Assembly: GCA_002269645.1 (NCBI GenBank)
Contig: NIVC01003715.1
Coordinates: 1 to 46,163, forward strand
Direction of reading: 5' to 3'
DNA length: 46,163 bases
From: Macrostomum lignano
Taxonomy: Eukaryota
Numbering within the stretch: the first letter of the stretch is position 1; each line of letters begins with the position of its first letter. The translations under genes and the position numbers were made by a program. Shown here in pieces: positions 1 to 46,163 of the stretch. A model generated the notes under the pieces. The model was not told the origin of the DNA. It worked only from the letters and a program-made list of their open reading frames with translations, and searched no databases.

Positions 1-2863
1 AAACCGAAAAAAGCTTTAAAAACTGAAAGCTGCATGATGTACTATTTTAAATTTCGATCTCAAACTGTATAATGTTAAAGTTGAAAACAAACTTGAGACA
101 CTAATTGCAAATTAGAGATCGTGATAGTCCTAAAGCAGCTATTGCATTTGATCCTTATAATATTATCTTCGACAAGATTCAAAACAAAAAATAATAATAA
201 CTTTTTAAATTCGTATACTTAAGACTCTGAGGTGTGAATTTTGAAAACCAGTAAATTTGTTATTTAAGTTTATTTTCGTTGCTAATATACTTGTAGCTGT
301 AAAAAAGAATCAAGACCGCGAGACCAGGCTTCTCTTTTAAAGAAAACAGATAACAAGAGCGGTACATTATGATAAGTAGACAGTAGACACGTAAAGCATA
401 CATGTGTATTTATTTATAAATATATGACGCGAAAATAATATATCTTTGTACACAAAATGAATGCAGTCTATATTACAATATCATGTGACTGTACAGAATG
501 AACATGTGAGCATTTCAACTCTAAGAATATTTAACTGTTGGCATTCTATTATAGGTTAATATGGTGATACTTTTGTTTATGAAGACACGATTCAACAATA
601 TAGGATGATTGAGGATGCTCATGAACTACAGAGCCGAAACTCACTCAGATTCAATCACTCAATATTATAAGACAGTTAAGATATTCAATGAGTTTAAAGG
701 GAAGAAAAACACGAACACAATGAGCGATCGAGGTAACAATTTAATAATGATATAAACAATAGCAATACAAATCCAACAAATTAATTAGGCACATTGTAAG
801 CTACAAATTGCGATAAGTTACCTGTGATATGATTATTATTAGTATGTCTTAACCACCATTATTTAAGCAGTTGTATACTACTTGTACATACCAGTAGTGT
901 GGAGGCAATATCTAAGTAAAAAACGCGACACAAATAGACATACAATTCAGAGGCAGCAATACAATTTGAACACAGGTAGGTGCACACTACAAGAAAATGC
1001 AAACCAAAACTCAACACTGCAGGAAGAATCGAAGCAAGATAGTGAACTACAATGTAGCTGGTAACAACTGCAGACGCAGACAATTCATGAAGGTATGTGC
1101 TAGCTAGATATTAAAAAACCATGAAAAAACAGAGCTCACTCAGATTTTTTACTTTGCTACAACAATTAAAAGCGCAATTGTTACATTTGCACACATCAGA
1201 TAGATACTACTAAGCTCTAATTCAGTAGTTTATTTACATTGTCTTATCTTTTCTGCTTAATTAAAACTTACACTGGCCAAATTCGCACCACAGATACCAC
1301 AATAACTAGATGGGCCGTACATTTGCGTGTAAGCTACTTTCAGTTCAGTAGTAAGTTTAACTGAAGCATTTAAATGTCTTTTTAAAGATTAGGCTCTTTT
1401 ATTGGCTCTGGTCCCCAGCTTAAACCCTTGAACTCCACACAGAACCTCTACCCTGCCCCGCCACCCAATTTTTATTGCCTTTCTAGGAATTAGTCTAAAT
1501 CTGCCATGTACATTTCCGTGGACTGGCCAATGTACATTATGGCTGAACCAAGTTGTTTACGCCTGCTAGCTTTGGGCTTCTAAATTTATCAAAGTGATTT
1601 TAGCTGCCTTCTTATAAAACAGCTTACATATTCTTCATTGCTACTGAACTGAAAGTAGAAAGCTGTTTTGCTAAATATATATCTGGTTATACTAGTATCT
1701 GTGATTTGCACCAAGTTCACGAAAATTCAATTGAGAAAATCGTGCAAACGGACAGAGCTTGTCTATGGGCTAAACCCTATCAGACACTAAATGTGTTTTA
1801 ATTTTCGATAACGCTTTTTCAAGCTTGGTTACTTGGAAAGAAACGTGTTGAAGAAATGAAAATATGGAACATACAGTTACTTTCACCTATTAGTTCGCGA
1901 TACTTGACACTTCGTGTTTGTTTATATAAAAAAACTTTAACCTTGATGCGAACTTTCGAATCAAAGTCCACGAAGACGCACATTACTGCTCACATTGCAA
2001 ATTGAAGCTAGCTTTCTAAAAAAACGATAATATAAAAATATATATAATCTATGTGTTAGCTAACTAAAAAGACAGGACAAAAATAATTTTGGCACATATA
2101 GTTTCTAACATTCATTCTAATTATCCTTATACCCAGTGATAAAAAGGTAAAAATAAATATATACGAGAAGTCCTGCGCTGCAGTATTATAAATATGATTT
2201 ATCATTATAACAAACCCGATAATTACACGTATAAAATACAACTACAACATCAATGCATATTCAGATAATAAGACATAAACTAACAGACGAGTAGCGAAGT
2301 TGTTTGTTTATAACACAAATTCAGGCACTTTATTTACTATAAAGAAACTCTCAAAAGAACTATACAGACCCGATGAGAACGGTACCCAGGCCAAGAAGCG
2401 TCCCAGAGTCGTTGCAGGTAACACAGGTGAAATAGGAAAGAACTGACTCTAGACGACTCTGAAATGACGAGATACTCAAGGATCCTCAAGGCGTTTTATT
2501 GTCTGCGACTCTGAAACGACTCTGGGGCCGTAGAGTCGCATCTGAGACGTGCCAGAGTCGCTGCAGAATCACCGAGTTGCGTCTGAAGCGCATCTGCGTC
2601 ACTTTATGAATCGGAATCGCATTTCGCATTTATAACAACTCTATTCAGCCTACTTGAGTCAGTAGAAAGTTAAGCGCCAACAAAACGACTTTTGGACGAC
2701 TTTTTCGCGACTTTTAACGATTCTGCAACTCACGTGATGAGCTCGTGACTCAACAGTCGCTTTTGTTTGCAATGACACTTTAGCGATTCTTGTCTTAGTA
2801 GCGTTTCCAATGGACTATTAATAGTTTGCAACCCACGCACCAACAACAAACAAGAAAGTACTG

Positions 2864-3297
2864 TCAGTGCCAACTGGAATCTGTGAGCCCAGTCTGCCCG
2901 CGTCGCTGCCCAATGCCGCTCCCAGCCAGAAGGCATTGAAGCTCTTCGCCGTTCCTAGCGGCCGCCGCGACCGCAGCCTCGGCCTCATCTACCGAAACAG
3001 AGTGCTGCAGGCCCGTGGGTTTCCGCTGGTGCTGCTGCTGCTGACAGCCGGGGCCGCCGCCGCAGCCGGGGAAGCCGCAGTTCGGCCGACGACAGGAGGT
3101 CAGAGCCCTGTCGGCTGCACCGCCGCCGCCGCCGCCGCCGCCTGCGACTGAAACGGCGGTATTAGTGGCGTTGGCGGCGGCGGCTGCTGCTGCAGCTGCG
3201 GCGAGTACCATGTTGCCAATCTCGATGGCACTGTTGTTGCGATGGTGATGACCGTGCGGCGGCAGCGGCGGCGGCTGCTGGTGGGCATTCGACCGAC
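2864..3297 (-). CDS. vkr: VKR exon 12, low-complexity C-terminal tail to stop
   Basis: Acceptor CCCCCTCAG|G; phase 1 leads into track ORF 2864-3211 (poly-A/G/Q runs). Confidence 0.7.
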
Positions 3298-3596
3298 CTG
3301 AGGGGGGATACGAGTAGAGTTGAGTGACAGGAGAACAAAAAATAATCTGAGATTTCTTACTCAGCGTTGTGTATAAAATTTATAGATAGATGGCACGCAT
3401 ATATACACGAGAGGTTAATCAGTGATGAATGGCAATCGCTTAAGACTGAAAGAAAAAGGAACACTATGTACTACTAATAGTGTTATAATCTGTGCCTTAA
3501 TTTATATTTTTATCATCTAGTTACGGATAGCAATCTGTCTGTTTTCATAACTTCAGCATAACAGACAGACAGACAGACAGACAGGCAGACAGACAG

Positions 3597-3671
<75 letters not shown>

Positions 3672-4254
3672 GGCGAGCTCACCAGATTGGTTTCGGGATC
3701 TGGAGCCGCTGCCGCTGGAAGCCTCCGCATTGCTAGCCGAAGCTCCCAGCCGGCCAGAGTGATGATGATGCCGTTGATGATGCGAGATGCTGGACATGAG
3801 ATTGGGCCCGCCGCCGCCAGAACTGGGCATGGGGAACATCTCCTCGGGCGGCTGGCTGGGCGGGGACTCCTCCAGGCAGGCGTACACGCAGCCGGGATTG
3901 TCCTGCAGCCGGTTGAGCACCTCGCTGATTAGAGGCCGCTCCGCAGGATTATAGCGCCAACAGTCGGTGACGAGGGCGCGCAGGGCGGTGCTGGCGCTTT
4001 CCGGGAAATGGTTCAACAGGGTGGCACCTCGTACAATATTGTGGCTGACCTGTAGGATGGGATAAGAATTACTACGAGATGTATATATTCATATATCTAT
4101 ATATTACTGCTGCTTGATATGGGTAACTAAACTATCTCTATTTATCTATCTATGAACAATCATTCAATTACGTAATCAAACAATCAGTCAATCAACCAAT
4201 AATCAATTAATCAATCAACTAAATAATTAATCAGTCAACCAATCAATTAATTAG

Positions 4255-4296
<42 letters not shown>

Positions 4297-7200
4297 CTTA
4301 ACATTGCTAAGCCTCTCTGACCCACAGAAGTTGCAGCAATCTTCAGACACCCGAGTTTACATACAGATTACTCAAATTTGACTACTGAAATTTTGTCATG
4401 AATCAAAGGAGCAGATTTTGAGGAGCAGAAAACTTGCCTGCTGATGCGACAATTCGTAGAATGGAAATTTGCCAAACGTGACCAGTTCGTACAGTACAAC
4501 AGCGTAGGCCCACACGTCGCTTTTCACAGTGTAGAAAGCGTACTGAATAGCTTCTGGCGGCATCCAGCGCATTGGTACGGCATTAGCCGAGCTCATTCGA
4601 TAATAGTCTGGAGCGAATCTGGCTAAGCCGAAGTCGCCAATTTTCACCGTGTAGCTGGCGTGAATCAGGCAGTTGCGCAGGGCTAAGTCGCTAGAAAAGA
4701 AGTTTTAAAAAGGTTCTTTATAATTATACTGACGATACACAGTCAAACTACTGTTAGCAGTCTGAACTGGTGTTAGAAATCGTAAAATATTTGCAGTAGG
4801 ACATAGTTTAAAAACGGGACAATATTTGCTTTTACGCTACTGATAGTAGTTTTCAGTTGCGGAAATATCGGTAATTAGGCTAAGTTTGGATTTTGCGGGA
4901 TTTATTATTAGTAAAGAGCAGTTGAGCACTCGAGAAAAAGCATGCTGGGATGCAGTCTTTTGACTTAAAATAAGGGACTAGGACATAGAAAATAGGAAAT
5001 GAATATAGTATTAGAGGAGTCCTGCCTCTAAAATCAGGGAGTCTTGCTAAAGCATGGAGATAGAACTGGGAAATTCAATGTAAAACTTTTTTGTATGCTG
5101 ACAATCTTATTATTGATAACATGTACTTAAATAAAACTAAGAGTATCAGGATTAGGGAGTATCAGGAAACCCGGTAAGACGTCCTGGGGAATGAGTTCGT
5201 CCCGAATCGGGGATACCGGCTGAGTCCGGGTCCTCTTGTGCCTTGTGCCCTTTTCCCGACCCCTTGGCCCGGCCTCCAATCTAAAGCTGGATAGGTGATA
5301 CCCTTGTGGCTTGCAGCCCTATAGGAGGGTCTTGCAACGTCTACCTCTTGATAGGAGACTCGCCCTTGGAAACAAGCCTTCCAGCCAAACTCCAAAGTTC
5401 CTAACCATTGCTTTTTTCCGTAGACCTCTGGGGTTTCCCCGGTCTCGGACCGCTCTAAGTAGCAACAAAGCTTTTTCAAACCTTTTTTCGCGCGCACTCC
5501 CAAGGACTTGTCTGCTGGGTGGTGGCCTGGGTGGACTCAGTCCTAGCACCGTCCCTGATTCCACTGTTGGGTTGGCGGTGCCTTAGTCTATAGGCTTGGG
5601 TTAGTAGTAGTTCACACCCAACCCTAGCCAAGACGTTAGGGTCTAACTAAATTTAGTGGGTATCTCAGGCTTAGGCCCCTGGAAGTGCCCATCAGCGGCA
5701 GAGCCCCTCCCAGGGCTGATCCGCGGGTAGCAACAGCTCCCACCCCCGTTTAACAATAACAAACCCGGTAAGACGTAAAGACGTCAGTAAAGACGGTCTC
5801 CGACTGTTTTTACCCTGGCTGCCTCTCTGGCGGCATTTCTCGGGGTTGTGCGCAATCCAATTGGCCTGGCTCTCGCTAGCCCAATCCTAAAGAGTCTTCA
5901 GCGGAGGTGATGTAGTTATCTAAAAATAATCCATCTTTTTCGTACATTCCAATTATTTCGGCACTCGGCCTTGGTTTAGGGGGGTGTACCTGGAGTGAGT
6001 GCGTACTCTGGACGGGGGGGCATCACAAACCCGAAAAATCACAACTCCGAAAAGAGCTTTCCATCATAAACCTGAAATATCATAAACCCGAAATATCACA
6101 AACCCGAAATATCATAACTCCGAAAGTGTTAGCAACGCCCATCATAAACCCGAAAAATCACAAACCCGAAACATCATATCTCCGAAAACAAAAATAGCAT
6201 TGCCCATCTTAAACCCGAAATATCATAAACCCGAAATATCATAACTCCGAAAGTTCTAGCAATGTCCAACACTATTTTGGTTTTCGGAGTTATGCTATTT
6301 CGGGTTTATGATGGGCAATGCTATTTTGCCATTTTTGGTTTTCGGAGTTGTGATTTTGAAGTTTATGATATTTCGGGTTTATGATGGGCGTTGCTATTTT
6401 GTTTTTCGGAGTTATGATATTTCGGGTTTGTGATAATTCGGGTTTATGATATTTCGGGTTTATGATGGGAAGTGCTTTCGGAGTTGTGATTTTTCGGGTT
6501 TCTGATGGCGACCCCTGCCTCTGGACTGCAGTGTGGCTAGAACGGGACTTGAGCCCCCCGGTCGCACCCGCCCTGCAGGAAAAAAATGACCATTCACAAA
6601 GGTGTACGGTAGAGCCCAGTAGCATGCCAGCCCTGAGGCTGAGCCCCGGGTTTAGGGTTCAGGTGCTCCTCCCATTGCTTTTATCCCTTGTGTTTTATCT
6701 GGGCTGGCATCCCAGTTTTAATCCTTTGTGCTTTTACCTGGCATTAGTTTGCCATTCCCACATTGGAGTTATGAGCTCTGCCCTCCCTGCCCGGTCCATC
6801 TTTCTCTCCTCGGTCTACATGCTGGCTCCTCTGGTTGCCTCCCTGCCCTAGTGTCTTGGCTCTCATCCTGACAGTGGATTGGAGTCCTGGGTTGGATGTT
6901 CGTTCCGAATCGGGGATACCGGCTGAGTCCGGGTCCTCTTGCTCATTGTGCCCCTTCCCGACCCCTTGGCCTGGCCTCCAATATAGAGCTGGATAGGTGA
7001 CACCCCTTGTGGCTTGCAGCCCTGTAGGTAGTCCTGATCCTGCCTGACAGGAGACTCGCCCTCGGAAACAAACCTTCCAAACTCGCTCCAATAATTAGGC
7101 CTTTTCCGAGACTTCAGGGTCTCCCCGCTCTCGGAACGCTTTTCAGTAGTATCCCAAGAATTTTTCAATCCAATTTCGTTTTCGCGCAATCCCGGGATTC

Positions 7201-8336
7201 GTCTGCTGGGTGGTGGCCTGGGTGGACTTGGTCCTTGCGCCGTCCCTATTTCCACTAATATTGGGCTGGCTTGGGTTGGCTTGGGTTAGTCCATAAGGCT
7301 TGGGTTGGAAGACTCCCCTGGCCCAGACGTCAGGATCCAACCTCGGGGTATCTCGGGCTAAGGCCCTTGGTAGTGCCCCTCAGCGGCAGAGCCCCTCCCA
7401 GGGCTGATCGGGTAGCTCCCGGCTTCCCACCCCCGTTTAACAACAACAAACCCGGTGGTAGCAACCTGCCAAAATCAAACCAGTAGAATCCACTAAAGAA
7501 TAATTATAATAAACCAGTAGCTAAAACCGCAGAATCACGACTGCAGATTATTTGGCAAACTTGCCTAAGGCTATGAGCTTTGGATCAAAGCATCTGAGCA
7601 ACCCCCAAGAGCCTCGTCATCTCAGCAATCCTCTCATGCTGTACAATGAGCGCAATATAATTCATAGTCGAAAATTTCCCGCTAGATCCTAGCAACAAAG
7701 CATGTTTTGCAATTAATTAATCCTTGGTTCCGCTTGGAAAATTAGCAAATTTTTTTATGAAATCAATTACCTAGCAAGGTCTTTACTAGTACTAATTAGA
7801 CTACGAAGCATTCGAATAGTCTAAGATAGTCATAGTTACTCTTGCCGTTTACCCACAGATTTGCAGGTTAAACTGTATATATTTTTAATAATTAACAAAA
7901 TTAACAATTCATTTCTCAAAGCTCACCGATGCACTACAGGTGGGTCTTGCGAGTGCAGGTATTCCAATCCGCTGGCAATGTCGATGGCAAACTGGGTGAG
8001 CAGTTCCGGACTGGTGTCGCCGTCCGATCTGCACAGAGCCTGAGTAGTTTGAGAACACGGTTTCAATTGCTAGTAGTAAGAATATGCGAAGGTGATGCTC
8101 AGTGAACACTAATAATTAGTAATAATACACTCACGTGGGTGCGCCTAGCCATTAGAAACGATTTCAGATCGCCGTACAAACAGTTCTCCATAATAATTAG
8201 AAAAGGCTCCGCTGCGGTGCAAACAGCCAATAGACGGATTATGTTCTTGTGAGACAGGTGAGACAGGTGCTGCAATGTAGAGGAAGACTTTCTTTTACAC
8301 TGTGAATGACTAAGACACACACACTAAGACAGACGG

Positions 8337-8396
<60 letters not shown>

Positions 8397-8477
8397 CCAG
8401 ACAACAAGACAGACAGACAGGCAGACAATAAGACAGACGGACAGACAGACAACAAGACAGACAGACAGACAGGCAGG

Positions 8478-8523
<46 letters not shown>

Positions 8524-8561
8524 GGCAGACAGACAATAAGACAGACGGACAGACAGACAAC

Positions 8562-8593
<32 letters not shown>

Positions 8594-8599
8594 GGCAGG

Positions 8600-8633
<34 letters not shown>

Positions 8634-8656
8634 CTAAGACAGACAGACAGGCACTA

Positions 8657-8731
<75 letters not shown>

Positions 8732-11700
8732 TAGACAGACACTAAGACAGACAGACAGACAGACAGAGAGACAGGCACGCACAGAGAAGCAAACAAACAG
8801 CAATGCAGGTGCATACCTCGGCCTCTTCAAGAAACCGCAGCACATCCTCAGTCTTGGAGTCCTCCTGAATCAGCTTGATCGCGCAGGGTTCCCAGGTCTG
8901 CTGGTCAGCTAGAAACACCTCCCCGCCGTACACAAACGCAAAGCAGCCTTCGCCAATTTTCCTATTCATAATGACTTTCTCGCGAGCGACCTCCTTGTGC
9001 GAGAGTCGCTCTCTGATGTCTTTGAATGGCTGGCTCTGCTTACGGCGCATTCTGCGCTGGCAGTATCGGAGCAGGCCGAACAGCACCATGAGCAGACAGC
9101 CCAGTATGAGCAGCACGAGCACTATGCAGAATGCCGCCAGAGTCTCCAAGCAGGACCAGCCCGGCAGCAGGCGCATCAGGAACGCGGTCGGACAGTCCAG
9201 GTCCGCTCGCAACGGGCGGATAAATTTCCCATCGTAGGTGGCGAATCCCACGGCTTCGTTGGATTCAGACGGGTCTACGGGGATTTCTTCCACCGTGATT
9301 TTTTGTTCCCGGTCCGAGTGCCAGCGGTACCTGGGGAATTGCACGGGAATTCTTTTTGTCTTCAGTGGACTGTGAGAAGAAATTCAGTTTTAGATTCATA
9401 ACGAATTGATCTTAACTATTGATTAATGATGATGATTAAATGATTCGACCATCAGAGCGAATTGATTCCCATAATTCCCCGCAGATTGTCACAGTGAATT
9501 AATTTCCTCAAACTGTCAGAGTCCATTAATTCTCCTACTAGACTGTAAGACTGAATTAATTTCCATAGACTGTGTCAGAGTTAAATAATTCCCCTAGACT
9601 GAAATTGAAAGAGTGAATAAATTCCCCTAGACTGCCCGGGTGAATTAATTCCCCTAGACTGTAAGAGTGAATTAATTCCCATAGACTCTCAGAGTTAATT
9701 AATTCCACTGGACTGTTACGAGTGAATTAATTCCCCTAGACTGTAAGAGTAAACCCCTAGACCGTCCGGGTGAATTAATTCTCCTAGACCGTCAAAGTGA
9801 ATTAATTCCCCTAGACTGTAAGAGTGAATTAATTGCCCATAGACTGTCAGAGTGAATTAATTCCCCTAGTCTGTCACAGTGATTTAATTCCCTAGACTGT
9901 AAGAGTAAATTAATTCCCCAGACTGTCAGAGTGAATTAATTCCCCTAGACTGTAAGAGTGAATTAATTCCCCATAGACTGTCAGAGTGAATTAATTCCCC
10001 AAGACTGTAAGAGTGAGTTAATTCCCCAAGACTGTAAGAGTGAGGTAATTCCCCATAGACTGTAAGAGTGAATTAATTCCCCATAGACTGTCAGAGTGAA
10101 TTAATTCCCCTAGATTGTCCGGGTGAATTAATTTTCCTAGACCGTTAGAGTGAATTAATGCCCCTAGACTGTAAGAGTGAATTAATTCCCCAAGAATGTC
10201 AGAGTGAATTAATTCCCCCAGACTGTCAGAGTAAATTCTGCGGCTTTCAATACGCTTAATTCAAGACTGAGAATTTAGTAATTCGTCACAGTCAATTATC
10301 GCAGCCACTCACTTAGCCAGTACTCGGCCGTGATAGCCGGCACCATTAGCGCGGTATCTGCGCAGCCAGACCATCATGTAGCCCTCGCTAACTGGCAATC
10401 GGCTATAGAAGTCATGGTCATCATTGCTCAAACTATTCTCCAATAATTTTCTATAAAGCTTCACAACTGAATCGCTTTTCAATCGTTGAATATAAATCGG
10501 ATCGCTGGTGTACAGACTGCCCAGAGCGCTAGCCAATAGGAAGATAGCGTCGCTAGTGTAGACACCAAAGTGATTCTCGGCGAACACATCGGCAGATGGC
10601 AGCTTGGCAACTGTTAGGTTCAATCTGCGACGGTACACGGCCAGCCTAGCTGGCGGCAGGTAGTTCTTTACAATTAGATGACCGTCGCTAACTGCCGTTA
10701 TCTCGGCGTTGGTGCAGCCTCCGATTTCGCCGCTGCCGCCGCCGCCGCCGCTGCCGCCGCCAAATTCGTCTGCCAGCGCCCCGGTGCCCGTGCAGTTCGC
10801 TCCGGCGTCGGTGAAAATCTCCTTGGCCCAATTGGCTAAGATAAATGCGTAATTATTGCGCTGCGACATAGCGAGCTGGTGGGCTGCGCACAGGTATAAA
10901 CAGGTGCCGCGACGAAAATAGTCCATCACGATTACCTGGGAGGGACAGGCTATTAAAGTTGATCGATTCTTGAACCATCTTTTACTCATCTGTTCACACT
11001 ATGGACTCTTTTTTAGTTATCTCTCACTAGCTGAGTGGGGAACCAGTCTGCTTATGCAGGTTAATAGTTGGGGGAATTTCTCACTAGCTGAGTGGGGAAT
11101 CAGTCTGCTTATGCAGGCTAATAGTTGGGGGAATTTCTCACTAGCTGAGTGGGGAATCAGTCTGCTTATGCAGGTTAATAGTTGGGGGAATTTCTCACTA
11201 GCTGAGTGGGGAATCAGTCTGCTTATGCAGGCTAATAGTTGGGGGAATTTCTCACTAGCTGAGTGGGGAATCAGTCTGCTTATGCAGGTTAATAGCTAGG
11301 GGAATTTCTCACTAGCTGAGTGGGGAATTAGTCTGCTTATGCAGGTTAATAGTTGGGGGAATTTCTCACTAGCTGAGTGGGGAATTAGTCTGCTTATGCA
11401 GGTTAATAGTTGGGGGAATTTCTCACTAGCTGAGTGGGGAATCAGTCTGCTTATGCAGGCTAATAGTTGGGGGAATTTCTCACTAGCTGAGTGGGGAATC
11501 AGTCTGCTTATGCAGGCTAATAGTTGGGGGAATTTCTCACTAGCTGAGTGGGGAATCAGTCTGCTTATGCAGGTTAATAGCTAGGGGAATTTCTCACTAG
11601 CTGAGTGTAGAATCAGTCTGCTTATGCAAGTAAATAGTTAGGGGAATTTTCAACGTGTAGAATTGAGTCTACAAAATCGCTAACTGACTACTAAAAGTAG

Positions 11701-14700
11701 ACTACTACAGCACTTACCTGGCATTGAGCCTCTTTGGCGCGTCGAAGTGAATCCAAAGCCCGGTGCAAAGTTAAATCTTTTTCGGCCACCACTTCTACTA
11801 GGCACAGGTGCTCGTTAAAGTCCAAGCTAAGGTGTTGAAAATATAAAGGTAAGGGGTTCTATCAGTAACTAAGTAACACCAAATATGGATGCCTAATGGG
11901 GATAATCAATGGATGACAAAAATCTGGTTCATGAATAGCTTGGTTTATAGAGGTTGTAGTGGGCAGGCTGAGATTCAAATGAAAAGTCTGACAAGCTGGG
12001 ATTATAATGGACCTATTCAAATTTCAATAGATACACAGGTGAGACGGAGATCCCAGTGGACACAAAGGTTGATTTGGAGACACCAGTGGACACACAGATT
12101 GAAATGGAGATACCAGTGGACACAAAGGTTGAAACGGAGATCCCAGTGGACACAAAGGTAGAAACGGAAATCCCAGTGGACACAAAGGTTGAAACGGAGA
12201 TACCAGTGGACACAAAGGTTGAAACGGAGATACCAGTGGACACAGATTGAAATGGAGATCCCAGTGGACACAGATTGAAATGGAGATCCCAGTGGACACA
12301 AAGGTTGAAACGGAGATACCAGTGGACACAAAGGTTGAAACGGAGATACCAGTGGACACAGATTGAAATGGAGATCCCAGTGGACACAGATTGAAATGGA
12401 GATCCCAGTGGACACAAAGGTTGAAATGGAGATCCCAGTGGACACAAAGGTTGAAATGGAGATCCCAGTGGACACAAAGGTTGAAACGGAGATACCAGTG
12501 GACACAAAGGTTGAAACGGAGATACCAGTGGACACAAAGGTAGAAACGGAGATACCAGTGGACACAGATTGAAATGGAGATACCAGTGGACACAGATTGA
12601 AATGGAGATCCCAGTGGACACAAAGGTTGAAATGGAGATCCCAGTGGACACAAGGGTTGAAACGGAGATACCAGTGGACACAAAGGTTGAAATGGAGATC
12701 CCAGTGGATACAAGGGTTGAAATGGAGATCCCAGTGGACACAAGGGTTGAAATGGAGATACCAGTGGACACAGATTGAAATGGAGATACCAGTGGACATA
12801 GGTTGAAAAGGAGATCCCAGTGGACACAAGGGTTGAAATGGAGATCCCAGTGGACACAAGGGTTAAAATGGAGATCCCAGTGGACACAAGGGTTAAAATG
12901 GAGATCCCAGTGGACACAAGGGTTGAAATGGAGATCCCAGTGGACACAAGGGTTGATATGGAGATACCAGTGGACACAAGGGTAGATATGGAGATACCAG
13001 TGGACACAAAGGTTGAAACGGAGATCCCAGTGGACACAAAGGTTGAAACGGAGATCCCAGTGGACACAAAGGTTGAAACGGAGATACCAGTGGATACAAA
13101 GGTTGAAACGGAGATACCAGTGGACACAAGGGTTGATATGTAGATACCAGTGGACACAGATTGAAATGGAGATACCAGTGGACACAAGGGTTGAGATGAG
13201 ATGCTAATGAATAGCGAATGCCAGATATTAGAATCTGAAAAAGGCAATTCCAAAGACCTAAACAAATGCTACAAACCTGGAATAGAAAAGTTTCTGGTTG
13301 GTCAGCAGAGCCAGTTTTTCCCAACTGTACTTTCTAAGAAAGCTGGCCACCACCTCCGGATAGGCCGAATAGCTGGGCACTGTTCGATAAAAATTCGGAT
13401 AAACGTCGCGCCGATTGAACAGCGGCGACTCGACAGTCGGCGACACCACCGCGGTGCCGAGCCGGCTGCTGGCCTGGGCTACAGGTTCGGCAGTTTTCGA
13501 GCAGGTGGCCGCCACCACGCCCGCTAGCGGGCTGGCCGACTCAGCGGACAGGTCTGAGCAGTGCAGGCCCATGTAGAAGGCCAGCACTGAAGATGTCAAA
13601 CAGTCCAATCCGGCCGGCACAAGTTCGAATTGATGGTTGCTAAGCAACAATGAACAAAACGCCGCGTCCTTTGCGTTACCTTGGCAGCGCCACGAATTTA
13701 AAATGCCAACGGATTTTTTAGCGAATTCCAGCACACTTGGATCGTCAAACTCGAAGCCAGAGGGCCAGATTAAACCGATTCGAATTGGTGCCACGGCGAG
13801 CGACAGGCGGGGAGACGGCCAGAGTCTGGGATGGGGAGATGTTGAACTCTTTACTTTGTAGCTTATATTGAAATATAAACATTCGCAGGAGAGCTGCGGC
13901 CACCTCCGCAGACTGAGCACATACAAGCTCGCCCAATACTGCATGCAGGCACGCACTCATACACACGGGCACACAGGGTGGGCGTGTGTATGAAAATACA
14001 GGGAAAATTACAGGATCAAAACAGATAAAAAAACGGAATTCTATGAGCGCATATGAAGAACAGTAAACGCAATGCTTAGACAGACACAGTGGCCCACCGA
14101 GAGACAGGGGGGGGGGCGCCTACCAAGAGACAGGGGGCGCCTACCAAGAGACAGGGGCGTCCATCAAGAGACAGGGGCGCCCACCAAGAGACAGGGGGCG
14201 CCTACCAAGAGACAAGGGCGCCCACTAAGAGACAGGGGCGTCCACCAAAAGACAGGGGCGCCCACCAAGAGACAGGGGGCGCCTACCAAGAGACAAGGGC
14301 GTCCATCAAGAGACAGGGGCGCCCACCAAGAGACAGGGGGCGCCTACCAAGAGACAAGGGCGCCCACTAAGAGACAGGGGCGTCCACCAAAAGACAGGGG
14401 CGCCCACCAAGAGACAGGGGGCGCCTACCAAGAGACAAGGGCGCCCACCAAGAGACAGGGGCGTCCACCAAGAGACAGGGGGCACCTACCAAGAGACAGG
14501 GGCGTCCACCAAGAGACAGGGGCGTCCACCAAGAGACAAGGGCGCCCACCAAGAGACAGGGGCGTCCACCAAGAGACAGGGGCGCCCACCAAGAGACAGG
14601 GGCGTCCACCAAGAGACAGGGGCGCCCACCAAGAGACAGGGGCGCCTACCAAGAGACAAGGGCGCCCACCAAGAGACAGGGGTCACCCATCAAGAGACAG

Positions 14701-17700
14701 GGGCGAACACCAAGAGACAGGGGCGAACACCAAGAGACAGGGGCGCCCACACCATACAAAGAGACAGGGGCGTCCACCAAGAGACAGGGGCGCCCACCAA
14801 GAGACAGGGGTGCCCACCAAGAGACAGGGGCGCCCACCAAGAGACAGGGGCGCCCACCAAGAGACAGGGGCGCCCACCAAGAGACAGGGGCGCCCACCAA
14901 GAGACAGGGGCGCCTACCAAGAGACAAGGGCGCCCACCAAGAGACAGGGGCGTCCACCAAGAGACAGGGGCGCCCACCAAGAGACAGGGGCGTCCACCAA
15001 GAGACAGGGGCGCCCACCAAGAGACAGGGGCGCCCACCAAGAGACAGGGGCGTCCACCAAGAGACAGGGGCGCCCACCAAGAGACAGGGGCGCCCACCAA
15101 GAGACAGGGGCGCCCACCAAGAGACAGGGGCGCCCACCAAGAGACAGGGGCGTCCACCAAGAGACAGGGGCGCCCACCAAGAGACAGGGGCGTCCACCAA
15201 GAGACAGGGGCGCCCACCAAGAGACAGGGGCGCCCACCAAGAGACAGGGGCGCCCACCAAGAGACAGGGGCGCCCACCAAGAGACAGGGGCGAACACCAA
15301 GAGACAGGGGCGCCCACACCATACAAAGAGACAGGGGCGTCCACCAAGAGACAGGGGCGCCCACCAAGAGACAGGGGCGCCCACCAAGAGACAGGGGCGC
15401 CCACCAAGAGACAGGGGCGCCCACCAAGAGACAGGGGCGCCCACCAAGAGACAGGGGCGCCCACCAAGAGACAGGGGCGCCCACCAAGAGACAGGGGCGC
15501 CCACCAAGAGACAGGGGCGCCCACCAAGAGACAGGGGCGCCCACCAAGAGACAGGGGCGCCCACCAAGAGACAGGGGCGCCTACCAAGAGACAAGGGCGC
15601 CCACCAAGAGACAGGGGCGTCCACCAAGAGACAGGGGCGCCCACCAAGAGACAGGGGCGCCCACCAAGAGACAGGGGCGTCCACCAAGAGACAGGGGCGC
15701 CCACCAAGAGACAGGGGCGCCCACCAAGAGACAGGGGTGCCCACCAAGAGACAGGGGTGCCCACCAAGAGACAGGGGCGCCCACCAAGAGACAGGGGTGC
15801 CCACCAAGAGACAGGGGTGCCCACCAAGAGACAGGGGCGCCCACCAAGAGACAGGGGTGCCCACCAAGAGACAGGGGCGCCCACCAAGAGACAGGGGCGC
15901 CCACCAAGAGACAGGGGTGCCCACCAAGAGACAGGGGCGCCCACCAAGAGACAGGGGTGCCCACCAAGAGACAGGGGCGCCTACCAAGAGACAGGGGTGC
16001 CCACCAAGAGACAGGGGTGCCCACCAAGAGACAGGGGCGCCCGCCAAGAGACAGGGGCGCCCACCAAGAGACAGGGGTGCCCACCAAGAGACAGGGATGC
16101 CTACAAAGAAGCAGGAGCGCCAACCGAAACAACAAATTGGCGCCTCTAACGGTTGCACCCCTCCAATTAATTGGACTCTAATTTGAACCTCTACTCCAGC
16201 CTCGAATCCAACATCAAATACAATCTCTTTCAATGCCGAAGATTATTTTTCAGGCTAGCATCAAACCAGCCTCGAAAAATCCGCTTTGAGGTTCATTCGA
16301 GGCTGCATTTGAGGCTAGGGTAAAAATTAGAAGCTGCCCTTTTCCCATCAAGTAAAATTTCGGCGCACACGATTGGAAAGAAAAATACAAGACGTAATTT
16401 ATAAAAACAAAAAGCAAAAATCATATTCGATAGCTAAAAAACAGAATTAGTCAGTTCAAGTTCATACAGACACAATATACAAAGTAAGAAAGCGACTTAC
16501 TGCACAAAGTTAGACAGGTTATAATCCAGCCACTCGCACACCTGGCTAGGACTGTACATGCTGAAGGTGAATGGCAGGCTGAAATCGCGCAGAAATTGCG
16601 TCAAATTCGGGTCCCGATCGGCCAGCTGTTTCAGCAGCAGTTTCCGCTGGGTGACTGGGCGGCGAGACAAATGAATGTAAGTCCCAGTTGAATGGCGCAG
16701 CACTTCGCTGAAGTTGTGCGTCTGATTGCAGGCGACTATATTGTAGGGGAACGGGCTGTCCGGGTTGTAGATTTCCAGCGGGCAGCCCGAGTTCAACTGG
16801 TTGCCGACGTAGTAATAGCTGAGAGCAGTGCGAAGGAGGCGAATTTGAGGCGATTAGAGGGGGGAATAATGTCAATAACGCTTGATGAAGATGTTGGGAT
16901 GAGATCGACAAAGAAATGTCTGGTAGGGTGACGGAACGTGGCAGGAGATCGCCCAGCAACTGACTATCTGGGAGGCTGGCCTAGCAACTAAATATCTGGG
17001 AGGTTGGCCTAGCAACTGAGGATTTGGGAGGTTGGCCTAGCAACTGAATATCTGGGAGGTTGGCCTAGCAACTGAGTATCTGGGAGGTTGGCCTAGCAAC
17101 TGAATATCTGGGAGGTTGGCCTAGCAACTGAGTATCTGGGAGGTTGGCCTAGCAACTGAGTATCTGGGAGGTTGGCCTAGCAACTGAGTATCTGGGAGGT
17201 TGGCCTAGCAACTGAGTATCTGGGAGGTTGGCCTAGCAACTGAGGATTTGGGAGGTTGGCCTAGCAACTGAGGATCTGGGAGGGCGTTGGCTGAGTAGCT
17301 GAGGATCTGAGAGGTTGGCCTAGCAACTGAGGATCTGGGAGGTTGGTCTAGCAACTGAGGATCTGGGAGGTTGGTCTAGCAACTGAAGATCTGGGAGGTT
17401 GGTCTAGCAACTGAGGATCTGGGAGGTTGGCTTAGCAACTGAGGATCTGGGAGGGCGTTGGCTGAGTAGCTGAGGATCTGGGAGGTTGGCCTAGAAACTG
17501 AGGACCTGGGAGGCCGGCATCATCTTAAGGCAGCAAGGATCTGGTAGCTCATCAGTCGGAGCTTTTTGAAGCTCTTTTCACGGGGATAATTTGAAAAAAA
17601 AAGACACAAGTCTCACATCTGAGAGCGGTTATACAAGAAGCCGTGGTCCAAATAGGGATAGCCGGGCTGGGCAATCTCGCTCAAGAGTATGGGACAGTCA

Positions 17701-19310
17701 AACGGATACCGGCAGTTCTCAATGCCAACAACATCGGCCTCTCTGTAGCCGAACAGGTCGCGCAGCAGGACGGCTAGCAACAGTCCGGCCGTCCGGCGCC
17801 TTCCGTGGACGCCAATTCGGACAACGTTCGGTCTGGCGTCCGCGGTGGTGTTGAAGAAGTAGCGGGGATACCTGCTGCGGACTGGGGGGGAGAACGATAA
17901 ACAGATGAATTTTCATTTAAATACGTCTATTTTGATACTCTGCAGACAAAACAATGTTTGGAAGAAAGGATTGCGAGAGTAAAAGGATTATCAGAGGCTA
18001 ATCTTGGGAATCTGGAGGATTATCAGATGCTAATCTTGGGGATCTGGACCTGGAGGATTATCAGAGGCGAATCATGGGGATCTGGAGGATTATCAGATGC
18101 TAATCTTGGGGATCTGGACCTGGAGGATTATCAGAGGCGAATCATGGGGATCTGGAGGATTATCAGAGGCTAATCATAGGGATCTGGAGGATTATCAGAG
18201 GCTAATCATAGAGATCTGGAGGATTATCAGAGGCGAATCATGGGGATCTGGAGGATTATCAGAGGCTAGTCATAGGGATCTGGAGGATTATCAGAGGCTA
18301 ATCATAGGGATCTGGAGGATATCAGAGGCGAATCATGGGGATCTGGAGGATTATCAGAGGCTAATCATAGGGATCTGGAGGATTATCAGAGGCTAATCAT
18401 AGGGATCTGGAGGATATCAGAGGCGAATCATGGGGATCTGGAGGATTATCAGAGGCTAATCATAGGGATCTGGAGGATTATCAGAGGCTAATCATAGGGA
18501 TCTGGAGGATATCAGAGGCGAATCATGGGGATCTGGAGGATTATCAGAGGCTAATCATAGGGATCTGGAGGATTATCAGAGGCTAATCATGGGGATCTGG
18601 AGGATTATCAGAGGCTAATCATGGGGATCTGGAGGATTATCAGAGGCTAATCATAGGGATCTGGAGGATTATCAGAGGCTAATCATGGGATCTGGAGGAT
18701 TATCAGAGGCTAATCATAGGGATCTGGAGGATTATCAGAGGATAATCATGGGGATCTGGATTATCAGAGGCTAATCGTGTGGATCTAGAGGATTATCAGA
18801 AGCTGATCTTAGGGATCTGGAGGATTATCAGAGGATAATCATGGGGATCTGGATTATCAGAGGCTAATCATGGGGATCTGGATTATCAGAGGCTAATCAT
18901 GTGGATCTAGAGGATTATCAGAAGCTAATCTTAGGGATCTGGAGGATTATCAGAGACTAATATTGGGATCTGGAGGATTGTTAAAGACAAATATTGTGAT
19001 CTAGAGGACTACTATCAGAGGCCAATCGAGTGATCTGAAGAAGTAGGAGTTGCCAGGCTTGAAGATTGTGGAATAGATGCTCCCAGGCTTAATTTTTTTA
19101 ATACTAGCCATCTACCAGGGATAAAAAAACAGGTAATAGAAAAAACTTTATAAAATAATAAAACTTACATTGATCAACAGATGGATATTGCAATGAATCA
19201 CAAGATGGAATATCATAATTAGCAATAGCTGCCGAGGAAATCACAATTATAAATAGCAATAAGCAAATGACCAATAATAGTTTAATTTCAAGACTGAAGT
19301 ATGTCTTCAT
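2864..19310 (-). CDS. vkr: Venus kinase receptor (VFT ectodomain + receptor Tyr kinase); 12-exon model, ~1273 aa
   Basis: Hand-built exons: 19169-19310, 17617-17881, 16501-16818, 13277-13825, 11718-11826, 10313-10935, 8817-9330, 8135-8269, 7927-8039, 4438-4690, 3683-4049, 2864-3297. Total 3822 nt; all junction phases agree; GT/GC-AG sites. Signal peptide; VFT motifs (IRIGLIWP, CSKTAEPVA, YPNFYRTVP); TM helix; kinase motifs GEGCFA, CAIK, HRDLALRN, DFG, DYYR, PMRWMPPE. Confidence 0.85.
3561..3670. repeat. (AGAC)n microsatellite, VKR intron 11
   Basis: Direct reading. Confidence 0.98.
3683..4049 (-). CDS. vkr: VKR exon 11, kinase subdomains X-XI and start of tail
   Basis: VSHNIVRG...LVTDCWRYNPAERP; acceptor CCTACAG|G, donor G|GTGAGC. 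Confidence 0.88.
4255..4295. repeat. (AATC)n microsatellite with degenerate upstream copies, intron 10
   Basis: Direct reading. Confidence 0.95.
4438..4690 (-). CDS. vkr: VKR exon 10, catalytic and activation loops
   Basis: DLALRNCLI...KIGDFGLARFAPDYYR...PMRWMPPE...KSDVWAYAVVLYELVTFGKFPF; acceptor TTTCTAG|C; donor CAG|GCAAGT (GC). Confidence 0.92.
5167..7456 (+). mobile_element. Two diverged ~570-bp direct repeats (5183-5769 and ~6885-7456) of an unclassified non-coding element, intron 9
   Basis: Shared blocks (GAATCGGGGATACCGGCTGAGTCCGGGTCCTCTTG; CAGCGGCAGAGCCCCTCCCAGGGCTGATC). Both end CCCCGTTTAACAAYAACAAACCCGGT. A 16-bp duplication AAACCCGGTAAGACGT sits at 5167-5182 and 5761-5776. Confidence 0.7.
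6014..6515. mobile_element. ~500-bp MITE/foldback element built from ATCATAAACCCGAAAT-type subrepeats in inverted orientation
   Basis: Left half repeats AAACCCGAAA/AACTCCGAAA, right half their reverse complement; GGGG...CCCC termini; CTCTGGAC at 6006-6013 and 6519-6526. Confidence 0.75.
7927..8039 (-). CDS. vkr: VKR exon 9 (...FAIDIASGLEYLHSQDPPVVHR)
   Basis: Subdomain VIa; acceptor CTCAG|G, donor CG|GTGAGC. Confidence 0.9.
8135..8269 (-). CDS. vkr: VKR exon 8 (LSHKNIIRLLAVCT...IIMENCLYGDLKSFL)
   Basis: Tyr-kinase subdomains IV-V; acceptor TTGCAG|C, donor CAC|GTGAGT. Confidence 0.85.
8325..8770. repeat. Interrupted (AGAC)n microsatellite, intron 7
   Basis: Direct reading. Confidence 0.98.
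8817..9330 (-). CDS. vkr: VKR exon 7: juxtamembrane, TM helix, kinase subdomains I-III
   Basis: LAAFCIVLVLLILGCLLMVLFGLL then RYCQRRMRRK; IGEGCFAFVYGG; CAIK; FLEEAE|GTATGC. Confidence 0.9.
9490..10230. repeat. 27-28-bp minisatellite GAGTGAATTAATTCCCCTAGACTGT(A/C)A, intron 6
   Basis: Direct reading; core GAATTAATTC is a perfect palindrome. Confidence 0.95.
10313..10935 (-). CDS. vkr: VKR exon 6, VFT C-terminal part (VIVMDYFRRG...YAFILANW...YTSDAIFLLA)
   Basis: Within track ORF 10309-10989; acceptor CTCCCAG|G, donor AA|GTGAGT. Confidence 0.85.
11020..11645. repeat. 57-bp minisatellite (~11 copies), intron 5
   Basis: Period 57 (GAATTTC at 11074 and 11131); explains the 19-aa-repeat ORFs in the track. 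Confidence 0.97.
11718..11826 (-). CDS. vkr: VKR exon 5 (SLDFNEHLCLVEVVAEKDLTLHRALDSLRRAKEAQCQ)
   Basis: Acceptor CCTTAG|C, donor CAG|GTAAGT; phases 2/0 fit both neighbours. Confidence 0.8.
12035..13195. repeat. 28/30-bp minisatellite CCAGTGGACACAAAGGTTGAAA(T/C)GGAGAT(C/A), intron 4
   Basis: Direct reading. Confidence 0.97.
13277..13825 (-). CDS. vkr: VKR exon 4, Venus flytrap (ANF-receptor/PBP1-type) N-lobe
   Basis: IRIGLIWP...CSKTAEPVAQASSRL...SPTVESPLFNRRDVYPNFYRTVPS...YSWEKLALL; acceptor CCCAG|A, donor AG|GTTTGT. Confidence 0.85.
14093..16100. repeat. 20/21-bp minisatellite CCACCAAGAGACAGGGGCGC (~100 copies), intron 3
   Basis: Direct reading. Confidence 0.98.
16501..16818 (-). CDS. vkr: VKR exon 3 (IYYYVGNQLNSGCPLEIY...VCEWLDYNLSNFV)
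   Basis: Branch-like CTAAT plus pyrimidine tract plus CTCTCAG acceptor; donor CA|GTAAGT; overlaps track ORF 16497-16796. Confidence 0.7.
16957..17512. repeat. 28-bp minisatellite GGGAGGTTGGCCTAGCAACTGA(G/A)TATCT, intron 2
   Basis: Direct reading. Confidence 0.97.
17617..17881 (-). CDS. vkr: VKR exon 2 (FRSRYPRYFF...LLAVLLRDLFGYREADVV...NRSQ)
   Basis: Acceptor CCCCCCCAG|T, donor AT|GTGAGA; open frame not listed in the ORF track. Confidence 0.7.
17990..19010. repeat. ~32-bp minisatellite GGATCTGGAGGATTATCAGAGGCTAATCAT(A/G)G, intron 1
   Basis: Direct reading. Confidence 0.97.
19169..19310 (-). CDS. vkr: VKR exon 1 (signal peptide MKTYFSLEIKLLLVICLLLFIIVISSAA...)
   Basis: ATG at 19310, hydrophobic leader, donor CAAT|GTAAGT; phase 1 joins in frame to exon 2. 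Confidence 0.7.
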
Positions 19311-20567
19311 ATTCTATAACATTTTGATAGGCTCACATGCCATTGACCAATGGACAGAGAAATATTTTTTGTTTGAAACCATGCAATAAATTGATTACTT
19401 GAACTTTGATTCTTCAATCTATAAGCAAGCTTTGTAGGTTTAGTTAAATTATATCATATTTATTTATATGCCAAGGCCTATTTGAAATAATTAGAACTTA
19501 AGTTACATTAAATGGAAAATATGACATAATTGAATTATAAAAGAGTACCTATACCTATTTAATAGTGTACAATAGTAGAGATAGGATAATAAGATTTTTT
19601 AGAGAATTTGATTTTTGATTTGAATATTTGATAGAACTGATTCCAATAATAAATGACTAATACTAAATATAAATATTTTCATCAATAACATGCCTACTTT
19701 ACTACTAATCAGCCACTTGCTAGTGTGTATGTGTAGTGCTAATTGATATTTGAATGAATTTATTTCAGATAAATTGTTCAAAAGGCCTGCATCTTTACTT
19801 TTTGTCGAATAAAATATGTCTAGACCAAATACCAACCCAAGTTTGTATTAATCAATGCCTGCAAATCAATGCTCTAGGAACTTGATTTTTAATGCTCTAC
19901 CACTTTTCCAAAAGCCTGAAACCTAAGTACAACATGCTTGTAACTACTTAAGATAGGCCTATTGCTATATGTCCTATTCTTGATTCTCTTCCCTCATTTA
20001 TATAAGTCTATAATCTCTAGCACTTGTTTTTAAACTTAAACTTTTCAATCTATTCTTTTTAAAGCCTTTTCAAATATTAACATATATAATATACTCAATT
20101 GTTATGCCTCTAATCATTTTCTCAGAGCATAGGCCTAACTATCCTTAAATCCTCCTTTTCATTTGAATTATGATACCAATATTAAATTCTTAAATCTTGA
20201 TTTATTCCAAATATTTAGTCTATATAAAAGAAAGCAACTATTTGGTATTCAAATTATCAACTTTTCAATTTTAATCCAAATAAAATATTTGTTTGTTTTA
20301 ATTAGATTCCAAATATTCTAAATATTTATCCTAGGCCTATCTTTACACAGGGCTTAGTAGCATAGGTAAAGGATATTAGTATATTAGCTAATACTTTCAA
20401 ATTTAGATCTATCATTTTTTTTCATTTATAGCTTACTAGGCCCTAAACTGGTGGCATTTATATAATCTTAACTAGTCTAGACCTAGAACAAGAGCTTAAA
20501 AAATAACTTGAAGAATTAGAAGCATAAATAAAAACAGAGATATAGTCAGTGAGTTATACAATGACAA

Positions 20568-21460
20568 TCTCTACATATAAAAATCAAAACTCTGTCTGTC
20601 TGTCTGTCTGTGGACAAATTACTTCGCTATGGACTCCCAAACCACTCAACCAAATGACACCAAACTTTACACCCACCCTAAACTTACTACGGAGAATGTC
20701 TTAGGCTATCTTTAAATTTCCTAAACTCAAGTCTTCCTACTTAAAAGTACAAAAAACTGCTCAAAATGCCCGATTTTTTCACTAAATCCTCCATAGTGCC
20801 GCTCCACTTCTAACGATTCTCTTCAAATTTGACACAGACAATCTTCAACTATTTTGGCATAGTCATGTATGTAAAATTTCAAGTCTCAAAGTTACTCCTG
20901 AGCGGTGCTGTGCACTTTTAAAGTTAGGCTGTTTTTTACAGCGTAGCAACCACCCCAACCTCCGCCCGCCTGCCTCTCTTTCCCGATCTGGGCCCAGATG
21001 TGTAAAAGGGTTTCAAAATTGACTAACTTTCGGTTGCCATAAGTGTGCTCCACGTAAAGTGATTGACTTCAAACTTGACACAATTCTTCATTGACTTATT
21101 CTCCATCTAAATGTAAAGTTTCAACTCTGTAACTCAACCGAAAAAGAAACTGTAAGCATGTGAAGTTTGTCTGCTTTTTCTGTTGTTTGTGCCACTCACT
21201 CACTCATTCCCCCAGCCCAGACGAAGGGTCAGGCGATAGGGCTGAATGTACATAGCAAATGTAGAGTGTTTTGGAATAGCTTTCTTTATATCCTTCTTTG
21301 CACCCCCGTGGAGGCTACGTTTAGCCACAATAGTTTAGTGAGAAATTCTAACCACTGCCCTCACCTCTGTATTGGCAAACTCTGCAGCAGTTTAACAGTG
21401 GATGGCAATTGGCAAATCAAGGCAATCTGGCATGGTTTGTAAAAGCGAAAGATGTATGAA
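20568..21460 (+). mobile_element. Possible non-autonomous Helitron-like insertion (5' end only; right coordinate is arbitrary)
   Basis: A|TCTCTACATATAAAAATC followed by (TCTG)n resembles animal Helitron 5' ends; no convincing hairpin-CTRR 3' end found. Confidence 0.3.
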
Positions 21461-21779
21461 AAGGCGATGCAATGCAATACAACCCTACTAAATTAGGCAC
21501 ACCATGAAAATTTTAAGTTTCTCTTAAAAGTACTTTAAATTTTAAATGTCCTCCTAAGAAATGCGTATTTCCTTGGTTGTTAGACTGATGCAGACTGCAA
21601 TGGAGCTGAAAATACACAAATTCCTTTCAGGACTACAAATTGGCAAGAAAGATGACATGATCAAAGCATGAGAATAGCCATGAGAGTACTACGTCCCACA
21701 AACTGGCTTTCCAGCAGGAATGGGCAGATTTTCACTCCAAAAGCCAGATAAAGAATCCAGCTTATGTGCGGGCCAGATG

Positions 21780-22651
21780 AGAGTGGAAAGGAGAAGGAAT
21801 AGACTATTAGAAAAGAGGAGAGGCAAGAGGGGGGTATGAGAAAACATGGAATATAAGAGGAGAGACAAGTGGTAAGGAGAGAGCAGAGAAGAAGGAAGAA
21901 GCGAGAGGAGGGGAGAAAGGAGGGAGAGGAAAGAGTAAAGGTGAGAAGAGGGGAGAGATGAGACAGAGGATCGATGAGAGCAGAGTAGAGAAGAGTGAGA
22001 AGAGAGTAGAGATGACAGAGCAGAAAGAAGATGACAGAGGGTCAAGAGGAGAGGAGAGATTAGAAAGGAGAGAGTAGAAAGGATAGAGAAGAGAGGAGAT
22101 AAGAGGGGGAGAGAGGAGTGAAAAGAGAAGAGATAGAGATAAGAGAGTTGAGAAAGAAGAGAGGAGAAAGGAGAGATGAGAGAGTAAAGGGAAGAGGAGA
22201 GAGGAAAGAGATGAGATTGTAGAGATGAGACAGATGAAAGGAGAGATGAGAGAGTAAAGATGAGAGATGAAAAAGGTGAGAGGAGAGTGCAGAGAGACGA
22301 GAGAAGATAATAGAGGAGAGAGAGAGTATAGAAGAGGGAAGAGAAAAGAAGAGAGGAGTAAGGAAAGAGAGGAGTCAGAAGAGTTGAAAGAGAAGAGTAC
22401 GGAGGAGATAAGTGAGAGAACGTATAAGAGAGTAAAGATGACAGATGAGAGAGCAGATGAACAGACGAGAGATGGGAGAGTAGAGAGAATAGAGGAGAGA
22501 TAAGAGAGAAGAGATTACAGAGACTAGAGGAGAGAGGAGAGACAGGGAAAGAGAAGAGGAAATAGGAGAATAAAGAGGGGAGAGAGTAGAGAGGAGAAGA
22601 GAGATTGGAGAGGAGAGATAAGAGAGAGAGAGAGAGAGGGAGAGAGAGAGG

Positions 22652-22682
<31 letters not shown>

Positions 22683-23285
22683 CCCAGAGCAGAGAGAAAA
22701 GAGAAGAGATAAGAGAGAAAAGAGAAGAGATAAGAGAGAAAAGATAAAAGAAGATAAAGGAGAGATGAAAGAGCAGACGAGAGAGAAGAGAGGTGGGGGA
22801 AGAGACGAGTGACGAGGGGAGAGAGAAGAGATAAAACAAAAAAAACATGAGAGGAAAAAGAGAGGAAAGAGGTGAGGAAAGAGACGAGAGAAAAGGGGAG
22901 AGAGGAGAGAGGGAGGAAAGAGGAGAGATGAGAGAGTAGAGGAGAGAGTTAAGAGATGAGAGAAAATAATAGAGAGGAGAAGGAAGAGACGAGAGAAGAG
23001 GGGAAGAGAGGAGAGAGGAGAGGAGAGAGAAAACGAAAAAGTAGAGAGGAGAGAGGAGAGCAGAGAGAAAACGAAAAGTAGAAAGGAGAGAGGAGAGGAG
23101 AAAGAAAGGAATAGGGAAGAGATGAGATAAGAGAGATGAAAGAGAAGAGAGATGAAGGAAGATACAAGAGAAGAGAGGAGAGAAGAGAGAGGAGAGAGGA
23201 GAGACGAGGGACGAGAGAGAAGAAAGGAAACAGAAGAGACGATAAAAATTTTAAAGGATCCAAAGGACGTAGGGAGAGTCAGGGA
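21780..23285. repeat. ~1.5-kb GA-rich polypurine low-complexity tract
   Basis: Almost only A/G on the + strand, including (GA)n runs. Confidence 0.95.
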
Positions 23286-24734
23286 GAGGCCAGAGTTTGC
23301 CAATACATGCTTTAGAGTTAGACAGACATTGCCTGGCATTCTGCGGAGCGGAGCACCCCAGCCAACTATCAACGTTTGCCTCAAACCCTAATTTTACACA
23401 AATGTGTTCCATTTTATGTCTACCTCTATCCTACTAACTATTAATTTGTTTGTGTATGGCCTTAGATATCAGAATACATGCAAAAATAGTTCCAGGGATT
23501 GGAATTCCCCGGGTTTAAAATCCGCGGGTTTCAACAGCTTGTAATATTAATAAAGACAAAGTATATTTATTTATAAGTTATACTTATAGTGTTATGGGCC
23601 TAGGCCCTAGCATCTAGCAAAATAGTTAGATAGACACAAACATATTGGTTGGTCTAATGCTTCCTATATAGTATAGGCCTAGGCCTAGCTTAGGCCTAGT
23701 ATTAGGTCTAAATTTTTTAAGAATTTTTTATAATGAAAATATGCCTATTTTAACATGGATTTTTAATTTTATACAGAGTGAGAATCTATTAGGGAGCCTA
23801 TCAATTAACTTCATAGGTAACAATCTAAATAGAAATTCAAAACCTAGGAAAAACCTTCAAAACAAAAAAACCTTTTTAACCACATTAATTACTTTAATTT
23901 CGGTTATCTTCAAGTTTCGTTCGTTTAATTCCAACACCCACCCCCCACCACCCTTGAATAGAGGGCGAAAATAATTCCGGAAATAATTAAACGAACGAAA
24001 CTTGAAGATTGCCTTAATTTCATATATAGAATATAGGCAGCTTTTAATTTCATATATATAATATAGTGATCAGTGTAGCAAATCAACAATTTCAATAGGC
24101 CTATTCACTATTTGGTGACTCAGCAAATAAAATTAAGTGTCAACATCAAGTCAATGACAGGACGGGACTAGGCGTCAGTCTAGCTATATCCTATAGGATG
24201 AATTGCAGCATCTAATTCTAACATCTATCTATTTAATTAGGCCTAGGGCCTATTCAAGCCTAGGACTATGGCTTGAATAGACGTAAATCTAAGATAAGCC
24301 ATGTCTAACCCAGTATGCATAACAGCATAAGTAGAGCGTACCGTCCGTACAACAACTTCCAACAAGTTAATGACGTACATAGTACAATGTGCATGGTCGT
24401 TTTGCATGTACACTGCGAAAACTGTGAGCCCATGCTGGAACAGGTTTCTAAGTTTGATTTTGGAACTCGTATCACGTGAGAGGTGTATCAATTTCCGCTA
24501 AGAACTGAATCAACTTTCTTGACTTTAACAATTTAACATTATGCTGTCTCTACCTAATCTCCATAGTTTCTTAAGTCAAAATATGTATAACATAGCGTAG
24601 CAAGTGTTTAAATTCTGGCTCACGTAGTACTGAAATATCATTTTAATATACCAAATATAAACAATTTTTTAAGACAAGCAGGCCACGCGTAAAGTCAAAC
24701 ATAGAGTATGCACAAAACGTCGAACTGCCTATGC

Positions 24735-24741
24735 ACCTCGG
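24735..24741 (+). repeat. Target-site duplication ACCTCGG (left copy; right copy 36983-36989)
   Basis: Identical 7-mers abut both TIR termini. Confidence 0.9.
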
Positions 24742-27700
24742 CACCCGACGACAACCGGCTAGCCGGGCCAAAAGCTTACAAAATCATCGGGCTAACCGGC
24801 AGGAAAGCGCGCTCTCGAGCTCTCGCTTCTCCCGGCTAGACGGGCCCAAAGCGCGCTCCCATACAATCAAATGGGAGTGTATCAATTGAAAGCTTTTAAC
24901 GGGTGTTTAATAACAATTTGCAGTAGAAAAATCGACGTTTGTTAATATTAATTCGCTTGTATGTAATTTGAAAACAAAATTTACAGGAATGAGCTAGGGT
25001 TCCTGTGTTCAACGTTCAACAAAAGCTTTTAAGGCATATTTGTTGTGCTACTGTGCATTGCTGTGCTGGCCTATGCACTAGACTAAACAAGTGAAGGCTT
25101 CGTGTACAAGATAAATGAAAGGAGCTTTTCTTAAATTTCTTGTGCATTATTATGTGATTGCTTAAGTAATTTTGTTCTATAGTTTAAAGCCTGTCACGTG
25201 TCAGTTAATTAATAATACAGGCATTTGAAATATAAATGTAGGTTACAGCAGCTTACTGTAACTTATAAGCTGCTTTTATTCAATTATAAAAAGGCTTCAA
25301 TTCAATTAAATTCTATTTATTTAGCTATAGCCCTATGTATGTAGGAAAGCCTATTGAGCACTAAGCCTTGGCCTAGCTTATTGACTTGGTCTTAGGCCTA
25401 ATGAATAGATTTAGCTAACTTACTAGATAAAAGCCTTAAAATTTTTGTTTTTTTCTATCTATCTACTTTATGTATACCAATAGGCCTAGACTAAATAACA
25501 AACTATAAAACTAAGCCTACAATATTTTATATCAAATGCCTAATGTTTGACTTATTTTCCTTTCCTTAGTTCCCCTCTCCCCTAACCTTGGATTTCCTCC
25601 TTCTAACCCTAGCTTCTCTCCCCCTGACCACTGGCTTCTCTCCCCCTGACCACTGGCTTCTCTCCCCTGACCCCTCCCTGGCTTCCCTCTATCCTAACCC
25701 TTGGCTTCCCTCCCTTGACCTTGGCTTCCCTCCCCTGACCCTGGCTTCTCTCCTTACTGACCCCTGATTTCCCTCCCCTGACCCTGGCTTCTCTTCCCTT
25801 GACCCTGGATTCTTTCCTCCCCTGACCCTGGCTTCTCTCTTCCCCTGACCCTGGCTTCTCTCCTCCCCTGACCCTGGCTTCCTTCCCCTAACCCTGGCTT
25901 CTCTCCCCTTGACCCTGGCTTCTCTCCACTTGGCCCTGGCTTCTGTCCCCCTGACCCTGGCTTCCCTTCCCTGATCCTGGCTTCCCTCCCTTGACCCTGG
26001 CTTCTCTCCTCCCCTGAACCTGGCTTCTCTCCCCTGACCCTGGCTTCTTTCTGCCTCGCCTGGTTTTTCTCCTTATTGACCCCTGGCTTCTCTCCCCCTG
26101 ACCCTGGCTTCCCTCCCTTGACTCTAGCTTTTCTCCCCCTGACCCTGGCTTCCCTCCCTTGACTCTAGCTTTTCTCCCCCTGACCCTGGCTTCTCTCCGC
26201 CTGGCCTTGGCTTTCCTCCCTTGACCCTGGCTTCTCTCCCCCTGACCCTGGCTTCCCTCCCCTTACCCTGGCTTCTCTCCCCCTGACCCTTGCTTCTCTC
26301 TTCCCCTGACCCTGGCTTCTCTCCTCCCCTGACCCTGGCTTCCTTCCCCTAACCCTGGCTTCTCTCCCCTTGACCCTGGCTTCTTTCCTCCCCTGACCCT
26401 GGCTTCTCTCTTCCCCTGACCCTGGCTTCTCTCCTCCCCTGACCCTGGCTTCCTTCCCCTAACCCTGGCTTCTCTCCCCTTGACCCTGGCTTCTCTCCAC
26501 TTGGCCCTGGCTTCTGTCCCCCTGACCCTGGCTTCCCTTCCCTGATCCTGGCTTCCCTCCCTTGACCCTGGCTTCTCTCCTCCCCTGAACCTGGCTTCTC
26601 TCCCCTGACCCTGGCTTCTTTCTGCCTCGCCTGGTTTTTCTCCTTACTGACCCCTGGCTTCTCTCCTCCTGACCCTGGCTTCCCTCCCTTGACTCTAGCT
26701 TTTCTCCCCCTGACCCTGGCTTCCCTCCCTTGACTCTAGCTTTTCTCCCCCTGACCCTGGCTTCTCTCCCCCTGACCCTGGCTTCCCTGCCCTGACCCTG
26801 GCTTCCCTCCCTTGACTCTAGCTTTTCTCCCCTGACCCTGGCTTCTCTCCCCCTGACCCTGGCTTCCCTGCCCTGACCCTGGCTTCCCTCCCTTGACCCT
26901 GCCTTCCCTCCTCCCCTGACCCTGGCTTCTCTCCCCTGACCCTGGCTTCCCTCCCTTGACCCTGGCTTCTCTCCTCCCCTGACCCTGGCGTCTTTTTCCC
27001 CCGCCTGGTTTTTCTCCTTACTGACCCCTGGCTTCTCTCCCCCTGACCCTTGCTTCCTTCCCCTGACCCTGGCTTCCCTCCCTTGACCCTGGCTTCCTCC
27101 TCCTCCTGACCCTTGCTTCCCTCCCCTTACCCTGGCTTCCCTCCCCTGACCCTTGCTTCTCTCCGCCTGGCCTGGCTTTTCTCCTTACTGACCCCTGGCT
27201 TCTCTCTCCCTGACCCTGGCTTCCCTCCCTTGACCCTGGCTTCTCTCCCCTGACCCTCGCTTCCTTCCCCTGACCCTGGCTTCTCTCCTCCCCTGACCCA
27301 GGCTTCTCTCCCCTGACCCTGGCTTCTTTCTGCCTCGCCTGGTTTTCTCCTTACTGACCCCTGGCTTCTCTCCACCTGACCCTGGCTTCCCTCCCTTGAC
27401 CCTGGCTTCCCTCCTCCCCTGACCCTGGCTTCTCTCCCCCTGACCCTGGCTTCCCTCCCTTGACTCTAGCTTTTCTCCCCCTGACCCTGGCTTCTCTCCT
27501 CCCCTGACCCTGGCTTCTCTCTCCCTGACCCTGGCTTCCCTCCCCTGACCCTGGCTTCTCTCCTCTGACCTTGGCTTCCCTCCCTTGACCCTGGCTTCTC
27601 TCCACTTGGCCCTGGCTTCTGTCCCCCTGACCCTGGCTTCCTTCCCCTGACCCTGGCTTCCTTCCCCTGACCCTGGCTTCCTTCCCTTGACCCTGGCTTC

Positions 27701-28779
27701 CCTCCCTTGACCCTGGCTTCCTTCCCCTGACTTTGGCTTCTCTCCCCTTGACCCTGGCTTCTCTCCACTTGGCCCTGGCTTCTGTCCCCCTGACCCTGGC
27801 TTCCTTCCCCCCCTGACTTTGGCTTCTCTCCCCTTGACCCTTGCTTCTCTCCACTTGGCCCTGGCTTCTGTCCCCCTGACCCTGGCTTCCTTCCCCTGAC
27901 CCTGGCTTCCTTCCCCTGACCCTGGCTTCCTTCCCTTGACCCTGGCTTCCCTCCCTTGACCCTGGCTTCTCTCCTCCCCTGACCCTGGCTTCTCTCCCCC
28001 TGACCCTGGCTTCCCTCCCTTGACTCTAGCTTTTCTCCCCCTGACCCTGGCTTCTCTCCGCCTGGCCTTGGCTTTCCTCCCTTGACCCTGGCTTCTCTCC
28101 CCTGACCCTGGCTTCCCTCTCTTGACCCTAGCTTCTCTCCCCCTGACCCTGGCTTCTCTCCGCCTGGCCTGGCTTTTCTCCTTACTGACCCCTGGCTTCT
28201 CTCTCCCTGACCCTGGCTTCCCTCCCCTGACCCTGGCTTCCTTCCCCTGACCCTGGCTTCTCTCCGCCTGGCCTTGGCTTCCCTCCCCTGACCCTGGCTT
28301 CCCTCCCCTGACCCTGGCTTCCCTCCCCTGACCCTGGCTTCCCTCTTTACTGACCCCTGGCTTCTCTTTCCTTAACCCTGGCTTCCCTCCCCTGACCCTG
28401 GCTTCCCTCCCCTGACCCTGGCTTCCCTCCCTCTTGACCCCTGGATTCCCTCCCTCCTGACCCCTGTTTCCTTCCCTCTTGACCCATGGCTCCCTCTCTC
28501 CTGACCCCTCTTGACCCGTAACTTCTGCCCTCTTGCTCTGACGTCTGCTGTCTGCTCTACCTTGCTACTTTGCCCCCTGCTTTTCCGTCCTCTGGTTTTC
28601 TGCCCCCTGCTCTGCCCCCGCTGCTTTGCTCCCTGCTGTCTGCTCTACCCTGCTTCTCCGCCCTCTGCTAAAGTAGTCTCGTATTAGTACCAAGCAGCAC
28701 AGCTTATTGAAAGCACATTCTTCCTTCAGAAAAAGCTACCGGTGAAGCCCAGCTGCTGTACCATTGGCACCTTTGCTTT
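24742..28779 (+). repeat. Left TIR (4038 bp), including ~2.9-kb CCCTGACCCTGGCTTC-type minisatellite (~25600-28480)
   Basis: Outer ~850 bp and inner ~250 bp match the reverse complement of the right TIR nearly base for base. Confidence 0.93.
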
Positions 28780-31700
28780 TGCCTCTGGTGCGATTGGCCT
28801 AGCAACAAACAAGCAGCTGTTCACCCACAAAAGCTATCCAAGCGCGAGCTTTCTACTATGTGTGCACACTGAGCTGAAATTAGTTTGTAAGTACCGCCAC
28901 TATGAGCTCTGATACGCTGACATCTGGTGCAACCGTTACGGCCGGGTCTGCCGCTGGTTCCGCTTAAGCAGCCGCCTCAAACATCGCTGCTGCAGCCGAA
29001 ACTGAAGCTGGCTCCGCCAAAGCTATTTTTTAATTCTTTAATATATGTCGTCAATTCTTTTAACATTGAGATCACCGAATTCTGTTAATACATGTTCAGA
29101 TCTTGTAAAGCTCAACAAAAGCACCCATTTGTCATCGCCCTTTTCCAATATTGCTACTCGCATTACTCCCTGTGCAATGGGAGCCACACTCGACGTTTTT
29201 AGTGACGTGTTTTTAGGTTGTTTATGGGTGGATTTTCTTTTTGTAAAAGCATTTTTTCGAGTCAATGCAGTTTGTAACATCGGAGCTTCATATATTTTTG
29301 CTGTGATTTCTGAGAGACATTTTTTCGAGACGATACTGCTCTGTGACAGGGTGGTGTTCAACGTGTGCCATTTTAATTCAATCCTTGATCACAAAGCTCA
29401 GAGCAAGTGCCACTAGACTTCAGTGTCAGGCTTTCAGTTTAAGCAAATAATCCAAAATAATTTCGGCTGTACCATTGTGGACCAACAATGACCAACCCCT
29501 TATACTGTCAAAATCCTGTTGTTTTTACAGGTTCTTATATTTCTACAAGGAACTGACAGGTGTTTTTTGTTGTTACCGCCAGTTAATTTTTTAAACATTA
29601 CTGCTCTTCATGAAGACGCGTGCAAAAAATACAGATATAAACTTTCATGTTACATACAGTTATGACCAGGAGCTTTCCGATTTTAGTTGGTCATATAATT
29701 TTGTCGAAAACTTGGTTTTGTGTTTCTGGAGTATTTCCTAAATAGCATGCGCTCCGCAAAATTTTGTTGATTTAGCTTTACACTCCAGAAGTAAATTTTT
29801 CTCAGTGAACTCACATTTTATTTCGCTCTTAGTGGTGCAGCTTAAGCATGTTTCGAATGCTCCCAGCAAGCTGCCGAGAGTTCCTGCACTGGCAAGAAAG
29901 GACGCTGCCTTGGTGTAGGGCGCTGAAGTGAACAAAAGTGCGCTCGATCGTCAGCGGTGCACATTTGCTGCATGGGCATTCAGTTTTGTGCTGAGCGGTG
30001 ACGTACGCTTTTTTGAGGGGTCTGCAGTCCAGGCGGCGTCATGAAGGAGGGAGTGGGTGCTCCTGCTTCTGAGAAGCCCTCAGAGTACTCTGGAGTGAGA
30101 GTTCTGCTTCTCACATTCGATGTAGTTGAATAGTCCCCGCATGCTGGAATATGCACTGTGCCCTTTGACAACCATTGTTATATAAGGTCTTGGTTGCAAG
30201 CTTGGTGCTCCTGAATAGACCATGAAATGTCTGTTAATGGTGTATTAGTAAAAGTGCTCAAGAGAGAAATCTTCATGCGATTCTGATGAGCGCTCACCCT
30301 GGTGGGCCATGGGTATTCCGGCTATAGTGGTTGCATGGAGCAAACCTGAGGCAGGGGTCTAGCAAGGAAGACTCACTTATTGTGTATTAAAAATTTACGC
30401 ATATTCATACATGTAGGGTCGAATTGGACTTCAGCAACGCAGGGAAAGCGGCAAAATAAGGGCGGGGGCTCGCAGCAGTTTACTGATTCAGTCGGACTGC
30501 TAGTCTGGGGAGCTGTCAAAACAGCCGATGCGCGGTGCACCAGCTGCCGATGCTGCTTCAGTCGCCTACCAACCTGTTCGCGCTGCCAGGAGCGAACTAC
30601 AAATTAAGTTTTCGGCTAGATCCAAGTCATGTGACGAAACCCGGGGGCTGCCTGAGAATATCTGTAAACCTCTGGGCTCTAGCGCTGAAAATTACCAGCC
30701 TCCATGCATGCCTCACATGGACTTCTCCACCTCTGGATGCTGTTTTGTAGCTGACGTTGCGGTCAAGTTTCAATTATCTCGACAGCGCGGGCCCGCGGGT
30801 TGTAATTGTTTGCCGAAGGGCGTAGCCGCCTCTGCAGTCACTTATGCAGGAGTACACCCGAAAAACTCGACACTACTAGAAATGGCACGTACATGTACAT
30901 GTAACACCCTAATGGACTCTATGCGAGGAGGCATACAAGGGACGGTTTACTTGTAGTCAGTGCTGGAAATGAGGAATGTAAAGACTTTTGCATAAGGGGG
31001 ATCTTTAGTTGGTGGGCGACTCTATAGGAAATGAAGCTGGGGTTCCCGGCGGGGACCGCGGTGGTTCGGCCTCGCGGGAAAACAAACAATAATAAAACAA
31101 ATTTGTATCACCGCGCCGGCCTGGTGCGTCCAAGCGACCTGTTGCGCCGTCGGCGACTCCCAGCTGGCAGGCCACATCATCCGCGCCGAATCGTACTGGC
31201 CAAAGCAGGTGCAGGAGGTGCTGCTGCTGACGCTGCAGGCACCGGCCCTACCGGCGGGGACAGGCGCGCACTCGGCGTTTCGACTCGACTAGCTGCCTGC
31301 TGGCTGATGCTGGCGCCCCGGAGCCGGCGGCGTGGCGTTCATTCGCGACCTGGCCTTGAGGCGCGCCGTGTGACGCTAACTGCGTATTCTGTTGTTGTTG
31401 TTCTGGTACGTGGCGGCTATGCCTTTTGGCGTGTACCTATAAAAAACCCGGATCAGCCGCTAGTTTTGTTCAGGGGAGCTTGACCACTAATCAAGCATAC
31501 TCTATCAACAGCTGAGAGTGTTCAACTAAATTACAGCAGGATGCATACTATAGAGGGCGAGTTCTAGGGAGTCTTCACTGGAATCAATGTATAATCGCTT
31601 GTACTTCTTCGTACGTACGTATGGTCAAGTCACTTGGCTATTATTCTGTTACATGTAATTTCTAGCTCATGTAACTGTATATATGATGTATGGGATGTAC

Positions 31701-32736
31701 GTATATGATACATGTGTAGATCACAGTTTGTGAGTTCCACAAGTCATAAATAATGTTACCAATATGGCATGATAAACATGGCCATGTACATGTATGCGCC
31801 TTATTTGTAGGTAGAAACTGTGTTCAGGTATATTCTATTGTATGTCAATACATTTTGCACTTACATGTATAGTCGTAGAGTTCACGTCCTGGAAAGCAAT
31901 TACTCGTAGCACACGTGCATGAAGCTGTGATTCTTATTTTAAAGAAGATTCTTAACTAAATTTCTTAACAGTCCAGAGGTGCACGCACTAAATTCAGGGA
32001 ACGGCAGGAGTCGCATGCGGACGTCCGTTCTGTCTTCCGTGTACTTCCATGTATACGTATTAATATAAGAAATTCCATTGAAGCCATTCAGAATCGCTTC
32101 CGTACTTTATTGGTGCCCTCTCAAGTGCTAATGACCCCTCCTCGCTACGCCCCAACATTGGCACCTACACAGAACACACTAACACCTACCTCATTTTTTA
32201 ATGAGTTGCATAGCGCTATGCGTGATGAAGTACTGTACGAGTAACGCAAGTTACCATCGATAATAATCTCAAAATTCTATCCCTTTTCTAACAGCCCGAA
32301 ATACATGAACTCGATCCAATATATCGACGAGCTACAGTGTATAGTGCATATATATCGATTTATACCACTTTCTAGAATGTATCCTATTGTACACCACACC
32401 ACCTCACTCAACACCCACCACACCACATTACTCAATGCAGGTACATTATATCGCAGAAGTCACATAAGCGCTGGAAGAAATATTTAATTTAATTGTTAGA
32501 AATCGACAGTAACTCGTACATGTACAAGGGTACATACGTAATTGTATGTGGCGCTTTCATCAATAAGGCTTTTTAGCATGTCCAAGTTTTTTAAACAAAC
32601 GAACTAAAACAAGTTTATTAGAGCATACTTAAGGTCTTAAAAATAGCGTCACACAGCTATATTCCCCTAGTACAGGAAGTTCCCAAAGCACTTCTCTGGC
32701 TAGAGTTGGCGCCAGAGGAACTCGCTAAGATGGGAC

Positions 32737-33110
32737 TCAAAAAAGGTCGTCACTAGCGCCATGCTGGCTGCAAAACTTCGCCTTCACGAGTGCCCAGGTG
32801 CCTTCGATGTTGTTTGTGGACACAGTTGGATCGTTCGGATCAACGAAATGCAGACGGTGATTGACAAACACCTGGGGAAGCGCACTATATACCTGCCAGC
32901 CGTCAGTTAAAATGCGTGTCCCAGGCAACACACTGCTGAATAATCTGACTCAGCAGAACGGTTGGGTACTTGTACCATCATGCATTTGCGTGTACCTTGC
33001 TCGACCATCCCAAGCACCCAGTGGCCCTCGCGGTATGCTCCCTGGTGGTATTTGCGATGAAAAAATTGGACTCATCCACTTCAACTTCTCTTCCGTTTAT
33101 TGGCTTTTTA
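32737..33110 (-). pseudogene. Merlin/ISXO2 (IS1595-family) DDE transposase fragment, at least 2 frameshifts
   Basis: Joined frames read VEVDES(fs)FHRKYHQG...WVLGMVEQGTRKCMMVQVPNRSA(fs)..VLPGTRILTDGWQVY...VNHRLHFVDP...TNNIEGTWALVK, i.e. the D-D-E motifs of the family. Confidence 0.85.
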
Positions 33111-33471
33111 TTGCAAACAAAAAAGAACAATTATTTCTCAGTTTTTGTACAACATATACTTTATTTTTCTCGCTCATCGCACATTCCATTGTCAGCTACT
33201 AGTATTTTCTCTTTGTCGTTTGTCAAAAAATGGCACAATTCAGGTACACTAAATGGCACACTATAATAAAAAACGAGAAAAGAACACGGACAATTCGATT
33301 TAACAATTCCAAAAGACTTAGCAACAGCCGCAAAAACGAACGTACCACGACGTGAACACCTACAAGTCAACTTATGATTTTTTGACCAAAATATAAAATA
33401 CGCAGAAGGTACAAGTTGTCAGTTCAGCCACACTGTTAGAGCGCGACGACAGTCCTTTGGTCAAACCTCTC

Positions 33472-34328
33472 AGCTCTCAACTTCCGCCACCTTCCCGCTC
33501 TCAGCTCATGCCACCTTCCCGCTCTCAGCTCATGCCACCTTCCCGCTCTCAGCTCATGCCACCTTCCCGCTCTCAGCTCATGCCACCTTCCCGCTCTCAG
33601 CTCCCGCCACCTTCCCGCTCTCAGCTCCCGCCACCTTCCCGCTCTCAGCTCCCGCCACCTTCCCGCTCTCAGCTCCCGCCACCTTCCCGCTCTCAGCTCA
33701 TGCCACCTTCCCGCTCTCAGCTCCCGCCACCTTCCCGCTCTCAGCTCCCGCCACCTTCCCGCTCTCAGCTCATGCCACCTTCCCGCTCTCAGCTCCCGCC
33801 ACCTTCCCGCTCTCAGCTCATGCCACCTTCCCGCTCTCAGCTCCCGCCACCTTCCCGCTCTCAGCTCCCGCCACCTTCCCGCTCTCAGCTCATGCCACCT
33901 TCCCGCTCTCAGCTCCCGCCACCTTCCCGCTCTCAGCTCCCGCCACCTTCCCGCTCTCAGCTCCCGCCACCTTCCCGCTCTCAGCTCCCGCCACCTTCCC
34001 GCTCTCAGCTCCCGCCACCTTCCCGCTCTCAGCTCCCGCCACCTTCCCGCTCTCAGCTCATGCCACCTTCCCGCTCTCAGCTCATGCCACCTTCCCGCTC
34101 TCAGCTCATGCCACCTTCCCGCTCTCAGCTCATGCCACCTTCCCGCTCTCAGCTCCCGCCACCTTCCCGCTCTCAGCTCCCGCCACCTTCCCGCTCTCAG
34201 CTCCCGCCACCTTCCCGCTCTCAGCTCATGCCACCTTCCCGCTCTCAGCTCCTGCCACCTTCCCGCTCTCAGCTCCCGCCACCTTCCCGCTCTCAGCTCC
34301 CGCCACCTTCCCGCTCTCAGCTCCTGCC
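33472..34328. repeat. 24-bp minisatellite CCACCTTCCCGCTCTCAGCTC(CCG/ATG), ~35 copies, inside the foldback element
   Basis: Direct reading. Confidence 0.98.
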
Positions 34329-34750
34329 AAAATTAGATATGGCTTGTCAATGTATGGCTTTTGTGTTATGGCTATTGGTGACTTGTGAAACCTCACTAAC
34401 GGTGATCGGAAGTACTAATGCGTGTATATGTGCATGCATAGAGTACATGAGCAAGAAACTAACAAGTTATGGATAAAAGTAGAGCAAAGGTAAAAGGTAC
34501 AGATAAACAAAGTTAAAAAAATTGACTGTAAATAAAGCTAACATGAACTGTCAATGATACGAATTTCCATTTGCTGACAGCTCAAGACAAAATGCTTTCA
34601 ACGACCGTTCCATTCTGAGCTAACTTTGATACGATCACCGCATTGCTGAAGATTTTGGTACGCTTTGCACCGACTGTAGCGTTCGAGGCGGCTGTTCGAG
34701 CAGAACCAGTGGCAGTCCCGGCCGCAGCAGCGTTGTTCGAGACGGTGACC

Positions 34751-36982
34751 AAAGCAAAGGTGCCAATGGTACAGCAGCTGGGCTTCACCGGTAGCTTTTT
34801 CTGAAGGAAGAATATGCTTTCAATAAGCTGTGCTGCTTGGTACTAATACGAGACTACTTTAGCAGAGGGCGGAGAAGCAGGGTAGAGCAGATAGCAGGGA
34901 GGGCAGAGCAGGAAGCAAAGCCGTGCGGACAGAGCAGAGGGCAGAAAACCAGGAGGCAGACCAGGGGGGAAAGAGCAAGGAGGCAGAGCCACTGGTCAGG
35001 AGTGAGGGAAGCCAGGGTCAGGGAGAGAGAAGCCAGGGGTCAGTAAGGAGAAAAGCCAGGCCAGGCGGAGAGAAGCCAGGGTCAGGGGGAGAGAAGCTAG
35101 GGTCAAGAGAGGGAAGCCAGGGTCAGGGGAGAGAAGCCAGGGTCAAGGGAGGAAAGCTAGAGTCAAGGGAGGGAAGCCAGGGTCAGGGGAAGAGAAGCCA
35201 GGGTCAGGGGAGGAGAGAAGCCAGGGTCAAGGGAGGGAAGCCAAGCCAGGGTCAAGGGAAGGAAGCCAGGGTCAGGGGAAGGAAGCCAGGGTCAGGGGGA
35301 GAGAAGCCAGGGCCAAGTGGAGAGAAGCCAGGGTCAAGGGAGGGAAGCCAGGGTCAAGGGAAGGAAGCCAGGGTCAGGGGAAGGAAGCCAGGGTCAGGGG
35401 AGAGAAGCTAGGGTCAGAAGAGGAGAGAAGCCAGGGTCAGGAGAAGGAAGCCAGGGTCAGGGGAGAGAAGCTAGGGTCAGGGGAGGAGAGAAGCCAGGGT
35501 CAGAGGAAGGAAGCGAGGGTCAGGGGAGAGAAGCCAGGGTCAAGGGAGGGAAGCCAAGGCCAGCGGGAGAGAAGCCAGGGTCAGGGGAGGGAAGCCAGGG
35601 TCAGGGAGAGAGAAGCCAGGGGTCAGTAAGGAGAAAAACCAGGCGAGGCAGAAAGAAGCCAGGGTCAGGGGAGAGAAGCCAGGGTCAGGGGAGAGAAGCC
35701 AGGTTCAGGGGAGGAGAGAAGCCAGGGTCAAGGGAGGGAAGCCAGGATCAGGGAAGGGAAGCCAGGGTCAGGGGGACAGAAGCCAGGGCCAAGTGGAGAG
35801 AAGCCAGGGTCAAGGGGAGAGAAGCCAGGGTTAGGGGAAGGAAGCCAGGGTCAGGGGAGGAGAGAAGCCAGGGTCAGGGGAAGAGAGAAGCCAGGGTCAG
35901 GGGAGGAAAGAAGCCAGGGTCAAGGGAAGAGAAGCCAGGGTCAGGGGAGGGAAATCAGGGGTCAGTAAGGAGAGAAGCCAGGGTCAGGGGGAGGGAAGCC
36001 AAGGTCAAGGGAGGGAAGCCAAGGGTTAGGATAGAGGGAAGCCAGGGAGGGGTCAGGGGGAGAGAAGCCAGTGGTCAGGGGGAGAGAAGCCAGTGGTCAG
36101 GGGGAGAGAAGCTTGGGTTAGAAGGAGGAAATCCAAGGTTAGGGGAGAGGGGAACTAAGGAAAGGAAAATAAGTCAAACATCAGGCATTTGATATAAAAT
36201 ATTGTAGGCTTAGTTTTATAGTTTGTTATTTAGTCTAGGCCTATTGGTATACATAAAGTAGATAGATAGAAAAAAACAAAAATTTTAAGGCTTTTATCTA
36301 GTAAGTTAGCTAAATCTATTCATTAGGCCTAAGACCAAGTCAATAAGCTAGGCCAAGGCTTAGTGCTCAATAGGCTTTCCTACATACATAGGGCTATAGC
36401 TAAATAAATAGAATTTAATTGAATTGAAGCCTTTTTATAATTGAATAAAAGCAGCTTATAAGTTACAGTAAGCTGCTGTAACCTACATTTATATTTCAAA
36501 TGCCTGTATTATTAATTAACTGACACGTGACAGGCTTTAAACTATAGAACAAAATTACTTAAGCAATCACATAATAATGCACAAGAAATTTAAGAAAAGC
36601 TCCTTTCATTTATCTTGTACACGAAGCCTTCACTTGTTTAGTCTAGTGCATAGGCCAGCACAGCAATGCACAGTAGCACAACAAATATGCCTTAAAAGCT
36701 TTTGTTGAACGTTGAACACAGGAACCCTAGCTCATTCCTGTAAATTTTGTTTTCAAATTACATACAAGCGAATTAATATTAACAAACGTCGATTTTTCTA
36801 CTGCAAATTGTTATTAAACACCCGTTAAAAGCTTTCAATTGATACACTCCCATTTGATTGTATGGGAGCGCGCTTTGGGCCCGTCTAGCCGGGAGAAGCG
36901 AGAGCTCGAGAGCGCGCTTTCCTGCCGGTTAGCCCGATGATTTTGTAAGCTTTTGGCCCGGCTAGCCGGTTGTCGTCGGGTG
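34751..36982 (-). repeat. Right TIR (2232 bp), including ~1.1-kb GAAGCCAGGGTCAGGG-type minisatellite (~35000-36125)
   Basis: Inner boundary AAAGCAAAGGTGCCAATGG at 34751 matches left CCATTGGCACCTTTGCTTT ending 28779. Confidence 0.93.
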
Positions 36983-38226
36983 ACCTCGGACAGTGCACGT
37001 GCACCTACTTGCTTGATTTAGAACTTAGAAGTCCATATAAGGTGATCGCCAAGGGCGGATCGATTTGGGGCCGCCCCCCCCCGCCCAATTTCGGTTATGA
37101 ATTGGTAATTTTTCCGTAAATCCCTAACTAAAAATGTTTAAAGAAAATTTTTACCGGGTTTATGGCGCCCCCACTGACGCCGAGGTCCCCAAAGCCTGAC
37201 ATCTCCTACATGCGCGACACCCATCCCGCCACTTGCCCGTACCCCATAAAGATTTTCAGCGCCCACCAAAGACTAGACAGTAGGGGGTAGTAAAACTGTT
37301 TTGCACGAAATCTGTGATGCCGGGCGTCTCTGCTGCGACTGCTGGCGCCCCTGATGCAACTGCTGGCGCTTCTGGTTGCTCCATGGACACCGGCGCACCG
37401 CCACTCAACTACCACAATGCCGCATACTGTTTGAGTGATCGATGGAAAGGCAGAGAAATGCTTCCTAAGGCATAAGCATCTACTACATGTATAGAGTATA
37501 GGCTCTGCTGTACATCCACTCCGACGTTGCAGTCGATTAGGTTCGGGTAATCGATTGATTTTACATGAGTATAGTAGCCGTCGCATAGATTTTGCAGTGT
37601 AAACTTTGCCGCCCCGCGTGACTGTAAATAACTGACTCTGTTTATTGCCAAAGTTTCTCAGTTTCTGATCTCTGTCGCTCCAAAATGCTCTTTACATGTG
37701 CGCTGACTTGCACTTCCTCTCTCCCTATTCTCTGGTTGATCGATCCATTAAGCAACCAGAGGACCCACTTGGATGGACCATCGACAAAGTTGTCGAAGCC
37801 GGAGTTAGGGGTTGCTGAGGCTAGAGCAAAATTCTCTCTCATAGGATTCGTCTAAAGTTATAAGCCCGTATAACTTCGCTTGTTTCAATTGACCTAACAT
37901 TTCCTGAATTCCTGTGCCTATGTGTCATCAAATTCATATGTTTTCGCAACTGCCAAGTTCAAAATATACATAAAAATATTATATTAAATTCTATTCTACA
38001 CAGTCACTTGAAAAATTAGCTCTCGTTTGGTTTGTTTAGGTTGTAACAATAATGGGTTAAATGCGAAAAAATGCGTTAAATTTTGACAAGCTATAAATTA
38101 TAGCTCGTAGTTAACGATTAGCAAACAGTTAATGATTATGCAGTTGTGACCATCATTGTGATGAGACTACGTATCGTGCAGAAACTGCAGGGTTTTGGAG
38201 GTGAGGTGGGTGTCAGAGGTGGGTGT

Positions 38227-38322
38227 CATTGCAGGATAAACAGGCTGCGGAATCCTGTCAACTGGTGTTACTCGAACAGGGACAGGTAGTATTAGACGTT
38301 CTAATATATCTAGACTATTCAT
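38227..38322 (-). pseudogene. 5' remnant of an adenain-type maturation cysteine protease
   Basis: ATG 57 nt past the MCP stop. With one base restored it reads MNSLDILERLILPVLF(G)VTPVDRIPQPVYPAM, like Polinton protease N-termini, then breaks off before the His/Cys motifs. Confidence 0.5.
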
Positions 38323-38378
38323 ATCGGCATGAATACTCGTATGGCCGTTATTTGGGAATAAAAAAGAGTTGTTTGTTT

Positions 38379-39662
38379 CTACACGTAGTCTAGAATAACC
38401 TGACGACCGCGAGTGATTTGCACAGTACTGTCGAAGTAGCCAAACACCAACACGTTGATTCCTGCGGTTAAGGCAGCAGAAAACTTTATTTGTAGCGTCA
38501 GATTCCCTTGCTCGCGAGGCATGCTATGCCCACCCAGCTCCATGTCGGGCATGAGATTCCAGGCGAAGAAGCAGTAGCCAGCTCCATAGTCGGAATATGA
38601 TACGTCAATATCCAGGTCCCGATTCATTTTTCCTAGGCTTTTTAGTAACATAGCATACTCGCGAGCATAGTTATGAACACCGAATCGAGGAGTAAACGGT
38701 TGTCCACACAGACTGACTCCGTCCTTATACAGAGCCACACTGTCGGCTCCAAATGGCTCAAAATTAAACGGGTTATGTGTAGCCACACCGTTGTACGCGC
38801 CGCTGTTTACCATGCCAACAATCACCAGTTTAGGCTTTTGTTCAGGAAATATATTGTTGATTGACATGTCCCGAACACCGCCAGCCACTGAAGTATTGTG
38901 CACAACAAGTCGCTCAATCGGATAGATTGCATTCTGTTTGCCTAGTTGTTCTTCAATCTCCAATGCCAATTGGGGGTTTGCCTTGACGCGGCGCACATGT
39001 AGTCTGGCACTCTCGAGTACCAGCCGCGCCTCAACCCCGTCCGCGTGGTTTTCCAAAACGAAGCCGGAATTGTGCATAGTTAGCGTAATTACCATATCAG
39101 TGTATGGCAACAGCATTCGGTCGTTGGTAACAAAAAAGTCTAAACTAAGAGGTCCATAAAGGTGAAAGGTGCGTGAGTTTGCCGCCATCGCCTTGCGGGC
39201 TACAAAACCAGGATTTCCAACCACAGCCATTTGTCCTCCAGCGTCCTTTGCGTAGCCCATCATTCTCAGTTGGTTGGTTTTTGAATCGTGTCCGTAATTC
39301 AAACACGTGCGAATATAGGCCTTGTAAGCGTGGTTGTTATTGCTCGACTCTACGTGGGTCCCGTTGATTGTCAACGTGACGTTTTTAAACATGCTTTCAA
39401 GGACGTAATTGACCGGCGCAACATTCGAATCAGCAGCAAGATTTGTGCCATTAGATTGCCTAACGCGGGCCTTAATCTCGAGGTCAATGTCGTTAAGATC
39501 GATAAACGTCTCACCACCAACAATCCTAAATTCGACCACGCTGGCATTTTCAACACTAGCAACAGGGTGAACTTCTTCAGTGGTGGCGCTAATTGCAGCA
39601 ATTTTGTGTGCTCGAGGAGCAAATAGCTCGAATTCCGACTTTGTACACAGGCACTCAGTCAT
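38379..39662 (-). CDS. Polinton double-jelly-roll major capsid protein (hexon-like), 427 aa, intact
   Basis: N-terminal CxKSEFELFxP, DLNDIDLEIKARV, APVNYVLESMF, HAYKAYI, NPFNF, GYCFFAWNL, C-terminal I-x-R-x-x-x-V-I-L-D-Y; typical length. Confidence 0.92.
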   Translation of the reverse strand: MTECLCTKSEFELFAPRAHKIAAISATTEEVHPVASVENASVVEFRIVGGETFIDLNDIDLEIKARVRQSNGTNLAADSNVAPVNYVLESMFKNVTLTINGTHVESSNNNHAYKAYIRTCLNYGHDSKTNQLRMMGYAKDAGGQMAVVGNPGFVARKAMAANSRTFHLYGPLSLDFFVTNDRMLLPYTDMVITLTMHNSGFVLENHADGVEARLVLESARLHVRRVKANPQLALEIEEQLGKQNAIYPIERLVVHNTSVAGGVRDMSINNIFPEQKPKLVIVGMVNSGAYNGVATHNPFNFEPFGADSVALYKDGVSLCGQPFTPRFGVHNYAREYAMLLKSLGKMNRDLDIDVSYSDYGAGYCFFAWNLMPDMELGGHSMPREQGNLTLQIKFSAALTAGINVLVFGYFDSTVQITRGRQVILDYV

Positions 39663-39693
39663 TTTTCTTTCAACAGCGGCTTAGAGTGGTGCT

Positions 39694-40041
39694 CTAATAG
39701 GCAGATCGATTATTGACGCGGGTTTTTTTATTTATAGAGTCAAAAATATCAGAATGTTGGAGTCTTTTTCTAGTTTTTTTGTTAGTCTTCTTTCTACGCC
39801 TTTGACCACCGCCGCTACCTCGTTGTGTGACTGTGTCTTTGAAAGCATCTTTAGCTGCCCGGACAGAGTTGCGCAATGCTGCTTCTTTCAAGTTCCCGCC
39901 TTGATCGAGTGTGTCGCTAACTGTTGTAGCTAGGGCTCGTGTTCCGTGGCGAAGAATATTTTTGCCAAAACTCTTTAAAATTGGCAGGGCAAATCGGGCA
40001 ATGCTGCCAAACAGTGCTCCTCCGATCAAGATTGAAGGCAT
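39694..40041 (-). CDS. Small basic/amphipathic Polinton virion protein between penton and MCP, 115 aa
   Basis: GGALFGSIARFALPILK amphipathic helix, QRGSG motif, Arg/Lys-rich tail; position conserved in Polintons. Confidence 0.7.
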   Translation of the reverse strand: MPSILIGGALFGSIARFALPILKSFGKNILRHGTRALATTVSDTLDQGGNLKEAALRNSVRAAKDAFKDTVTQRGSGGGQRRRKKTNKKTRKRLQHSDIFDSINKKTRVNNRSAY

Positions 40042-40085
40042 ATTGCTGATGAATTGCGGTCTTTAATTCGTGAAAACTTCTTTAT

Positions 40086-41264
40086 TTATAGCTTAATTTC
40101 ACGAATGTTGATCGATAAAACAGTTTTACCAAGAAGAATCCGATCCATTAGCTTGCCCATATCGTCACAGATTTGCACCTCAATGGTTTTACGAGTAAAT
40201 GGGTGCTTCACCAACGGTAAGTATGATAGATTGACAAACTCGTAGTACTCTCGTTCACCGTATACCTTTTCATTCAAAGGAATTGCACCAAGCAGGGCGA
40301 CTTTGACGTCTCCAACAATGGCAGAGTCGACAATGTTTGAATAGATGTACATAGTTTGTACACCATTTGTTAAATCGATTGGTCGTTTAGCGGTCTTTGG
40401 AGTTTCATTAAAAGAATCATCTTCGCGAAAGCCGAGAATGGCAGCAAGCTCACCAATTTCAAATAAAATGTTTTCAATGGGTTTGTACTCACACCGGTTC
40501 AGAAAAGGGTTGTAGCTGAATGCATCCACTCTCGTTGCTGGACTTATTGGGAGCTTTGAAACGACGCTCCAAAGCGCTCCATTAACATAATTTAAGAGCC
40601 CATCGGGCGTGCGGTAGAATCCTTTAGCAATCCGCAGTGACGTTCTACTAGGCCAGACACTTTTTTCAAACGTTAGAGTCATGGGACTCTCTATGGAGGA
40701 GGAGGATTCCAATTCTATAGCGAATACTAAAGAAATTCTTGGGTTTAATAAAAAACTCGTTCCTTCGATATTTGATTTATTTCCAGCGTCATCGACCTTT
40801 TTAAACATGCTGCGCACATTACTGGACAGCCTAATGTTCGCACCATACCATGATTTGTTCACAATCGAAATTTGGCCTTCCTGTGAACGCTCAATGCAAA
40901 TCATCGCATTATTGTATTGCTCATATTTTAGAGCGGCAATGATCGCATCAACCACTTCGTTAGCTGTTGATAGCCCCGCGGGGAGAGAAACCGACGCAAA
41001 TTGCTTATACGTGGAGGCGGGTTTTTCTCTAACCTCAATATCGATCACTTCATCCTCGGGAGTGTTGGTCAGGACATCAACCATTCGATTATCGGGGACG
41101 GTTTTGAATTCTTTACAAAAGTAGATCCGTTCGATGCAGACTTCATGATTCGGAAAGTGGAGGGTGTCGGGCAAATTAATGTCATAATGTGCCGAATTAT
41201 TCTCAGGATAGTGCTCAACGCACGCATTGCTAGGTAGGAAAAGATGCATTGTAATATACCACAC
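40086..41264 (-). CDS. Polinton minor capsid protein (penton), ~390 aa, intact; likely start MHLFLPSN at 41249
   Basis: LPSN...YPENNSAHYDINLP N-terminus; C-terminal MYIYSNIVDSAIVGDVKVALL...YLPL...IEVQICDDMG. Confidence 0.88.
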   Translation of the reverse strand: MWYITMHLFLPSNACVEHYPENNSAHYDINLPDTLHFPNHEVCIERIYFCKEFKTVPDNRMVDVLTNTPEDEVIDIEVREKPASTYKQFASVSLPAGLSTANEVVDAIIAALKYEQYNNAMICIERSQEGQISIVNKSWYGANIRLSSNVRSMFKKVDDAGNKSNIEGTSFLLNPRISLVFAIELESSSSIESPMTLTFEKSVWPSRTSLRIAKGFYRTPDGLLNYVNGALWSVVSKLPISPATRVDAFSYNPFLNRCEYKPIENILFEIGELAAILGFREDDSFNETPKTAKRPIDLTNGVQTMYIYSNIVDSAIVGDVKVALLGAIPLNEKVYGEREYYEFVNLSYLPLVKHPFTRKTIEVQICDDMGKLMDRILLGKTVLSINIREIKL

Positions 41265-41283
41265 GTTTCGACTGTGCGTGTGT

Positions 41284-42355
41284 TCATCCTTGTCTTATAT
41301 TTATAACTTCCTCAACTGGTACAAATGCATTGAACGACTCGGGATAGCCGCGCCAACTAACGAAATGATGAGCGACACCATTGATGACGACATTGCGACG
41401 CAGAATTTTGTCTATAACAAAGCGGTCCGGTCGAACCGTCTTTGAAAGTTCATTATAGTAGAATCGACCCTCGATTTGTTCTCCAGATAGGTCGGAAATG
41501 CGATAAAAATGAGGTGGTCCCGGGCATACTTGAGACACAACGTAAACTTCTTCGCTGTACATATCGTATGCTTCCTTGTCAAAGGCTCGACGAGATTTTG
41601 AAATTCTGACAAAGTCCCCTTTTTGGTAAACTGGTTCATCATATTCAGGATCCTGGTAGAGCTTTTCCCACAATTCTTTTTGGTTGTGCAGACCGACACT
41701 CGAAGGTTTCATGTCAATAGTAGAGTGTACTGTGTTGTTGTAACTTTTAACCAATATTGGCAAATAGTCGATCCAGCGCCACGTGTTTTTGTGCTTAAAG
41801 TAGCGAGCTAAACGTTTTCGGAGAGTTCTAATCAACCTTTCAGCCATATTTGCCTTGTATACAGAGTTTGTGCTGTACATTTTGATACTGTTGGCTTTCA
41901 GTAAGTTCTGCATGCGATTGTTTTAAAACTCGGTACCTCGATCAACGCGTAGATATAAAGGCTTAATAGGGAAGTCTATGATCATGCTTTCAAAAGCCTT
42001 TGGAGTGTCGCTTTTCAATTTTATTGGCTGACAAAAAGCCAATTTACTAAGCACGTCAATTGCAACCAGAATATCGATGACCATCATTCCATTGTTCGTA
42101 TCGTGACATGTCCATCAAATCCGCTTGCACAGTTTCCATGAAGCCTCCTGACATTACTTTTCCGGTTCGGAATTTTCTTTTAACCCTCTTGTGCCGGGTG
42201 AAGCTCGATTGGGTCTTCAGCCATTCGTCGGTTTGGCGTCTCGTCAGGGAGGAGGCCAGCCGTTTGGCCTCCTGATATACACGGGCAGCATTTGTAAAAG
42301 CGGCATCCCCCTGTTCGTACACTCTCCGAAGAGCGGTTTTCACCCTCATTCGCAA
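41284..42355 (-). pseudogene. Polinton retroviral-like (RVE) integrase with C-terminal chromodomain, disrupted
   Basis: QADLMD / VDRGTEF / MAERL D-D-E triad; chromodomain IDKIL...FVSWRGYP. A 2-nt loss near 42070 shifts the frame, and an in-frame TAA at 41923-41925 sits where EFYN is expected. Confidence 0.92.
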
Positions 42356-42486
42356 CTAGAGTCGATGCACAGCATGAGTAATTACACTTGAACTCCACAG
42401 ACGGTTTGTCTGAGCAAAGCTTTGAAGTTAAAGCTGCAGCACCCATGATCCAAAAACAGATTATAAATCATGAAAATGATTTCTAT

Positions 42487-43128
42487 TTATAGTTTTTTTA
42501 ACGTCTCGTATTTTACTGCTGGTTTCTGCCGCCTCTTTGGTTCGCGATGTTGGTATGAAGCATGCCTGTAGGCATCGCTGCCACGATCTTCAAATTTTTT
42601 AACTTCATTCAGGCCACTGGCTCGGTCTTTGTGGAAGTCGTTGTAGAAATCACTAGTTCCAATTGCTTGCTCGACTAAAAAATCGTCTCGATCCGGATCC
42701 GTGCCGATTTCTTTTTTCACGCTGACTTCTTCTTGTTGGTGTCGTCCTAGTAGAGCTTTTGCAATATCTGCCTCTTCAGCCAGGGCCCAAAAAGCGGTAC
42801 TATATTTTGGGCTTGGGCGGTCGCGCCTTTCATCTTCCTTCAGTAGATCGAAAGTATTGCTTCCTGGCCAGGTTTTTCCATCAAATACAATTTCCCACGA
42901 CTTGTTGAGCTCCAAATTTGGGTATCTTTCTGTCAACATGTCCCAATTTCGTTGTTGTCGTTCAGGAAAACGATTACTCTTCTTTTGCTTGATCTGAATT
43001 AGTTTATTTTGGAGTTGAGTGTTGTATTCAATGAGTTTTTCATATTCTGTTTTAGATGCAATTTCTCGGGGTGCGCCTTGACTCAGTCTATTAAATTCTT
43101 CTTCTGGCACAACAACGTATTTATTCAT
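42487..43128 (-). CDS. Conserved uncharacterised Polinton protein (~213 aa; start MNKYVVVPEE)
   Basis: Hydrophobic-VP start and W-E-I-V-F-D-G-K-T-W-P-G-S-N-T-F-D-L motif, as recalled for ORFs directly upstream of Polinton integrases; ATG 1 nt after the preceding stop. Confidence 0.6.
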   Translation of the reverse strand: MNKYVVVPEEEFNRLSQGAPREIASKTEYEKLIEYNTQLQNKLIQIKQKKSNRFPERQQRNWDMLTERYPNLELNKSWEIVFDGKTWPGSNTFDLLKEDERRDRPSPKYSTAFWALAEEADIAKALLGRHQQEEVSVKKEIGTDPDRDDFLVEQAIGTSDFYNDFHKDRASGLNEVKKFEDRGSDAYRHASYQHREPKRRQKPAVKYETLKKL

Positions 43129-43129
43129 T

Positions 43130-43446
43130 TTAGCGACCGAGTAGTCCACCAAACAGGCTTGATATTAGCGGTGCAGCAACAGATGCAAGGATGGGTAGAA
43201 AACCACCGACTTGAGGATTCGAGAGAAGCATATTCTTCTTCCTATTTATAGACAATTTTGTGTCTGCCAATTCACGCTGCGAATCTTCTGTATCGCTTTA
43301 ATCGCAGATACTGTTTCGGAGAAAGGTCAATATTTCCCCCGGAGTCCGTTGTGACTCAATTCACAGAGACAATGAATCAGTTCCTTGTGTAGAGATCTCC
43401 AAACACAGTAGCCTACTGTGTAGCCTACTGTGTAAAGTAGTAACAT
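43130..43446 (-). pseudogene. pX/'cupiennin'-like small virion protein, at least 2 frameshifts
   Basis: Joined frames: ELIHCLCELSHNGLRG(fs)NIDLSPKQYLRLKRYR(fs)ELADTKLSINRKKNMLLSNPQVGGFLPILASVAAPLISSLFGGLLGR*. Confidence 0.75.
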
Positions 43447-45129
43447 AAAATTATGAACACAAATTTAAGAATAGCTATGTGTCATACTCTATTTTTAGTA
43501 ATACCAGTCATATCACGCAAACAGCGAGTGGCTATGCTATTGTTCGAAAAAAACCGGTTCTCGACATCTATTTTTAGAACTTCCAAATATGGTAAATGTT
43601 AACCTGAATGTGACCCAAGTCTCACCCCTTTCTATTCAAAAACCTCACCTGTCAAATAATAAAATTCCTTTCGTGAACTCATCAAAAAACCGGTTTTGAG
43701 CTCAAGGTCGACTCAAGGCCGAAAAATTGTGTATAAATACAAACGCAAAATCCGAGCTAAAATCTCAGACTCGGCAGCCTCCAAAGATCTTGGGCTTTGC
43801 AAGAGCAGCCAACGAGGCTATATCTCTGAGGAAGAGATAAACACCAATTGGAAAGCTTTGTTTGAGACTTCGTTATTTTGATTATTGAGAGCGATTATTA
43901 TTGCCGGCCGTTACCGTTCAGTTGATTTTATTGAGTCTATTTAGTTTGAGGCCTCCCATTTTCCTAAGGGATTGGATAGGATCTGCGGACCGATTCCGAT
44001 ACCCTTAGAGGATTATCGATTGATTGATTTTGGTTATCCTAGATTAACCGATAGGAGCACACGACTCCGATTCCGTTAGATCTAGAAGAAGACGCCCTTC
44101 TTGGAGGTCCTCGTGATTATTACAGAAAGTTGATTTTATTACAAGGGCGCATCGTTGATATTGATTACTGAGCTTAAGGCCTATGTTGATTTGCACTCGA
44201 GGAAATACTGCGACGTCGATTTTATTGTTACGCTCTCACTTTCGGCCGATTCTAGACTTCAAGAAGATTCCTCCGGAGAAGAAGATTGGAAGAAGCAAGT
44301 TCTAAACACGCGCGCAACAAAGAAGAAGAAACAAGGAACGAGCTCGGAGAACCTGCCCGACGAAGAAGAGGAGCCCGCAACAGTAAGTGCACTACATTTT
44401 TGTTCCCAGGCTTAAGTGTCTGGAAGTGGGAGTTTTCGGGGGACTGATCACCTCCCGAATCAACTCTTCACTTGCCTGCACCTCGAATAATTGCCCGCCG
44501 AAGAGTGGGACGGGCTTTGGCGAGCTCTGCGAGCTCGCCGCGACAAGAACATAGTCTGGAGATTCCGTTTGTCATTTTGTTTAGCACAAAGATGTTGGTT
44601 GCAGTGCATCGCAATTTATGCACAATATATTTATAGACAAGTTACATAGCAGCATTACGATTGTACACCAATTTCAGTGCAGTGGTAATTGACAATAAAG
44701 TTACACAACATTTGTGACAGCATTAAAAATCCAAAAGCTCCTGTGAGGAGATGTTGCTAGGTGTCGAGAAGGGTACAAAACAAACAATGGAGACACGTAC
44801 CGATTGTGGAACTTCTTAAATTTTACAATCGCTGCTACGGCAGGATCTGTGTTATCAGAGGGTCATCAATCAAATATTTTTGACAGTTAAAAATCGAAAA
44901 CAGGGTCAATCAACCCCACATTACTTTTGTTGCTGCGTGGTGGAACGTGCCGAGTTGGGGTTTTGTTGCTTAGGGGTGGGGCGATAAAATTGCTGCTGCC
45001 GCCGGGCAATAAATCAAAAGTTTTTGACAGTTTTAAAAAATCCAAGCGGTCAGAATTTTAGAGACCATGCGCATTTTCATTGCAGATTTACAGTGGTTAA
45101 ACAGTAAAGCTACGCAATAGCTATATGGA

Positions 45130-45610
45130 TTAGACATACAAAACGCTAGTCACATGATCGTACATTTGACAGAGCTCTTTAAAGTTTCGTATACCAAGGA
45201 AAACAAGGCGGCCATTCTTTCCGCATAATAAACATTTAGCATTGCGAAATGGAGACTTTATTACTATTCCATTGAAAACTTCGCACTCCCACTTCACCCA
45301 TTGGGACCCTGAGTATGCAATTTGGAAAAAATTTGGCCATCTGTCTACTTCAGCGCGGTAAGTTAACAACAACAGAAATTGGTTTACATTGAGGAAAAAG
45401 ACGCAAAACTTGGTTGACTGAGCGACAACCGAATACAATTGCAGACAAAGAACGCTGACAAAAGTTTATTGTACACTTTCCTATCCTCAAATTGATAAGA
45501 GCTCTTGGTCTGCGAAATGTCCGTGCGCTCGCCCAGTCCAAGTCAGGCATGCGGCTCCATTTCGCGCAAAACACTCGATTCACGCACTCGACGTTCTGCA
45601 AGTAGATTTT
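45130..45610 (-). pseudogene. TBP (TATA-binding protein)-like ORF, one frameshift near 45360, start codon not evident
   Basis: Second half WECEVFNGIVIK...GKNGRLVFLGIRNFKELCQMYDHVTSVL aligns by eye to TBP repeat 2 (YEPELFPGLIYR...[28 protein letters not shown]); first half LQNV...SAIVFGCRS to repeat 1 (LQNI...KMVCTGAKS). Confidence 0.65.
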
Positions 45611-45623
45611 TCGGCAGTTTTCT

Positions 45624-46163
45624 TTACTTCGTATCCTTCTTGGGGGCTTTCGGCCGCTTCTTTGATTCGTTGCTGCTACTACTTTCGATTGATGCTGTCG
45701 CTTTCTGGCCTGATTTTTAGGCACCTTTGGCTGCTTCTCCTTGACAAGCTTTGGTGGTTTCTTTGCTTTCTTGCTTACTTTCTTGGAGCCTACCTTGATT
45801 TTTGGAGGTGGCGTCCAATAGCAACGGTCGAATGCCTGTTTGGCTTCTTCGACAAACTGTAGCTGTTGAATTTTTGGCATTGCGGTCAAAACAGCGTCTC
45901 GAATCACGGCCGTGTCGAGAGTAAACAGAATCCTGTAATAGCCGCTCTTGTTTTTATAATCCTCTACAGGCAGTCCGTTTTGGTCGTACATTTTAAAATC
46001 GCGAGCCAGCCCAACGCTGCACTGTCGCCTCCAAACGCTGGTTGTAGCCCAGAAGAGCTAGACTTTCACTGGAAAGGTGCTCCGCCACAGTGTTGAAAGT
46101 GTAGGGTATGCAGCTCTCAATGTGTTTTTGTGCAATGATGATGAATTCGCGACCTTCGTTGTC
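45624..46163 (-). pseudogene. 3' part of an unknown Polinton-associated gene with Lys-rich tail, ~2 frameshifts, 5' end outside the window
   Basis: Coding-like frames switch near 46020 and at an A5 run near 45716, ending ...SSSSNESKKRPKAPKKDTK*. Confidence 0.45.

Follow-up and report, generated by a model that had tools for sequence, protein, structure and literature searches.

Polintons are defined by pPolB together with an integrase, according to the portion of Krupovic 2016 (PMC5499653) available to us. A gene for a TATA-binding protein (TBP)-like product is labelled on a map of adintovirus-like viruses in Starrett 2021 (PMC8502044) and is left undiscussed in the text as accessed, and the accessible part of Wallace 2021 (PMC8363768) describes Vesanto virus as segmented and bidna-like. 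Concerning TBPs, the available sections of Ravarani 2020 (PMC7221094) assign the stirrup glutamates to TFIIB binding and a basic N-lobe patch to Mot1, NC2 and TFIIA, and report that viral TBPs have usually lost the TFIIB-binding signature and are often accompanied by a viral TFIIB. Neither a bipartite Polinton nor a functional Polinton TBP was found in our literature search, whose coverage was without figures, bioRxiv supplements, Repbase reports and subscription journals. Term searches within the accessible text gave 0 matches for TBP or transcription in Krupovic 2024 (PMC11161782), 0 for TATA or non-autonomous in Jeong 2023, and 0 in one supplement file of Starrett 2021.

In this study, we analysed a stretch of 46,163 nucleotides (the window), which is contig C3715 of the 764-Mb genome of Macrostomum lignano; contig C3385 is near-identical to it. 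We consider, with a probability of roughly 55%, that this genome carries a bipartite integrating dsDNA virus of the Polinton lineage in two independent two-segment systems. One segment of ~10 kb would hold the integrase, the virion genes and a TFIIB-recruiting mini-TBP acting as a splicing-activated late switch, the other would hold pPolB and a PC4-like protein, and segments and passengers would draw on one reshuffled pool of terminal sequences and be sized to a half-length capsid. Taken by itself, the TBP gene is a divergent representative of a known kind. The surprising result is the two-part organisation, in which essential genes are divided between element types with matching termini, known from integrated copies alone.

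The TBP-like gene of the window was found in minus-strand frames 45,350-46,057 and 45,130-45,465, which encode a degenerate first and a recognisable second TBP repeat. The sequence-only reading had described two such repeats in two frames interrupted by a single break, and this was borne out: compared with its siblings, the window copy has a short deletion near 45,363 that shifts the frame, and C3385 has the same one. That reading had also taken the frame 45,350-45,991 as part of the gene. The frame does contain repeat 1, but it is not a single gene, as it runs from an upstream gene through a variable spacer into the repeat. The spacer is 198 nt long in the window and 199 nt on C3385, and its length is divisible by three in only 2 of 52 locus rows (duplicates counted).

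We searched the genome for further copies. With the DNA of the region, at least 48 matches were obtained (40 of 106 candidates scored), and both repeats lay in one frame at 11 of the 20 loci compared. With the protein, the search returned 90 match rows (96/96 candidates scored), which formed two families: family A, to which the window belongs, with 93-100% DNA identity, and family B, with 77% protein identity to A and many identical copies. The intact copies that had been proposed as a check do exist, since 39 of the 90 rows are full length and stop-free (18 in A, 21 in B). The assembly seems to contain duplicated haplotypes, C3385 for the window among them, and the copy counts are therefore inflated. 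The TBP-like domain is under purifying selection, with a dN/dS of 0.11 between families A and B and near-equal values for its two lobes (0.097 and 0.096).

The genes around the TBP-like gene form a capsid-type element (Table 1). The results confirmed the Polinton-type setting, with terminal repeats, a 6-bp duplication, an integrase and virion-type genes, and also the co-orientation with the capsid cluster, as the integrase, penton-like, MCP-like and protease genes all lie on the strand of the TBP-like gene. The insertion starts at 38,166, and its target duplication was confirmed on C3385. In capsid elements generally, all genes are on one strand, the ends read 5'-ACTAC, and most copies have the 6-bp duplication. 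Terminal repeats were present in 10 of 12 fetched regions and bounded 9.8-11 kb, with one element of 14 kb holding a nested transposase ORF. A jelly-roll capsid/protease/ATPase module is suggested by homology to the same-position genes of pPolB Polintons, Pfam matches being weak only; the protease label comes from a weak Peptidase_C48 match (E 0.14, family B) and from position. The MCP-like gene is the presumed major capsid protein gene, and the capsid, core, penton and PW-like labels are our own assignments from position and weak homology. Beyond the TBP break, the window copy is damaged by deletion of the ATPase and most of the protease, by the frameshift in the integrase and by a 1.08-kb repeat in the PW-like gene.

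Table 1. Features of the capsid-type element in the window (coordinates are positions in the window).
Feature	Position	Strand	Remarks
6-bp target-site duplication, left end	38160..38165		matching 6 bp flank the other end on C3385
Element end	38166..38215		27-nt variable tip starting ACTAC, then conserved inner motif; rest of terminal repeat deleted here
Maturation protease remnant	38230..38322	-	most of protease and packaging ATPase gene deleted here; siblings carry both
MCP-like gene, 433-codon open frame	38379..39680	-	26-33% identity to same-position gene of pPolB Polintons; no Pfam match
Small basic core-protein-like gene	39694..40062	-	conserved in all siblings
Penton (minor capsid)-like gene	40086..41294	-	label from position; no Pfam match
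Retroviral-type integrase with C-terminal chromo-like domain	41284..42376	-	frameshifted here; Chromo E 0.006; rve E 6.5e-10 in family B
Conserved ORF of about 215-225 codons (ORF225)	42487..43164	-	conserved in siblings
Small conserved PW-like gene	43133..44575	-	split by unrelated 1.08-kb repeat at 43,388-44,466
TATAAATA box	44628..44636	-	further boxes at 43,243, 42,484, about 41,298, 40,083 and 39,729, each ahead of a gene
378-bp piece	44711..45088		present in a subset of family-A capsid elements; resembles (~80%) part of polA polymerase-only elements
TBP-like two-lobe domain, predicted second exon	45130..45595	-	broken near 45,363; ~157 codons in unbroken siblings
Predicted GT-AG intron	45596..45793	-	unspliced reading would encode a basic tail of the upstream gene
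3' part of conserved upstream ORF, predicted first exon	45794..46163	-	runs off the window; frameshifted near 46,020

Several side observations were made on these elements. Minisatellites and simple repeats make up most of window positions 1-38,100 (the whole window has 36 tandem-repeat rows), and translations of repeats account for the long frames inspected from 27,000 onward. Relatives of the 1.08-kb repeat occur in other fetched loci at 67-92% identity. Family B elements carry a Fic/DOC-domain ORF (L052:6083-6886, E 7e-14) and a small Cys-rich ORF at the left end, and family A is without both. Long ORFs with a presumed resemblance to THAP/P-element transposases are nested in the capB element L141 (C4:388,255) and in the polA-type element L295 (C2132).

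We analysed the fold on natural unbroken siblings and not on the broken copy of the window. A six-sequence family profile was searched against the PDB, and 35 of 35 matched sequences were TBPs (best E 2e-6). An AlphaFold model of the domain (pLDDT 73, pTM 0.56) gave 44 Foldseek matches in the PDB at E<=0.001 (best 2e-7), and every match listed was a TBP entry. In a VIA comparison with 48,161 chains, the top five were TBPs with Z 10.6-7.5 and an rmsd of 7.4-8.3 Å over 153-156 residues, and the next chain had Z 5.8. The Foldseek fit of the model to TBP had a TM of about 0.4 and an rmsd of about 8.5 Å; both lobes match, and their mutual orientation fits poorly (rmsd about 8 Å). The best BFVD matches were the HaV TBP (E 2.5e-7) and gammaherpesvirus BcRF1 (E 7e-4, best TM 0.53). 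TBPs ranked first in these profile and fold searches, the kind of check that the sequence-only reading had proposed. Its check against PF00352 succeeded in part: the family-B copy fell just short of the curated cut-off (E 9.5e-5, 22.6 bits against 22.9) and five of the six profile members matched at E<=1, but family A gave none, and the family-A copies and window frames had no TBP match in single-sequence Pfam and PDB searches. These findings indicate that the protein almost certainly has the TBP fold.

Five homologues of the TBP-like protein were found in outside records, one of them named TBP by its source. A search of 1.84 billion proteins returned 3 matches, one being the spurious repeat protein P0006, and no long fused form was among them. 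The Atlas gave no usable match for the TBP-like protein or P0008, and no related locus was confirmed in the viral and metagenome contigs searched.

We then compared individual residues, with the DNA-contact positions located on the host sequence. Both stirrup glutamates of the C-lobe are kept in families A and B and in four outside homologues. Compared with host TBP, the N-lobe Asn (in A and B) and one Phe per lobe are kept. In total, 2 of 4 intercalating Phe, 1 of 2 Asn (the C-lobe Asn is changed) and 0 of 2 Thr are retained, the first N-lobe Phe falling in an alignment gap; P0002 has S where the residue alignment gave N, which is an alignment slip. The four intercalating Phe and the paired Asn/Thr are what we assume to be the TATA-recognition set. 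Helix H2 and the linker comprise 24 residues with 2-3 K/R, against 35 residues with 8 K/R in host TBP. Retention of both glutamates predicts that the protein would use host TFIIB, and judged from its residues, binding of TATA DNA by the mini-TBP is doubtful.

The sequence-only reading had called the gene intronless, which is probably wrong. The TBP-like domain is likely a second exon that would be spliced onto the upstream gene. The upstream ORF comprises about 182 conserved codons in siblings, with a dN/dS of 0.08. Its model had a pLDDT of 36 and no VIA match above Z 3.6, and no Pfam match was found; a PHROG single-strand-binding match (E 0.55) was obtained with one of six members, and we presume a resemblance to T7-type SSB. 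No usable ATG precedes the first strand of the TBP-like domain. In family B no Met occurs until the last helix, and the first Met of family A is preceded by 15 codons that are themselves constrained (dN/dS 0.08). A GT...AG stretch separates the conserved upstream ORF from the first strand; it spans 196-206 nt in family A and 66-67 nt in family B. Relative to the upstream frame, most A copies are offset by -1 and B copies by +1, and a conserved programmed frameshift was rejected because the offset differs between the families.

Splice-site signatures were found on both sides of this stretch. Between the upstream protein and four outside homologues, conservation ends at IKV in 6 of 6 sequences, and in the codon for the residue that follows (G, G, R, C, R, C) position 2 is G throughout, which corresponds to the donor +5 position. 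P0009 and P0002 overlap by 47 codons in the +1 frame (shuffled maximum 5), which excludes an ATG start for P0002; the overlap of P0011 and P0003 is 18 codons. Related TBP-like frames on contigs C424 and C2285 open immediately after a pyrimidine-rich AG acceptor; each has a stop in the same frame shortly before it, and the first Met lies 43 (C424) or 46 (C2285) codons in. In 8 contig runs we saw no splice joint at the predicted intron, and in 6 of them a contig bridged the intron unspliced; these runs are only guessed to be RNA, their contigs drop rare forms, and X2 and X9 are without cover across the spacer. In the sequencing-run search, no listed run holding the locus is recorded as RNA. As the mini-TBP probably begins at a splice site, annotation relying on ATG codons would overlook or shorten it.

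The TATA boxes were then counted. Five matches of TATAAATA with a leading C were counted, where 0.33 were expected and 0 of 100 shuffles reached 5. Each of the 4 capsid elements examined has 7 copies of TATAAATA, on the coding strand only (0.1-0.25 expected), at matching places ahead of the first unit and the PW-like, ORF225, integrase, penton, core and MCP genes; in these 4 elements none stands directly before the TBP exon. Polymerase elements have 0-1 copies. Family C elements, which bear pPolB, have a better-preserved TBP yet only 1-2 boxes. A private promoter word was rejected, as TATAAATA is a canonical TATA word, and a sigma-70 promoter scan was not relevant to the element. The proposal that the element encodes its own promoter-recognition factor for late genes therefore stands only in part: seven boxes precede capsid-element genes, but they are canonical and host TBP could serve them unaided. 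A role of the TBP-like protein in late-gene expression is plausible from these sequence features.

The expected linkage to pPolB was not found. None of the 16 capsid elements carries a pPolB gene (0/13 and 0/3 more), absence being scored with three markers; the family-C marker alone misses polA and polB. A pPolB hidden in longer capsid-type elements was rejected, as these held other insertions or no recognisable genes, and no helicase-sized ORF was present in the two capsid elements mapped. Copies not linked to MCP, penton or pPolB had been named as evidence against the Polinton reading; pPolB is unlinked in every copy examined, and the linkage to the capsid module holds. The missing pPolB is explained by an element family without a polymerase, which is carried by separate elements with matching ends, and not by a host retrocopy.

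These separate elements belong to two pPolB families, polA and polB. They measure 8.8-10.4 kb, apart from one nested copy extending over 18 kb, and have ACTAC termini and 6-bp duplications. Besides pPolB, a PC4-like protein is often encoded, and in one element a dUTPase as well. Capsid, integrase and ATPase genes were absent from 12 of 12 polA/polB regions and from C307 (0/13). Uninterrupted elements with these ends measure 7.5-11 kb, against 16.5-16.8 kb for two complete pPolB Polintons in the genome. The capsid halves of the two systems differ at a dS of about 1.4-2.2, and their polymerases are 61% identical. Integrase-type 6-bp duplications flank elements that have no integrase, and elements that have no polymerase were amplified, which would fit mutual complementation. 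We regard it as likely that capsid-type and polymerase-type elements complement each other as two parts.

Within one insertion, the two ends almost always agree in the outer 27 nt of the terminal repeat, whereas different insertions have different tips. We took 109 ends, of which 103 start with ACTAC, and obtained 67 distinct tips. With ends classed by their inner repeat, so that the polA and polB classes include gene-less passengers, mean tip identity was 0.62 between capA and polA (0.64 within capA) and 0.57 between capB and polB (0.56 within capB), against 0.28-0.31 across systems. Exact half-tips were shared only within a system (3+5 and 6+2; 0 across). An inner 23-nt motif joins capA to polB and not to polA, so the terminal histories are mosaic. 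A polA-like piece is present inside some capA copies, including that of the window. The tips themselves are fine-grained mosaics (for example window 38,166-38,192; loci L190-L279), and family C ends vary likewise; template switching at origins is possibly the source of this mosaicism.

Of 18 same-ended regions, 3 belonged to the capsid type, 3 to the polymerase type and 11 to neither type; one pair did not represent a single insertion. Of the 11 that fit neither type, ten were non-coding passengers of 7.5-9.9 kb or held nested elements, and the remaining one has PC4 and dUTPase genes without pPolB. Shared ends alone thus do not prove a needed partner. The length of the passengers suggests a packaging-size constraint. 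Gene-less elements of 7.5-9.4 kb that share these ends and have 6-bp duplications fall into two families, one for each system (L286-L288, L292-L294, L296-L298; C56, C181, C201, C293, C657, C982, C93, C176, C436). An 18.4-kb insertion at C56:643,541-661,960 (L306-L307) has capB-type ends and a 6-bp duplication, with no marker gene and no 300-codon frame.

TBP genes are common among the Polintons of this genome. PF00352 had at least 150 matches (150 of 330 candidates scored), and in 14 of 15 sampled TBP-bearing regions a TBP-like ORF lay near pPolB, 12 of them also with an MCP. Family C TBPs have their own ATG and a full H2. In family C, an upstream ORF of 283-305 codons overlaps TBP repeat 1 in another frame for more than 100 codons (L086 C754:63,100-64,261; L103 C130:903,992-905,081), and repeat 1 is nearly invariant across subfamilies, whereas repeat 2 varies. 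Two more Polinton-type families, at C2285:176,242 (L153) and C424:420,995 (L167), have TBP-like domains with a shortened H2 that start at textbook 3' splice sites; no pPolB was seen in the fetched stretch of C424. C1769 holds yet another TBP type. The host TBP core and a TRF2-like gene, each one open frame, occur on three contigs (L070/C70, L076/C350, L281/C469), and TFIIB-like exons also lie on several contigs.

We built a tree that included the host genes, as had been proposed. The capA/B sequences cluster with the outside homologues in a single branch (100/98) that includes neither host TBP nor the TRF2-like gene. The capA/B sequences group with C2285 and C424 at 97/97 with all rows and at 92/97 without P0005 and C1769, the two longest rows; long branches meet in this tree, from which P0007 was dropped as too short. 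As the tree is unrooted and contains no archaeal or NCLDV outgroup, we make no claim about its root or a donor.

Alternative explanations of the gene were weighed against these results. That the gene is a host TBP retrocopy or an unrelated insertion beside a Polinton gains something from the host TBP frame, which is itself intronless. However, the domain has the same position inside terminal-repeat-bounded elements in both families, outside-record homologues have the same upstream neighbour, and the separate branch of the tree lies away from both host genes; synteny across copies refutes a retrocopy, and we give this explanation practically no weight. Expression of the TBP frame unspliced, whether initiated at a near-cognate TTG or reached from the upstream ORF by a +1 frameshift, would agree with a TTG at the same place in A, B and, by inference, P0002, with the +1 overlap kept in B and in the protein pattern of four outside homologues, and with the contigs that bridge the spacer. 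It is nevertheless quite improbable: family A has a different offset, C424 has an in-frame TAG directly before the domain and behind the pyrimidine tract, impassable for a frameshift or an upstream start, and the donor-like constraint after IKV is left unexplained. With splicing preferred, the function of the product was considered. A decoy or late repressor would bind TFIIB or other partners without productive TATA binding and dampen host or early viral transcription, leaving host TBP to read the capsid boxes. The invariant TFIIB-binding glutamates beside a much-changed DNA-binding surface speak for it, as do the canonical boxes. Against it, one Phe per lobe and the N-lobe Asn are kept, and the equal constraint on the lobes is more than a one-surface decoy needs. 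We consider a decoy unlikely, though the least so of these alternatives, and lean towards an activator.

The two-part reading was weighed in the same way. The capsid and polymerase types could be defective derivatives of a rare, unassembled or exogenous one-piece Polinton, with no mutual dependence. Non-coding passengers with the same ends do show mobilisation in trans, and the census, in which 91 of 974 pPolB and 150 of 361 MCP candidates were scored, may have overlooked a rare complete element. On the other side, two diverged systems show the same split, both halves keep long frames, and none of the 16 capsid and 13 polymerase elements combined the two modules; in the longer candidates, either other insertions or no recognisable genes were present. 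C1485, the only contig in both the MCP and the pPolB match lists, has the two genes about 47 kb apart in separate terminal-repeat pairs. We judge defective derivatives to be improbable and retain two complementary parts.

Taken together, we somewhat favour the following reading. The element is of Polinton type, ~10 kb long and without a polymerase, and likely forms the capsid-and-integrase half of a two-part virus; its reduced TBP-fold domain is predicted to recruit host TFIIB and Pol II to TATA boxes and so switch on the capsid genes. On induction, the polymerase half would copy all ACTAC-ended molecules from their shared ends. Splicing of the upstream transcript would replace a basic-tailed upstream protein with a fusion bearing the mini-TBP, which may then bring host TFIIB and Pol II to the element's TATA boxes. 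Its shortened, less basic H2 could let it escape control by TFIIA, Mot1 and NC2. Half-length molecules would be packaged by the capsid half, whose integrase would insert either half.

If true, these loci record in a genome how a dsDNA virus lineage went from monopartite to bipartite, and they offer a natural intermediate towards segmented pPolB-bearing bidna-like viruses. Dozens of dated insertions of each half would allow tests of models of multipartite evolution. By implication, polymerase-less and capsid-less 'defective' Mavericks elsewhere may be unrecognised partners. To our knowledge, Polintons have no RNA polymerase of their own, and the mini-TBP offers a handle on the timing of capsid genes in elements without one.

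Compared with known systems, so far as the accessible parts of the cited sources describe them, the element resembles Polintons, Mavericks and adintoviruses (PMC5499653, PMC8502044, Arkhipova 2019 PMC6431247) in its terminal inverted repeats, 6-bp duplication, rve integrase and MCP-, penton-, protease- and ATPase-like genes. Unlike them, it has pPolB and the integrase on different elements of 9-11 kb and not on one of 15-25 kb. The ends of the capsid elements read 5'-ACTAC, whereas those of this genome's complete family C read 5'-AGTAG. Tlr1 and Polinton-like viruses (PMC5499653) likewise have a virion module without pPolB, and Tlr1 an integrase, but they carry a helicase instead, and here a protease gene is present. 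Bidnaviruses and Drosophila Vesanto virus (PMC8363768, PMC8502044) share a pPolB-bearing genome in segments with similar terminal repeats; they are described as ssDNA, whereas the system here has its own integrase and a Polinton-type virion module.

For the protein, the likeness to cellular and archaeal TBP (PF00352; PDB 1mp9, 7o4i_O) lies in the full-length two-lobe fold, the C-lobe stirrup glutamates and one Phe per lobe. It differs in having 13-20% identity in structural alignments, a model N-lobe without helix H1, an H2 cut by about 11 residues and replacement of two Phe, the C-lobe Asn and both Thr, and it is probably fused behind an unrelated domain. With the TBPs of large dsDNA viruses and herpesvirus TBP mimics (PMC7221094, PMC12529657), as far as these texts were available, it shares a virus-encoded TBP fold with a degenerate regulatory N-lobe. 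In contrast to the large-virus systems, the promoter word here is canonical, with no private late motif. None of the 15 listed TFIIB-repeat matches (23/23 candidates scored) lay in a known capsid element, and the mini-TBP differs from large-virus TBPs, as described in the accessible sections, in keeping both TFIIB-binding glutamates.
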